The translations under genes were made by a program, and so were the position numbers. From positions 43,997-107,996 of the forward strand of contig JBFJHJ010000005.1 in NCBI GenBank assembly GCA_041613315.1: a stretch of 64,000 bases of DNA, given 5' to 3'. This stretch comes from Gemmatimonadales bacterium (GTDB lineage: Bacteria > Gemmatimonadota > Gemmatimonadetes > Gemmatimonadales > GWC2-71-9). Positions 1 to 64,000 of the stretch are shown here, one piece after another. Position 1 is the stretch's first letter. Every line of letters begins with the position of its first letter. The notes beneath the pieces are model-generated. The model saw only the letters and a program-made list of their open reading frames with translations, was not told the origin of the DNA and searched no databases.

Positions 1-1
1 G

Positions 2-589
2 TTCTCGCTCAGACAAGAGCGACTCGACGGCGCCTTCGTCGTAGGCGGGGGCTACAAGTACTGCCAGCTGGGCGAGGGAAACTGCTTTCTCCGATTTCCG
101 ACCGACTGCACCCTGCGGCCGGTCGTGACCGGCTGGTTCAGCGAGTTCAGCGCCCTGGCGGAACCCGGCGCGGGCCTGGTTTACGGCGAAGGTCCCGACC
201 GCTTCGCGGGCGCCACCTACGATCCGACCAGCCATTACCGGGCGGCGGCCGTGTTCGATTTCTTCGAGGAACGGGGGCTCACGCCCGAGCTGTTGCGTGA
301 GGTGAGCCGGCACCAGGTGGGGCTGCTGGCCCAACGGTTCGACGAGCTGGATGCCGACCCTGAGGTGATCACCCGCGACCGGAGCGTGCCGCTGGATGAC
401 GTCGGCGGGTTCCTCGCACTTCGGGCCCCGAGGGCCGAGGACCTCAGCCGCCGGCTGCGCGAACGCGGGGTCCGCACGGACTACCGCGGCGACGTGCTGC
501 GCCTCGGACCGGCCCCGTACCTTTCGGACCGCCAGCTCACGGATGCGATCACCGCGCTCGGCGAGATCGTGCGGTCGCCCCTCCCGTAG
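2..589 (+). CDS. kynU: Kynureninase-like PLP-dependent class V enzyme, 5' truncated by the window edge
   Basis: Frame open from position 2; GGGYKYCQLGEG (PLP Lys), TGWF, and C-terminal TDYRGDVLRLGPAPY are typical of kynureninase. Confidence 0.7.
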   Translation, partial: FSLRQERLDGAFVVGGGYKYCQLGEGNCFLRFPTDCTLRPVVTGWFSEFSALAEPGAGLVYGEGPDRFAGATYDPTSHYRAAAVFDFFEERGLTPELLREVSRHQVGLLAQRFDELDADPEVITRDRSVPLDDVGGFLALRAPRAEDLSRRLRERGVRTDYRGDVLRLGPAPYLSDRQLTDAITALGEIVRSPLP

Positions 590-620
590 GCTTGGCGACC
601 CCGTGCCGCCCCCCCGCATC

Positions 621-1013
621 TTACCAAACGGCAACCGTACTGAGCGCGAGGTTGTTCTCGATCGCCAGCTCCACGACCTGACCCGGTCCCACCACCAGAC
701 GCGGCGAGACGTACTGTGCCGCCGACCCGATCAGCTCGACGACCAGCACGGCGCCGCTCGAGTACAGCGGGTACGGCGGCAGCGTAATGACTTCGCGCCC
801 GGACGCACCCATCACCGTCCCGATGCGCATGCGGGTGCCGCTCACGACGAGGTAGATCCGCGCATCGAGCCAGTTGTGATTGGCGACGTGGAGCATGGAT
901 TCGCCGCCCGGCGCGGCGGCGATGTCGGTGTGGCCGGCGGTGGCGCAGCCTCCGCTCCCCATCCCTCCCGCCAGCAGGACGGCGGTCGACAGCGTCGCAA
1001 GAGCGATTCTCAT
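621..1013 (-). CDS. Hypothetical lipoprotein
   Basis: MRIALATLSTAVLLAGGMGSGGC signal/lipobox-like N-terminus; AGGAGG RBS upstream; beta-rich body. Confidence 0.7.
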   Translation of the reverse strand: MRIALATLSTAVLLAGGMGSGGCATAGHTDIAAAPGGESMLHVANHNWLDARIYLVVSGTRMRIGTVMGASGREVITLPPYPLYSSGAVLVVELIGSAAQYVSPRLVVGPGQVVELAIENNLALSTVAVW

Positions 1014-1395
1014 CGTCCACCTCCTGCTCAAGTAGCGGCGCAATACGCCGTGCCATCCGCCCCCGCGGCGTGGTGCCCGGAGACGGCAGCAGCGACCGGT
1101 TTTTTCGGCCCGCTCCGGCGTACCAGGAGGCGCCGGCCGGTCACGGGCCATTGCCGAATGCATCAACTCTGGCCCTCCGTATCACGGTAATGCGGGGCAT
1201 CGGCCACGCATGTGCCATAGGTCACGGCCGCGCGGCGGGGCCACCCGGCGCTCCGCGTGGTGCTCGGTTGCGCACCGCCCCCTAGCCGCGGCACCAACGA
1301 TGAACAAACCGGCCCGGCGGCGCCTTTGGACCCGTGGGGCAGAGCGATAGACTTCATATCGCGCCGACGACGACCCCTCCCTCTCGGAGGCCCTC

Positions 1396-2121
1396 ATGGC
1401 CCTCACGCTCACCTTCCTCGGTCACGCCGGGGTTCTGCTCTCCGACGGCACACACACCGTCGCCATCGACCCGTTCCTGACGGGCAATCCCGCCGCCACC
1501 ATGCGGCCGTCGGACGTCACCTGTGATGCGATCGTCCTGACGCACGGACACCCTGATCATTTCGGCGACACGGTGGCGATCGCGAAGGCCAACAAGGCCA
1601 CGGCCTATGCCGCCTTCGAGATCGCGAACTACCTGGAAGGGCAGGGCGTACGCGTGGAACCTGGAAACCCTGGCGGGAAGATCGAGGCGGATTTCGGCTG
1701 GGTGGCGTTCACCCAGGCGTTCCACTCCTCGTCCTACGAGGGACGCTACATGGGGATGCCGTGCGGCGTGATGGTCCACCTGGGCGACGTCACCGTCTAC
1801 CATTGTGGCGACACCGCGCTGTTCGGCGACATGAAGCTGCTGGGAGAGATCTACGAGCCCGACATCGCGCTCGTTCCGATCGGCGACCGCTTTACGATGG
1901 GACCCGAACTCGCGACCCGCGCTGCCGAGCTCATCCGGCCCAAGGTCGCCGTGCCGATCCACTACAAGACCTGGCCGCTGCTCGTGCAGGACGCCACGGG
2001 GTTCGCGCCGAAGAATGTGCGGGTCAAGGTACTGGAACCGGGCGAGCGGTGGGCGTACCCCGAAGACAAGGCGCCGGGTCCGCGACCCGGCGGTCGGAGC
2101 CGGGCTCGCAGTACTCGCTAG
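1396..2121 (+). CDS. Metal-dependent hydrolase, metallo-beta-lactamase fold (UPF0173-like)
   Basis: FLGHA, IDPF, THGHPDH, AFHSS, YHCGDT and PIHY motifs; GGAGG RBS. Confidence 0.9.
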   Translation: MALTLTFLGHAGVLLSDGTHTVAIDPFLTGNPAATMRPSDVTCDAIVLTHGHPDHFGDTVAIAKANKATAYAAFEIANYLEGQGVRVEPGNPGGKIEADFGWVAFTQAFHSSSYEGRYMGMPCGVMVHLGDVTVYHCGDTALFGDMKLLGEIYEPDIALVPIGDRFTMGPELATRAAELIRPKVAVPIHYKTWPLLVQDATGFAPKNVRVKVLEPGERWAYPEDKAPGPRPGGRSRARSTR

Positions 2122-2142
2122 AGACCGGGTACGGGCGGTCGG

Positions 2143-4173
2143 CTACGCCCGCTCATCCAGAATCTCGCGTACGCGGATCAGCAGCTCGGTGGGCGTCCAG
2201 GGCTTGTGGAGAAACGGGACGGAGGCGTTCAGCGCAGTGCTCTCCCTGACGTCGCGCGCGGTGTAGCCGCTCATGAACAGGAACTTCAGTCCGGGATAGC
2301 GCTGTCGGGCGGCTGCGTACAGCTCGGTGCCGCTCAGGCGGGGCATCACGACGTCAGAGATCACCAGCGCGATCGCGTCGGCGTGGGCCGTCAGAATGTC
2401 CAGACCGCAGGCGCCGTCCTCTGCCAGCAGCACGTTGTAGCCGAACTGTTCGAGCACGCGTTTCGCCGCGCGCCGCACCGACGCTTCGTCCTCCACGAGG
2501 AGGATGGTCTCCTCCCCAGCGGGAAGCTGGCTCATCTGCAGGCTGCGCCGCCGTGCCACGCCCGGCTCGTACGTCGCCGGGAAGAACACCGTGACCGACG
2601 TGCCTTGGTTCACCTCGCTCTGCACGTCCACGAACCCGTTCTGCTGTTTGACGAGCCCGTAGATCATCGCCATGCCCAGCCCGGTGCCCTCGCCGGGCGG
2701 CTTGGTGGTGAAGAACGGCTCGAACACGCGCTGTCGGGTCAAGTCGTCCATGCCGATCCCGGTATCGCTGACGACGAGGCAGACATACTCCCCCGGCTGC
2801 CCCCAGCCACTGCGGACCTGGTGGTCCTCGTCGATCCAGCTCCTCCGAGCCTCGATCCGAAGCAAGCCGCCTCTCGGCATCGCGTCACGCGCGTTGGTCG
2901 CGAGGTTCACGAGGATTTGCTCGAGAGACACGGGGTCCGCGACGACCCGTGGGAGATCCGGCTCGAGCACGATTCGGACATCGATGTTCTCGGGCAGGAC
3001 CCGCCGCCACGTGTCGGCCAACTCTTCGATGATGGCGCCGAGGCCCAGTGGCTTTGCCGCCAGAACCCCCCGACGGCTGAAGCCAAGGAGCTTCCGCACC
3101 ATCTCCGCACCGCGCCGCGCCGCCGCCTTGAGCTCCACCAGATCTGCGCGGAGCTGCGGCTGGTCGTCATCGAGCGCCGCATCGATGAGGTCGGCGTTCG
3201 CTCGAATCACGGTCAAGATGTTGTTGAAGTCGTGAGCGATGCCGCCCGTGAGCTGGCCGATGGCCTCCATCTTCTGCGCCTGCTGGAGCTGCGCCTGGAG
3301 CGCCCGTTGCTCCGTGACGTCCTCCACCATGACCTCGAAGCACTCCGCCTGCCCGTCGGCTCCGCGCACGGCCTGTCCGCTCAACCGCACGGTGAGGGGG
3401 GTGCCGTCGCGCTTTTTCCACGGCACCTCCACGCCCTCGAAGCGCTCGGCTGACCCGTACTGCGCGATGAGCCGGCCGCGGTCCGCGGCATCGACGTAGA
3501 TGTCGCTCGAAAGATCGAGCCTGAGGAGCTCCTCCTCGGACCGGTAGCCGAGCATCGCCACCAGCGCCGGATTGGCGGAGACAAACCTCCCCGCCGGCGT
3601 CGACCGATAGATCCCGTAGATGGCGTGCTCCACCAGCGCGCGATAGTCGGCCTCCGACTTTCGCGCCGCCTCCTCGGCGTTCTTGAGCTCGGTCACGTCG
3701 GCGGCGTGCCCCAGCACGTACGGTGCCCCATCGCCCTCCGTATGGAGGACGTTGCGATACGCCCACAGCCGCTCCTCCCCCCTCCGGCCAATCACGCGCA
3801 TCAGCCCCTGGTCCACCCCGTCGCGCTTGATGCGAGCCAGGTAGTCAGCGAAGTGTGGGCGGACGTCGGCAGGCAGGAAGTCAGCCAAATTCTTCCCCAC
3901 ACCGTCGCGGGGCTCGTAACCGAGCGCGTGAGCCGCCGCAGGGTTCACCGAAAGCAAGTGGCCGTCCAGGTCATGGACGCAGATGAGCCCCTGACTGCTC
4001 TCCACGAGTGCGCGGTAACGCTGCTCGCTTTCCCGCAGCCTCCGCTCCGATTCGGAGAAATCCTGGTGTCGTCGCCGCAGCTCGGCGCCAGCCTCCTGCA
4101 GGGTGGCGACGCGCTCCCGGAGCTCGGCGATCTCCGTGAGCAAGTCCTCCTTGGTCTTTGAAGAATCCTTCAT
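2143..4173 (-). CDS. PAS-PAS hybrid sensor histidine kinase/response regulator (CckA-like)
   Basis: Two PAS domains; H-box GGIAHDFNN; NARDAM, DTGIGM, FEPFFTTK, GTGLG; C-terminal receiver (LVEDE, SDVVMP, KP). Confidence 0.92.
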   Translation of the reverse strand: MKDSSKTKEDLLTEIAELRERVATLQEAGAELRRRHQDFSESERRLRESEQRYRALVESSQGLICVHDLDGHLLSVNPAAAHALGYEPRDGVGKNLADFLPADVRPHFADYLARIKRDGVDQGLMRVIGRRGEERLWAYRNVLHTEGDGAPYVLGHAADVTELKNAEEAARKSEADYRALVEHAIYGIYRSTPAGRFVSANPALVAMLGYRSEEELLRLDLSSDIYVDAADRGRLIAQYGSAERFEGVEVPWKKRDGTPLTVRLSGQAVRGADGQAECFEVMVEDVTEQRALQAQLQQAQKMEAIGQLTGGIAHDFNNILTVIRANADLIDAALDDDQPQLRADLVELKAAARRGAEMVRKLLGFSRRGVLAAKPLGLGAIIEELADTWRRVLPENIDVRIVLEPDLPRVVADPVSLEQILVNLATNARDAMPRGGLLRIEARRSWIDEDHQVRSGWGQPGEYVCLVVSDTGIGMDDLTRQRVFEPFFTTKPPGEGTGLGMAMIYGLVKQQNGFVDVQSEVNQGTSVTVFFPATYEPGVARRRSLQMSQLPAGEETILLVEDEASVRRAAKRVLEQFGYNVLLAEDGACGLDILTAHADAIALVISDVVMPRLSGTELYAAARQRYPGLKFLFMSGYTARDVRESTALNASVPFLHKPWTPTELLIRVREILDERA

Positions 4174-4388
4174 AGATGGGTCTTGGGATCCGCCGCCAGG
4201 GCGTTCGCCCGGGTGCGCCCTGAGCCTGCGGCTTGGCATGACATTCGCTCGCGACGCTCCCGCGGCTAAGATAGAACGGGCGTGGGCCGACATGCTAGAA
4301 TCGCACGACGTCGCTCGATAGCCGTGACGCGGGGCACACGCGTTCGCGGGCGTCGGGGACAGCCGGGCAATCAACCCTGGCCGGCGGC

Positions 4389-4916
4389 GTGACGTCTACG
4401 CCTTCCCCACGCGTTCTGCTCACCGGCCCGCCGGGCTGCGGCAAGACGACGGTGATCCGCCGCACGGTTGCCCTCCTCACATGTCCCGCCGTCGGGTTCT
4501 ACACCGAGGAAGTGCGCCGGGGAAGCGGGCGCGTGGGTTTCGATGTCGTGACGCTGGACGGCGTTCGGGGGCCCCTGGCGCGCGTCGGCGGGTTGGGGCC
4601 ACGAGTGGGCAGATACGTGGTAGACGTCTCGTCGTTCGAGCAGATCGGCGTGCCGGCGCTCGAGGCCGGCCTGGAAGATCCCCACACGGTGCTCGTCGTG
4701 GATGAGCTGGGGAAGATGGAGTTCCACAGCCGCCGGTTCGCGGCGCTCCTCCCCATGGTCTTCGCCGGGGAGAACCCCGTGTTGGGAACGATCCTCTCGC
4801 GGCCGCACCCCATCGCCGACGGGATCCGGCAGCTGGCGGGGGTCGAGTTCGTCGGGGTGACCGCGGGCAACCGCGACATCCTGCCCCGGGGACTGGCGGC
4901 GCGGTTCACGGCCTGA
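4389..4916 (+). CDS. Nucleoside-triphosphatase, THEP1/NTPase_1 family
   Basis: TGPPGCGKTT Walker A, GFYTEEVR, VGRYVVD, VVDELGKME. Confidence 0.88.
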   Translation: MTSTPSPRVLLTGPPGCGKTTVIRRTVALLTCPAVGFYTEEVRRGSGRVGFDVVTLDGVRGPLARVGGLGPRVGRYVVDVSSFEQIGVPALEAGLEDPHTVLVVDELGKMEFHSRRFAALLPMVFAGENPVLGTILSRPHPIADGIRQLAGVEFVGVTAGNRDILPRGLAARFTA

Positions 4917-4995
4917 GCCGGCGGCGCCCGTGGTGCGGGAGCGGGGCTCAAGCACCCGAGAAGAACGGGACCGAGCGTCACAGGGGGTTGGGGAG

Positions 4996-5067
<72 letters not shown>

Positions 5068-5141
5068 GGATTGTGGATTACAAACTTCGCCACCGCCCCT
5101 GACATTCTCAAGCCGCGTCGCGCGCCGTCATGAAGCCGCCT

Positions 5142-5687
5142 TCAGGAGCCGGCCAAGGGATCGGGCGGCCGCTCGGACGTGTCCCGGCCCGCCTCCTCCG
5201 CCCCCGCCCCCACGACGTGCCCCGACCCCACCGCCTGCTTCGCCGCTGCGTCGCGCAGCTCGCGGATCTCCTCGTCCGAGTACCCCGCCCCACGCAGCTT
5301 GCGGTCCATCTCCAACGCCTTGACCGCGGCCTTGAGCGTGCCCAGCGCGAGTGTCGCGCAGCGGTGCCGAAAACCCACGACCTCCCGACCGAGCAGATCC
5401 AGCATCTCCTCGTAGGTGAGATCGCGCACGTCCTCGAACGTCGGGTGCTCTCGGTTCACCTTGCGGAGCAGGATCGACGCGGCCGCCTGACTGATCGTGC
5501 AGCCCGCGCCCTCGAAGCTCGCCTCGGCGATCCGGTCGGCGCCGTCCGTCTTGACATGCAGGGTCACGAGATCGCCACACCCCGGGTTCCCGCCGGGCAT
5601 GCTGACGTCCGCCTGCCCCAGCGCCCCCTTGTGCCGGGGGCGCTGGTAGTGGTCCACCAATCGGGCGATCAGCGCGTCGCGGTCCAT
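5142..5687 (-). CDS. SufU/IscU-family Fe-S scaffold or sulfur acceptor with C-terminal extension
   Basis: DHYQRPRHKG, NPGCGD, FEGAGCTISQAAAS, RHRCATL; three conserved Cys; no LPPVK motif, so SufU-like. Confidence 0.88.
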   Translation of the reverse strand: MDRDALIARLVDHYQRPRHKGALGQADVSMPGGNPGCGDLVTLHVKTDGADRIAEASFEGAGCTISQAAASILLRKVNREHPTFEDVRDLTYEEMLDLLGREVVGFRHRCATLALGTLKAAVKALEMDRKLRGAGYSDEEIRELRDAAAKQAVGSGHVVGAGAEEAGRDTSERPPDPLAGS

Positions 5688-5715
5688 GAAGCGACCCCGC
5701 GGGCGCGAAACCGGC

Positions 5716-6606
5716 TCATTTCTCAATGGGCGCCAGCACCATGTTGCCCCACTCCGTCCAGGAGCCGTCGTAGTTCCGGACGTGCTTGAACCCCAGGAGA
5801 TACGTCAGCACGAACCAGGTGTGCGACGACCGCTCCCCGATCCGACAGTAGGCGATCACCTCCTTGTCAGGCGCGAGCCCGTTCTCCTCTTGATAGATCG
5901 TCTTGAGCTCCCTCGCCGGGCGGAACGTGTGCGTGTCCGGGTTCACCGCCCGGCCCCAGGGAATATTCTTGGCACCGGGGATGTGTCCGCCACGTAGGGC
6001 GCCCTCGTTGGGGTAGTCCGGCATGTGCATGCGCTCGCCGCGGTACTCCTCGGGGCTCCGAACGTCCACCAGGGGCTTGTGTGCCTGCGTGTGGCGCAAC
6101 GTGTCGCCGCGGAACGCGCGAATCTGTTTGTCGTCGCGCACCTTGATCGTGATGTCCCCCTTGGCATGGGACGGCTTCTCCGTCACCAGCGGCCGCCCCT
6201 CCTGCTCCCACCGGGCTCGCCCGCCGTCCATGACCTTCATCTTGTCCACGCCGAAGAGCCGGAGCACCCAGAACGCGTAGCACGCCCACCAGTTGTTCCG
6301 GTCACCGTAGAACACGATGGTCGTGTCGTTGCCGATGCCGTAGCTGCGAAGCAGCTCCTGCAGACGCTCGCGATTGATGTAGTCCCGGACCTTGGGGTCG
6401 TTCAAGTCGGCCACCCAGTCGATCTTCACGGCGCCGGGAATGTGCCCGGTCTCGTAGAGCAGCAGGTCTTCATTCGACTCGAGCAGCCGCACCTTGGGAT
6501 CGTCCAGATGGTCGGCCACCCAGGCGGTGGATACGAGCACCGCCGGGTGCGCGTACCCCCGCTCCGTGATCGGGGTGACGGGCGGAGCCGTCGTACTCTG
6601 GGACAT
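5716..6606 (-). CDS. sseA: Tandem-rhodanese sulfurtransferase (SseA/CysA type)
   Basis: LVSTAWV, GHIPGA twice, active loop [28 protein letters not shown]. Confidence 0.92.
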
Positions 6607-6670
6607 ATGGGACCTCCTCGCGGATCTGGTCCGCGCCAACTCGGTGAATGAGAGTCTCGACGTGACCCCC

Positions 6671-6710
6671 AAACGCGAACGGCCGCGGCATCCTTCCGGG
6701 CCGCGGCCGA
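6671..6710 (-). terminator. Putative attenuator terminator hairpin in the sulfurtransferase leader
   Basis: 10-bp stem CGGCCGCGGC/GCCGCGGCCG followed by TTCGCGTTT on the minus strand; U-tract imperfect. Confidence 0.55.
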
Positions 6711-6736
6711 CGTGCTGAGTCGAGGATGAGCGCCGC

Positions 6737-6853
6737 CTAGCCCACGCCCGTGCCTCCGCCGCGGTTCCGGGCGGTGTGCGAACAACAGGTACATGCGCCC
6801 TCCGGGGACGCCGCGGGGCGACTCGCCCCGACTGTCACGTGTTTCGGGTGCAC
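6737..6853 (-). CDS. Putative 38-aa Cys-rich leader peptide ([38 protein letters not shown])
   Basis: GTG start just below a TTGACA promoter; TGT ACC TGT TGT codon cluster; lies upstream of sulfur genes and a terminator-like hairpin. Confidence 0.55.
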
Positions 6854-6857
6854 CTGT

Positions 6858-6888
6858 GAAATAGCTCCCTTTGTGGGGCGCATGTCAA
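6858..6888 (-). promoter_or_regulatory. Sigma70-type promoter for the leader/sulfurtransferase transcript
   Basis: Perfect TTGACA (6883-6888), then CTATTT or TATTTC at an 18-19 nt spacer. Confidence 0.55.
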
Positions 6889-7035
6889 GCGGCCGCCGAC
6901 GCACCCGGATCGTCAACGTCCGTTGTCGAGGGAGACACCCGCTCGCCGTGGGCGGGGCGCGGGGGCTCCGTGGATTGACAGCCGCGACGGCACCCCCAAG
7001 CTTCGGCGTGCGCGCACACCTCCGAGGAGGGCACC

Positions 7036-7914
7036 GTGGCCATTCAGGTGACATGCCAGTGCGGCGAAACGTACGTGTTGAAGGACGAGTACGCCGGGCA
7101 GGTCGTGAGCTGTCCCCAGTGCGGCGAGTCGCTGCAGGCCGGTGAGGCGCCGCCGCGGTTGGGCGACCCCGCCTTCGACCGGGACAAGTTCCTGCTGCGG
7201 CAGAAACACCTGGCGATCTCCGAGAAGTACTACGTATGGGACGACGGCGGCGCCAAGATCCTCTACATGGAGCGCCCCGCCCACCTGGCGCGGAACCTGT
7301 TGGCGGCGTTCGCTGGGATCGCCGCCGGCGTTGTGGTGCTATCCGCCTTTCTCGCGATCGGCGATGCGGCGGGGCCCGGGACCGTCCAGACGGCCTCATT
7401 CGTGCTCGCCGTGATCGGGGGCATCGCTGCCATCGTCGTCGTCGGGGTTGGGCTCAGCAAGAAACGGCATCTCACCATCTACCGCGACGACACCAAGCGC
7501 GAGAAGCTGCTCGAGATCTACCAGGACCGGAAGTTCCAGCCGATCAATGCGACCTATACCGTGCGCGACGCCGGCGGGGGCGAACTGGCGCGGCTGCGCA
7601 AGAATCACCTGTACAACTTCTTCCGGAAGCGGTGGTACTGTCGCTTGCCGGACGGCACCCTGCTCTGCCTGGCCAAAGAGGACTCGATCATCCTCTCGCT
7701 CCTCAGGCGCGTGATGGGATCGTTCTTTGGCCTGCTGCGGACCAACTTCGTGATCTTCAAGGGTGCGACCGACGAGGTCGTTGGCGAGTTCAACCGAAAG
7801 TTCACCCTGCTCGACCGCTACGTGCTCGACATGACCCGCGACCGCGCCCGCGACATCGACCGGCGCCTCGCGCTCGCCCTGGGCGTCATGCTCGATACCG
7901 GTGAGCGGCGTTGA
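7036..7914 (+). CDS. Membrane protein with N-terminal Zn ribbon and LURP-one/scramblase-like domain
   Basis: CQCG...CPQC; two TM helices; C-terminal DRYVLD...DRRLALAL pattern; GGAGGG RBS. Confidence 0.7.
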   Translation: MAIQVTCQCGETYVLKDEYAGQVVSCPQCGESLQAGEAPPRLGDPAFDRDKFLLRQKHLAISEKYYVWDDGGAKILYMERPAHLARNLLAAFAGIAAGVVVLSAFLAIGDAAGPGTVQTASFVLAVIGGIAAIVVVGVGLSKKRHLTIYRDDTKREKLLEIYQDRKFQPINATYTVRDAGGGELARLRKNHLYNFFRKRWYCRLPDGTLLCLAKEDSIILSLLRRVMGSFFGLLRTNFVIFKGATDEVVGEFNRKFTLLDRYVLDMTRDRARDIDRRLALALGVMLDTGERR

Positions 7915-8647
7915 TGGCCGCGTGAGGGCAGGGGACCCCGGGGGCGGCGGGCCGTCACGGGCGGACGAGCCGCCGGAGGAGCCGCGCCGGCCCATCCCGA
8001 TCACGCCGGAGATGCTGGCAGACACGGCCGCGGAGGACCGTGTCGACTTCGAGCGCGGGATGTCCTATCTGCCGCGCGTGACGCTCCTGCTCATCGCCGC
8101 GTCCGTGGGGGTGTTCGCGTGGGAGATCGCGACCGGGGCCCTCGAGTCCGTCGAGAACATCGTGAGGGCGGGCGCGCTCCATCGTGCATCCGTGGCGGAC
8201 GGCGAGGCCTGGCGCCTCCTCTCGGCCACCCTCCTCCACGGCGGCGCCGGTCATCTGGTCGGGAACTGCATCGGCCTGTACATCGTCGGGATGGCGTGCG
8301 AACACGCCTTCGGCTCCGGCGGGATGGCCAAGGTCGCGTTCGCCAGCGCCCTGGGCGGATCCCTGCTCAGCGTGGCGGCGCATCCTGGGCCGTCGGTCGG
8401 GGCGTCTGGCATCGTGTTCGGAGTGATGGGCGCCGTGGCGGCGTTCCTGCACCGGCACCGGCACGACCTCGAGATCCGTGACCTCCGCGTCGGCATCGTG
8501 CTTCTCGCGTGGGCGGTGTACGCCGTCATCACCGGCTTCCTGACACCGTTCGTGGACAACTTCGCCCACATCGGTGGGTTCCTGGCCGGCGGGGCCGTGG
8601 CGCTGGCGCTCGAACCGGCGATCTTCCGACGCACACGACCGGCTTGA
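7901..8647 (+). CDS. Rhomboid-family intramembrane serine protease
   Basis: WRLLS, HxxxxHLxGN, GASG catalytic Ser, AHIGG catalytic His. Confidence 0.92.
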   Translation: MSGVDGRVRAGDPGGGGPSRADEPPEEPRRPIPITPEMLADTAAEDRVDFERGMSYLPRVTLLLIAASVGVFAWEIATGALESVENIVRAGALHRASVADGEAWRLLSATLLHGGAGHLVGNCIGLYIVGMACEHAFGSGGMAKVAFASALGGSLLSVAAHPGPSVGASGIVFGVMGAVAAFLHRHRHDLEIRDLRVGIVLLAWAVYAVITGFLTPFVDNFAHIGGFLAGGAVALALEPAIFRRTRPA

Positions 8648-8752
8648 GGGCGCCGCTTCCAACGCCCGCGGCACCGCAGGCGACCCCGTAGCGGAAAAGC
8701 GCCTCCGACCGCAAGTTTCTAGGTTCTCACAACCGTGGGGTCGAGACGGCGT

Positions 8753-9124
8753 ATGGCTTCCATCCTCGTGATCGACGACGAGCCCAACATGCGGGCTGCA
8801 CTCGAGCGCCATCTCATGGCAGGCGGACATGAGGTGTCCGTCGCGGGCAACGGCGCGGAGGCGATGGAGATGGTCGAGCGGCGCCCCGTCGACCTGGTGA
8901 TCACCGACCTCTACATGCCCGGCATGGACGGCGTCGAGTTCACCATCCGGCTCCGACAAGGCCACCCGGACGTGAAGGTGATCGCCATCTCGGGCGGCGG
9001 GTGGAAGAACAACGCGGAAGCTCTGGAACTCGCTCGCCGGGTCGGGGCGCACCGGACCCTGCCCAAGCCGTTCCAGCAGGACGAGCTCCTCGCTACGGTG
9101 GACTCCGTCCTCGAACGCGAGTGA
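8753..9124 (+). CDS. Single-domain response regulator
   Basis: ILVIDDE, TDLYMP, ISG, KPF. Confidence 0.9.
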   Translation: MASILVIDDEPNMRAALERHLMAGGHEVSVAGNGAEAMEMVERRPVDLVITDLYMPGMDGVEFTIRLRQGHPDVKVIAISGGGWKNNAEALELARRVGAHRTLPKPFQQDELLATVDSVLERE

Positions 9125-9151
9125 GAGACGCGTTGGGAGAGGGGCCGACAT

Positions 9152-9168
9152 TTAGGTAGGCTAACTAA
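9152..9168. promoter_or_regulatory. 17-bp palindromic operator, copy 1 (TTAGGTAGGCTAACTAA), probably MarR
   Basis: AT-rich imperfect palindrome; an inverted copy differing only at the central base lies at 9294-9310. Confidence 0.65.
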
Positions 9169-9293
9169 ATACCTACCCGTCCCGCAGAGACGCAGTGTTC
9201 CTGGCTGGGGCTCTCCGTCTCGATCCCCATTCCGCTTCGGTCCCCTCGGCACAACCTCAGTTTTCCGGGGAGAACTGGCGCGCAGCCCATTCG

Positions 9294-9310
9294 TTAGTTA
9301 GGCTACCTAA
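9294..9310. promoter_or_regulatory. 17-bp palindromic operator, copy 2 (TTAGTTAGGCTACCTAA), overlapping the marR -10
   Basis: Ends 6 nt before the MarR ATG; contains the -10-like hexamer TAGGCT. Confidence 0.7.
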
Positions 9311-9316
9311 ACTCAT

Positions 9317-9778
9317 ATGCCGGGCCCGAGACCACGAACCTCCCTGCCTGCCGAGTCGGCCCGACTGGCGGTGGCGAACCGGCTGCACGCGGTGGCGATC
9401 CAACTGCTCCGCCACCTGCGGCGCGCCGACTTCGACGCCGCGCTGAGCCCCGCCCGGCTCTCGGCGCTCTCCACCCTGGTGTTCGGCGAGCCCCGGACGC
9501 TCGGGGAACTCGCCGCGGCGCAAGGCGTCACGCCCGCGACGATGAGTCGGCTGGTCCGGGGGCTGGAGGACGACGGGTTGGTCGAGCGGCGGGCCGATCC
9601 CGGAGACGGCCGGGCCGTGATCGTTGCCGCGACGCCCGAGGGGGCTCGCATCCTGCTCCAGGCGCGGCGCGAGCGAGTCGAAGATCTCGCCCACCGGCTC
9701 GCCGAGCTCGACGGCCCCACCCTCGACGAGCTGGGGCGGGCGGCGGAGGTCATCGAGCGGGTGTTGCACGCGGACTGA
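9317..9778 (+). CDS. MarR-family transcriptional regulator
   Basis: TLGELAAAQGVTPATMSRLVRGLEDDGLVERRADPGDGR winged helix. Confidence 0.92.
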   Translation: MPGPRPRTSLPAESARLAVANRLHAVAIQLLRHLRRADFDAALSPARLSALSTLVFGEPRTLGELAAAQGVTPATMSRLVRGLEDDGLVERRADPGDGRAVIVAATPEGARILLQARRERVEDLAHRLAELDGPTLDELGRAAEVIERVLHAD

Positions 9779-9829
9779 CGGGGGTCGACCGCCGAGCCGC
9801 GACGTCCGTCGTGGCCGGCTGCATCGCCC

Positions 9830-10414
9830 TCACCCGTTGTAAATCTCTCCGCCCCGGTCTCGATACGACCGTAGCACCTCGCGCGCCTCGTCCCGCAGCA
9901 CGCCCCGCACGATCTCCAGACCCCGGTTTTCGAGATACCGATAGGAGTCGGGGAACACCGGCCCCTCCTCGAAGTTGAGGCGGCTCGCGTCCTCGCGCGC
10001 GGCACCGGTGACGAGGCGACCCACGCCGCTCCACAGCACCGCACCCAGACACATGGCGCAGGGGTCGCACGAGGTGACCAGCTCGTGCCGAGGCATGCCG
10101 TGCGCGCCCAGCGTGAACGAGTGGAGGCGCGCCTGCGCCATCATGTAGGCCACCATCTCGGCGTGGAGCGCCGAATTGGACGCCGCGACCACCAGGTTCA
10201 TCCCCACGGCGACGAGCCGCCCCGACGCTGCCTCGAACACGGCCGCGCCGAACGGCCCGCCGGTCTCACGCTCCACGTTCTCTCGTGCAAGCCGGATCGC
10301 CAGGCGCATGCGATCCTCGACATCGGCGTATCGGCGATCCCACTGCACGACCCGGTGGACCCACGCGGGGTACGCGATGCGGATCTCGAAGGACTCGAAT
10401 GGCGCGGGAGACAT
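9830..10414 (-). CDS. Nucleoside/guanine deaminase-family protein
   Basis: GGPFGA, HAE and SCDPCAMC zinc motifs. Confidence 0.9.
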   Translation of the reverse strand: MSPAPFESFEIRIAYPAWVHRVVQWDRRYADVEDRMRLAIRLARENVERETGGPFGAAVFEAASGRLVAVGMNLVVAASNSALHAEMVAYMMAQARLHSFTLGAHGMPRHELVTSCDPCAMCLGAVLWSGVGRLVTGAAREDASRLNFEEGPVFPDSYRYLENRGLEIVRGVLRDEAREVLRSYRDRGGEIYNG

Positions 10415-10543
10415 GGTCGTGGTGGTCCGTAATCCGTTACCCGTCGTGGGCAGAAACGTCGCGGCGGTGCTCGGCCACTGAATATGCATCCGAACCCACA
10501 GCCGTGTAGCTTGCGGAAGCGAACGATGGAGGCGACACCCCGC

Positions 10544-11224
10544 ATGTGTGGGCGGTTCACCCAGGCGCAGATCGCGGAGCTCGACCGGGAGGTGTTCAAG
10601 CTGCTGCACGTCCCGGCGCTGGAGCCTCGATACAACGTGGCTCCCACCCAGCCGGTGGCGGTCATCCGGGAGAGGAACGGCACCAGCCGGCAGCTGGACC
10701 TCCTCCGGTGGGGACTCATCCCCTCCTGGGCGAACGATCCGGCCATCGGCAATCGCCTGATCAACGCCAGAGCCGAGTCGCTGACCGACAAGCCGTCGTT
10801 CCGCGAGGCGTTCGAACGACGTCGCTGTCTGGTTCCTGCCGACGGTTTCTACGAGTGGCAGAAGACCGCGCACGGCAAGCAGCCGATGTATGTTCGGCCC
10901 ATGGGAGGTGGCGTCTTCGCGCTCGCGGGTCTCTGGGAGACATGGCACGGACCGGGCACGGGTCCGATCGAGTCATTCACGATCGTGACCACCGAGCCCA
11001 ACACACTCCTGGCGCCGATCCACGACCGGATGCCCGCGATCCTGGCGGCCGGACAGTACGACCGCTGGCTCGACCCCCACCATCACGACACTCAGGAGTT
11101 GCAGCGGCTGCTCGGGCCCTACCCGTCCGACCGGATGGAGGTGTATCCCGTGGCCAGCTACGTCAACGACCCGAAGAACGATGGGCCTGCCTGCATCGAG
11201 CCCGTCGAGGAGGCTCAATGCTGA
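10544..11224 (+). CDS. SOS response-associated peptidase (SRAP/YedK/HMCES family)
   Basis: N-terminal MCGRF (catalytic Cys2), RYNVAP, WGL, NARAE, GFYEW, HDRMP. Confidence 0.93.
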
Positions 11225-11547
11225 TCACGACGACGCCGCGGGTGGACGGCGCGGAGATCGCCGAGTACTTCGGCATCGTGACCGGGGAGGCGATCCTCGG
11301 CGCCAACATCATCAAGGACTTCTTCGCCGGTATCCGCGACATCGTGGGCGGTCGGTCGGCAGCGTACGAAGCAGAGCTGCGCAAGGCCCGCGACACGGCG
11401 ATCGACGAGATGGCGATGGAAGCGGAAGGGCTGGGCGCCAACGCGGTCGTGGGCGTGGACCTCGACTACGAGACCCTGCAGATGGGCGGCGGTGGCAACA
11501 TGCTGATGGTGAGCGCCAGCGGGACGGCCGTGCGGATCGCCTGGTGA
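11218..11547 (+). CDS. YbjQ/UPF0145 family protein
   Basis: [40 protein letters not shown]. Confidence 0.9.
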
Positions 11548-11565
11548 GCGGCGCCCAGCGTCCGA

Positions 11566-13191
11566 TCAAAACGCGAACCCCCGCCCGAAGCTCACGATCC
11601 ATCGTTTGCCCTCGAAGCCCTCGCCGAACCGGTAGGCGAGATCGAGCCGCCCGACGTTGGCCCCCGCCGAGCGCGTAGCGCCGAAGCGCAGCCCAAACCC
11701 GACGTCGCCACCGAGGCGCGCCGCCTGGTCCGCGAACCAGGCGCCGCCATAATCCACGAAGCCCGCGAAGCCCAGCCCCAGGATCCCGAGCACCTCGTCG
11801 ATCAGGAACGCCCGATGCTCCAGCGCCACCCACACCATCCGCTCACCGGTGAAGGCGTTCGGCCCGAACGCCCGGGGCCCGGGTCCGTGGGCCGCCACCG
11901 CGCCGGCTAACCTCAGGGGGAACGCGTCGGAGCCGCCCCCGTGCCCCAGCGTGAACTCGGCCCCAGGCGGCGTTCCCGAGCGCGCACCTACCTCGGCATG
12001 GAGCACGGTCGCGTGCCGCGAGACCGGCCGAGCGGCCACGGTGAGGCCGGCCCACACGCGGCCCGAATCGAGCCCCGCCGATGTGAAGAGTCCGGTCGCG
12101 CGCGCTTCCAGCTTGGCGAAGTTCGGGCCGAACGCCGCGCCCGCCTGCGCGCTGATCGCCGGTCCGACACCCGTGGATCGGTACCCGAAGGCCGCCGGGG
12201 CCAGCCAGAGCGTCGCGCGCACGCGCGGACTCAGATCGAGGTCCACGTCTCGATCGAACCCGTCGTAGTGCGTCACCACCGTGAAGCGGGACCGCGCGAA
12301 CTCGATGAACGCGCCGAGGGCGCCGGTCACGGTGTCGGGAACGACGCGTCCGGCGTCGTTCAGGAGCACGTACGCCTCACGCTTCACCTGAGCGGTCGCG
12401 CCGACGCGGACGTACCCTTCCGGCCCGGCGCGCGGTGCCACGCTGACCTGGGCCGTCTGGAGCAGGAGGCGGCGGCGGTACGTCGTATCGATGACGCCGT
12501 CCTTGAACCGGAGCACGTCTTGGCTCCGGGCCTCGCCCGCGAATCCGAACGACGTCCGGTCGCTGAACGCCATGAAGGGCACGCCGAAACGCCACCCGCC
12601 GACCTCGCCATCGCTCAAGGCATCGTAGGCGCCACCGATCCCGAAGCGTGTCCCCGCGATGCGGTCCATGCCGGCGACGAGCGTCACCGCGTTGCGGTTC
12701 GGCTCCTGGCGATACGTCACCCCCGCTCGCGCTCCGGTGCCCAAGAAGTTCCGCTCCTGGACGCCGACGGCCCAGCTCAGCGTGTCGGCGGTCGAGTTCG
12801 CGTTGAGCACCAGCTCCGTCGTCCACCCGTCCGCGGTCTGGACGAGCACGGTGACGCGGTCGCCTCGGTGCAGCGTGTCGACCTGCACGTCTCGGAAGAG
12901 GCCACGGCGTCGCAGGTTGCGCAGCGTTTCGGCGACCCGTGCGGAGTCATAGGGCTCGCCTTCTCGGAAGAGCAACTCTTGGCGAACGAGAAAGGGACGG
13001 GTCGTGACGTGGAGGGCGTTGGCGAGGCGGAAGAGGAAGTTGGACTGCGCCTCAGTGGAGTCGAAGACGTTCCGCGTCAGCACGACGATGCTGTCGACGA
13101 CCGGCGTCCGCGGCACGTCCTGCGCCCGGGCCTGGGTCAGAGCCGCCAGAAGCAGTCCAACAGCTACGACTGTCACGCCGGGCCAACGCAT
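11566..13191 (-). CDS. Omp85/TamA-like outer-membrane protein with a POTRA domain
   Basis: Signal peptide; POTRA pattern (ELLFREGEPYD...ETLRNLRRRGLF); ERNFLGTG; C-terminal Phe. Confidence 0.75.
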   Translation of the reverse strand: MRWPGVTVVAVGLLLAALTQARAQDVPRTPVVDSIVVLTRNVFDSTEAQSNFLFRLANALHVTTRPFLVRQELLFREGEPYDSARVAETLRNLRRRGLFRDVQVDTLHRGDRVTVLVQTADGWTTELVLNANSTADTLSWAVGVQERNFLGTGARAGVTYRQEPNRNAVTLVAGMDRIAGTRFGIGGAYDALSDGEVGGWRFGVPFMAFSDRTSFGFAGEARSQDVLRFKDGVIDTTYRRRLLLQTAQVSVAPRAGPEGYVRVGATAQVKREAYVLLNDAGRVVPDTVTGALGAFIEFARSRFTVVTHYDGFDRDVDLDLSPRVRATLWLAPAAFGYRSTGVGPAISAQAGAAFGPNFAKLEARATGLFTSAGLDSGRVWAGLTVAARPVSRHATVLHAEVGARSGTPPGAEFTLGHGGGSDAFPLRLAGAVAAHGPGPRAFGPNAFTGERMVWVALEHRAFLIDEVLGILGLGFAGFVDYGGAWFADQAARLGGDVGFGLRFGATRSAGANVGRLDLAYRFGEGFEGKRWIVSFGRGFAF

Positions 13192-13197
13192 GCGCCG

Positions 13198-14028
13198 TCA
13201 TTCCCCCCGCTCTCCGAGTTCCGCAATGGACTCGAGCACCCGGTCGGGTCGTACGCGGCTCGAGTGCAGCGCATCGGGCCGGAACTTGCCGGTCCGAACG
13301 AGCCACCCTCGGAGCCCGGCCCGCTGGGCGCCCTCGACGTCGGACCACAGGTCGTCACCGACCATGATGATCGGTGGACGATCGGTCGTGACCCCCATCG
13401 AGGCCACCGCCGCCCGGAAGAACTCGGGGTTCGGTTTGCCGCAGATGACCGCTTCCCGTTCGGTGGCATATTCCAGCGCGGCCACGTACGCTCCGGCGTC
13501 CAGCTCGATTCCGTCGGCCCCCAGCCAGTACCGCCCCCCTTGAAGGGCCACCAGCCGCGCGCCGTCCATAACATAGCGAAACGCTTCGTTGAGGAGCGCA
13601 TGGTCCCAGCGCGCTCCGAGGTCGCCGATCAGCACCGCGTCCGGCCACGGGCCCGTCGTGGGACCGGTCACGCCGCCCAGCAACTCGAACTCGGCGAGAT
13701 CCTCCAGCACGTCTTCCGGAACGAACGGCGCCACGGTCCGCACACCGGCCCGCCGCAGGAACGCGGCGCCCGCCATGACCGCCGTGAACACCTCCTCGTC
13801 CGCGACGTCGAGGCCAAAGCTCACCAGCCGCTCCAGTAGCCGGCGGCGGGGTCGGCGCGTGGTATTGGTGACGAACCGGAAGGGAACGCCCCGGCGCCGC
13901 AACTCTCGTATCGCGGAGTCGGCGCCGGGGATGGGACCTGCCTCGGTGTAGACCGTCCCGTCGAGATCGAGAAGAAACGCGGACGCGGCCTCGATTAGTA
14001 CTTCCCGAGGTACGTGTCGATCTCCCAC
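13198..14028 (-). CDS. HAD-superfamily IIA hydrolase; start uncertain, nearest GTG overlaps the glnA 3' end
   Basis: DLDGT, FVTNTT, GKPNP, MVGDD..SDV, VRTGK. Confidence 0.88.
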   Translation of the reverse strand: MGDRHVPREVLIEAASAFLLDLDGTVYTEAGPIPGADSAIRELRRRGVPFRFVTNTTRRPRRRLLERLVSFGLDVADEEVFTAVMAGAAFLRRAGVRTVAPFVPEDVLEDLAEFELLGGVTGPTTGPWPDAVLIGDLGARWDHALLNEAFRYVMDGARLVALQGGRYWLGADGIELDAGAYVAALEYATEREAVICGKPNPEFFRAAVASMGVTTDRPPIIMVGDDLWSDVEGAQRAGLRGWLVRTGKFRPDALHSSRVRPDRVLESIAELGERGE

Positions 14029-15386
14029 TTGCTGACCCTGGCGGAGTACTCGAGCCACTCCTGCCGCTTCGCCTCGACCAGCCGCGCGTAGACATGCTCA
14101 CCGAGCGACTCGCGAATCTCCTTGTCCTTCTCCAGGCAGTCGAGGGCCTCATGGAGGTCACGCGGCAGCTCGTCGATCCGGAACCGCCGTCGCTCGCGGT
14201 GGCTCATGCTGAAGATGTTCTTGTTCACCGGATCGGGGGGCGTCAGCTTCCGCTCCACCCCATCGAGCCCCGCCGCGAGCTGCACGGTGAGCGCCAGATA
14301 GGGATTCGCCGACGGATCGGGCATCCGGAGCTCGCACCGCGTGCCGTGGCCCCGCCGATCCGGGATCCGCACCAACGGCGAACGGTTCCGCATGCTCCAT
14401 GCGACGTTGACCGGCGCCTCGTACCCCGGCACCAGCCGCTTGTAGCTGTTCACCAACGGGTTGGTCACCGCCGCGAACCCGCGGGCGTGCGTGAGGAGCC
14501 CCGCGATGTAGCTGAGCGCCACCCCCGACAACTCCCACTTCTCGGTCGGATCGTAGAACGCGTTCGCCCCGTCCTTGAACAACGACTGGTGCGTGTGCAT
14601 CCCCGACCCGTTTTGCCCCTGGATCGGCTTCGGCATAAACGTCGCCAGGAAGCCGTGTCGGTACGCGATGTTCCGCACGATGAACCGGAACGTCGCCAGG
14701 TTGTCGGCGGTCGTGAGAGCGTCCGCGTAGCGGAAGTCCACCTCGTGCTGCCCTGCCGCCACCTCGTGATGGCCAGCCTCCACCTCGAAGCCCATGTGCA
14801 CCAGGTCGTGGATGATCAGCCGGCGGATCGGTTCCGCCTTGTCCACCGGCGCGAGGTCGAAGTAGCCCCCGGCATCGTGCGTCTCGACGGTGGGGTCCCC
14901 GGCCGCATCCAGGTGAAAGATGAAGAACTCCGCCTCGCACCCGGCCATCATCTCGTAGCCGAGCGAGCTCGCGCGCTCGATCTGGCGCTTGAGGGTGAGG
15001 CGCGGACATCCGGGGAACGGCGAGTCGTCGGGATTGTAGATGTCGCAGATCAGCCGGGCCACCCGCCCGCCCTCGTCGTCGTACGGGAAGATCTTGAACG
15101 TGCTCAGATCCGGCTTGAGCACCATGTCGCTCTCCTCGATCCGCACGAACCCTTCGATCGAGGATCCGTCGAACATGATGTCGCCCTCGAGCGCCTTCTC
15201 GAACTGGCTCCGCGGCACTTCGACGTTCTTGTTCACCCCGGTGATGTCGGTGAACTGGAGCCGCAGAAAATCCACACCCCACTCGTCGCTGAGCTTGAGG
15301 ATGTCCTGCTTCTGAGCACCACTGGCATCGATGAGCTCACCACGGACACGCGGTTTGTCGGCATGGCTCGGGACGGTGATGGACAC
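13995..15386 (-). CDS. glnA: Glutamine synthetase type I
   Basis: FDGSSIEGF, EAEFF, HHEVAAGQHE, TFMPKP, NGSGMH, SYKRLVPGYEAP, ELRMPD; GGAGGAG RBS. Confidence 0.97.
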   Translation of the reverse strand: MSITVPSHADKPRVRGELIDASGAQKQDILKLSDEWGVDFLRLQFTDITGVNKNVEVPRSQFEKALEGDIMFDGSSIEGFVRIEESDMVLKPDLSTFKIFPYDDEGGRVARLICDIYNPDDSPFPGCPRLTLKRQIERASSLGYEMMAGCEAEFFIFHLDAAGDPTVETHDAGGYFDLAPVDKAEPIRRLIIHDLVHMGFEVEAGHHEVAAGQHEVDFRYADALTTADNLATFRFIVRNIAYRHGFLATFMPKPIQGQNGSGMHTHQSLFKDGANAFYDPTEKWELSGVALSYIAGLLTHARGFAAVTNPLVNSYKRLVPGYEAPVNVAWSMRNRSPLVRIPDRRGHGTRCELRMPDPSANPYLALTVQLAAGLDGVERKLTPPDPVNKNIFSMSHRERRRFRIDELPRDLHEALDCLEKDKEIRESLGEHVYARLVEAKRQEWLEYSARVSKWEIDTYLGKY

Positions 15387-15477
15387 TGGCACGCTCCTCC
15401 CTTTCGGGGTCGGGACTTGGACGCTGATGGGTGGCAGAGGGACCGTGCGGCGCCCTGCAGGGCGCCCACGACGCGGC

Positions 15478-15506
15478 AACCTATTGGGTGGCGCGCCTGG
15501 TGTCAA
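15478..15506 (-). promoter_or_regulatory. Sigma70-type promoter of glnA
   Basis: TTGACA-17 nt-TAGGTT on the minus strand. Confidence 0.7.
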
Positions 15507-15643
15507 GCAAATCGTGCAGAATGTGCACGATCCTAGGTACGGTGTGCACAAAGTCAGGCTTTGGGGGTCGAATTGGCACCACTGTCGTGCGGTTTTGGCA
15601 GATCTGGGGAGACGGCGTGTCTGGGTCGAACGGTCGGTTGCCG

Positions 15644-15946
15644 CTATCGGCCCCCCAGGGAGTCGAGCAAGTTCCACAACTCGAGAGCCGAGAACTCGGC
15701 GAAGCGGATCTCGACGTCCTTCTCGGTCCATTCGAGAAAGATCCAGCCCGAGAGCCGATGGATGTTGCCTCCAATGAAGTGAATGCGGCCGCGGATGGCG
15801 TCGATCGAGGGGTCCTTCACACTCTCCAGCAACACGTTCCAGTGACTATCGCCGCGCACCAGTTCGCCCATCTGCCGCGCCTTGATCGCGCTCAGCGGCG
15901 GATCGAACCGCGAGGATCTCGACGTGCCTTCTGGATCGCGAGACAT
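15644..15946 (-). CDS. Hypothetical protein
   Basis: Protein-like composition; fills the gap between glnA and the next gene. Confidence 0.6.
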   Translation of the reverse strand: MSRDPEGTSRSSRFDPPLSAIKARQMGELVRGDSHWNVLLESVKDPSIDAIRGRIHFIGGNIHRLSGWIFLEWTEKDVEIRFAEFSALELWNLLDSLGGR

Positions 15947-16052
15947 GAGCGCTACAGTAATGTCCAGCAAGGAGCGGCGCCAGCAAACGACGCAACCTTC
16001 CTATTATACTTCTGCCCGCCCACGACGACCTCCACGTTTCCTGGATGACCTT

Positions 16053-16817
16053 ATGACCGCTTCGTCCGTGTCATGCCCGGCCTGTGGTGCGCCGGCGTCC
16101 GGCAAATTCTGCAACAGCTGCGGCGCCCCGCTCGCCGGCGCGGCCTGCCCCAACTGTGATGCGCCGTTGTCATCGGGCGCCCGGTTCTGTCACCAGTGCG
16201 GCACGCCCCTCGGCGCGCGGCGCAGCCGGAGCCTGCCGCTGCCGTGGGTGGTGACCGGTGTCGCCATCGTCGCCCTCATCGCCGTGGCCGGCTTCGCCAT
16301 CGGACGCTCCGCGGGCACCGGCGCCACGGCGTCCGCCCCGTCGGCTGCCAGGGGCGGCGGCGGAATCGCACCGGCGTCCGACATCAGCCGGATGACCCCA
16401 CGCGAGCAGGCGAACCGTCTCTTCGACCGGGTGATGAGCCTCGCGGAGCGGGGCATCACCGACTCCGTCACGTTCTTCAAGCCGATGGCGATCCAGGCGT
16501 ACGCCCTGCTGGGCGCGCCGGACAACGACGCCCGATACGACCTCGGTATGATCCACGCGGTCACGGGCGACTACCCGAGCGCGCTTGCCCAGGCCGACTC
16601 GCTGGACGTCGCCGTGCCGGGCCATCTCCTCGCGAGCGTCATCCGACATGCGGTGGCGGAAGCGCGGAACGATCGCGACACCGCGCGCCGCGCGCAGCAG
16701 GCCTTCCTGCGCAGCTATGCCGAGGAGATCGCGCGCGAGCGCCCCGAGTACGGCGCACACCGGCCCACCCTCGAGGCCTTCGTGGCGGAGGCGCGTCGGG
16801 CGGTCGGCGGCACCTAA
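16053..16817 (+). CDS. Double zinc-ribbon membrane protein with TPR-like periplasmic region
   Basis: CPAC, CNSC, CPNC, CHQC; one TM helix; helical C-terminus. Confidence 0.8.
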   Translation: MTASSVSCPACGAPASGKFCNSCGAPLAGAACPNCDAPLSSGARFCHQCGTPLGARRSRSLPLPWVVTGVAIVALIAVAGFAIGRSAGTGATASAPSAARGGGGIAPASDISRMTPREQANRLFDRVMSLAERGITDSVTFFKPMAIQAYALLGAPDNDARYDLGMIHAVTGDYPSALAQADSLDVAVPGHLLASVIRHAVAEARNDRDTARRAQQAFLRSYAEEIARERPEYGAHRPTLEAFVAEARRAVGGT

Positions 16818-17668
16818 TGCCGACGATCCGGCTGGCCCACAGCCCCGATGCCGACGACGCGTTCATGTTCTACGCGCTCGCCGCGGGCAAGATCGGCACG
16901 GGCGACCGCCGGTACGAGCATGAGCTTCAAGACATCGAGACGTTGAACCGGCGGGCGCTGGCCGGCGAGTTGGACGTCACGGCGGTCTCGATCCACGCCT
17001 ACGCGTATCTCGCCGACCGCTATGCGCTCCTCCCGCACGGCGCGTCCATCGGCGACCGCTACGGGCCCCGACTGGTCGCCGGCCGCCCCCCACCCGAGGA
17101 CGCCCGCCACGCGCTCCGCCAGATGCGGGTGGCGATTCCCGGAACGTACACCACCGCCGCCCTGGCCCTCCGGCTCTATGAGCCGGCGCTCAAGACCGAG
17201 GTGCTCCCGTTCGATACTATCGAGGACGCGGTCGCCCGCGGCGCCGTGGACGCCGGCGTCTTGATCCACGAGGGGCAGCTGACGTACGCGGAGCGCGGCC
17301 TCCACCTTTGGACTGACTTGGGCGCCTGGTGGCACGACGAAACCGGCCTGCCGCTCCCGCTCGGGGGGAACGCCGTGCGGCGCGATCTGGGAGCAAAGCT
17401 GATCCGCCGGATCTCGCGCGACCTTCGGGCCAGCATCGTCTACGGGCTGGCCCACCGCGAGGAGGCGCTGGCCCACGCGCTGCAGTACGCCCGTGGGCTG
17501 GACCGAGCCACCGCGGATCGCTTCGTCGACATGTATGTCAACGCCTTCACCGTGGACTACGGTGAGCGCGGACGGCGAGCCGTGGCAGCCCTGCTCGACC
17601 GCGCCGCCGAGCGGGGCGTGATCCCGCACCGCGTGGACGTGGCGTTCGTGGACGACGGGGGCCCTTGA
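16817..17668 (+). CDS. mqnD: 1,4-dihydroxy-6-naphthoate synthase (futalosine menaquinone pathway)
   Basis: HSPDADDAFMFYAL, DIETLN, IHEGQLTY, LPLPLG, MYVN; TAATG coupling to the upstream gene. Confidence 0.88.
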   Translation: MPTIRLAHSPDADDAFMFYALAAGKIGTGDRRYEHELQDIETLNRRALAGELDVTAVSIHAYAYLADRYALLPHGASIGDRYGPRLVAGRPPPEDARHALRQMRVAIPGTYTTAALALRLYEPALKTEVLPFDTIEDAVARGAVDAGVLIHEGQLTYAERGLHLWTDLGAWWHDETGLPLPLGGNAVRRDLGAKLIRRISRDLRASIVYGLAHREEALAHALQYARGLDRATADRFVDMYVNAFTVDYGERGRRAVAALLDRAAERGVIPHRVDVAFVDDGGP

Positions 17669-17753
17669 CCAGGGTCCAGGGCGACGTTGCCAAGCGGCGC
17701 GGGCGGGTTATTCTAGACCGGTCGGATGGCTCGCGCAGACGATTCGAGCGGAG

Positions 17754-18842
17754 ATGATGACGACACCGAACGGCGAGACCGACACCCCCGTCCGCGTCCT
17801 GGTCGTGGACGACGAGGACGCCTTGCGGAATGCCCTATCCCGCTTCCTCACCGAGCGCGGGTACGAGGTCGCCCAGGCCAGGTCGGGCCGCGACGCCCTC
17901 GAACAGCTCGGAGCCGAGAAGTTCGCGCTCATGCTGCTCGACATCCGCATGCCGGGTCTGAGTGGCATCGACGTCGTGCCCGAGGCGGTGGAGGCCGATC
18001 CCGACTTGGCCATTCTGATGCTCACCGCGATGTCGGACGCCACGAGCGCCGCCGTCTGCATGCAGCGGGGCGCGATGGACTACCTCACGAAGCCAGTCGA
18101 GCTCAACGACCTCGCCAATGCGGTGGGCCGTGCGCTCAAGCGACGCGACACCCTGTTGCAGAATCGACAGATCTCGTCGTGGCTCAAGGAGGAGGTCCAG
18201 CGCCGAACCCGGGAGCTCGAGCGCGAGCGCCGTAAACAGCAGGAGCTCACCGTGGCGACGCTCGAGGCGCTCATCAACGCGCTGGAGGCGAAGAACGTGT
18301 ACCTCGCCGGTCACTCGGCCCGCGTCGCCGCCCTGTGCGCCACGATCGCGCACGAGCTGGAACTAGCCGACGAAGACATCGACCAGATCCGCATGGCGGG
18401 TCGGTTGCACGACCTCGGCAAGATCGGGGTCCGGGAAGAAGTCCTCAACAAGGGTGGCCCGCTCACGGAAGAGGAATATCAGCACGTGCAGTCACACGTC
18501 ACGATCGGGGCGCAGATTCTGTCGCCGTTGACCCACCTGGGGCCGATCGTGGACTACGTGCGACACCACCACGAGCACTGGGACGGCAGCGGCTACCCCG
18601 ACGGCCTGGCAGGCGAGAAAATCCCGATCGGCGCCCGCATCATCGGTGCCGGGGAGGTGTACGACGCGCTGAGCACGGCCCGCCCTTACCAGGACCAGTT
18701 GACGCCCGAAGAGGCCGTCGAACGGTTGCGGGCACTGGTGGGCAAGGTGATCGACCCCGGTGTCATGGAAGCCCTCGCCCGGGCCGTGGCCCGGCGCCAG
18801 ACCTTGGTCTTCATCCACGACGATCACCCGGCGCGGGAATAA
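17754..18842 (+). CDS. Response regulator with HD-GYP phosphodiesterase domain
   Basis: Receiver domain plus GHSARV, LHDLGK, HHEHWDGSGYPDGL. Confidence 0.93.
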   Translation: MMTTPNGETDTPVRVLVVDDEDALRNALSRFLTERGYEVAQARSGRDALEQLGAEKFALMLLDIRMPGLSGIDVVPEAVEADPDLAILMLTAMSDATSAAVCMQRGAMDYLTKPVELNDLANAVGRALKRRDTLLQNRQISSWLKEEVQRRTRELERERRKQQELTVATLEALINALEAKNVYLAGHSARVAALCATIAHELELADEDIDQIRMAGRLHDLGKIGVREEVLNKGGPLTEEEYQHVQSHVTIGAQILSPLTHLGPIVDYVRHHHEHWDGSGYPDGLAGEKIPIGARIIGAGEVYDALSTARPYQDQLTPEEAVERLRALVGKVIDPGVMEALARAVARRQTLVFIHDDHPARE

Positions 18843-18864
18843 CCGGCGCGGCGGCGCGGCGGCG

Positions 18865-19833
18865 GTGCTGGTCCTCGCCGCGTGCGCCCCCGGCGCCCGG
18901 TGGGTGGCGGTGGCTGGCGGGCCCGGGTCACAGCTCCTGGTGTTCTCCGCGAACCTGGACGTCGCCCAGGCCGCGACCGTCTCCTTCACCCCGCAGGACA
19001 CGCTCACCGCGCTGACCTTCGCCGGCGACGGTCAGAGTCTCTATGTCGCCGCCGTGGACGGGGCGGGCGGCGTCCTCGTCCGGGTGGGACGCGGCGGCGG
19101 CGCGGAGACCCGGGTCTCGCTCCCCGTCACGCGGCCGCAGTTTGTCCATCTCGCGCCGCGCGCTACCGCCATCCTCTTGGGCACGGTCGCGACCGGGACG
19201 CCGTCCGGTGCCGGCACGCTCCGCATCGCACGGCCCCGTGATCTCGCGATCGCGGACTCGGTCGGCGTGTGTGTGGGCGCGCCAGTCGGGATCGCGGTCC
19301 ACCCCGACGGCGACCGCGCCTATATCGCCTGCGAGGGCGACGAGGTGGTCGAAGTGGATCTCCGATTACGCACGGCGATCCGACGCGCCACTCCGGCGCC
19401 GGCGAGCGGGTGCCAGCTGCGCGGGCCCGCTCTGTCAGCCAACGGCACGGTGCTGTACGTCAGCTGCGCGGCGACGGGCCAACTCCTCCTGCTGGACCGG
19501 GTGACCCTCACGCCCTTCGACGCGATGCCGGTAGGCCGCGGGATCGGCGCTCCGGTCGTACTACGCCGGCGGCTGCTCCTGCCGCGAGCCGAGGCCGACG
19601 AACTGGTGATCGTGGATCCCCGAGGACGCCAAGTGGTCGCGCGTCTCGCGGCGCCCCACCCCCTCGTGATCGCCGGCGTTGGTGCACGGGCCTACGTGCT
19701 CACGCGCGCACGCGCGCCTGAGCTCTTGACCATCGACGTGGACGCGGCCGTCATCAGGAACCGCACCCGGCTCCCGTTCCCAGCGACCCGTCTCGCCGTG
19801 TGGCCGACGGCAACCCCGGTCATGCGCTGGTAG
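18865..19833 (+). CDS. YncE-like beta-propeller lipoprotein; start uncertain
   Basis: LAAC lipobox; repeats such as GIAVHPDGDRAYI and LSANGTVLYV. Confidence 0.65.
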   Translation: MLVLAACAPGARWVAVAGGPGSQLLVFSANLDVAQAATVSFTPQDTLTALTFAGDGQSLYVAAVDGAGGVLVRVGRGGGAETRVSLPVTRPQFVHLAPRATAILLGTVATGTPSGAGTLRIARPRDLAIADSVGVCVGAPVGIAVHPDGDRAYIACEGDEVVEVDLRLRTAIRRATPAPASGCQLRGPALSANGTVLYVSCAATGQLLLLDRVTLTPFDAMPVGRGIGAPVVLRRRLLLPRAEADELVIVDPRGRQVVARLAAPHPLVIAGVGARAYVLTRARAPELLTIDVDAAVIRNRTRLPFPATRLAVWPTATPVMRW

Positions 19834-19853
19834 CGAACCCCCCGACCGAGCGT

Positions 19854-20282
19854 TCACTTCCACCGCTTGAGCCGCCCGAGCCGTGAAGTCGTGAGCGTCT
19901 CCGCCGCCGCACCCCGTGTCAGCACCAGCCGTGTGTTCGCGGCGCCCCAGCCCAGACCGGTGGGACCGATCCGGATCGTGCGCCGGCTCGCGCGGAGATC
20001 GACGCCGTGCCGGGCCGGGCCCGGTTGGGCAAAGAGCGGCGCGGTCTCCCGTCCCTCGCGCACCGCCCGCAGCGTGTCCGTCGCAAATTCCACGCGCACC
20101 CGCTCACTGCTGAAGATGGCGGCGAACCGGGCCCGGGTGTAGAACGTCGCCGTCTCGGCGGCGGCGCGCTCCGCGGCGAGCCGGTCGAGCCACGTGCCGA
20201 CGCGTGGCAGGAGCAGCAGCGAGAGCGCTCCCATCATTGAGAGTCCGACAATCAGTTCCGGCAGCGTGATCCCCCGTCGCAT
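19854..20282 (-). CDS. FimT/GspH-like minor pilin
   Basis: MRRG|ITLPELIV class III signal with Glu5; basic C-terminus SRLGRLKRWK. Confidence 0.85.
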   Translation of the reverse strand: MRRGITLPELIVGLSMMGALSLLLLPRVGTWLDRLAAERAAAETATFYTRARFAAIFSSERVRVEFATDTLRAVREGRETAPLFAQPGPARHGVDLRASRRTIRIGPTGLGWGAANTRLVLTRGAAAETLTTSRLGRLKRWK

Positions 20283-20363
20283 GGTCCATGATCACGGGGG
20301 TCTCGCGGAGCGGCGTCACCGTAACACCGCGTGGTCGGCGCGTTTCCGCCCACCACAGGCGCC

Positions 20364-20393
20364 GTGACGCGCGTCACAGTGACCCGGGTCACA
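20364..20393. promoter_or_regulatory. Two tandem CRP/FNR-type boxes (GTGA-N6-TCACA)
   Basis: Perfect palindromes GTGACGCGCGTCAC (20364-20377) and GTGACCCGGGTCAC (20379-20392). Confidence 0.55.
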
Positions 20394-20413
20394 GGTGCGC
20401 AGTCCGCACACCC

Positions 20414-20442
20414 TTGCCGGACCCCGAATCGCTGCACATACT
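20414..20442 (+). promoter_or_regulatory. Sigma70-type promoter for the TPR gene
   Basis: TTGCCG-17 nt-CATACT. Confidence 0.55.
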
Positions 20443-20531
20443 ACCCTGCCCTGTTCGAACCGGCTTCGGCCTTTCGTGAGGATTGGTGATCCGTGCCCCA
20501 CCACCGCGCCACCACAGCGGGCGTTGATGTC

Positions 20532-21758
20532 GTGAGCAACTTGCACGAGCCGTTTCTCCAGCGCGCCGCGACCGCGTCAACAGACCAAAGCGGAAGCGGC
20601 CACGCGTTGGGCGCGTTCCTGACGCTCCGCCTCGTGGATCAGTTCTTCGGAGCGCTGTACGACGGGCACGCCGACGCGCTCGCCTACCAGACGCAGGCGA
20701 CGCGCGACTTCCTGCGTGAATTGCACCCCCACACGGTCGAAACGAATCACCTCCTTGAGATCGTGCGCGTCGCCGACGGCGTACGTGCTTCCGGCAGCGT
20801 GCGGCTGATGTTCCCGCCGCTGCTCGCGTTTGCGTACTGGCTCGAGCAGGAGCTCCGGCTGGACGAATCGCTCGACGTGCTGGCGGCGACGTTGCAGTTG
20901 AGCAGCGGCGTCGAGGGAGAGGAAGAGGTGTCGGCGAATCTGCAGCGGGGACGCGTGCTACGGCTGCTCGGCCGCTTCCGGGAAGCGACCGACGCGTACG
21001 CGTGGGGCGGGCAAGTGGCGTCGCGACTCGGCGACCGCCATTCCGAGTTGCTGAGCCGGATCGGCCGGGCCATCGTCCTCCAGAAGACGGGCAACCTGCC
21101 CGAGTCGGAGCGGGTGCTGCGCCAGGTGCGCGCGGAAGCGAAGCAGTCGGGCGACCGTGACGCTGAGGCGCGCGCGTGCCACGACCTCGCCGTCGCGCTG
21201 CGGCACATGAACCGCGGCGATGAGGCCGCGCCGCTGGCGTTCCGCGCCTATCAGCTCTACGAGCAGCCGATCCAGCGGATGCGCGCGCTGAGCGATACGG
21301 GCGAGATTCTCAAAGCGATGGGGCATTACGGCGCGGCCAAGGACGCGTTCCTGAGCGTCATGCGCTCGGAGCCGCCCGCCGAGATTCGGTTGCGCACGGG
21401 CGTCGAGTTGTTGGAGCTGAGCGCGCTGTTGCAGGACCGAGTGTCGTTCGAACGCTGGCGGCGGGACGTCGGGGCGCACTATCACCGACTGCCGGCCGAC
21501 GAGTTGGTCGCTTACGAACTCAAGTTGGGCATGGGACTCGCGTCGTTTGAGCAGGAGGCGGAAGGCAAACGACACATCGAACGCGCGATGGTGCTGGCGG
21601 AGCAGTCGGGGCAGGGCCAGTGGGTCTTTCGCGCCGAGGCGGCGCTCGAGGAAATGCAACAGCGCCGCACCGAGTGTGTACCCCGTGCGGCGCCGGTTGC
21701 GGAGCCGGAGCTCCGTACTACGATCGAATCGCTACGCGCGCTGTACGCCGGCGCGTAA
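20532..21758 (+). CDS. Cytoplasmic all-helical TPR protein, candidate peptide receptor; alternative start 20493
   Basis: About 6-7 TPR-like units (ANLQRGRVLRLLGRFREA, ACHDLAVALRHMNRGDEA, ALSDTGEILKAMGHYGAA); no signal peptide or TM helix. Confidence 0.85.
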   Translation: MSNLHEPFLQRAATASTDQSGSGHALGAFLTLRLVDQFFGALYDGHADALAYQTQATRDFLRELHPHTVETNHLLEIVRVADGVRASGSVRLMFPPLLAFAYWLEQELRLDESLDVLAATLQLSSGVEGEEEVSANLQRGRVLRLLGRFREATDAYAWGGQVASRLGDRHSELLSRIGRAIVLQKTGNLPESERVLRQVRAEAKQSGDRDAEARACHDLAVALRHMNRGDEAAPLAFRAYQLYEQPIQRMRALSDTGEILKAMGHYGAAKDAFLSVMRSEPPAEIRLRTGVELLELSALLQDRVSFERWRRDVGAHYHRLPADELVAYELKLGMGLASFEQEAEGKRHIERAMVLAEQSGQGQWVFRAEAALEEMQQRRTECVPRAAPVAEPELRTTIESLRALYAGA

Positions 21759-21781
21759 GCTGACGCGTCGGCCGGCCTCGC

Positions 21782-21952
21782 TCAGGTGCCCGAGTTCTGG
21801 CTGCCCGAGGCGTTGAAGCAGCCCAGCGTTGTACCGGAGTTCTGAGAGCCGCTGCAGTCGAACACCGGGTCGGTCGGGGCGGTACATGCGGCGGCTCCAA
21901 GCGCAAGCGACGCGAGTACCGCCATCACGAAGAGACGGCCACGACGGGTCAT
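21782..21952 (-). CDS. 56-aa exported (lipo)peptide with duplicated SGSQNSGT motif, candidate signalling pro-peptide
   Basis: AGGAGGA RBS 5 nt upstream; basic n-region, hydrophobic h-region, LGAAAC lipobox-like site; octapeptide at residues 34-41 and 49-56. Confidence 0.8.
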   Translation of the reverse strand: MTRRGRLFVMAVLASLALGAAACTAPTDPVFDCSGSQNSGTTLGCFNASGSQNSGT

Positions 21953-22045
21953 GCTGATCCTCCTGGGGGTCGGGACGCGCCTTGGCGCTGGGGGCGCCGG
22001 CACTTCCGACTAAGGTGAGGGCCATCTTCCCGCCGGGCTAGGCCG

Positions 22046-22078
22046 TTTTTGGGACATCGGGTGCCTTTTTTGGGACAT
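22046..22078. promoter_or_regulatory. Direct repeat TTTTTGGGACAT x2 with 21-bp period, probable AraC-family operator
   Basis: Copies at 22046-22057 and 22067-22078, between the divergent peptide and AraC genes. Confidence 0.7.
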
Positions 22079-22080
22079 TC

Positions 22081-22887
22081 ATGCTCGTACTGGCCGCCGT
22101 CCCCCGAACTTCTGCCGCAAGGCTTCAGCACGCCGTCGGGAAGCGGTTTCGGTTCCTGATCGCGCAGAGCTGGGCGGAAGCCTTCGAGGCGATCCGCCGG
22201 GAACCGCTCGAGATGGCCGTCATGGACCCGAGCCTCGGCGGCCCGCCCCGGGGGCACGAGATCGAGCGCATCCGGATGCTGTTCCCGTCCCTCCCGCTGC
22301 TGCTCTACACCCGGCTCATTCCTGAGGTGGTACCGGTGCTGCTCCGCCTGGGGCAAGCCGGAATCCGCGAGGTGGTCGTGGCCGGCCACGACGATCACCC
22401 GCGTCGCCTGAGCGACGCCCTCCTCGGCGCGGCCGCCGGCACCCTGTCCCGCCGGCTCATCGAAGAGATGGAAGATGTGCTGGTGGGCTGTCCGGGCGAG
22501 TTAAAGTGGGCGATCGAGACGATGATTCGGGAGCCGGCGTCGTTTCACACAGTGCAGGACTTGGCGGACCGCGCAAGAATGGACCGTCGCACCTGCGCGC
22601 GCTGGTTCACCAAGGCGCAGCTGCCGCCACCGAGCGTCGTGTTGATGGTGTTCCGCGTGGTGTACGCTCACCGTCTGCTCCAGGATCCGGGGTACACCGT
22701 TGAGGACGTCGCGGCGAAGCTCGGGTACGCGAAGGCCCGCTCCTTCACCCAGAACGTGAAGGAAGTCTTCGGCATGACGCCGGGGGAGCTCAAGGTCGCG
22801 TTGAGCACCGAGGAGGCCCTGACGATCGTGCGGGAACGGCTCTTCGGTGAGCCGCCGACGGAAGCCGAATTGGCGAGCGCCTCATGA
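22081..22887 (+). CDS. AraC-family regulator with degenerate receiver-like N-terminal domain
   Basis: Two HTHs (TVQDLADRARMDRRT; TVEDVAAKLGY...FGMTP); N-terminal beta/alpha pattern with MAVMDP and PLLLYT. Confidence 0.88.
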   Translation: MLVLAAVPRTSAARLQHAVGKRFRFLIAQSWAEAFEAIRREPLEMAVMDPSLGGPPRGHEIERIRMLFPSLPLLLYTRLIPEVVPVLLRLGQAGIREVVVAGHDDHPRRLSDALLGAAAGTLSRRLIEEMEDVLVGCPGELKWAIETMIREPASFHTVQDLADRARMDRRTCARWFTKAQLPPPSVVLMVFRVVYAHRLLQDPGYTVEDVAAKLGYAKARSFTQNVKEVFGMTPGELKVALSTEEALTIVRERLFGEPPTEAELASAS

Positions 22888-23279
22888 GGCCCTACGCGAT
22901 CCTCATCGTCGACGACGAGCCCAGCATGCGTCGCGTCCTGCATCGCGCGATCACGATGGCCGGGTACGTCGGTCACACGGCCGCCAGCGGGGAGGAGGCG
23001 TGCGATCTGCTGCGCCACCACCACGTGGACGCGGTTCTCATGGACCTCCGCATGCCGAGCATGTCGGGGCAGACGCTGTACCACGTGATCGCCAGCCAGT
23101 GGCCCCAACTCGCCTCCCGGGTCGTCGTGATGAGCGGCGACAGCGACGCTCAGGACCATGCGGGGTGGCTCGAGCTCCACGCCCTGCCGGTCCTGGACAA
23201 ACCCTTCGAGCTGGGCAACATGCTCGCGGTGCTCCGGCGACTCTTCGTAGGTGAGCGCCGCGAGGCGAACGGACCGTAG
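22884..23279 (+). CDS. Single-domain response regulator
   Basis: ILIVDDE, MDLRMP, MSG, KPF; ATGA overlap with the AraC gene. Confidence 0.9.
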   Translation: MRPYAILIVDDEPSMRRVLHRAITMAGYVGHTAASGEEACDLLRHHHVDAVLMDLRMPSMSGQTLYHVIASQWPQLASRVVVMSGDSDAQDHAGWLELHALPVLDKPFELGNMLAVLRRLFVGERREANGP

Positions 23280-23281
23280 GG

Positions 23282-23983
23282 ATGGGCACGGCCGGCGCTC
23301 GGGCGGACGACCCCCTCTTCACGCTGCGGGAGTATCGCCAACTGGCGCCGTGGAACCTGCGGGATCTCGCGACGGTGGCGGGCGCGTTGCTCGACGCGTC
23401 CGGGGTTCGCCCGATCAACGCGGCTGCGAGCGCCCATCCGTCGGAACGAACGATCCGCTTCTACGTCACGCGCGGGCTCGTCGAACCTCCAGAGGGCCGG
23501 GGCACCGCCGCGACGTACACCTACCGGCATCTCTTGCAGGTCCTCGCCATCAAGCTCCGGCAGATGGAAGGGGCGACGTTGGCGGCGATCGGCACCGAGC
23601 TGCGAGAGACGACAGGGGACGTCCTCGAGCGCCGCGTCGCCGTCGCGCTGGGTCCGGGACTCCCCGGGCCGAACCGGCTGCCGCTCACGGGGACGGAGAC
23701 CGAGCCGCGCGGACGTGCGGGCCGCGCGTTCCGCACGGTGCTGGAGCCCGCGACGGCCGAGCCGGCCGGTGAACGCTCGGCGGCGAGCTGGCGCCGGCTC
23801 GAGGTCGCTCGCGGTGTGGAGCTCCACATCCGGGAGGACCATCCGTTGGCCCGGCTCACCGATCGCCAAGCGGAGCTCGCCGATGCCGTGCGCCTCACGG
23901 TGGGGCGCGTGCTCTCGCAGAACTGGTCCCCGCGCGCGGCGCCGGCCCCGGAGCCGGCCGAGCCCTCCGGCTTACGGTCCTGA
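23282..23983 (+). CDS. MerR-like HTH transcriptional regulator
   Basis: RTIRFYVTRGLV...YTYRHLLQVLAIKLRQMEGATLAAI. Confidence 0.8.
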   Translation: MGTAGARADDPLFTLREYRQLAPWNLRDLATVAGALLDASGVRPINAAASAHPSERTIRFYVTRGLVEPPEGRGTAATYTYRHLLQVLAIKLRQMEGATLAAIGTELRETTGDVLERRVAVALGPGLPGPNRLPLTGTETEPRGRAGRAFRTVLEPATAEPAGERSAASWRRLEVARGVELHIREDHPLARLTDRQAELADAVRLTVGRVLSQNWSPRAAPAPEPAEPSGLRS

Positions 23984-24032
23984 TCCGGGACCGCACGTCC
24001 TCACCACGCACGCCACGAGCTAGGAGTCACGG

Positions 24033-24653
24033 ATGACGATCGCCGGCTTGATCTTCCTCGCGCTCGTCGCGGCCGCCCTCGTCTGGGCGATCTCGGCGTA
24101 CAACGGGTTCATCTCGATGAAGGGGCAGACACTGAACGCGTGGAAGCAGATCGACGTGCAGCTCAAGCGGCGCCACGACCTGATCCCCAACCTAGTCCAG
24201 GCCGTCCGCGGCGCGATGGAGTTCGAGCGGGACACGCTCGAGGCGGTGATTCAGGCGCGCAATCAAGCCGTCAAGGTGCAGGCGAACGCCACGCCTACCG
24301 GCGGTGTCCAGGCGCTCGCCTCGGCCGAGGCGGCACTCGGGTCCGCATTGTCCCGCCTCAACGTCGTGGTGGAACGCTATCCCGACCTCAAGGCCACCGC
24401 GAACGTCGGGCAGCTCCAGGAGGAGCTCACGTCCACGGAGAACCGGGTGGCATTCGCCCGCCAGCTCTACAACGACGTGGGCACGACGTACAACATCCGG
24501 CAGCAACAGTTCCCGTGGAGCCTGATCGCGCCGTTCGCCAAGGCGGAGCGAGTCGAGTTGTGGGAGATCGTTGACGACGCCGAGCGCGCGGTCCCGAAGG
24601 TCGATCTCTCGCGGCGGGAACCGGGTCCGCCCTCCTTCAAACGGACGCAGTGA
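24033..24653 (+). CDS. lemA: LemA family protein
   Basis: N-terminal TM helix; YN, IDVQLKRRHDLIPNLV, ERYPDLKA, ENRVAFARQLYN. Confidence 0.93.
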   Translation: MTIAGLIFLALVAAALVWAISAYNGFISMKGQTLNAWKQIDVQLKRRHDLIPNLVQAVRGAMEFERDTLEAVIQARNQAVKVQANATPTGGVQALASAEAALGSALSRLNVVVERYPDLKATANVGQLQEELTSTENRVAFARQLYNDVGTTYNIRQQQFPWSLIAPFAKAERVELWEIVDDAERAVPKVDLSRREPGPPSFKRTQ

Positions 24654-25672
24654 CCGAGACCAATCTCTTCGCACAGCAGCGCGCCAATCGCCGCCGGTCC
24701 GCGACCCTGGTCACCCTGTTTCTTTTCTTCTTTGCCTGGGTCGGATTCGGCGGCGATCTCGTGTTCAGCGTGGCGACCCGGGACGGGCCGCCCGGCGCGT
24801 ACCACCATACAGTGCCGTGGCTCGGGATCGGCGCCACGATCCTCGGCATCGGTCTCGCCTGGTTCGGCTGGCGGCGCGGCCCGAAAGAGGTGCTCTGGGC
24901 AACCGGCGCCTGGCAGCTCATGTCGCCGTCCACGCCGCAAGAGCAGATGCTGCTCAACGTCGTTGAAGAGATGGCAATCGCCTCCGGCTTGCCGCGCCCG
25001 AGCATCTGGATCGTGCCGGACGCCGACCCGAACGCCTTCGCCACCGGCACCGACGAACACCACGCCCACGTCGCGGTGACCGAAGGCATGCTCGCCACGC
25101 TCACGCGGGACGAGCTCCAGGGCGTCGTGGCGCACGAAATGGCGCATATTCGCAATCACGACGTGAAGTTGATGACCCTGCTCGCGGCCCTGGTCGGCGT
25201 CATTGTGCTGATCTCAGACGGGTCGTGGCGTGTGATGCGCTACGGCGGCCGCGCGGGACGCTCGGGCCGCGGAGCGGGGCGTAAGGGCGGTGGCGCGGCC
25301 GTCGTGCTCCTCGTCCTCTGGCTCGTGACGCTCCTCGTGGCGCCGCTGATCTCGCGCCTCCTCGCGCTCGGCGTGAGTCGCAAGCGGGAGTACCTGGCGG
25401 ACGCCACCGGTGCGCAGTTCACGCGCAACCCGGGCGCCCTCGCCTCCGCCCTCCGACGCATCGAACATGCGGCGGCGCCGACCAAGGCGATCAAACGGGG
25501 CACCGCGCACCTCTGCATCGCGGACCCGCTCGGGCGCCGCATGACGCACAAGGAAGGGTTCGTCGCCAATCTCCTCGCGACGCACCCGCCCATGGCCGTG
25601 CGGATCGCCCGGCTCCGAGCCATGGCGTATCAATACGGGAAGACCGGCGTGCTCCCGGATATGACCGCCTGA
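24650..25672 (+). CDS. htpX: M48-family zinc metalloprotease (HtpX-like)
   Basis: PNAFATG, AHEMAH, REYLAD, THPP; classic lemA-htpX pair. Confidence 0.9.
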   Translation: MTETNLFAQQRANRRRSATLVTLFLFFFAWVGFGGDLVFSVATRDGPPGAYHHTVPWLGIGATILGIGLAWFGWRRGPKEVLWATGAWQLMSPSTPQEQMLLNVVEEMAIASGLPRPSIWIVPDADPNAFATGTDEHHAHVAVTEGMLATLTRDELQGVVAHEMAHIRNHDVKLMTLLAALVGVIVLISDGSWRVMRYGGRAGRSGRGAGRKGGGAAVVLLVLWLVTLLVAPLISRLLALGVSRKREYLADATGAQFTRNPGALASALRRIEHAAAPTKAIKRGTAHLCIADPLGRRMTHKEGFVANLLATHPPMAVRIARLRAMAYQYGKTGVLPDMTA

Positions 25673-25805
25673 CACCCGGCCTGCCGGCGAACGGGATAAC
25701 GCGAGAACGGCACGAGGCGATAGATTCCCGCATGCCGTCATCCCGTCAGGCGGTGCGCGGAGGGTCGCGTGTGGGCGACCGCCGCCGGCGCCGCCGGAGG
25801 CTCGC

Positions 25806-27284
25806 GTGAGCGTCCTCGACGGGGCGCTCTTCGCCCTGGCGGCCGCGCTCGCCGCCGTCCTCACCCTGTGGACCGTCCGTCGGACGCGCGAGGCCATCCG
25901 TCGCTGGTTCAGCCGCGCGGTCCTCCGCGCGGTGCATCAGTTCCGGGTCCGCCTCGATCGCTACAAGCTCGCCAGCAAGCGCACCGTCCGGGCCGCGCTG
26001 CTCGACGACCCCGTCGTCCACGAAGCGCTGCGGACCTACGCCCGGTCCCATGGCAGCACCGAGCTCGACGCCCGCGTACAGGTCGAGCGCTACGTGGACG
26101 AGATCGTGCCCTACTTCAACGTGCTGTCCTACTACCGGGTCGGTTACAACGTCGCCCGACTCTTCATCAACCTGCTGTACCGTGTGAGCGCCCAGTCCCG
26201 TGACCCCGCCAGCCTCGACGCGATTCCCCGACGCGACATCGTCGTCTACCTCATGAACCACCGCTCGAACGCGGACTACGTGGCGGTGGCGTACGTGCTG
26301 GCGCGGGCTGTGAGCATCAGTTACGCGGTGGGCGAGTGGGCACGCGTGTGGCCGCTGGAGTACGTGTTCAAGTCGTTCGGCGCGTACTTCGTCCGGCGGG
26401 GATTCCGCGACCCCCTCTACCACACCGTGCTCGAGCGATACGTCCGCCTCATCACCCGCCACGGGGTGACGCAGGGGATCTTCCTCGAAGGGGGGTTATC
26501 CCGAGACGGCGCCTTCCGGCCCGCCAAGATCGGTCTGCTCGACTACATCGCCCGCACGCTGGAGGCGCCGGGCTTCGAGCGGGACATCTGGCTCGTGCCG
26601 GTGGCCCTCAACTATGACCGCGTGCTCGAGGACCGGACCCTGATCGGCGAGCAGGTCGATGCACAGTATCGCCCCTCGCGGCTGCGGCAGTTGAGCGGCG
26701 TGGTGCGCTTCGTGACCGTCAATCTCCTGCGGCTCGTCACCGGTCGGCTGAGGCGCTATGGCCGGGTGGCGGTCGTGTTCGGCGCGCCCCTCTCCCTCCG
26801 CCAATGGACTGCCCGTGACCCGGGGCTCCTCCGGCGTCCCAAGGACGCCCGCCTGCCCGTCCTGCAGGAGCTCGCCGACGAGATGATGCGCCGAATCGCG
26901 GCCATCATGCCGGTGACGCCGGTCCCGTTGGTGGCGGCGGCGCTCCTCTCCTTCGGCGAGACGGTGGTGTGGCTGGCCGATCTGCGCCAGCGCGTCGCCA
27001 CCTACCGCGATCACCTGCTGCAGACCGGCGCTTGCCTCGTCCCGCCGGGGCGCGACGCCGAGAGCCTCCTCGATCGCGCCAGACGGATGCTCACCATGCG
27101 GCGGCTGGTCGTGGAGCAACGCGATGCCTGCGTGATCCTCCCCAGCCAGCGCCCGCTCCTCCAGTACTACGCGAACGCGATCCAGCATCTGTTGCCTCGT
27201 GAGGTACGAGTCCCCGAGATGCACCCGGCCCGCGTACCGGACGACGACCTCCCCGCGCTGCGCGCGTGGAAACCGCGGGCCTGA
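25806..27284 (+). CDS. Glycerol-3-phosphate acyltransferase (PlsB-like)
   Basis: NHRSNADY (HX4D), GAYFVRR, FLEGGLSRDG, YDRVLE. Confidence 0.85.
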   Translation: MSVLDGALFALAAALAAVLTLWTVRRTREAIRRWFSRAVLRAVHQFRVRLDRYKLASKRTVRAALLDDPVVHEALRTYARSHGSTELDARVQVERYVDEIVPYFNVLSYYRVGYNVARLFINLLYRVSAQSRDPASLDAIPRRDIVVYLMNHRSNADYVAVAYVLARAVSISYAVGEWARVWPLEYVFKSFGAYFVRRGFRDPLYHTVLERYVRLITRHGVTQGIFLEGGLSRDGAFRPAKIGLLDYIARTLEAPGFERDIWLVPVALNYDRVLEDRTLIGEQVDAQYRPSRLRQLSGVVRFVTVNLLRLVTGRLRRYGRVAVVFGAPLSLRQWTARDPGLLRRPKDARLPVLQELADEMMRRIAAIMPVTPVPLVAAALLSFGETVVWLADLRQRVATYRDHLLQTGACLVPPGRDAESLLDRARRMLTMRRLVVEQRDACVILPSQRPLLQYYANAIQHLLPREVRVPEMHPARVPDDDLPALRAWKPRA

Positions 27285-27331
27285 GACGGCGGCGGACGGC
27301 CGCGGGTGCGCCGCGGGCAGGACGCCGACGA

Positions 27332-27547
27332 TCACTCGTCCGCCACCGCCCCCGCCAGCCGTCGGAGCGCGGTTCGGGCGCGGCGCAGCTCCTCGCCGAT
27401 CGCTCGTGTGAAGACCAGCCGGCACTCGGGTACGAGCGGAAGCAATGCCGTCGCACACTCGATCGCGGTGAGGGTCGCGCACAGCTCCTGGAGCGCCGCG
27501 CGCCGCGTCCAGCTGTTGCCCGCTGGCATGGTGAACCACGGAGACAC
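27332..27547 (-). CDS. Small hypothetical helical protein
   Basis: Fills the gap; amphipathic helical composition; start uncertain. Confidence 0.35.
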   Translation of the reverse strand: MSPWFTMPAGNSWTRRAALQELCATLTAIECATALLPLVPECRLVFTRAIGEELRRARTALRRLAGAVADE

Positions 27548-27612
27548 CTCACCAGTGTAGCGTCGCTCCGTGCCGCACCGGGTACCCGATCGCTCCCATA
27601 CGGATCGAAAAA

Positions 27613-28026
27613 CTGAGTTACCGGTTTCTCCCCCACACCGCCGATCTGCGGGTCACGATCGACGCGCCGAGCCTCCCCGAGGTCTATGGCGACGCCACGT
27701 CGCTGGTGCGCGAACTGCTCGTCGGCGCGAGCCCTGTCATTCCGTCGGACCGGCGCACGATCGCGGTGACGGACACGAACGCCGCCGAGACGCTCCTCCA
27801 CTTTCTCCGTGAGCTGCTGTTTGCCTTCGAGAGTGACGGCTTCGTGCCGGCGCGCTTCGAGGTTGGGCGGGCCGACGAGCAGCACGTTCGTGGCGTCCTG
27901 CACGGCGAGCGGTTCGATCCGACGCGGCACGAGACGCAGCCCGAGGTGAAGGCGGTGACCCGCCACGGCCTGTGGCTGGAGCCATTGGAGAGCGGCTGGC
28001 GGGCGGAAGTGGTGTTCGACGTCTGA
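27613..28026 (+). CDS. Archease, probable non-canonical (CTG) start
   Basis: YRFLPHTADL N-terminal motif in frame from 27613; EVKAVTRH and terminal VVFDV; directly upstream of rtcB. Confidence 0.85.
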   Translation: MSYRFLPHTADLRVTIDAPSLPEVYGDATSLVRELLVGASPVIPSDRRTIAVTDTNAAETLLHFLRELLFAFESDGFVPARFEVGRADEQHVRGVLHGERFDPTRHETQPEVKAVTRHGLWLEPLESGWRAEVVFDV

Positions 28027-28080
28027 CCGTGAGGGGCGTCCGGTCCCTCGGCGGCGTGCCGCGCCCTGTATCTTTCACGT

Positions 28081-29526
28081 ATGCCAGACGATCGCCTCAC
28101 CGTCGAGCGGATCGACGCCTACCGCTGGCGCGTTCCTCGCACGGGCGGCATGCGGACCGACGGCCTCATCTTTGCCGACACCGCCTTGATGCACGACCTG
28201 GAAGGCGACCAGGCGGTGACGCAGGTCGTGAACGTGGCGCACCTTCCCGGGATCGTCGGCCCCTCGATCGCGATGCCCGACATCCACTGGGGCTACGGCT
28301 TCCCCATCGGCGGCGTGGCGGCGTTCGACGAGCGTGAGGGCGTGATTTCTCCGGGCGGCGTCGGTTACGACATCAACTGCGGCGTGCGGCTCCTCCGGAC
28401 ACCACTGTCAGTGAGCGACGTGCGTCCGAAGCTCGCCGCGCTGATGGACCGGCTCTTCGCCACTATCCCGTCGGGCGTCGGGTCGTCCCGCTCCGACATC
28501 ACGCTCTCGCCCCGCGCGTTGGACCGCGTGCTCTCCCACGGCGCCCGCTGGACGCTGGACGAGGGCTATGCCACCGCTCGCGACCTCGAGTGCATCGAGG
28601 CCAACGGCTCGCTCCCGGGAGAGCCCGACAAGGTGAGCGACCGGGCGAAGCAGCGCGGGAAGGCGCAACTCGGCACCGTCGGCAGCGGCAACCACTTCGT
28701 GGAAGTCGGCTACGTCGACGAGGTCTTCGACGACACGGCGGCCCGCCGTCTGGGCCTCGCGCCCGGGACCGTGACGGTCTTCATCCACTCGGGCTCGCGT
28801 GGACTCGGCTACCAGGTGTGCGACGACTACCTCGACCGAATGGTCCGTGCCGCTGCCAAGTACGGCATCGCGCTCCCCGACAAGCAGCTCTGCTGCGCCC
28901 CGCTCTCCAGCTCCGAGGCGAAGGAGTACCTCGGCGCCATGAACGCCGCGGCCAATTACGCGTTCGCCAACCGGCAACTCATGAGCCATTTCGTGCGGCG
29001 CACCATCGGCGACGTGTTCTCGCCGGCCGTGGCCGACGAGACGGATCTGGTCTACGACGTCGCGCACAACATCGCCAAGTTCGAGATGCATGAGGTGGAT
29101 GGCGCGCCGCGCCGGGTGTGCGTACACCGCAAGGGCGCGACCCGCGCGTTCCCCCCGGGACATCCCGAACTCGCGGAACGGTTTCGGGATATCGGACAGC
29201 CCGTCTTGATACCGGGGGACATGGGCCGGTACTCGTTCGTCCTCGTGGGAACGCCCGGCGCGTTCAGCGAGACCTTCGGTTCCACGTGCCACGGCGCCGG
29301 GCGACGCATGAGCCGGACGCAGGCTAAGAAGACCGCACGTTCTCGCAACGTCCCGCGCGAGCTCGAAGCGCGCGGCATCCTCGTCCGCGCCGCCAGCCGG
29401 CGCACCGTGGATGAAGAGATCCCCGAGGCGTACAAGGACGTGCAGCAGGTGGTCGACGTCGTGCACGGCGCCGGGATCGGCAAGAAGGTGGCGAAGCTCG
29501 TGCCGATCGGCGTTGTCAAGGGCTGA
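28081..29526 (+). CDS. rtcB: RtcB RNA ligase (long, archease-associated type)
   Basis: MPDIHWGYGFPIGG, GYDINCG, GSGNHF, HSGSRG, HNIAK, HRKGAT, CHGAGR, EAYKD. Confidence 0.96.
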   Translation: MPDDRLTVERIDAYRWRVPRTGGMRTDGLIFADTALMHDLEGDQAVTQVVNVAHLPGIVGPSIAMPDIHWGYGFPIGGVAAFDEREGVISPGGVGYDINCGVRLLRTPLSVSDVRPKLAALMDRLFATIPSGVGSSRSDITLSPRALDRVLSHGARWTLDEGYATARDLECIEANGSLPGEPDKVSDRAKQRGKAQLGTVGSGNHFVEVGYVDEVFDDTAARRLGLAPGTVTVFIHSGSRGLGYQVCDDYLDRMVRAAAKYGIALPDKQLCCAPLSSSEAKEYLGAMNAAANYAFANRQLMSHFVRRTIGDVFSPAVADETDLVYDVAHNIAKFEMHEVDGAPRRVCVHRKGATRAFPPGHPELAERFRDIGQPVLIPGDMGRYSFVLVGTPGAFSETFGSTCHGAGRRMSRTQAKKTARSRNVPRELEARGILVRAASRRTVDEEIPEAYKDVQQVVDVVHGAGIGKKVAKLVPIGVVKG

Positions 29527-29572
29527 GGGAGGGCGGAACGGCGGAAGGGTCGACCCTCGGTGAGCCCGGCGA

Positions 29573-30703
29573 TCAGCGCGACCGCCGGTCCGCCGGTCCG
29601 CCGGTCCGCTGCCCCAACACCTCCCATATGCCCGGATCCTCCGGCCCCAGCACCCACGCCGAAAACCCGCGCAAGCGGAATTCGTCCACCACCGCGAGCT
29701 TCGCCCGAAAGCTCCGGGTGTCCTCCAAGAACACCCACTCGAACGTGCCGCCGCGCGCGTACGCCCCGTAGGCGACCTGCTGCACGTCGTCCCACCGCGG
29801 CTCGGCGCCGTGGCGCTCGAGCAGCCCGAGAGCCCACGCATGGCTCACCTGCTCGCTGTACGACCGGGCCAGCTCGGGTACGATCTGGTCCTCGCGCGAC
29901 ACGTACCAGTGTTGGGACCCGAGCGGGATCCCGAGCGAGACTTTCCCGGCCGGCACCTGTGAGAGGACATACGCGATGACGTCCCGGACCCACGGGATAC
30001 CGGCCTGAGGGCCGGGGGGCGTCCGACGGGTGTGTTGGGCGTAGGTCATGAGCGAGAGGAAATCGCCCGCCTCCGCGAGCGCCCGGAGGTCGTAGCCGCC
30101 CCGCCAGCTCTCGAACAGCCACGCGTGGTACCGGCTCGGACCCGGCAGCACGTCGGGTCGATGCACCACCGCCACGCTGATCAAGCGCCCGGCCGCGTGC
30201 AACGCGCGGGCCGCCTCGCGGTAGAAGCGCGTATACGCGTCTCGGTCCGCCACGCTGAGATTCTCGAAGTCGAACTGGATCCCGAGAAACCCGTGGCGCC
30301 GGCAGAGCTCGACCATCGAGGCCACCGCACGCGCCCGCGCCGCCGAATCCGCCAGGAGCGCGCTCAGCATCTCCTGGTCGAAGCCGGGGTTCACGATGAG
30401 GGGCATCACGCCGACGCCGTGCTCCCGCGCCAGCGACACGACGCGCGGGTCCACCTCGCCCCAGACGATCCCGCGGGCATTTGCCGAGAAGGCGGCCGGA
30501 GCCACGATCGAGATCTGATCGATGTGGGTGAGCAGGCTGCGGTAGCTGTCCTCGCGATCCACATAGTAGAAGATCCGCTCCGGCTGGAGCTGGGCGGACG
30601 CCGCCCCGGCCGCCGCTACGAGCCACAGCATCGCCATGAGAAAGGACGCTGTCGCGGCCCCTCTACGCCCTGCGTCGCGCGGTCGTCCGTTCGCTGCCGT
30701 CAT
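29573..30703 (-). CDS. Secreted glycoside hydrolase family 18
   Basis: Signal peptide; GIQFDFE catalytic motif; MTY; terminal GFSAWVLGPED. Confidence 0.85.
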   Translation of the reverse strand: MTAANGRPRDAGRRGAATASFLMAMLWLVAAAGAASAQLQPERIFYYVDREDSYRSLLTHIDQISIVAPAAFSANARGIVWGEVDPRVVSLAREHGVGVMPLIVNPGFDQEMLSALLADSAARARAVASMVELCRRHGFLGIQFDFENLSVADRDAYTRFYREAARALHAAGRLISVAVVHRPDVLPGPSRYHAWLFESWRGGYDLRALAEAGDFLSLMTYAQHTRRTPPGPQAGIPWVRDVIAYVLSQVPAGKVSLGIPLGSQHWYVSREDQIVPELARSYSEQVSHAWALGLLERHGAEPRWDDVQQVAYGAYARGGTFEWVFLEDTRSFRAKLAVVDEFRLRGFSAWVLGPEDPGIWEVLGQRTGGPADRRSR

Positions 30704-30846
30704 CGATCACCCGGGTTCACGGTCGCTTCCACGTCCCGGGCAACCGTATCGTCCATCCGCGAGAGGTGTCAAGCCACGCCCGACCGCCCCCGCCTCCGGT
30801 GCCGACCTTGGCAAGGCGCCCCGGCCTCGTAGCTTTCCTGGTGACG

Positions 30847-32811
30847 ATGGCTCGCCAGCGGACGAAGACCCGTGCGTCAGGACGGGACGCGCAGCCCGCC
30901 CCGGCCGTGCCGGCGGGGTCGGGGGAGCTCCCGCCAGCGGCACGCCGCCCCCCCACGACCGTCGAGGGTGCGCGTGAGCGCGAGCGCATCCGAACCGTCG
31001 TGGTTCCCGACCACGACGATGTCGCCCTACTGGTCGCCGACCGGATGGTGGAGGTCATCGTGCGGGAGGTCGCGTCGAAAGGGCGCTGCGTCATCGGCCT
31101 GGCCACCGGCAGCACCCCCCTCGGCATCTATCGGGAGCTGACCCGCCGCCACCAGGCCGGGGAGGTCGAGTTCTCCCGTGTGATCACGTTCAACCTGGAC
31201 GACTATCACCCGATGCCGCGGGAGAGCCGGCACAGCTACCACCGCTACATGCGGGAGAACTTCTTCGATCACATCGACATTCCGCCGGCGAACGTTCACA
31301 TCCCGGACAGCGAGATTCCGCCCGACCAGCTCGCCGCGCATTGCGCCGCGTACGAGGCGGCGATCCGGGACGCCGGCGGGATCGACTTCCAGATCCTCGG
31401 CATCGGCAAGACCGGACACATCGGGTTCAACGAGCCCGGCTCCTCTCCCGATTCCCGCACGCGGTTGGTGAGGCTGGATACGATCACCCGAAAGGACGCG
31501 GCCGCGGATTTCTTCGGAGAAGACAACGTGCCGCGGCAGGCGATCACGATGGGGGTGGCCACGATCCTCGAGGCGCGGGAAATCGCCCTGATCGCGACGG
31601 GCGAGCACAAGGCGGAGATCGTGCGGCGGGCTGTCGAAAGCGCGGTATCGCACGACGTGGCCGCGACGTACCTCCAGCAGCACACGAACGCCACCGCGTA
31701 CCTGGATCTCGCAGCCGCCGCGCGGCTCACGCGCATCGAGACGCCGTGGGTGCTGGAGACCGTCGAGTGGACCCCGTCGATGACCGACCGTGCCGTGGTG
31801 TGGCTCGCGGAGCGGACCGGCAAGGCGATCCTCAAGCTGAGCGCCGGCGACTACACCGAGAACCACTTGAGCCCGCTCTTGGCGAAGTATGGATCCCCGG
31901 GCCCGCTCAACGGTGAGGTGTTCAACCGCCTGAAGGACAAGATCCGCGGGAAGTCGAAGCTTCAGTCAGGACGCCGGATCGTCGTGTTCTCGCCCCACCC
32001 GGACGACGACGTCATCTCCATGGGCGGCATCCTGCGGAAGTTGGCCGACAACGGGAACGAGATCACGGTCGCCTACCTGACCAGCGGGAACATCGCCGTC
32101 TTCGACGACGACGTGCGTCGGCATCTGGACTTCGTGGACCGCGCCGCGGCGGTCCTGGGCATTGACCGGGAGGGCCTCGCTCGGACGCGCCGCTCGGTGC
32201 TGGAGGCGCTGGCCGGCAAGACCCCGGGCGATGTGGATCTCGCCGCGGTCCAGGACCTGAAACGCGTGATTCGGGAATCCGAGGCGGTCGCCGCTCTGCA
32301 GGCCGTCGGCCTCGCGCCCACGGCGGCCCGGTTTCTCGACCTTCCCTTCTATCGAACCGGAGCGGTTCGGAAGCGCCCCGTGACCGACGAGGACGTTTCA
32401 ATCGTTCGGGCGGTCCTGGAGACGGCCCGGCCGGACGTCGTGTTCGTGGCGGGTGACCTCTCCGATCCGCACGGGACGCACCGGATGTGCAAGACCGCGA
32501 TCGATCGGGCCCTCGCCGAGTACGACGCGACGCGGCCCGAGGTGTGGCTCTACCGGGGGGCCTGGCAGGAGTGGTCGGTCACCGAAGCCGATGTGCTGGT
32601 GCCCCTCTCCGCCGACGAGCTCCGTGCCAAGATCATGGCGATCTTCAAGCACGAATCCCAGAAGGACACCGCGCTGTTCCCGGGCGGATACGACGACCGC
32701 GAGTTCTGGCAGCGGGTGGTGGCGCGGAATCAGGAGACGGCCGCCTGCGCCGACCGGCTCGGGCTGCCGGAGTACTTCGCGATGGAGGCGTTCGTGATCC
32801 GGCGACCCTAG
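30847..32811 (+). CDS. nagB: Glucosamine-6-phosphate deaminase fused to a PIG-L/LmbE-like domain
   Basis: GLATGSTP, TFNLD, GIGKTGHIGFNEPG; C-terminal SPHPDDD, DPHGTH, HESQ. Confidence 0.92.
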   Translation: MARQRTKTRASGRDAQPAPAVPAGSGELPPAARRPPTTVEGARERERIRTVVVPDHDDVALLVADRMVEVIVREVASKGRCVIGLATGSTPLGIYRELTRRHQAGEVEFSRVITFNLDDYHPMPRESRHSYHRYMRENFFDHIDIPPANVHIPDSEIPPDQLAAHCAAYEAAIRDAGGIDFQILGIGKTGHIGFNEPGSSPDSRTRLVRLDTITRKDAAADFFGEDNVPRQAITMGVATILEAREIALIATGEHKAEIVRRAVESAVSHDVAATYLQQHTNATAYLDLAAAARLTRIETPWVLETVEWTPSMTDRAVVWLAERTGKAILKLSAGDYTENHLSPLLAKYGSPGPLNGEVFNRLKDKIRGKSKLQSGRRIVVFSPHPDDDVISMGGILRKLADNGNEITVAYLTSGNIAVFDDDVRRHLDFVDRAAAVLGIDREGLARTRRSVLEALAGKTPGDVDLAAVQDLKRVIRESEAVAALQAVGLAPTAARFLDLPFYRTGAVRKRPVTDEDVSIVRAVLETARPDVVFVAGDLSDPHGTHRMCKTAIDRALAEYDATRPEVWLYRGAWQEWSVTEADVLVPLSADELRAKIMAIFKHESQKDTALFPGGYDDREFWQRVVARNQETAACADRLGLPEYFAMEAFVIRRP

Positions 32812-33476
32812 CGCTCTTTCCGCTTCTCGAAGAGCGCGTCCCACCCCCGCTGGATCGCCTTGGCCGAGCCCAAGCCCACCGCCATCGCGAACGCGACGGC
32901 AATCGCGCCGAACGCGATCAGGAAGCCCGCCAATACGAGCTGTGGCGCCAACCCCAACTGGTACAGCCCCAGCGCGCCCACCACGGTGAGCAGGACGCCC
33001 TTGAGCAGCTTCCCGATCAGCCGCGCGTGCTCGAATTCCTCCTCTTCGAGCGCATCCTGCGCTCGTTCAGCGACGACGTTGGAGACGAGCAGCCCGATGC
33101 CCACGATGACACCCACGAGCGCGAGGTTCGGCAGATATCGGACCGTCGCGCTGACCAGGTCCGAAAGCACGTTGAGGCCGAGGATGTCCAGCGCGTTCTC
33201 GAGGAACACGAGGATGACGAGCACCATCGCGATGTTGCCGAGCAGTTGGTATAGCGCGGCGCGCACGTCGCCCTTTCCCACGGCCGCCCGCCAACCGAAG
33301 CGCCCTCCCAAGCGATCGAGGCGGAGCCAGACGAGGATGCGCACGGTGGCGCGCTTCGCCAGCCACCCCGTCACCAGGCCCAGCGCGATGACGATGAGGC
33401 CGGCGGCCAGCGTCGGGAGATAACCCGAAAGGCGGTCGACGAACTCCGCGAGAGGACCGGTCTGCTGCACGGACAT
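32808..33476 (-). CDS. MscS-associated TM-helix (CmpX-like) membrane protein
   Basis: Two YLP-TM repeats; FAMAVGLG C-terminus. Confidence 0.75.
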   Translation of the reverse strand: MSVQQTGPLAEFVDRLSGYLPTLAAGLIVIALGLVTGWLAKRATVRILVWLRLDRLGGRFGWRAAVGKGDVRAALYQLLGNIAMVLVILVFLENALDILGLNVLSDLVSATVRYLPNLALVGVIVGIGLLVSNVVAERAQDALEEEEFEHARLIGKLLKGVLLTVVGALGLYQLGLAPQLVLAGFLIAFGAIAVAFAMAVGLGSAKAIQRGWDALFEKRKER

Positions 33477-33480
33477 GATG

Positions 33481-35727
33481 CTATCCACTCCCGAAGAAGA
33501 TCCGCTCGAAGCGGCGCGCCCGCCGCTGCTCGACATCACGCACGACGACCACGGGGTTCTTCCCCCGCTTCGCGAGCAGGCTCGGGATCGTCTCGCCCAC
33601 GATGGCCGCCACCGGCCCGGTGCTGGGCGCCCCGATCACCACGAGCGCGCCGCGGCGGACCGTGGAGGCAATGCCGCGCATCGCGTCGCGCCGGCGGAGC
33701 ACCTCGAGACCGTCGCCGAAGCTCGCGGCCTCCAGGGTCTCGCGCGCCGCGGCGACGTGCTCCTCCGCCGCCTGCTCCGAGAGCCCCCGCTCCACCACGG
33801 TCACGGCGCGGGCCGGCACCTTCAGCCATCCCGCAAGCGCGGGGGCCAGTTCCGCGGCCAGCGCCGAGTTGGGTCCTCTGGTGACCGGCACGACCACCTC
33901 GCGCAGTTCTCCCGGATCAATCGTCCCGTAGACGATGCCGACGCGCGACGGCGCGTCCTGGAGCACCCGCTCGACGATGGACGCGACGATCCGCTCGAGG
34001 AACGACTGCCGATGCGGCTGTCCGAGGATGAGGAAGTTGCACTCCTCCTCCCGCGCGGTCCCCACGATCCCATGGCTGATCCGCCGCGCGATCTTGACCA
34101 CGGGCCGCACGGTGACCCCGCGCTCCGCCGCGTACGCCACCGCTTCGTCCAGCAGCGGCTCGAGCGCGCGCGCGAGCCGCCGTCCGGCCAGAAGCGTTTC
34201 TCCCTCGGGCACCTCACCCACCGTGACGGCGACGATGTCGCCCTGATGTTGCTTGGCGATCGCGAGCGCCGCTTCCATGAGCGACTGCATCGTCCGGGGA
34301 CTGGAGACGGCCACGAGCACGCGATACTCTCGCCGCTCGATCCGCTCCATCCACTCCGCGCGTTCAGTGAACGCCTTCTCGCGCTTTCGGCTATACACGT
34401 AGTAGAAGCCCGTGCCGGCCGCGATCCAGCCTCCCGCCGCCGCCCAGGCCGTGGGATACTGGAAGAACATGAACACCGCCACGAACAACATCGTCACGAT
34501 CGCCAGGATCGGGATGACGGGCATGAGGGGCACCTTGTAGCCCCGGTCCAGCTCCGGGTGCATCCGGCGCAGCCGGATGCAGGCGACGTTGACCCCGCCG
34601 AACAACAGCAGGAACATCACGCTGGCGGCGGCCGCGACTTCCTCGATGGGCAGCGCGATCGCCATTCCGACGATGATGAGCGTCGAGAACAGGATCGCGT
34701 AGTGCGGTGTGGCGCGTTTCCGATGCACACGCGCGACGACCTGCGGCAGGCTCGCGTCCCGGGCCATGGCAAACGCCACGCGCGACGACGAGTACACGGT
34801 GGCGTTGAGGGCCGACAGCGTCGACAGGAGACCGCCCGCCAGGATGACGAACGCCCCACCCGGCACGAATTGCTCCGCCGCCGTCACCAGGGCGATCTCC
34901 TTCTCCTGCCCCAAGTACTGTGTAACGCTCAGGCCGGACGGCGGCGTAACCGCGCCGATGGCGACCAACGCCACCAACAAGTAGATCGGAATGACGATCA
35001 GCAGCGAGAGGAAGACGGCGCGCGGCACGTTGCGCTTCGGGTCTTCGACCTCCTCGCTGGTCTGGGCGATAATCTCATACCCCTCGAACGCGATGAACGT
35101 GAGCCCCATCGCCGCGAAGATGCCGGCCCAGCCTTCGCTGATGAACGGGGTAAACGATCCCTGCCAGCCGGGGCGCTTCGTCATCACCCACAGCCCCACC
35201 ATGATGAATGCCACGATGATCACGACCTTACCGATCGTGACCACGTTCCCGGCCTTACCGGTCTCGGATGCGCCCCGGTAATTGATGTAGGCGAACACCG
35301 TGCAGGCGGCGATTGCCAGCCAAATCTCGAGCGGGGCGATCGGGGGGCGCCACAGCGGGATGCCGGCGACCGCGAGCACCTCCTTGAAGTACGCACCGAA
35401 GCCGAGCGCGTACAGTGAGCAGGCGACGGCGTGCGCGAACCAGTCCATCCAACCGGCGAGGAACCCGCTCGGATCGGGCAGCGAGCGCTTGATCCACAGG
35501 TAGCCGCCCCCGGCGCCGTGGATCGCGCCCCCCAATTCCGCGTAGGCCATCGCCGTCAGCAGGGCGACGAGACCGTTCAGCAGAAAGACCAGGAGCAGGG
35601 CGGGGCCGGCGACACCCGCGGCGATGCCGGTCAACACAAAAATACCGGCGCCGATCATCGCCCCGACGCCGATCATCGTTATGTCGATGAGCCGCATCTC
35701 GCGGCTCAGGCGTACTTCCAGCGCCAC
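33481..35727 (-). CDS. APC-family amino-acid permease with C-terminal USP-like domains
   Basis: GAMIGAGIF, YAEL, FIAFEGYE, EEVEDPKRNVP; about 12 TM helices; two USP-like domains. Confidence 0.9.
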   Translation of the reverse strand: MALEVRLSREMRLIDITMIGVGAMIGAGIFVLTGIAAGVAGPALLLVFLLNGLVALLTAMAYAELGGAIHGAGGGYLWIKRSLPDPSGFLAGWMDWFAHAVACSLYALGFGAYFKEVLAVAGIPLWRPPIAPLEIWLAIAACTVFAYINYRGASETGKAGNVVTIGKVVIIVAFIMVGLWVMTKRPGWQGSFTPFISEGWAGIFAAMGLTFIAFEGYEIIAQTSEEVEDPKRNVPRAVFLSLLIVIPIYLLVALVAIGAVTPPSGLSVTQYLGQEKEIALVTAAEQFVPGGAFVILAGGLLSTLSALNATVYSSSRVAFAMARDASLPQVVARVHRKRATPHYAILFSTLIIVGMAIALPIEEVAAAASVMFLLLFGGVNVACIRLRRMHPELDRGYKVPLMPVIPILAIVTMLFVAVFMFFQYPTAWAAAGGWIAAGTGFYYVYSRKREKAFTERAEWMERIERREYRVLVAVSSPRTMQSLMEAALAIAKQHQGDIVAVTVGEVPEGETLLAGRRLARALEPLLDEAVAYAAERGVTVRPVVKIARRISHGIVGTAREEECNFLILGQPHRQSFLERIVASIVERVLQDAPSRVGIVYGTIDPGELREVVVPVTRGPNSALAAELAPALAGWLKVPARAVTVVERGLSEQAAEEHVAAARETLEAASFGDGLEVLRRRDAMRGIASTVRRGALVVIGAPSTGPVAAIVGETIPSLLAKRGKNPVVVVRDVEQRRARRFERIFFGSG

Positions 35728-35803
35728 GGCAAATCCGCTCGGGAAGGACGACTAGAGAGTGCGGAGGACTGCGCAACGGCGCAAGAGCGTACCGGCGTGG
35801 ATG

Positions 35804-35848
35804 AAAAACGGGCGGCCCGCGCACCCCGATCGGAGTGGCGGGCCGCCC
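35804..35848 (-). terminator. Rho-independent terminator
   Basis: GGGCGGCCCGC/GCGGGCCGCCC stem plus inner stem, followed by GTTTTT. Confidence 0.85.
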
Positions 35849-36230
35849 TACGCACTGGCTACCCGGAGCCAGGGGATTGACTCCCACTGTTCTTCTTCCT
35901 GCCGCCGCCGCCTGGACTGATGCGCCCGCGGTAGGGCTGGTCAGGAGCTCCGGCTTCCATCCCCAAGCGGCCTGGCCGGGCCGCAAGGTTCGCCGGTGCG
36001 GGCGCTGCGAGTCGGTCGAGTCGCGGATCGACCTCCCGCACTGCACACCGAGGCGCCACATCGGTGCGGACGAGGCACGCGACTGGCCTCGCCGATCCGG
36101 AAGGGGTGACCACCCGGATCGTCAGACGCCCGAGCCCTTGATCGTAGGCGCCCTCCCCGGAATTCCCTCGCCGGACCTGTCACCGGGAGCGCGGCGGAAA
36201 CTCGAAAGTCTCCTCCCAACGCCTCGTGAC
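35804..36230 (-). ncRNA. Candidate ~425-nt structured non-coding RNA, family not recognised
   Basis: Bounded by a promoter and terminator; at least 9 consecutive hairpins; no convincing ORF. Confidence 0.5.
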
Positions 36231-36236
36231 GTGCCC

Positions 36237-36264
36237 AATCTAGGAAAGGGAGGAGTGCGCGCAA
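36237..36264 (-). promoter_or_regulatory. Sigma70-type promoter for the candidate ncRNA
   Basis: TTGCGC-16 nt-TAGATT. Confidence 0.55.
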
Positions 36265-36477
36265 GTGCCGCTATTTCTTTGGGTTACGGCGTTGATGTGC
36301 AGGGCGTGTGGACGGAAAATTCCCTGTTTTTGGGGCCTCGCCAACTGGTTTCCACGGGATGTGGAGTTGTGCATAACCATCGGCCACATGCCGTCCACAT
36401 CGGCCACGATCGAGGATGGACGGGTCACGGAAAACGGGAGGAGGGGTGGCCGGGGGGCCGACGCCCCTGGCGGACGA

Positions 36478-37143
36478 TCAGCCTTCGAGTCCCACTTCCT
36501 CGTAGACGTAGGGATCACCGGACACGGCCGGTGCGAAGAGGACGCCACCGCCGCTGGTGGCGAACCAGCCGGCGAGCAGCAGGTTGGACCGCGCCGCCGG
36601 CTCTTGGAAGAGGGCCGACAACCAGCGCCGTACGTGCTTGAGCTCCGGCGCGCGGCGGGAGAACAGCGTGAGCACGCTGTTGGCGCCCTGCGTTGCCCGG
36701 AGAAAGTGCGCGACCGCGTGGACGCGCTGGGCGAACTCGTACGCGCGCACACCCGGCTCGTCGTAGAGGAGCGAGCCCTCATAGGGGTCCGCGGGGGGAG
36801 CGTCCATCCGCGGTCCGAGGTAGACGAAGATGCGGCGGCCCTCGCGCCGACGCTCGACGACCGCGGCGGCCGTCTCACCGCCCAGCCGCGCGGCATGGAT
36901 CAGGTCGTCGTCGCTCAGGACTCCCACGGTAATCGTCCACTCCAGCGCCGCCAGGGCGTTGTGGAGCGGGCATCCCATGTCCTCGTCGAACGCGAGGAGA
37001 CGAGGCGCTTCGCCCGCGCGCTGGAAGAAGTGGCCCAGAGCCTCGGGGCGATCCGGCCAGGTGCGCGTGGTCCGTGACACCGCGGGAACCGTCATAGTAT
37101 GCGGAAGATAACGGGGCCCGTCGGCAGCGAATAGGTGCTGCAT
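36478..37143 (-). CDS. Hypothetical cytoplasmic protein; alternative start 37095
   Basis: Protein-like composition; weak internal repeat (ALGHFFQRAG / AVAHFLRATQG). Confidence 0.7.
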   Translation of the reverse strand: MQHLFAADGPRYLPHTMTVPAVSRTTRTWPDRPEALGHFFQRAGEAPRLLAFDEDMGCPLHNALAALEWTITVGVLSDDDLIHAARLGGETAAAVVERRREGRRIFVYLGPRMDAPPADPYEGSLLYDEPGVRAYEFAQRVHAVAHFLRATQGANSVLTLFSRRAPELKHVRRWLSALFQEPAARSNLLLAGWFATSGGGVLFAPAVSGDPYVYEEVGLEG

Positions 37144-37201
37144 CACGTCGGCCGGTTCGGCGCCTTGCCCCGGGGCCGGGGGTGATGGCATCCTTCGGTC
37201 C

Positions 37202-37786
37202 ATGCGCCGCCCGGTGTTCTTCCTGCTGCTCGCCGCCACGCTCGTGGCGGCGACCCAAGCCAACCCGCGACTCTTGCGTCGCTGGGTCGGTTCGTACCAG
37301 GGCCGACCGATGCACCTGGATTTCTACGGCGACACGATGCTCGTGCTGAACGACGCCCTCGCCCTCGACTACCGGGCGACGCGCGACTCGCTTGTCGCCG
37401 TGGGCGACACGTCCTTCGCGGTGAGTTTCTGGTTCGCGCTCGACCGCATGCTGTTGCAGACGGCGCAGGGGGACGTCATCACCATGGCGCCGCAGGACGT
37501 GCTCGCGCGCCCCATCGAAGGGCGGTGGCTCGGCACCCCGAGCGACTCGGACCGGCCGATCGAGCTCCGGATGACCCGCAGCGGGACCGCCCGCTGGCGG
37601 CGCGAGCCGGACGGCACGTGGGTGAGCGGCGAGTGGGACCGCGTGATGCGGGTGATCTTGTTCACCTGGCTTCCGGATTCCGTCGTGTGGACCGCACGCT
37701 ACGATCCCGGCGGCAACGCCATGCTGGTGAGCGACATCCCGCCCGACGGGGGATCGGTCATCCTCCGGCGGTTCTTCCGCCGCTGA
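37202..37786 (+). CDS. Hypothetical secreted protein
   Basis: MRRPVFFLLLAATLVAA signal; two beta-rich halves (WVGS / GRWLG). Confidence 0.75.
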   Translation: MRRPVFFLLLAATLVAATQANPRLLRRWVGSYQGRPMHLDFYGDTMLVLNDALALDYRATRDSLVAVGDTSFAVSFWFALDRMLLQTAQGDVITMAPQDVLARPIEGRWLGTPSDSDRPIELRMTRSGTARWRREPDGTWVSGEWDRVMRVILFTWLPDSVVWTARYDPGGNAMLVSDIPPDGGSVILRRFFRR

Positions 37787-37798
37787 GGGCGCCCTCGC

Positions 37799-38656
37799 TC
37801 AGATCACGACCACCGGCGTGAGGTCGTTGCGCCGCGCCTGAAACCGGGCTTCGGCCAGGTCCAGCGCCCGCCGCACCATGACCGCTTCCGGGTCGCGGTA
37901 CTTGCTGTTGGGCTCGCAGCGCCCGGTGAACCGCCGCACCATCACGAGCGCTCGACTCACCTCGCAGTACTCGGGGTTGGCATCGGTGTGTCCTGCCGTG
38001 AGGAGGGAGCGGAAGAAGACCAGCGTCCCGGGATCGTCCAGCACGTAGAGCGACTCCAGGATCCGGGGGCTCAGGAAGGCCCGGAGGTGGAGGTCGCCGC
38101 GCACCGCCTCGAACAACCCGACCAACCGAGCGGCGGCGCCGTGCTCCGGGTAGAACCGAGCCGCCTCGACGGCGGTCCCGACGAACGCGTGATGCGCCAC
38201 GGGAGTGAGGTACCGGGCGAAGAGCGGCCACTCCCGCCGGGGATGCCGCTCGCCCAGCGCGAGGAACGCGAAGTAGCGGCGCGCGAGCGGTGCGTCCTGA
38301 TCGGCCACGACGGTCCGCAAACCGGCGGCGCCGTAGCGCTGGGCCACGAGGGCCGCCGCGGTCGCGTGTTGCAGCCGCTCGATCTCGGGCAGGAGAAACG
38401 TGCGGACGTGCGTCGAGATCGTGGTCGCGTCCGCCGCGAGGAGCGGCAGCCGGTCGAGCAGCCGCAAGAGCAATCCATCGACTTCGTCCAGGGCGGGCTC
38501 CCAGCGCCGGACGTCGCGGCGACGCGCGCGGGCCACGGCCTCCCAACCAGCATCGGCCACGCCGTGGGCCGTCCACCGCGCTTCCAGCATCTGTGGGGTG
38601 CGCGCACGCAGCAGCGCCCGCAGGGCCTCGGCGAAGCGGTAGACCGGTTCGGGCAT
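37799..38656 (-). CDS. Hypothetical helical (HEAT-like) protein
   Basis: Long ORF with typical codon bias; helical pattern. Confidence 0.7.
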   Translation of the reverse strand: MPEPVYRFAEALRALLRARTPQMLEARWTAHGVADAGWEAVARARRRDVRRWEPALDEVDGLLLRLLDRLPLLAADATTISTHVRTFLLPEIERLQHATAAALVAQRYGAAGLRTVVADQDAPLARRYFAFLALGERHPRREWPLFARYLTPVAHHAFVGTAVEAARFYPEHGAAARLVGLFEAVRGDLHLRAFLSPRILESLYVLDDPGTLVFFRSLLTAGHTDANPEYCEVSRALVMVRRFTGRCEPNSKYRDPEAVMVRRALDLAEARFQARRNDLTPVVVI

Positions 38657-38797
38657 ATCAACTAATGTATCGCCGGCACCGCGGTGGCGAGACCTCCCAG
38701 GCCCGACGTTGCGCGGACCCGGGTCAAGCTTTCAATTTGCGCGTGCTGCGCCGCGCGCCCGCGGCGTCGCCCTCTCGGTTCCCTCGGAGATGTCCGA

Positions 38798-39925
38798 GTG
38801 CGACGACTACTTGAGCGCCTGAGCCCAGCCTTGGTAGCGCTCGCCCTCGCGGCATGCGGCGCGGGCGACACGCCGATCCGGATCGGGATCGCCGGCCCGT
38901 TCTCCCAGGAGCGCGGGGTCTCGATGCGGCTGGCGGCGGAGCTCGCCCTGCTCGAGATCAACCGTCAAGGTGGCGTGCGGGGCCGCCAACTCGAACTCGT
39001 CGTCAGCGACGATAGCGCGGACGCGAGCGTCGCCGTGCAGGTAGCGCGGACGCTATACGACAATCCCACCGTGGTGGCGGTGATCGGGCATCTCAACAGC
39101 GGGGCGACGATCGCCGCCGCGCCGGTCTACAACGGGGGCGAGCGTCCCCTGCCGGTCATTTCTCCCTCGGCGTCGAGCCCGCAGCTCACGAACGCGGGCC
39201 GCTACTCGTTCCGCGTCTGTCCCGATGACCTCGTGCACGGCCGCCGCCTGGCGGATTGGGCCCGCAATCGGCTCGGCGCCCAACGCGCGGTGGTGATCTA
39301 CGAAAACGACGAGTACGGCCGAGGAGTCCGCACCACCTTCGTAGACAGCTTTCGTGAGCTGGGGGGCGCGGCCGTCGCCCAAGACCCTTACGTCAACGGG
39401 ATCCCGACGTTCGAACCCTACCTGCGCCGCGTTGCGCGGCGGGGCGGCGCCGACGTGCTGTTGATCGCCGGCACACGGAGCGGCGCCGAGCGGATTCTCG
39501 CGACGCTCGATACGGTCGGCATCCGACCCGCGATCGTGGCCGGCGACGGCGTCTCGGGCATGGAGCGGACCGCCGCCGCGGCGGCGGAGGGCATGTTCAT
39601 CTCGTCGGCCTACCTGCCGGATCAGCCGGATCCGCGCAACCGGGCGTTCGTGTCGGCGTATCGCCAGGCACACGACGGCCGGCTCCCGGACCACCGCGGC
39701 GCCGGCGCGTACGACATCGTGTACCTGCTGGCACGGGCGATCGAGGACGTGGGGCCGGACCGCGCCGCCATCCGCGAATACCTGGCCGGCGTGGGCACCA
39801 CGCAGCCGGCGTTCGAGGGCGTGACCGGTACCATCGCGTTCGACGAGCACGGCGACGTTCCGAACAAGCGCGTGGTGATCGGGGTCGTGAACCAAGGCCG
39901 ACTCGTGACGGCGCCCGGCCAGTGA
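38798..39925 (+). CDS. LivJ/LivK-like periplasmic substrate-binding lipoprotein
   Basis: LAAC lipobox; [35 protein letters not shown]. Confidence 0.9.
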
Positions 39926-41625
39926 AGCTCCCGCGTGCGCTCAACACGATCCGGGTCCGCATCGCCGCGGGCCAGGCGGCGCTCATCATCGGCCTCATGC
40001 TCATCGCGCTGATCGGCGTGGGCGCCCTCCGGACGGTCAGCGACACGGTGAACCGCGAGCTCGAGTCGCTCACGCGGGTCACCGATGCGAGCGGCGGCCT
40101 GGTGGTCTCGCTGTTCGACGAGATCCGGGCGGCGGAGCAGTACATGAGCGATCAGTCCGAGGCGTCCCAAGCCGCGTTCCGCGCCGCGGGCATCGCCTCC
40201 GACACGTACGAGCAACGGTTGCGCAACTTCCCCGAGCTCGTGGGCACCGACCGGCTCCTCGTCGTCCGGATGGGCGCGCTCCAGTCAGAGGCCGAAGTCT
40301 GGTATAGCGTCGCGCACGCGCAGCTGGATCTCGGGCGGCGAGGCGAGGCGATCGTGATGGCGGACGCCGCGCGCCAGCCGGCCGCCGAACTCATCCGGAT
40401 GGTGCGGGACTTCTCGTCGGCCCAGCGCGCCCGCGCCGGCGCCACGGCGCGCCGGCTCGAGCAGACGGCCAATGAGCGCAAGCTCGTGGTCTGGACCGTG
40501 CTGGTGGCCTCGATCCTGGCCGGCGTCGCCATCGGCGCCGCCACGCTGCACACCGTCGAGCGGCCCCTGCGTCGCATCGAGGCGGCGGCCAAACGGTTCG
40601 CCGAAGGCGACCTGCGGCCGATCACCCTGGGCACGATGCCGCGCGAGCTCGAGGCGCTGGGCGACGCGATGACCCGCATCAGCACGAAGCTCCGGGCCCT
40701 CGTCTCCGACGTGGTCGCGGAATCGGAGAGCATCGCCTCGACGTCCAGCGACCTGTCCGCCATCAGCGAACAGCTCGCCGCGACCGCGGGCGAGATTACC
40801 ACCGCGATGGTCGAGATCTCGGGGAGCGCCGAACGCCAGGTGACCGGGCTGCGCCAGAGCGGCGACACGGTAGACAAGCTGAAGAGCACCGCGGAACGCA
40901 ACGAGGCGACGTCGGAGCGCGTGGTGGCGCTCGGAGGAGACATCCACCGCCTCGCCGGCCGCAACCAGAAGGACGTGGCCGCCGCCGCGAGCGCGCTGCT
41001 CGACCTCGGCGAGGTCGTCCACACCAGCGCCAAGCAGGTCGAGGGACTCGATAAGCTGTCGGAAGCGGTCTACGAGTTTGTCGAGCTCATCAAGACCATC
41101 TCCTCGCAAACGAACCTCCTGGCGTTGAATGCCGCCATCGAGGCCGCCCGCGCGGGCGAGCGGGGGGTGGGCTTCGCCGTGGTGGCCGAGGAGGTCCGGC
41201 AGCTCGCCGACTCGAGCGCCCGCGCCGCCGAAGACGTGACCCGGACCCTCCAGGGCGTGCGCGCCCAAGTGTCGGAAGTGACCAATACGATGGCCACCGG
41301 CCGGTCGAAGGTGCGGGGTGTCGAGGCGGTGGCTCAGGGTGCGGCCCGGGCGCTCGAAGACATCGTCCGCGCCGTGGGAGAGATCGAAACCGCAGCGAAG
41401 GGCGTCGCCAAAGAAGCGCGCGAGAACTTACAGGCGGCGGAGCACATCAAGGGCGAGCTGGAGCGCGCGAGGGAGGCCGCGCAATCCCATGCCTCGTCAA
41501 GCGAGGGAGTGACGGCGGCCGCCGAGGAGCAGGGAGCATCGACCGAACAGATGGCGGCCCAGGCCAGCCACCTGAGCGAGGCAGCCGAGCGCCTCCGCTC
41601 GTTGGTGCAGGGGTTCCGGATCTAG
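39922..41625 (+). CDS. Methyl-accepting chemotaxis protein
   Basis: Two TM helices, [35 protein letters not shown]. Confidence 0.95.
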
Positions 41626-42014
41626 CGCCGCTTCTTCGCGGCCTTCTGGCGCGAGCGCTTGACCGCCTTGCCCGCGCGCTTGGCAGGGGTCCGGCTCTTC
41701 GATCCGCCGCTACGCCGAGCCGCCGCCCGCGGACGCCCTCCCCGCTTCCCCGCCGCCTTGGCGCGCTTGCGACCCTTGCCCGCCGGCCGGATCTCCACGA
41801 GGAGCTGGTCCCCTTCGTCGCCGCTGATGAGCCCCCGCCGCACGGCATACTGGACCAGCTCGCTGGCCTCGTCCGGGTTGAACGGACCCACCCCTGCGCC
41901 CGCACGGATCATATTGACCAGCGCGTCCGCGACCGGACTGCGCAGCACACTCGCGATCCCCGGGACCGACTCGAGCAAGGCGGAGATCTGCGAGCCGCCA
42001 AGCTGGGGCGCCAT
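41622..42014 (-). CDS. Small protein with Lys/Arg/Ala-rich histone-H1-like tail
   Basis: About 75-aa helical head followed by a highly basic tail; AAGGAG RBS. Confidence 0.7.
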
Positions 42015-42155
42015 GGGGGCTCCTTCGGGAGAACTGGAGCGGCAAGCTAGCGTCAACCCGGACGCACGTCAAGCGCCTTCCGGGGGGGTGGGAAACAGTC
42101 TAAGTCGCTTTATCAGAAGGGGTTATGATCCTGAACCGCCGTCCCGGCCCCCTGG

Positions 42156-42431
42156 CTAGCCGACCGTCTTGCGGCGCCGGCCGGGCGGCTGGGTCCGCAA
42201 CGGCGCGTGCGCCCGCCGGGACACCCGCCACTCGGACTGCGACAGGAGTTCGGCCAGCACCGTCCGGGTGCGGCGGTCCACCGGGATGTCGAGGTGCATC
42301 TCCAGCCGGTAATCGCCGCCATCCTGCCCGCGGCCCTCCAGCACGAATCCGGATCGTCCGGGACGCACCGCGTCGACCTCTACGTCCGCGACGGTCACGA
42401 ATTGGTCGTCCGGCGGCGCTGGGGAGGTCAT
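42156..42431 (-). CDS. Hypothetical protein
   Basis: GGAG RBS; protein-like composition. Confidence 0.65.
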   Translation of the reverse strand: MTSPAPPDDQFVTVADVEVDAVRPGRSGFVLEGRGQDGGDYRLEMHLDIPVDRRTRTVLAELLSQSEWRVSRRAHAPLRTQPPGRRRKTVG

Positions 42432-42565
42432 GTGAGGCTCCAAGCAAGGGGAGGTAACGGGAGAGTGCCCCAGGCGCGGCCGGCCGTCAAGGGCCGTGGC
42501 CGCGTTTGCGAGCAACCCCGGCAACCGGCTACATTTCCTTTGCCTTGAGTGGGAGTGGAACTGCC

Positions 42566-42820
42566 GTGGGACGCCGAGGTGTCAAGGAGTATCGGGCCGC
42601 TGAGGCCCTTCAGCTCATCCTAGCCGATCGTGACCGTGAGCCACTGTTGTGCCCGTCCTGCGGACACAAGGCCATCGCGCGCACGCCCAGGCGTCGGATC
42701 CCGAAGAACCGCTGGGAAACGCATCGCCGCGTGACGCTTCGGTGCGGAAAGTGCGGCCGGCAGGCCGTCTATGTGCCGCGCAACGTGACACAGCCCTCTC
42801 ACACCGAGTTGATTAGCTAG
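42566..42820 (+). CDS. Small zinc-ribbon protein
   Basis: CPSC and CGKC pairs; basic; immediately upstream of infA. Confidence 0.55.
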
Positions 42821-42834
42821 CTGGGGCACGTCCG

Positions 42835-43050
42835 GTGAGCGGCGACGGGATTCAGCTGACGGGGACGGTGAAGGACGTGCTGCCGAACACCACGTTCCGG
42901 GTCGAGCTGGAAAACGGACACGAGGTCCTCGCCTACGTGTCCGGCAAGATGCGCAAGAACTACATCCGGATCCTGGCGGGCGACCGTGTCGCGGTGGACT
43001 TGTCCCCCTACGACCTCGCGCGCGGCCGCATCATCTACCGCTACCCGTAA
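42835..43050 (+). CDS. infA: Translation initiation factor IF-1
   Basis: [44 protein letters not shown]. Confidence 0.96.
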
Positions 43051-43076
43051 ACGACGACGCGCGGTCCCCCCCCCGG

Positions 43077-43532
43077 TCAGCGAGCCACGGGGAGCGTCCA
43101 CCGCTCGACCACGGTGTCGAGCGCCAAGTCCGCCAGGGCCACGCAGCCGGCCGCCATCGCCGCGTCGAGGTGCGCGGCCAGCCGATCCGGCCGGGCGAGC
43201 CGCAGCTTCACCAGATATCCCCCGTCACCACTCACCCGGTGGCACTCCAGCACCTCGGGGGCCGCCTGCCAGGCCTTCTCCAGCCGCCGCACATTGGTCG
43301 CCGGACCCGGCCGGACGCGGAGCATGGCGACCACGCCGTAGCCGGCGCGCGCGGGATCGAGCCGGGCGTGGTACCCCACGACGACCCCCGCCGCCTCGAG
43401 CTTCTTTACCCGCTGATACGTCGCGGGGGCGCTGAGCCCGACCGCCTCGGCCAGCTCTTGATAGCCCAGCCGGGCGTCGTCCTGGAGCAGTGCCAGCAGG
43501 CGCCGATCCGTCGCGTCAAGACTCGAGGGCAT
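43077..43532 (-). CDS. Lrp/AsnC-family regulator
   Basis: LDATDRRLLALLQDDAR, ELAEAVGLS, RVKKLEAAGVV, ECHRVSGD. Confidence 0.92.
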   Translation of the reverse strand: MPSSLDATDRRLLALLQDDARLGYQELAEAVGLSAPATYQRVKKLEAAGVVVGYHARLDPARAGYGVVAMLRVRPGPATNVRRLEKAWQAAPEVLECHRVSGDGGYLVKLRLARPDRLAAHLDAAMAAGCVALADLALDTVVERWTLPVAR

Positions 43533-43620
43533 ATACCTACGGTTGCGCGGCAATTGGTTATTTTGCAGATACGATCATTGACAAAATACCATTTCCCAGT
43601 CAAACGGCAACACCCGCAAG

Positions 43621-43654
43621 AAAAACCGTCCTCCGCGCTGAGCGTGGAGGACGG
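43621..43654 (-). terminator. Rho-independent terminator after lepB
   Basis: CCGTCCTCC/GGAGGACGG stem followed by TTTTT. Confidence 0.85.
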
Positions 43655-43683
43655 GAAGCGACGCCAGACGGCGGGGGGGTCTC

Positions 43684-44436
43684 CTACCGTGGGCGCGAGA
43701 AGATCCGACCCCATCGCACGTTGGTGAAGAACGGCAGGGGTAAGAGCCCCCCTTTGTCGTAGCTGTAGTAGATGAACAACGGACGGCCGTCGATCCGATT
43801 GCGGCCGAGGAAGCCCCAGTAACGGCTATCGTAGGAGTTGTCCCGGTTGTCCCCCATCACGAAAAAGGAGTCCGCCGGCATGGCCAGCGGCCCCCAGTTC
43901 TTGAGCGTCGGGCGGTAGGTGCGAGCATCGCGATCCACCAGGTACCGGGCCTGCCAGGCGCGCATGCGCGGGTCCTCGGGATCATCGCTCGCGGGCCCAC
44001 GGATCGCATACGGCTCGTCCAGCGCCGCCCCGTTCAAGTACAGCACGTTGTCGAGCATGGCGATGGTGTCACCCGGCATCCCGACGACCCGCTTCACGAC
44101 GTTGACGCCGGGCTCCTCCGGCGAATCGAACACGACGATGTCGAAGCGCTCCGGATCCCGCAGTGCCGGGAGCCGCTTGTTCACGATGGGGACCTCCGCC
44201 CCGTACAGCGCCTTGTTGACGAATAGGAAGTCCCCGATGAGCAGCGTGTTCTCCATGCTCCCCGACGGGATGCGAAACGCCTCCACCAAGAGCGCACGCA
44301 AGAAGAACCAAATCAGCAACGCAATCACGATGCTCTTGATCCACTCGCGGGCGGTGTGCCCGGACTTGACCGCCACCCCATTGCGCCCTGCCGCCGCCGC
44401 CGCGCCCGCCGTTGCCTGCGTCTGTTCTCTGCTCAC
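43684..44436 (-). CDS. lepB: Signal peptidase I
   Basis: IPSGSMENTL (Ser), VKRVVGMPGD (Lys), MGDNRDNSYDSRYWG. Confidence 0.95.
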   Translation of the reverse strand: MSREQTQATAGAAAAAGRNGVAVKSGHTAREWIKSIVIALLIWFFLRALLVEAFRIPSGSMENTLLIGDFLFVNKALYGAEVPIVNKRLPALRDPERFDIVVFDSPEEPGVNVVKRVVGMPGDTIAMLDNVLYLNGAALDEPYAIRGPASDDPEDPRMRAWQARYLVDRDARTYRPTLKNWGPLAMPADSFFVMGDNRDNSYDSRYWGFLGRNRIDGRPLFIYYSYDKGGLLPLPFFTNVRWGRIFSRPR

Positions 44437-44639
44437 TGCGTCGCTCCGCCTCCCGGTTCCGTCGCTTCCCGCCGGCGGCACCCCGCCGCCGGCGCACCGA
44501 CGGTTAAGTATAACCCCTTGATCGCCAGGAAGTTACCGGGGTGGCGCCGCGTCTCACCACCGACCTGTGACGTGCGCCGTCCCGTCGCGGCCACGGCAGG
44601 TCCTATATTCGGTCAGGACAAGCGACTAGGCAGGTCCGC

Positions 44640-44954
44640 ATGATCGGGTCGAAGCACACGAGCAGGCAGCCGCCGCTCGACGAACTGGGGAAACTGTGCT
44701 ACGAAGGGCAGCAAGTGGCACAGTACCTGTTTCAGGTCCCGGACGACGAGTCGCAGTGGGAGCGGCTCGCGGGGATCGTGACGCGGCTGATCGAACACGT
44801 GAAGCCGAGTAAGCACCAGGAGATGGCGCGGATCGCTGCCGCCGTTCAGCAGGTCCTCGCGGGTCCCCATTCGATGCAGGCCGCCGACCAGCTCCAGGCG
44901 GATTTCGACCGTCTCGTCAAGCTGTGGCAGTTGTCCAAGAGCGGCCTCTTCTGA
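44640..44954 (+). CDS. Hypothetical helical protein
   Basis: Typical codon bias; helical-bundle pattern. Confidence 0.65.
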   Translation: MIGSKHTSRQPPLDELGKLCYEGQQVAQYLFQVPDDESQWERLAGIVTRLIEHVKPSKHQEMARIAAAVQQVLAGPHSMQAADQLQADFDRLVKLWQLSKSGLF

Positions 44955-45040
44955 GACCGCTCAGTCCCGGCGGGCTGGCTTTCACGGCCTAGGCCCACCT
45001 CGCTCGGCTCCCACCCGGCGCAGCCGGTTCGTCGCACCAG

Positions 45041-46342
45041 CTAGAAGAAGAAGCCGATATCCACGCGGCCTGCCGCGCCCTTCGCGTTGCGCAGCATGCC
45101 GCCCAGCGACGCGCCAGCCACTTGCAGATACAGGTTCCGCGTCTCGAAGGCGATGCCCCCGGAGTAGCCGAAGCCCTGGTGACCGCCCAGGATGACGCCG
45201 GCCCGCAGGGGCACCGACGTCAGGATCCGCCACGTGGACCCGAGGTCCATGACCAGCGGAGAAGGGAACTCGCCCGAAACCGGCAAGGTCACGCTGGCAT
45301 CGAGCTGAAGCACGCGGTTTGCCCACCCGCTCGCGCCGAACCGCACGATGCGCGGCAGCGTCAGGTCGGCGGACCCGGTGCCGGCGGGCGCGAAGGCCGC
45401 CGCCTGCAGCGAATCGCTCACTTCTTTCAGGTTCGTCGTCTGAACGTTGAAGCTCAGTGTCTCGAGCTGGACATTGTCGACCGTCACCTGCCCCAGGTTG
45501 GACACCAAGGCCTCGAAAGCGAACCCGGAGGTCGGCCACTCGAGCCGTACGAGGAGGTCCGCCGCGATCCCGCTCCCCGTCGGGCTGGTCAACAGATCGA
45601 ACCCGGTCAGGCCCGATGTGGGCGTGAAGGCCTTCGCCACCTGGACGTTCGCCACCACGGTGGTGTCGGTGACGACGACCCGGCTGTCGATGAGCGTGCT
45701 GCCCTGCGCAAAGTAGTACGGCCGGATCCAGCGGCCACCGAAGCCCAGCATCACCTCGGCGCCGTCGTCGCTCCCCAGCGGGCCGAGGCGGATCATGGCG
45801 TGGGCGCCCGCTTCCACGGTCGCCAGCGCCGAGCCGCCGGAATTGCCCAGCGCAAACTGCTGGATCGCGCTGTTACCGTCGCGCAGCAGCGCCACGGCGC
45901 CATCGTCTAACTGGAACGCGCCGTACCCCCGGCTTTGGAGGGACACGCCGATGCTGAGGTGCCGCCCGAACGGACCGCCCAGGTACAGCCCCCCTTCTCC
46001 CTGGCCGATCCCGCCCGCGCCGCGGCCCCGGGGCACGAGCGTCAGCGCATCCAGCACGTCCCCCAGCAGCAGTCCGTCAGGGTTGTTGAGCGAGTCGCTG
46101 AGGAACACCAGCGCCCCGATATCGCTCATGTTCAGCGTATTGTTCTCCGCGGTCACGCCGGCGGACACCACGAACCCCCACCGCGGGATGAACACGTGGC
46201 GGAACGGATCGACGCGGAACTGCGGCGTGCGGCGGTAACCCGGGGGCACCCGGGTCGCCTGTGAGCCCTCCGGCACGGCCTGAGCCGTCAGGGGGCCCGC
46301 GGCGAACCCTAAGGCGCAGAGCATCACGATCAAGCGCTTCAC
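45041..46342 (-). CDS. Outer-membrane beta-barrel protein, function unknown
   Basis: Signal peptide; amphipathic beta strands; ends DIGFFF. Confidence 0.75.
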   Translation of the reverse strand: MKRLIVMLCALGFAAGPLTAQAVPEGSQATRVPPGYRRTPQFRVDPFRHVFIPRWGFVVSAGVTAENNTLNMSDIGALVFLSDSLNNPDGLLLGDVLDALTLVPRGRGAGGIGQGEGGLYLGGPFGRHLSIGVSLQSRGYGAFQLDDGAVALLRDGNSAIQQFALGNSGGSALATVEAGAHAMIRLGPLGSDDGAEVMLGFGGRWIRPYYFAQGSTLIDSRVVVTDTTVVANVQVAKAFTPTSGLTGFDLLTSPTGSGIAADLLVRLEWPTSGFAFEALVSNLGQVTVDNVQLETLSFNVQTTNLKEVSDSLQAAAFAPAGTGSADLTLPRIVRFGASGWANRVLQLDASVTLPVSGEFPSPLVMDLGSTWRILTSVPLRAGVILGGHQGFGYSGGIAFETRNLYLQVAGASLGGMLRNAKGAAGRVDIGFFF

Positions 46343-47571
46343 GGTTGACCTCCCGTACGAACCTCGATGCGCACACTGGCCAGGATCCCGATCAGATCGG
46401 TCGCGGCCACGGCGCCCCGACTTCCGGCAGCCACGTCCGGTAGCAGCCGGACCCGCAGACCCGCGGTGAACTGCGACCCCAGGAGACCGCGGACCTGCGC
46501 ACCCGTCACCTCTGCCGACACGGTATCCGCCACCGACTGCGTGGCACGACCCGACGCGTCTACCGGTGGCCGATCGACCGTGAGGCGGCTCAGCACGACC
46601 GCGTCGGGCAGGCTGAAGATGTCGGTCAGGTCGCCGCGATCGCCCGGCGCGTATGCGATATCGATCTCGACCCCGAACGGCACCTGACTGACGACCCGGG
46701 AGCTGATCGCGGCGCGGACGAGCCGGTCCACGATCTGGTCGGCGTCGGTCGAATCGATCGCGAGCCCAGACTCGAGGCGGTTCACCTGTAACACGACGCC
46801 GGTGTCCGGCACGGTCAGGTCGAGCAGGATCACGGGGATCGCCTCGAAGTCGAGCACGTCGCTCAGGGTCACGTCCGTCGGCGAGCCGCCGGCGAGGGAC
46901 ACCGTGCCCTCGGCCACCACCGCCGTGGCGCGCCCATCCAGCAACATGTGCACCAACCGATCGGCAAACACTGCTGCCGGGAGCGACACCGTGGTGCTTG
47001 CGGCGGCCGGCACCGTCAGGGTCGCCTGGCCGGGATCCACGACCGGCACGAGTATGGGGCTCCCGCCGGCGTCGGTCTGATACTGGGGCCGCCCGAAGAC
47101 GTCCCGCGGGATGTTGCCCATCGCGTCGAGCTCGACGATCCCGATCGTGCCGTTGGACACCTCGACCGGCGCCGCCGCGCTATTGGTAGCCGCCAGGCCG
47201 ATCACGGCCGCGTTGAGCGTGGAGCCCCGGATCACGTCTTCCAGATCGTCGAGCTCGAGCGCCGTCGGAGGGATCTGCGTCGACTCCTCGAACGTGACGG
47301 GCGCCACTTGCAGTCCTGCGAGGGCAATGGCGAACCGCTCCGCGTCCATCTTCGCGGCAACGAGGCCCGAGACCACCGTGTCGCGTCCGGTGCCGAACAT
47401 CATCCGCGGCTCGAGCGTGTCTTGCGTCACGGGGGCGATGAGCACCAACGTCCGATCCGGCCCGCGGCCCAACTGGTCGCGCGCCTCCGTGATCGTCGCG
47501 GGCTCGCACCCCCACATGGCGAGCGTCGCGCCCGCCAGACCGAGCATTGTGAGCGTTCTCACAAGAGCCAC
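46339..47571 (-). CDS. Beta-rich lipoprotein coupled to the downstream barrel
   Basis: GGAGG RBS; MWGC lipobox; GTGA overlap with the next gene. Confidence 0.75.
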   Translation of the reverse strand: MALVRTLTMLGLAGATLAMWGCEPATITEARDQLGRGPDRTLVLIAPVTQDTLEPRMMFGTGRDTVVSGLVAAKMDAERFAIALAGLQVAPVTFEESTQIPPTALELDDLEDVIRGSTLNAAVIGLAATNSAAAPVEVSNGTIGIVELDAMGNIPRDVFGRPQYQTDAGGSPILVPVVDPGQATLTVPAAASTTVSLPAAVFADRLVHMLLDGRATAVVAEGTVSLAGGSPTDVTLSDVLDFEAIPVILLDLTVPDTGVVLQVNRLESGLAIDSTDADQIVDRLVRAAISSRVVSQVPFGVEIDIAYAPGDRGDLTDIFSLPDAVVLSRLTVDRPPVDASGRATQSVADTVSAEVTGAQVRGLLGSQFTAGLRVRLLPDVAAGSRGAVAATDLIGILASVRIEVRTGGQP

Positions 47572-47714
47572 TGCTACCTCCCGGAAGGCGTCCAACCTTG
47601 TAGAAAAGCTCCTGCCGAGCAATGGGTTACGTCACACTCCGAATGCGATCCGGGACACGGACGATACGAGCGCGTAGATGCCGGGGGAGGAACGGATCGT
47701 CACGGGGAGATGTT

Positions 47715-48053
47715 ATGATTCATGCCATGACCGGGCGCCGCCCATTCCTCGCCCTGGCCGCCCTCGCCGCCCTGTCGGCGGCGCAGCCGGCGGTATCGTG
47801 CGTGCTCGCCTGCGTCTTCCGCGTACACGCCGCCCCACCGGCGCACGAGCTTCACACGCCGGCCCATCAACCGTGCCACAGCGGCAGCGTGACGGCTTCC
47901 TCCGTAACGCCGGTCGGGGTTCTGGGCCCGATGACGGCGCCGGTCCCGGACCTCGAGGTCGCCACGGTCGTGTCCGTGGAGCAGCTCCCCACCCAGGTCC
48001 CGATGCCCGCTACGACCTTCCCCGAGCAGCGCGAGCCGCCTCCGCGCGTCTGA
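47715..48053 (+). CDS. CutF/DUF2946-like secreted leader peptide; alternative start 47727
   Basis: Signal-like N-terminus, CVLAC, His-rich segment, C-terminal PEQREPPPRV. Confidence 0.7.
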   Translation: MIHAMTGRRPFLALAALAALSAAQPAVSCVLACVFRVHAAPPAHELHTPAHQPCHSGSVTASSVTPVGVLGPMTAPVPDLEVATVVSVEQLPTQVPMPATTFPEQREPPPRV

Positions 48054-48107
48054 GCGTCACCCGCACGGTCGGGTTCATGACCGACTCCCGCTCAGAACCA
48101 AGGAGGC
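48038..48107 (+). promoter_or_regulatory. Shine-Dalgarno-sequestering stem-loop
   Basis: GCCTCC(48038-43)/GGAGGC(48102-07), TCTGAGCG/CGCTCAGA and CGGTC/GACCG pairings. Confidence 0.65.
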
Positions 48108-48109
48108 AC

Positions 48110-48916
48110 ATGCGCTGGATGCTCGCCGCCGCCGCGTGTGCGGCGATTGCCGTCGTGCCCCTTCCGCTCACGGCTCAGGAGCACGACCACGATCAGGCTC
48201 ACGGGGTACACTCGCACCGTGGCCCCGGTCCACATTTCATCGACGCGTTTTACACCGAGAACGCCTACCTCGAACGGAAGATCCGACCCGACGTATTCGT
48301 GTCGGTCGGCGAAGCTGCCGATCGGTACACGGCCCAGGTCGAGGTGGAGTGGGCTGTGCTCCCCCGGGCGGCCCTCATCGTCCACGCCCCCGTGCACCAC
48401 GTGGTGCCGCAGGGCGCGCCGAGCGAGACGGGAATCGGTGACCTCGAGCTGGGCGCCAAAGTGGCGCTCGTGAACGATCGGCGCCGGTTCATTCTCGCCG
48501 CGGGCGCCGACCTCGAGCTCCCGACGGGCGACGCGAGTCGCGGGCTGGGCGAGGAGCACGCCGCCCTGGCGCCGTTCCTGTTGGGATGGCTCCCGTTCGG
48601 CCCCGACCGCCGGTGGCTGCTGCAGACGGCGGCCCATCTGGAGGTGCCCCTCGAAGCGAACCCCGCGACCGAGGTGGTGCTCTCCATGGCGATCTCCTGG
48701 ACCTCGCCCCTAGGCGTCACGCCCCTCGTTGAGGGCCTGGTGCATTTTGAGGGGAGCGAACCCGACCCGGTATGGGCGGTCGCGCCGGGGTTCCGTTGGG
48801 AATTCGCGCCGGCATGGGAGGTGGGCGCCGGCGTCCGGATCCCGGTGGCCGGGCCGGCGGAGGAAGAGGTGGGATTCGTGGCGGGGCTCATCCGCCACTT
48901 CCCGCTGCCCCGCTGA
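48110..48916 (+). CDS. Outer-membrane beta-barrel transporter-like protein with His-rich N-terminus
   Basis: Signal peptide; EHDHDQAHGVHSH; TGIGDLELG and LPTGD motifs. Confidence 0.75.
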   Translation: MRWMLAAAACAAIAVVPLPLTAQEHDHDQAHGVHSHRGPGPHFIDAFYTENAYLERKIRPDVFVSVGEAADRYTAQVEVEWAVLPRAALIVHAPVHHVVPQGAPSETGIGDLELGAKVALVNDRRRFILAAGADLELPTGDASRGLGEEHAALAPFLLGWLPFGPDRRWLLQTAAHLEVPLEANPATEVVLSMAISWTSPLGVTPLVEGLVHFEGSEPDPVWAVAPGFRWEFAPAWEVGAGVRIPVAGPAEEEVGFVAGLIRHFPLPR

Positions 48917-48967
48917 CGCGCGTGTGGGACGCCGGGACGCGTCAGCGTCCCGGCCAGCGGCGGCCCC

Positions 48968-50596
<1,629 letters not shown>

Positions 50597-50668
50597 TGCC
50601 CTCTCACTCCCATCGGCTGGCTCGCACCAGCGCCTGTGCGGCGACGCGTCAGGGGGTCGGCCGCCGGT

Positions 50669-51055
50669 CTAGTCCCACACGCCACGCGTCACCAGTTCCA
50701 CACTGTGCCGGTCGGGATCGCGAAGGTACAGCGAATGCCCGCCACCCGGCCACGCCACTTCCCGCTCGATCGCCACACCACGAGCTCCCAGGTGCTCGCG
50801 CCACGCGTCCACCGCGTCGGGCGCGATGTCGAACGCGACGTGCAGCTCCCCACGCCCGCCGTGCGGCGGCGCGGACCCGGTCGGCGCGCGGGTCGCCTCG
50901 GCATCGAACAGCAAGAGCACGTCGGCGCCGGCCCGGAGAAACACATGCCGCTGCGGATCCCGACCGATCTCCGGAAAGCCGAAGACCTCGCGGTAAAACG
51001 CCGCGGCCCGGTCCAGGTCGGCAACGTACAGGGCCGACTCGTGGATGCCGCGCAC
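50669..51055 (-). CDS. VOC/glyoxalase-family protein; start uncertain
   Basis: ESALYVADL, FYREVFG, HVAF, SLYLRDPDRHSVEL. Confidence 0.88.
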   Translation of the reverse strand: MRGIHESALYVADLDRAAAFYREVFGFPEIGRDPQRHVFLRAGADVLLLFDAEATRAPTGSAPPHGGRGELHVAFDIAPDAVDAWREHLGARGVAIEREVAWPGGGHSLYLRDPDRHSVELVTRGVWD

Positions 51056-51084
51056 GCGCGGCGCCGACGGGCCGCCCCCGCGCG

Positions 51085-54000
51085 TTACCGCTCGTCCAGC
51101 AGCTCGCGCACCTTGCACAACAACTCGTCCACCGTCCACGGCTTGGCGAGGAACGGAATCGCGGGATCGAGGGTGCCGCTGTCCCGGAAGTCTCTCGCCG
51201 TGTAGCCGCTCGTGAATAAGAACCGGACGCCTTTGCCGCTGTCGCGCAGCTTCTCGTACAGCTGCGACCCCCCCACGCGCGGCATCACGACATCGGAGAT
51301 GATCAGATCGACCTCGGCCTCGTGCTCATGGAACACGTCCAAGGCCTCCGCGCCGTCCCCCGCCAGCAGCACGCGATAGCCCCTGCGCTCGAGGAGCCGT
51401 TTCGCCGAGCGACGGATGCCGGGTTCGTCCTCGACCAGGAGGATCGTCTCCGAACCGCCCCCCGACTCGTCGGTCGTCGTCGTGTTCGACGCGACATGCA
51501 TCAGCTCGGGGAGCAGGGGAAAATACAGGTCCACCGTGGTTCCGTCTCCCGGCGCGCTGTCCACGTCAATGAACCCGTTCTGTTGCTTGACGAGGCCGTA
51601 GATCATCGCCATCCCGAGTCCCGTCCCGAGCCCCGGCGGTTTCGTCGTGAAAAAGGGATCGAAGATCCGCTCCTTCGTCGCCTCGTCCATGCCGTGCCCG
51701 GTGTCCCGCACGCGCACCCGCACGTAGTCGCCCGGCGCCCCCCACCCCTGGAGCGCCGGGTGCGCCGGCGTCATCCAGGCCCGAGCCACCTGGATCCGCA
51801 GGGTGCCCCCCTGCGGCATCGCGTCCCGGGCGTTCGTCGCCAGGTTGAAGAGAATCTGCTCGATCGCGCTCTGGTCGGCGCGCACCGTGGCTTGCGTGTC
51901 GCGCGGAGTGAAACGGACATCAATGTGCTCCGGCAAGACGCGGCGCAGCATCGGCAGCACGTCGCGTACCAAGGACGTGATATTGGTCGGCTGGAGGACC
52001 AACATCCCGCGACGGCTGAAGCCGAGGAGCTTGCGCACCATGTCGCCGCCGCGCTGAGCCGCGCGACGCAGGTCCGCCAGATCCTCTCGCAGATCCTGCG
52101 ATTCGGCGGGCAGCCCGCGCTCCACGATGTCCGCGTTGGCCAGGATGACCGTGAGGAGATTGTTGAAGTCGTGAGCGATCCCGCCGGTGAGCTGCCCGAC
52201 GGCTTCCATCTTCTGCGCCTGCCGCAGCTGGGCCTCCAGGGCATGGCGCTCCGTCACGTCCTCGACGATCATCTCCAGGCTGGCCAGTTCGCCCGTCGGC
52301 GCGCGGAAGACCCGCCCGCTCAACCGTACGGGGATCGCGACGCCGTCCTTCCGCCGCCACTCCACTTCGACGCCCGAAACGTAACCGGATGCGGCGTGGC
52401 GCTGGAGCATGTCCGCCCAGTCCTCCGGATCCCCAAAAACGTCGCGCTCGAGCAGCGCCCCGAGAAGATCGTCCTCCGAGCCGTAGCCGAGGATGCGCAC
52501 CAACGCAGGGTTCACCGACACGAGCGCCCCATGCGCGCCCGCGCGAAAGATCCCGATGGGCGCGTGCTCCACCAGCGCACGATACTCCCCCTCCGAGCGC
52601 CGCAGCGCATCCTCGGCGCGCTTCCGCTCCGTGATATCCTGGCTGCTGCCGAACATGCGGATGACGTTGCCATCGGGATCCGTCACGACTCGGCCGCGCC
52701 CGTGGAACCATCGGATCGTACCGTCCGTGAGCTGCGCGCGGTGTTCGAGATCGAACGGCTGCTTGTCGGCGTAGGCGTGCTCGACGATTTCGCGGGCCCG
52801 CGCCCGATCCTCGGGGTGCACGCGCTCGAGGTAGCTCTCGAACGTGATCTCCACCGACTGCGGTTCGAGCCCGTAGATGCGATACAGCTCGTCCGACCAC
52901 GTGACGCGATTCGTCGCGACGTCCCACTCCCAGCTGCCGACGCGCGCGACCTCCTGCGACTGCGCCAGGAACGCGCGGCTGCGCCGCAGATCGTCCTCCG
53001 CTCCCTTGCGGTAGGTGACGTCGCGGAAATTGACGACCACCGCGCGGACAGCCGGGTCCGCGAGCCGGCTCACGCCCACCGCTTCCATGTGTCGCCATGA
53101 ACCGTCCTTGTGGCGGGAACGGTACTCCACGCGCACCGCGGTGCCGGGCGCCGCCAAACACATCTGGAAGTTCTCCCGCACCCTGACGAGGTCGTCGGGG
53201 TGGATCAACTCGAACGCGTCGCGGCCGACATATTCCTCCTGCGTGTATCCCTTGACCCGCTCGATCACACTGCTGACGTAACACACCTCGCCGGTCTCGG
53301 CCAGCAGCGCGATGGCGTCCGTGCTGTTCTCGACGAGTGCCCGAAACCGCCGCTCACTGTCCCGTACCACCCGGTCCGCCCGCTTCTGGTCGGTCACATC
53401 GCGGAAGCTCGACACGCGCCCAACGCTCACGCCGCCGATGCGCTGCGCCTGCGAGTACCGTTCGAACACGCGACCGTCCTTGCACCGGAGCACGTCGTAG
53501 CTCTCGGCCTCGGGGTCGTCGTGCAGCACCTCCAGTTTGCGCATGAACGCGTCGGGATCCTCGAGCTGGTCCTGCACGAGCGTCAGGAGCCGTCGCGTGT
53601 CGCCCGCGTCGGGGACGTCCGGCGGGAAGCGCCACATCTCGGCGAACTTCTGATTGTAGCTCACCACCCTACGGTCGCGGTCCACGACCAGAATGCCGTC
53701 GGCGGTGGATTCCAGCGTGGCCTGGAGCAGCGAAAGCGAGCGATCGAGCGCCTGCTCCGAGCGTTGCCGGTCGCTGATGTCGCGCACGAGACCGAGGAGC
53801 CGGCCGTCGGAGAGCCGGCGCGCGCTGATCTCCACCGGCACGAGCGTCCCGTCGCGCCGCCGGAGCCGCCGTTGCGCGCGAACCGCCTCGCCGGCCCGGA
53901 GCTGCTCCCACGGGATCGGCTGGCGCGCGAGATCTTCGGGCGGTACGAGCGCTGTGAGATCGCGACCCACGAGCTCCCGCCGCCTGAAGCCCAGGAGCTC

Positions 54001-54360
54001 GCACCCGGCCGGGTTCACGTCCACGTTCCGCCCGTCCGGGCCCGCCAAGAAGATCCCGTCCGACGCCTGGTCGAACAGAATCCGGTAAGGCTCTCGCTGA
54101 CTGTTGACCGCGACCGGCGCTCGCCGCAGCCACCAGAGCGCCGCCAGGAGCAGGAGCGACGCGGCGAGCGCCGTCGTCGCGAGGCCCGCCGCCGCACCCG
54201 TAACCAGTCCCACCATGGCGCCCACGGCCAGGGCCACGGCCACCCCGGCCCACGGGAGCCACAGCCCACGCCGGCCCGTGAGCCTGGGGAGCCGGAACGC
54301 CAGGACCAGGGCGGCGACCTGGACGAGGACCGCGAGCGCAACGATCAGGTTCGGACGCAT
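51085..54360 (-). CDS. Membrane-anchored multi-PAS hybrid histidine kinase
   Basis: Three N-terminal TM helices, five PAS domains, GGIAHDFNN, HATPase boxes, receiver. Confidence 0.93.
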   Translation of the reverse strand: MRPNLIVALAVLVQVAALVLAFRLPRLTGRRGLWLPWAGVAVALAVGAMVGLVTGAAAGLATTALAASLLLLAALWWLRRAPVAVNSQREPYRILFDQASDGIFLAGPDGRNVDVNPAGCELLGFRRRELVGRDLTALVPPEDLARQPIPWEQLRAGEAVRAQRRLRRRDGTLVPVEISARRLSDGRLLGLVRDISDRQRSEQALDRSLSLLQATLESTADGILVVDRDRRVVSYNQKFAEMWRFPPDVPDAGDTRRLLTLVQDQLEDPDAFMRKLEVLHDDPEAESYDVLRCKDGRVFERYSQAQRIGGVSVGRVSSFRDVTDQKRADRVVRDSERRFRALVENSTDAIALLAETGEVCYVSSVIERVKGYTQEEYVGRDAFELIHPDDLVRVRENFQMCLAAPGTAVRVEYRSRHKDGSWRHMEAVGVSRLADPAVRAVVVNFRDVTYRKGAEDDLRRSRAFLAQSQEVARVGSWEWDVATNRVTWSDELYRIYGLEPQSVEITFESYLERVHPEDRARAREIVEHAYADKQPFDLEHRAQLTDGTIRWFHGRGRVVTDPDGNVIRMFGSSQDITERKRAEDALRRSEGEYRALVEHAPIGIFRAGAHGALVSVNPALVRILGYGSEDDLLGALLERDVFGDPEDWADMLQRHAASGYVSGVEVEWRRKDGVAIPVRLSGRVFRAPTGELASLEMIVEDVTERHALEAQLRQAQKMEAVGQLTGGIAHDFNNLLTVILANADIVERGLPAESQDLREDLADLRRAAQRGGDMVRKLLGFSRRGMLVLQPTNITSLVRDVLPMLRRVLPEHIDVRFTPRDTQATVRADQSAIEQILFNLATNARDAMPQGGTLRIQVARAWMTPAHPALQGWGAPGDYVRVRVRDTGHGMDEATKERIFDPFFTTKPPGLGTGLGMAMIYGLVKQQNGFIDVDSAPGDGTTVDLYFPLLPELMHVASNTTTTDESGGGSETILLVEDEPGIRRSAKRLLERRGYRVLLAGDGAEALDVFHEHEAEVDLIISDVVMPRVGGSQLYEKLRDSGKGVRFLFTSGYTARDFRDSGTLDPAIPFLAKPWTVDELLCKVRELLDER

Positions 54361-54467
54361 CCCCTGCGGAAACGGCGGGAGGAGTTGCAAGATAACTGAA
54401 AAAGTATCGGCCCGCGGTGGGCTGGGCTTGATCCCCCCGCGGGCCGCCGGAACGCTCGGCTGGCAAC

Positions 54468-55556
54468 TCAGAAGTGCAGGTGCACCTCCAGGCTCGCCAC
54501 GTCCCGGTCGTCCAGGCCGCCGGCGTTGTCGTTGACGTTGTAGAACGTGGACAGCTGAACGAACGACACCGGAAACACCTCGAGGCCGACACGCAGCCGG
54601 GTGCGCTGGTCCTCGGCCAAGTCCAGGTTGGGATCGTGGTAACCGTACGTGACCTTGGCGTTCCAGCCCTTGGAGAGCAGCAGGTCACCTTCCACGTACG
54701 CCACGAACTGATCGCGGCCCGGCTGGCCCTGGAACCGATCGAAGATCCAGTCCGCCTCGCCCAGCACCACCAACCGCTGCGCCACGCTGAACCCGCCGAA
54801 GCCGCCCACGGTCTCGGTGCGGCCCCCGTCCCCGCTGTTGCGGGAACCGGATGCCCCGACCCGGAACGCCGGGTAGACCAGCACCGCCGTGCCCGTCACC
54901 TGTTTGCCGCTGTTCGTTTCCAACGCCCCCGCATTCCCGTTGGACACGGCGACGCCCAAGCTCAGCGGACCCGGCTCGATGCCGACTTCCAACCCGATGT
55001 CCGGCGTCTTATAGGTAAAACCGGTCTCGGAACGGATGAACGCCCCATCGTCCCACAGCCGGAGCCCGTAAGGAAGCAGGAACTTTCCGGCCTTGGCGTA
55101 CGCGTTCATGGGCCCCTGCCACTCCGCCAACACGAATGCCTCTCGCGCGAAGGCCTGTTCGGGACCCACCGTCTGGTCGAGATAGAACGCGAGCACACCG
55201 GGGATGACCCTCGCTTCGATCGCCACCTGCGCCTCGGTGAGCTCGATGGCCGTTCGAGGCAGACGACCCCGCTCCGGCTGCCGCGCCACGCCCGAGGCAA
55301 GCGCCCGCAGGTCGAACCCCAGACCCAGCCATTCCGCGACCGATCGGCTCTTGATGCCCACCGTCCGCATGGGCAGCTGCGTCTGCGCCCACGCGCTCCC
55401 GAAGGCACTGCGGCCGCCCCCACCCGTGCGGTTCACGTGGCACTGTGAACACTTGAGTCCGGTACGGATAGCCAGATAGGGCTCGGCCGCCGCCTCCACG
55501 TGGGCACCGGCCATCATGATCCCGACCGCCAGCACGACCATCCCTCTCGAACGCAT
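54468..55556 (-). CDS. Monoheme cytochrome c-porin fusion (Cyc2-like architecture)
   Basis: Signal peptide then EPYLAIRTGLKCSQCH; beta-barrel body ending HLHF. Confidence 0.7.
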   Translation of the reverse strand: MRSRGMVVLAVGIMMAGAHVEAAAEPYLAIRTGLKCSQCHVNRTGGGGRSAFGSAWAQTQLPMRTVGIKSRSVAEWLGLGFDLRALASGVARQPERGRLPRTAIELTEAQVAIEARVIPGVLAFYLDQTVGPEQAFAREAFVLAEWQGPMNAYAKAGKFLLPYGLRLWDDGAFIRSETGFTYKTPDIGLEVGIEPGPLSLGVAVSNGNAGALETNSGKQVTGTAVLVYPAFRVGASGSRNSGDGGRTETVGGFGGFSVAQRLVVLGEADWIFDRFQGQPGRDQFVAYVEGDLLLSKGWNAKVTYGYHDPNLDLAEDQRTRLRVGLEVFPVSFVQLSTFYNVNDNAGGLDDRDVASLEVHLHF

Positions 55557-55726
55557 GGCCTCACCTCCCACCTTGGTGCTCATGAGCCCCCTCGTGTTGT
55601 GGCCGGTCCACCCGTCAGTTATTGGGCCGCCGGCCGTGGTCCCATCCCAACGGGATCTGGTCCGGGCCGACCAGCGCGAGTCCGGCGCCGGCCATCGCAA
55701 CCCGAGCGGCCCCGTGCGATGCTGGG

Positions 55727-56173
55727 TCAGTTGTTCTGCGCGCCGGCGCTGATCCATGCCCGGATCGTGTTGATCTGCGGCTGGCTCAGCGGCTGCCCGC
55801 CGAGCGGCATCCGGGCGCCGGAGCCGCCCACCGTCCCCTGCGTCCCCTGCACTTTGTGCACCAGATAGCTCTCGTCCGGGTTGCCGGGACACACTCGGGC
55901 CAGGTTCGGGGCCTCGAGCGCCGCACGGTTGACGGTGTTGGCGAACGTTTGGCCCGCGCTCAGGCTCATGCTCTGCGCGGGACTGCTCCCGGTGTGGCAC
56001 CCGGACACGGCGCAGCTAGCGGTCAAGATCGGCTGAACGTCGGCCGAGAGCGCCGGCGTGGCGGCACCCGAGCCGCCGCCCGTGCACATGAGACCGACCA
56101 TCGAGCCGTCGCCGGCGCACGCGGCACCGGCGAACAACGAGACGGCATATACGATCGAACGCGCAAACGCCAT
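55727..56173 (-). CDS. Small c-type cytochrome-like lipoprotein (CxxxxCH)
   Basis: GAAC lipobox; VQPILTASCAVSGCH, PGNPDESYL, MP, IRAWI. Confidence 0.75.
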   Translation of the reverse strand: MAFARSIVYAVSLFAGAACAGDGSMVGLMCTGGGSGAATPALSADVQPILTASCAVSGCHTGSSPAQSMSLSAGQTFANTVNRAALEAPNLARVCPGNPDESYLVHKVQGTQGTVGGSGARMPLGGQPLSQPQINTIRAWISAGAQNN

Positions 56174-56329
56174 GAGCACCTCCCTGTGAGTGCTGTCGGA
56201 CCGAGCGCAGCCGGCGTGCAGGAGGGCGCCGGCCACTAGGGCACTACGATTACCCGGAACCCCACAGGCGGCAAGGAGGTTCCATCGACGTGTCATGGTG
56301 CACCGTGCCTCGGCGCGGTACACTCGGGC

Positions 56330-57646
56330 ATGCCGAAACATCGCACCGCGGACGATCCTCGCCACCGAGTGGTCATCATCGGAGGTGGCTTTGGGGGGCT
56401 CAACGCCGCGCGGGGGCTCGCGCGCACGCCGGTGGACGTCACGGTCCTCGACCGGCGCAACGTGCACTTGTTCCAGCCCCTGCTGTACCAGGTGGCCACA
56501 GGCGGCCTGTCGCCGGGCGACATCGCCTCTCCGCTCCGGTGGATCCTGCGGCGCCAGCTGAGCACCCGCGTCTGGCTGGCGGATGTCACGGCGATCGATG
56601 CCGACCGACGGCTGGTCGTGCTCCGGGACGGCACGGTCCCGTACGACACGCTCGTCGTGGCCGCGGGCGCAAGCCATCACTACTTCGGGAACGACGAATG
56701 GGCGCCCTACGCGCCAGGGCTCAAGAGCCTGGAAGACGCAACCGAGATCCGTCGGCGCGCGCTCTTGGCGTTCGAGGCGGCGGAGCGCGACCCCGACCCC
56801 ACCCGACACGGCGAATGGCTCACGTTCGTGGTCGTCGGCGGGGGTCCCACTGGCGTTGAGCTCGCCGGCGCGCTCAGCGAGTTGGCACGCGACACTCTCC
56901 GGCGTGACTTCCGCGCCGTCGATCCCGCGACCGCCCGCATTCTGCTGTTGGAGGGCACCGACCGTGTGCTCCCGACGTTCCCGGCCTCACTGTCCGCGAG
57001 ATGTCGCCGATCGCTCGAGCGGCTGGGCGTCATCGTACATACCGGGACGCTGGTGACCGAGGTGACCGATCGCTGGGTGACGGTCCGGTCGGACGATCGC
57101 ATCGAGCGCATCTCGACCCGGACGGTGCTGTGGGCCGCCGGGGTGCGCGCGTCCCCGCTCGGACGCGCCATCGCGGACGCCACCGGGGCGCCGCTCGACC
57201 GGGCCGGGCGGGTCATCGTGGAACCCGACCTGACCGTCCCCCAACACCCGGAGATCTTCGTGATCGGCGATCTGGCCCGCTGCGTCGACCACGCCGGCGA
57301 GCTGCTGCCCGGCGTCGCGCCGGTCGCCATGCAGCAGGGGAGCTACGTCGCCGCCGCGATCCGGCGCCGGCTCCGCCACCAGCCAGTGCGCCCTTTCCGC
57401 TATCGCAACATGGGGGTTCTCGCGACCATCGGGCGCGCGGCCGCAGTGGCCGACTTCGGGCGGCTACGGTTTTCCGGCTATCTGGCGTGGCTGCTGTGGC
57501 TCTTCGTGCACCTCATGTACCTGGTGGAGTTCCAGAATCGCGTCCTGGTCCTGATCCAGTGGACCTGGCACTACACGACCAAGAACCGGGGTACCCGGAT
57601 CATCGGCCAGTCGCCACCCGTGGACCCGCCGCCTGGAGCGGCGTGA
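56330..57646 (+). CDS. ndh: Type II NADH:quinone oxidoreductase
   Basis: GGGFGG, FQPLLYQVATG, GGGPTGVELAG, WAAGV, GDLA, AMQQG. Confidence 0.93.
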   Translation: MPKHRTADDPRHRVVIIGGGFGGLNAARGLARTPVDVTVLDRRNVHLFQPLLYQVATGGLSPGDIASPLRWILRRQLSTRVWLADVTAIDADRRLVVLRDGTVPYDTLVVAAGASHHYFGNDEWAPYAPGLKSLEDATEIRRRALLAFEAAERDPDPTRHGEWLTFVVVGGGPTGVELAGALSELARDTLRRDFRAVDPATARILLLEGTDRVLPTFPASLSARCRRSLERLGVIVHTGTLVTEVTDRWVTVRSDDRIERISTRTVLWAAGVRASPLGRAIADATGAPLDRAGRVIVEPDLTVPQHPEIFVIGDLARCVDHAGELLPGVAPVAMQQGSYVAAAIRRRLRHQPVRPFRYRNMGVLATIGRAAAVADFGRLRFSGYLAWLLWLFVHLMYLVEFQNRVLVLIQWTWHYTTKNRGTRIIGQSPPVDPPPGAA

Positions 57647-58316
57647 CCTCGGCTGTGGCGGTCGCCTCGGCGGCACACACGGCGGCCCAGCGGCGGCGCC
57701 ACGCGAGCGCGCCGAGCGCCAGGGTGAGCACGGCGCCGGCGGCCAGGAGCTGGCCCGAGGTCAAGGGGATAACGAGACCGATCGAGGCGTAGAACCAGAA
57801 GCGCAGAAACCGGCCGACGGCGTTGGCCGCGAGAAAGCGCGACGTGCGGTAGCGCGCCGCGGCGGCAACGACCCGCACGAGCCAGAAGGGGATCGGCGTG
57901 AGGGAGACGAGGGCCACGGTGGGAAACGGGCGGACCCCGAACCAGCGCACGACCCGCCGGGCCCATCGTGCATCGCGGAGTCCGGTCAGCGCGTTCGAAT
58001 GGATCGCCGCGGCGAAAAGACGGTAATTCAGGTACTCGACCGCCGTGACGCTGATGGTCGCGACCGCGGCGACGGTGACCGGCGGGTGGAGTCTGGCAAA
58101 CACCATGAGCACCGGCTCCTGCGCCACGGGAAGGAGCGCGCCGTACGGACCGTTCAGGAACAGCGTCACGGTGAAGAGAAGCGCGAGGTCCGCGACCGGC
58201 GGGACGACGGTGGACAGGAGGATCGCCAGGACACCCACGACCCCGCTCGCCCGCACGAGGCCGTCCCACGTCGCGGGGCCCACGGGGCGCACCAGCCAGC
58301 CGAGCCGGCGCTTCAT
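57600..58316 (-). CDS. DedA/VTT (SNARE-associated) membrane protein
   Basis: Multiple TM helices; LTPIPF and GRFLRF. Confidence 0.75.
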   Translation of the reverse strand: MKRRLGWLVRPVGPATWDGLVRASGVVGVLAILLSTVVPPVADLALLFTVTLFLNGPYGALLPVAQEPVLMVFARLHPPVTVAAVATISVTAVEYLNYRLFAAAIHSNALTGLRDARWARRVVRWFGVRPFPTVALVSLTPIPFWLVRVVAAAARYRTSRFLAANAVGRFLRFWFYASIGLVIPLTSGQLLAAGAVLTLALGALAWRRRWAAVCAAEATATAEVTPLQAAGPRVATGR

Positions 58317-58460
58317 CTCGCTCGCAAGGGTGTGCAGGCAGCCTCCCCGTCGGTCGAGGGCCGGCACGGGCCGGAGCGGAGCACCGGTGTGCCGAACGGG
58401 AATGGTGGCGTTCCCGCCGCCCGCGCGCTAGCGTATCCCGACCCGACGGGAGCCACCCGC

Positions 58461-58865
58461 ATGACGACGACCAACGTCTCTGACCGATCCCGCGCGATTG
58501 CCCTCGCGCTCGTCTCGCTGCTCGGCCCCTTCGGCGGCCATCGCTTCTATGTCGGCAAGATCGGCACCGGGATTCTCATGCTCTTGACCGGTGGCGGGTT
58601 GGGCATCTGGTGGCTGATCGATTTCATCAAGGTGGCGAGCGGCACGTTCACCGACCTGGACGGCAGGCGGATCGTGCGGTGGGAGCCCGGCGGCGCCGAG
58701 AGCATCGGACCGCTGTCGAGCCGGAAGATGGAGCTGGTGCTCGAAGAGCTGGATCTCCTCCGGGGCGACATGGCGGAGCTCAACGAGCGGGTGGACTTCG
58801 TGGAGCGCCTCCTGACCCGATTGCGGGAGCAAGGCGCCATCTCTCCCGGCCCGTCGTCCCCCTAA
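58461..58865 (+). CDS. TM2-domain protein with C-terminal coiled coil
   Basis: GGHRFYVGKIGTG, GGLGIWWLID; ELNERVDFVERLL. Confidence 0.85.
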   Translation: MTTTNVSDRSRAIALALVSLLGPFGGHRFYVGKIGTGILMLLTGGGLGIWWLIDFIKVASGTFTDLDGRRIVRWEPGGAESIGPLSSRKMELVLEELDLLRGDMAELNERVDFVERLLTRLREQGAISPGPSSP

Positions 58866-58980
58866 CGAGGCCCAAACCCTCCACCCCTCCCCAAAGCGCG
58901 CCACGGCGTGCATCTTGGCGTCCGGCCCAGGCCATCCGAGCCGGGCTCTTCGGACCACGGGTGATGCTGAGGTGATCTCC

Positions 58981-61512
58981 ATGCGCCGCTTCCCAGGCTT
59001 GTTCCCCCGGCTGTTTGCCACCACGCTCGCCGTCGCCGCCGTCTGGAGCCTTCCCGGCGTGGCGACCGCTCAAGAGACCGGGACCGTCACGGGCCGCGTC
59101 ACACGGCAGAGCGACGGCTCGCCGCTTCCCAGTATCACCGTGAGCGTCGCCGGCACCGGGATCAGCACGGTGACCGGTACCGACGGCCGATACACCCTGC
59201 AGCGGGTCCCAGCTGGACCGCAGACCGTCGCGGTCCGCCAGTTGGGCTACCGCGGCGCCGAGCAGACGGTCGCCGTGGTCCCCGGGGCCAGCGTCACCCT
59301 CGACATCACGGTGGATGTGCAGCCGGTGACGCTCGCCGAGGTCGTGGTCTCGGGCGCGTCGCGGGTGCCCGAACGTGTCGTGGAGGCGCCGGCGGCGATC
59401 ACGCTCGTGAGCCCCGGCACGCTGCGGGACATGTCGGTGACCGGCCAGGCACCGCTGGCGCTCAGCCGCATCCCCAGCGTGGACGTCGTGCAGAGCGGGA
59501 TCTACGACTTCAACGTGAACACCCGTGGGTTCAACTCCTCGTTGAACCGCCGCATTCTCGTGCTCCAGGACGGCCGGGACCTGGCCATCGCCTTCCTCGG
59601 CTCGCAGGAGTGGTCGGCATTCGGCACGGCCCTGGAGAATACGGGCCGGGTGGAGATGGTGCGGGGGCCGGGATCGGCCCTGTACGGCGCGAACGCGTTC
59701 ACCGGCGTGCTCAATATCATCACGCCGCCGGCGCGCGACGTGGCCGGCACAAAAATCACGCTTGCCGGTGGCGAGCTGGAGACGTTCCGCGGCGACCTCC
59801 GGCATGCGGGCGTGTTCGGCGAAGGCCGCTTCGGCTACCTGATCAGTGGCGGCTACAACCAGAGCGACACCTGGTCCCGGTCCCGCACGCTGCTCGACGG
59901 CACGTCCCTCCGCGGCGAATACGCCGGAGCGACCGACTCGGTGGTGCCACTCGGCGGGGAGCTCCGGCCGTTGAACGGCGAAGGGAAGGATCCCGCGACC
60001 GGCGCCCCGACCGGCGACCACAGGAACCTTCAGCAGATCTACGGCGTCGGCCGATTCGACTACTACGCGCCGGGCGGCGCGATCCTCACGATGGACGGCG
60101 GCGCCACGCGGTCCACGAACGAGGTCTTTGTCACGGGCATCGGCCGCGTGCAGGTGCTGGAGAGCCTGCGCCCCTGGGCGCGGACCGCCTGGGCCGCCCC
60201 CCGGTACAACGTGATGGCGTGGTACTCCGGCCGGAACTCGCTCGAGCCGCAGTACTCGCTGGCCGCCGGCATCCCACTCGAGGAGTCGTCGGCGATCTTC
60301 CACGCGGAAGCGCAGTACAACCGCGATTTCGCCGGCGACCGGGCACGGGTCGTGGTCGGAGCGTCGGCGCGCAACTACCAGCTCGACACGCAGACGACGC
60401 TCATGGCGCCGGAGAACGACGACCGGAGCGACAACTACTTCGCGGGCTACGCGCAGGTCGAGGTCAAGATCGTGCCGCAGGTCAGGCTCGTGGCTGCCGC
60501 GCGGGTGGATAAAGGCGACCTGTTCGAGGCGCAGTTCTCGCCGCGCGGCGCGATCGTGGTGAGCCCGTCGCCGGATCACTCCATTCGGTTCACGGTGAAC
60601 CGCGCATTCCAGACGCCGAACTACTCGGAGTTCTTCCTCCGCGCGCCGGCCGGAGCGCCCGCGAACTTCTCGTTGCTCGAGGCGGGCCTGCGGGCGTCAC
60701 CGCTGGGGCCGGCGCTCGCGGGGGTTCCCAACGGCCAGTTGTTCACGACGTCGTCCGCCGTGCCCGTGTTGGCGCTCGGCAACGGCGGCCTCGACGTCGA
60801 GCACATCACGGCGCTGGAGCTGGGGTACAAGGGGCAGTTCACCAACCGCGTGTTCGTGTCGGTGGACGGCTACTGGAATCGGCTCACCGACTTCGTGACG
60901 GACCTGCTGCCGGCAGTCAACCCCGACTTCGGCGCGTGGACCTCGCCGGAGCAGGTGCCTCAGGCGTTCCGCGGGGCGCTGGAGCAGGCCGTGCGCGACC
61001 AACTCGTGGCGGCGGGCCAGGCGCTCGCGGCGGCGGGGCTCACCCGCCTCGCGAACGGCGCGACGGCCATCGTCGTGTCCTATGCGAACGCCGGGAAAGT
61101 GAACGAGTGGGGGATCGAGTTCGGGCTGGACGTGAACGTCACCGACGAGTGGCAGCTGAGCGGCGGCTACACCTTCTTCGACTTCGACGTGAAGCAGCAA
61201 CAACTGGGCGACGTCCTGCTGCCCAACACGCCCAAGCACAAGGCCACGGCCACCGTGGCCTACCGTGGCCGCCAGGGGTTCGACGCGAGCGCCGCCATCC
61301 GGGTGGTGGACGGGTTCCCATGGGCGGCGGGCGTGTTCTCCGGCTACATCCCGGCGCGGCAGACCGTGGACGCGAGCGCCGGGTACGCGGTCAACAACAA
61401 CCTCCGCGTGCACGTCACCGCGACGAACGTGCTCGATCAGCGGCGGTTTCAGATCTTCGGCGGGTCGGTGATCGGCCGCCGTGTGATTGGCGGCGTCACG
61501 GCTACGTTCTAA
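58981..61512 (+). CDS. TonB-dependent receptor with N-terminal carboxypeptidase-regulatory-like domain
   Basis: Signal peptide; EVVVSG, RGF, EMVRGPGSALYGANAF..VLNIIT; NVLD; terminal Phe. Confidence 0.93.
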   Translation: MRRFPGLFPRLFATTLAVAAVWSLPGVATAQETGTVTGRVTRQSDGSPLPSITVSVAGTGISTVTGTDGRYTLQRVPAGPQTVAVRQLGYRGAEQTVAVVPGASVTLDITVDVQPVTLAEVVVSGASRVPERVVEAPAAITLVSPGTLRDMSVTGQAPLALSRIPSVDVVQSGIYDFNVNTRGFNSSLNRRILVLQDGRDLAIAFLGSQEWSAFGTALENTGRVEMVRGPGSALYGANAFTGVLNIITPPARDVAGTKITLAGGELETFRGDLRHAGVFGEGRFGYLISGGYNQSDTWSRSRTLLDGTSLRGEYAGATDSVVPLGGELRPLNGEGKDPATGAPTGDHRNLQQIYGVGRFDYYAPGGAILTMDGGATRSTNEVFVTGIGRVQVLESLRPWARTAWAAPRYNVMAWYSGRNSLEPQYSLAAGIPLEESSAIFHAEAQYNRDFAGDRARVVVGASARNYQLDTQTTLMAPENDDRSDNYFAGYAQVEVKIVPQVRLVAAARVDKGDLFEAQFSPRGAIVVSPSPDHSIRFTVNRAFQTPNYSEFFLRAPAGAPANFSLLEAGLRASPLGPALAGVPNGQLFTTSSAVPVLALGNGGLDVEHITALELGYKGQFTNRVFVSVDGYWNRLTDFVTDLLPAVNPDFGAWTSPEQVPQAFRGALEQAVRDQLVAAGQALAAAGLTRLANGATAIVVSYANAGKVNEWGIEFGLDVNVTDEWQLSGGYTFFDFDVKQQQLGDVLLPNTPKHKATATVAYRGRQGFDASAAIRVVDGFPWAAGVFSGYIPARQTVDASAGYAVNNNLRVHVTATNVLDQRRFQIFGGSVIGRRVIGGVTATF

Positions 61513-61622
61513 CGCCGTAGCACGCGCGCAAGACGCCCGGCGGCGGGGTGACGGACGGAGCTGTTTGTCGATTCCGTCCGGGCACCTCGCCACCGGGCGT
61601 GGTCATCCCCCGCCGCCGCGGT

Positions 61623-63257
61623 TCAGTCGCCCAGGACCTCCTCTACCCGCCGGGCCAGCTGAGCCAGAGTCCACGGCTTTTGCATGAAGGGGACCGTTGG
61701 GTCCACACCGCCGCGCTCGCTCACGTCGTCCGGCGCGTAGCCGCTCACCATCAAGAACCGGACCGCGCCGTTCTCGGCACGAACCGCCCGGTACAGCGAG
61801 CCACCTCCCATCTTGGGCATCACCACATCCGAGAGGATGAGGTCAATGTCCGACTCGTGCTCCCGGTACAGCATGAGGGCCTGCTCCCCGTCCGCCGCCA
61901 CGAGCACCCGGTAGCCCAAACGCTCCAGTGCGCGCTGCGCGGCGCGGCGGAGCGCGGGGTTGTCTTCCGCCAGTAGCACGGTTCCGCTACCGGTCCGGAG
62001 CGGCTGCCGGTCGGCCGTCAACCCGCCCTCCGGCCGCACCGCCGGGGCCGCGAGTTCCGGGAAGAACAACTCGACCGTCGTCCCGACGCCTGGGCGGCTC
62101 GAGAGTTGGATCGCGCCCCCGTGCTGGCGCATGAAGTTGTAGGCCAGCGTGAGACCCAAGCCGGTGCCCTTGCCGGCGGGCTTTGTCGTGAAGAACGGCT
62201 CGAAGACACGCGCCAGCGTGGCGTCGTCCATCCCCACGCCGCTGTCGCGCACCGCGATGCCGACGAACGGGCCGGGCTCGATCCACGGGTTCGCGCCGCG
62301 ATCCGCCTCCGTGAGCGCCGCCCGACGGACGCTGACGTCCATGCGGCCGCCCTGCGGCATCGCGTCTCGGGCGTTGGTGATCAGGTTGGTCAGCATCTGC
62401 TGTACGGCATTCACATCCACCCGCGCGGCGCCTACCTCGCTGCCGGTGTCGACCACCATCTCGATGTCCGCCGGCACAACGCGCCGCATCATCGCCACAA
62501 TCTCGCCAACGACCGCGCGGAGATCGGTGGGCGCCATGGCCAGAGTGTCGCGGCGCGTCAGGCCGAGCAGGCGCTGGACGAGATTGGCGCCGTTCTCCGC
62601 GGCCGAGCGGATATCTCGCAGGAAGCTCGCGAGCTCGACGCGATCCGCGGGGTCCGCGAGGTCGGCGGACGCAGCGAACTCACAGTTGCTGAGGACCACC
62701 GACAGCACATTGTTGAAATCGTGCGCCACCCCACCGGCGAGGCGCCCCACCTCCTCCAGTTTCTGCGCCTGGCGGAGCTGGGCCTCGAGCATCTCCCGCT
62801 CGCGGTCGCGGAGCTGCGTCAACGCCCGCTCGACGCGCTTGCGCTCCGTGATGTCCTGGCACGTGGTAACCACGCCGATCGGCTCGCCCGCGGCATCCCG
62901 CACCACATCCGACAATAGCTCGACGGGGAACTCGCTCCCGTCCTTCCGCACGTTGACGCTCTCACGCTTCCAGCTAGTGAGTGTCCGCAGCTCTTCCCTC
63001 GTGAGTGGTGCGCGCTCCCCTTCCGACGCGAAGACGGCGACGCTTCGGCCAAGAAGCTCGCTCACCGTGTAGCCGTGCATGGCCGCATCGGTCCGGTTCG
63101 TGTATACGATCCGGCCGTCGGGATCGGTGATCGTCACGCCAAGCTGCATCGTCTCGAGCGCGTGGCTGAGGCGGTGCAGGGTGTCCTGGGACGCCGCCGG
63201 CAGATCCGAGGACCACGGCGTTGGCTTCACGGGATGGCTGTCCATCGAGTTATCCAT
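61623..63257 (-). CDS. PAS hybrid histidine kinase
   Basis: PAS; GGVAHDFNN; HATPase; receiver. Confidence 0.92.
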   Translation of the reverse strand: MDNSMDSHPVKPTPWSSDLPAASQDTLHRLSHALETMQLGVTITDPDGRIVYTNRTDAAMHGYTVSELLGRSVAVFASEGERAPLTREELRTLTSWKRESVNVRKDGSEFPVELLSDVVRDAAGEPIGVVTTCQDITERKRVERALTQLRDREREMLEAQLRQAQKLEEVGRLAGGVAHDFNNVLSVVLSNCEFAASADLADPADRVELASFLRDIRSAAENGANLVQRLLGLTRRDTLAMAPTDLRAVVGEIVAMMRRVVPADIEMVVDTGSEVGAARVDVNAVQQMLTNLITNARDAMPQGGRMDVSVRRAALTEADRGANPWIEPGPFVGIAVRDSGVGMDDATLARVFEPFFTTKPAGKGTGLGLTLAYNFMRQHGGAIQLSSRPGVGTTVELFFPELAAPAVRPEGGLTADRQPLRTGSGTVLLAEDNPALRRAAQRALERLGYRVLVAADGEQALMLYREHESDIDLILSDVVMPKMGGGSLYRAVRAENGAVRFLMVSGYAPDDVSERGGVDPTVPFMQKPWTLAQLARRVEEVLGD

Positions 63258-63741
63258 CCGCCCGACCGCTCGCGCGGGGCACCGCGGTCGGGAGCAGGGC
63301 CTGAAGCTGCTCGCGCAGCTCGTCCAACGTCCACGGCTTCGCGAGGAACGGGACGCCGGGGTCGAGCTGGTCCCACCCACCCTGACCGCGGGACGGGTTC
63401 CCGCTCATCATCAAGAACTTCACCTCGCGGTCGCCGCCGTCACGCACCGCGCGATACAGTTCGCCCCCCGACATCCGCGGCATCGCCATATCCGAGAGAA
63501 TCAGGTCGATCTCGGTGCCACGGGCGCGGTAGATCTCGAACGCGTCCTGGCCGTCCGCCGCGACGAAGAGTCGAAACCCCAGCCGATCGAGGACGCGGCC
63601 GGTGAGACGCCGCACGTCCGGATCGTCGTCGACGACCAGGATCGTCTGGCGAGGTCTCCCGGGATCGCCGACGGACCCACGATGCCATTGGGCCTCATTC
63701 CCAGGCGCGCGTTCCGGTGTCGGTCTCGTCATCAGACTCAT
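63250..63741 (-). CDS. Single-domain response regulator
   Basis: ILVVDDD, SDMAMP, MSG, KPW. Confidence 0.88.
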   Translation of the reverse strand: MSLMTRPTPERAPGNEAQWHRGSVGDPGRPRQTILVVDDDPDVRRLTGRVLDRLGFRLFVAADGQDAFEIYRARGTEIDLILSDMAMPRMSGGELYRAVRDGGDREVKFLMMSGNPSRGQGGWDQLDPGVPFLAKPWTLDELREQLQALLPTAVPRASGRADG

Positions 63742-63751
63742 AGCTCCCTCG

Positions 63752-63949
63752 TTAGCTGCCGGCCGGAGGCCGGCTGGCTGACCCCTGTTTCGGGGTGCGC
63801 TTGGACTCTCGCGGCACCGCCTCCCGCCATGCGAAGTGCCGGTCGCAGGACGGGCAGATCACCCATGCCCCCAACACGTCTTGCCGCACATGCGTCGTGA
63901 CCGAGCGGCAGTGGGGGCACTGCAGTCTCATCTCCTGTTGCTCCGGCAT
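63752..63949 (-). CDS. Small zinc-ribbon protein
   Basis: CPHC and CPSC pairs. Confidence 0.55.
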   Translation of the reverse strand: MPEQQEMRLQCPHCRSVTTHVRQDVLGAWVICPSCDRHFAWREAVPRESKRTPKQGSASRPPAGS

Positions 63950-64000
63950 AGGTCCGGTCCTCCATTCCATCCGGTGTTCCCGCCTTGCAGCACGGATAGA

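Follow-up and report, generated by a model that had tools for sequence, protein, structure and literature searches.

We identified the gene for a putative peptide precursor within the window, that is, the whole 64,000-nucleotide stretch of Gemmatimonadales DNA analysed here. The gene lies on the reverse strand at 21782..21952, where translation of a 56-codon ORF agrees with the protein given earlier, and it encodes a predicted micro-lipoprotein of 56 aa with a Shine-Dalgarno sequence, AGGAGG, read 6 nt before the ATG (21959..21964, reverse strand). Residues 1-22 resemble a lipoprotein signal, with a basic N-terminus followed by a hydrophobic stretch in our own hydropathy filter, and end in the lipobox A-A-A-Cys23, the predicted site of a lipid anchor (21884..21952, reverse strand; pattern plus hydropathy filter), which we add to the earlier description. 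The signal looks like SPII rather than SPI type, and the genome contains an LspA family gene for signal peptidase II (Peptidase_A8, E 5.5e-35). A sequence search with the precursor returned itself as the sole match, and neither Pfam nor NCBIfam assigned it to a family above cut-off; its orthologues and other relatives were recovered through synteny only.

The first-pass annotation had reported that this ORF encodes the octapeptide SGSQNSGT twice with divergent codons, and we found exactly this. Copy 1 (residues 34-41; 21830..21853, reverse strand) reads AGC GGC TCT CAG AAC TCC GGT ACA and lies between Cys33 and Cys45; copy 2 (residues 49-56; 21785..21808, reverse strand) reads TCG GGC AGC CAG AAC TCG GGC ACC and forms the free C-terminus after F-N-A. 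The two differ at 5 of 8 codons and 9 of 24 bases and at no residue, and F-[DN] immediately precedes both. In 200,000 shuffles of the 34-residue mature part, there were 8 occurrences of a repeated 6-mer and none of a repeated 8-mer. Cys33 and Cys45 are predicted to close a disulfide loop of 11 residues (21818..21856, reverse strand) under the cysteine rule described below.

Three genes on the forward strand surround the precursor. A TPR protein of 421 aa, the candidate intracellular receptor, is encoded convergently at 20493..21758 (Pfam TPR_12, E 1.1e-9; structural model, fold searches and hydropathy); its true start may be about 12 codons later, and its stop codon is 23 nt from that of the precursor. 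Divergent from the precursor, with starts 128 nt apart, is the gene for an AraC-family regulator of 268 aa at 22081..22887, in which an N-terminal domain of receiver fold is joined to an AraC HTH domain (Pfam HTH_18, E 5.1e-15; model and fold search). Its end is overlapped by an accessory fourth gene at 22884..23279, which encodes a stand-alone receiver (REC) protein of 131 aa with the canonical acidic residues (Pfam Response_reg, E 1.7e-23). Between the precursor and AraC genes, repeat analysis revealed a tandem direct repeat with a period of 21 bp (22039..22077, reverse strand), a predicted AraC operator whose end is separated from the AraC start codon by 3 nt. Facing the precursor gene, at a constant spacing from this operator, is the -10-like hexamer CACCTT (22012..22017, reverse strand), which matches the consensus CAnnTT of 49 close loci.

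This gene order, with the TPR gene convergent, the precursor in the middle, the receiver-fold AraC gene divergent and often a receiver gene behind it, is conserved in Gemmatimonadales. The TPR profile, at a threshold of E<=1e-20, was found in 113 of 201 genomes of the order (family f1 51/86, f2 61/87, f3 0/27), with up to five matches per genome. For the TPR-anchored set we did not use loci from two unpublished genomes, a number of fragments at contig ends or part of the weakest rows; removal of six duplicate loci left 129 TPR matches, 122 of them evaluable. A small convergent ORF with a lipobox is present at 111 of the 122, compared with one in the same-strand control (1/122), and 117 have an AraC gene. 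Of the 11 loci that did not pass this filter, visual inspection reveals a precursor at two, three consist of TPR and AraC genes only, and the rest are orphans or tandem copies. When the search was anchored on AraC, 80 loci were obtained, 13 of which were too short upstream; a precursor was found at 66 of the other 67 (control 0), the TPR gene at all 62 with room for it, and a receiver gene at 73 of the 80. The AraC profile at E<=1e-40 was confined to families f1, f2 and f5 among the 151 genomes of the phylum that were searched, and the named relatives belong to Gemmatimonadota or Gemmatimonadales.

The cassette appears to be lost as a block, since the flanking pilin and MerR genes adjoin in four of five same-family genomes without the TPR gene; in the fifth, the receiver gene alone remains. 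Orphan, diverged TPR genes lie between pilin and MerR at L012, L018 and L138, where the precursor, AraC and receiver genes have been deleted. At L132, L133 and L134, AraC directly follows the TPR gene (about 80-90 nt) and there is no precursor; these loci may be signal-less or eavesdropping variants. Downstream of the cassette, the window carries at 23282-25672 genes for a MerR-like regulator, LemA and a protease that we take to be HtpX-like, a conserved block in family f1 that is independent of the cassette. HtpX and LemA follow the cassette in 69 and 72 of the 80 AraC-anchored loci, respectively. We considered these two proteins as maturation partners and rejected them, as they persist without the cassette and neither occurs in any of the 12 long regions (12/12) from the other family, in which the cassette is present without such flanks. 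MerR, LemA and HtpX, as judged from gene neighbourhoods, represent flanking synteny only. No protease or transporter belonging to the cassette was found. The genome has two SBP_bac_5 genes for peptide-binding ABC proteins, so that peptide ABC uptake would be possible.

Precursors from the TPR-anchored and AraC-anchored loci were pooled into a set of 166 distinct sequences; the genomes overlap and the two sets are not independent, every precursor passing the filter has a lipobox by construction, and one locus (L006) comes from an unpublished genome (G014), on which the conclusions do not hang. A precursor was scored as multi-copy when its C-terminal seven residues occur again in it with no more than one mismatch, so that more divergent copies are excluded. 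By this measure 27 of the 166 are multi-copy, with 2-8 copies of a 7-8-residue unit. Comparison of the first and last copies in these 27 gave 189 codon pairs with 86 synonymous differences and no amino-acid difference, and their C-terminal 7-mers comprise 22 different sequences with a mean identity of 47%. Because of these silent differences and the diversity of the 7-mers, the copies appear to change together within one precursor and to differ between species. The count bears out the earlier suggestion that selection acts on the peptide sequence. The Ser switches between AGY and TCN, which need two base changes each, are weaker evidence than the family-wide count because both Ser positions vary in relatives.

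The commonest multi-copy layout, seen in 20 of the 27, is that of the query, with one copy in the cysteine loop and one free. Head-to-tail 8-mers in L155, L156 and L161 fix an eight-residue unit for the query's group; the repeat unit of the sister group is a 7-mer. An alignment of 23 close precursors gave the shared core Q-[GN]-S-x-[TN], and distant clades carry unrelated motifs ending in Pro-Trp-x. One such distant clade (L119-L129) has motifs of the Pro-Trp-x type, in three copies in L123, and several of its loci have a 20-bp rather than a 21-bp repeat. Precursors with a degenerate loop copy, for example L031 and L198, fall outside the copy test, and loop-only, free-only and double states coexist among them. 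Several paralogues may occur in one genome, each with a different peptide. The commonest lipoboxes of the family are AAAC, LAAC and VAAC.

Extra cysteines beyond the lipobox number 0 in 47 of the 166 precursors and 2 in 119, and never 1 or 3. This rule implies that a disulfide would be formed after export in the precursors with a cysteine pair; a search for DsbB gave no match in this 83%-complete genome. The first-pass annotation had offered a disulfide loop or a RiPP-like core as an alternative to a signal in two copies. The cysteine rule speaks for the loop, which probably belongs to the signalling system and does not compete with it as an explanation. The RiPP-like core is unsupported: as the first-pass annotation had noted, no modifying enzyme lies nearby, and our Pfam and NCBIfam scan found neither a RiPP modifying enzyme nor an RRE protein among the TPR, AraC, REC, MerR, pilin-like, HD-domain regulator and LemA neighbours, the ORF at 18760-19833 being outside the scan.

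The TPR protein appears to be cytoplasmic, with neither a signal nor a membrane segment. In 78 members of the family, hydropathy indicated one hydrophobic N-terminus and no membrane-like window. RRNPP(A) receptors have been delimited as proteins of 250-500 aa that match TPR profiles (PMC10075063), and the 421 aa and above-cut-off TPR match of our protein fit this description. Such receptors adjoin a propeptide of 10-100 aa with a Sec-type signal, and the 56-aa precursor, with its basic and then hydrophobic N-terminus and its lipobox, is of this form. At E<=0.1, Pfam matched generic TPR families only and no HTH family, and NCBIfam none. There was no RRNPP protein among the best 60 of 61 PDB sequence matches. 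The predicted structure is an all-helical solenoid (pLDDT 94). In VIA-align it ranked closest to LGN (Z 24.6), Pins (23.7), phi105 Rap (22.8) and APPBP2 (22.2), followed by RapH (22.0), pLS20 Rap (21.8), MalT (21.5) and RapI (21.5). The top eight rows thus contain four Rap structures (Z 21.5-22.8, rmsd 4.4-6.7, 290-316 residues aligned), and NprR (18.4), AimR (17.2) and PlcR (15.6) came lower. Foldseek placed LGN first and Rap at ranks 9-14, with TM-scores to Rap of only about 0.45. The modelled fold fits a peptide binder and does not imply descent from Rap, because LGN and Pins rank above Rap, the eukaryotic LGN being at least as similar, and RRNPP proteins are missing from the sequence matches. 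The helical N-terminal region contains the conserved R46 and D49, and for most Rap structures the alignment begins only near residue 80. Arg157 is invariant (109/109), and at position 6 of TPR repeat 5 Asp was found in 94 and Asn in 11 of 109 sequences, both residues being placed in the groove by TPR motif position and not from coordinates. In RRNPP receptors a conserved groove Asn grips the peptide backbone.

The C-terminal double HTH of the AraC regulator matched the AdpA DNA-binding domain (rmsd 2.1). The receiver fold of its N-terminal domain rests on the model and the fold search; a profile comparison to the receiver protein next to it showed weak similarity, at a probability of 9%. This domain keeps Asp49 in 97 of 109 sequences, and it is probably no canonical phospho-acceptor because the beta-1 acidic pair and the conserved Lys are absent. 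In genus g24 (L053, L057, L062-L073), AraC seems to have no ATG right after the operator, which suggests a non-standard start codon.

AraC/XylS activators bind tandem direct-repeat sites next to the -35 region, and the operator predicted here is of this kind. A direct repeat at lag 21 separates the precursor and AraC genes in 76 of 111 regions (shuffles: mean 1.2, maximum 3), and one at lag 20 was found in 15 of the 111. Each of the 49 close loci conforms to a consensus in which two copies of the box are succeeded, at a fixed distance on the precursor strand, by CAnnTT, and in most of them no more than a few bases separate the end of the far box from the start of AraC. From clade to clade, the box sequence varies with the recognition helices of AraC, with a contribution from kinship. 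A matrix built from nine relatives located five sites in this genome that score 25.5-54.6 bits, the control reaching 19.6 at most, and four of the five have YAnnnT at the same offset, a feature that is not part of the matrix. One site lies ahead of the precursor; the other four (C4:1009, C4:1101, C22:14715 and C48:4304) are followed by a GMC oxidoreductase, an unannotated protein encoded divergently, a 553-aa lipoprotein-like ORF and a small exported-looking protein. At C4:978-1140 (L139), two operator copies stand back to back with divergent promoters, one towards the GMC oxidoreductase (L139:1052-3730) and one towards the unannotated protein, which has a signal-like segment (L139:143-1198, reverse strand). 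The 553-aa ORF, without a Pfam match, follows a site within L140:4304-6097, and within L141:6716-8437 a site lies ahead of a 127-aa exported-looking protein and a di-haem oxidoreductase (DHOR). In genome G155, the operator pattern matched 8 times compared with 0 in the reversed control, with the hexamer at the exact offset in six and one base closer in two. The strict pattern had no match in G111. A match of the operator pattern in G191 lies inside an apparent long coding region and is probably due to chance, and neither of the two matches in G008 has the hexamer at the exact offset.

Peptide distance was correlated with distance in the TPR body after control for the other parts (partial rho 0.22) and not with distance in AraC (0.001), kin not being independent in this comparison. 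Coevolution specific to the groove was not significant, as the groove columns gave a partial correlation of 0.09 and random column sets reached 0.16. Among 42 sister pairs, groove columns and peptide gave a rho of 0.30 (p 0.054), again with kin that are not independent. In the 13 pairs with an AraC distance below 0.1, the TPR protein has diverged by 19-37%, rising towards the C-terminus. The clearest pair, L066 and L073, is 3% apart in AraC, 11% in the TPR N-terminus and 49% in the TPR body and has different peptides; DNA identity is about 84-95% across the TPR start, operator and AraC and falls to 47-69% across the TPR body and peptide end only. From these alignments, this pair looks like an exchange of a receptor-plus-ligand block, an interpretation drawn from one clear pair and weaker ones. 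With the two genes convergent, the variable body of the TPR gene adjoins the equally variable end of the precursor gene that encodes the peptide, and both would be exchangeable as one block.

We consider it likely, from the genomic evidence, that the cassette is a peptide quorum-sensing loop resembling Rap-Phr, carrying a signal from cell to cell in a phylum with two membranes. With somewhat less assurance, we favor the fuller proposal of an independently evolved peptide quorum-sensing family in Gemmatimonadota, with lipoprotein precursors, linear or disulfide-looped pheromones of 7-8 residues, an intracellular TPR receptor gating a receiver-AraC activator, and a swappable specificity cassette; sequence would then suffice to identify receptor, ligand, operator and regulon. 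In such a loop, the precursor would be exported by Sec/SPII and lipid-anchored, a disulfide would close the Cys33-Cys45 loop, and cleavage would release a 7-8-residue peptide, copy 2 probably being cut after F-N-A. The peptide would re-enter cells via a peptide ABC transporter and bind the TPR groove. By Rap-like logic, the free TPR protein would hold AraC (or the receiver protein) inactive and the peptide would relieve this inhibition. AraC would then bind the 21-bp repeat, activate the precursor promoter and damp its own gene, giving positive feedback and inducing a small regulon of mostly exported proteins and oxidoreductases. The two copies may raise the signal per precursor, with the loop protecting or storing one of them. 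Our confidence falls in the order lipoprotein export, AraC activation, peptide release, uptake, TPR binding and relief of AraC inhibition. Several points count against the quorum-sensing reading: a peptide held by a lipid anchor has to be set free and to pass membranes, the cassette supplies no protease or transporter, DsbB had no match in this genome, the fold match is not specific to Rap, and random column sets follow the peptide as well as the groove columns do.

Alternatively, the same parts might carry a private or short-range signal, the lipopeptide staying anchored or periplasmic and informing the cell that made it of its export capacity or of proteolysis in the envelope, or the TPR protein binding unexported precursor. 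Such self-monitoring would suit a cassette without a release protease and a lipobox in every filtered precursor (by construction), the TPR locus being rarely without one. The precursors also resemble a local lipoprotein in that [TS][AG]P follows the Cys in 94 of 114 of them and also in 13 of 80 putative lipoproteins of this genome. These 13 begin Cys-x(2-6)-[TS]-[AG]-P under a loose filter, and the motif is possibly a lineage-specific sorting signal. However, a self-monitor has little reason to diversify, whereas the species-specific motifs, the block exchange of TPR body and peptide, the distinct peptides of paralogues and the presence of up to 8 copies are expected of intercellular signals, and the paired cysteines point to a function after export. 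We therefore regard a private signal as rather unlikely. It is improbable, too, that the peptide is sensed outside the cell by a membrane histidine kinase encoded elsewhere, which would phosphorylate the stand-alone receiver and leave the TPR protein as an adaptor or phosphatase-like modulator. Disulfide-looped peptides do suit an extracytoplasmic receptor, AraC keeps its receiver Asp (D49 in 97/109), and a canonical receiver gene follows AraC in 66 of the 87 loci with room for it; yet that gene is absent from the other 21 and from many paralogues, no kinase was seen in the cassette, and the peptide sequence tracks the TPR body and not AraC.

A variable peptide with paired cysteines and a co-varying partner might also serve antagonism or kin discrimination, as a microcin-like peptide or RiPP core with the TPR protein as its immunity or binding protein. 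This we find very doubtful, as a modifying enzyme, an exporter and a known toxin family are all absent among the scanned neighbours, the cores are short, neutral and rich in Gly/Ser/Asn, and the pair is coupled to a regulator of its own whose regulon has several sites. Gly/Ser-rich composition would equally be expected of a micro-lipoprotein that has a structural role and low-complexity repeats and whose link to the regulators is chromosomal synteny alone, and one family does embed the locus in conserved synteny with pilin, MerR, LemA and HtpX. However, the cassette is lost as a block, none of the 12 regions from the other family carries LemA or HtpX, and the copies change in concert with no amino-acid difference, so that a structural role is largely refuted and hardly credible.

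The quorum-sensing loop that we favor shares with Rap-Phr, the RRNPPA branch that lacks a DNA-binding domain and is known from Bacillus and its plasmids and phages, a cytoplasmic TPR protein of similar size without HTH, an adjacent small exported precursor whose short C-terminal motif is duplicated internally, numerous paralogues that differ in their peptides, receptors that are orphans and a response-regulator-type partner (PMC9765709 and PMC5199041). It differs in its host, which belongs to Gemmatimonadota and not Bacillota, in its convergent gene order, and in having as partner a dedicated receiver-AraC protein for which there is a separate operator. A cysteine pair is present in 119 of 166 precursors, and no sequence homology to Rap was detected in the TPR protein (Pfam, NCBIfam and the best 60 of 61 PDB matches). 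A lipobox is found throughout our precursors, whereas RRNPPA precursors are mostly otherwise, only 211 of 2,734 predicted propeptides being of SPII type according to PMC9765709; the same paper reports multi-copy propeptides for Rap, NprR, PlcR and AimR. Neither feature is therefore new alone. NprR-NprX, PlcR-PapR and AimR-AimP likewise combine a TPR receptor with a short processed peptide and multi-copy precursors. NprR, PlcR and AimR bind DNA themselves, whereas our TPR protein has no HTH match and the separate AraC is the likely DNA binder. The cassette works like Rap-Phr in the proposed scheme and is not filed as RRNPP, because no sequence homology was detected and the host is not one of the Bacillota.

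The 21-bp direct repeats by the -35 position of a divergent signal gene, abutting the regulator start, recall AraC/XylS activators, and the arrangement of signal gene and regulator resembles the divergent luxR-luxI-type layout for autoinduction. In contrast to both, the N-terminal domain has a receiver fold rather than a sugar- or AHL-binding one, and the signal would be a gene-encoded peptide. Systems of the agr type have a cyclic peptide and an exchangeable hypervariable block. Our cassette is similar in its predicted ring-constrained peptide and in its variable receptor-plus-signal block between conserved DNA, and different in having a predicted disulfide instead of a thiolactone and neither an AgrB-like enzyme nor a membrane kinase in view within the cassette.

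Gemmatimonadota are a common, mostly uncultured phylum of soil and sediment with two membranes. Peptide signalling through cytoplasmic receptors of the RRNPP type has been described for Bacillota and their mobile elements, as far as the available sections of PMC9765709, PMC10075063 and PMC5199041 go, and we found no description of such a cassette in Gemmatimonadota in the literature searched, supplementary tables and most subscription journals aside. If our reading is correct, this phylum-level counterpart means that peptide quorum sensing can operate across an outer membrane, which poses the problem of release and re-import for a precursor with a lipid anchor, and it would provide a first handle on social regulation in Gemmatimonadota. 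The candidate ligand (SGSQNSGT) can be read from the repeats and the promoter from the operator, and the 166 precursor alleles form a ready specificity matrix, so that the proposal is testable in a laboratory host with synthetic peptides and a reporter.

Two minor observations concern the same genome. Just upstream of the TPR gene and of the divergent pilin-like gene, two adjacent palindromes occupy 20363-20394 of the window. Elsewhere, two more short lipoprotein-like ORFs were seen, of 40 aa on contig C26 and of 59 aa on contig C10.
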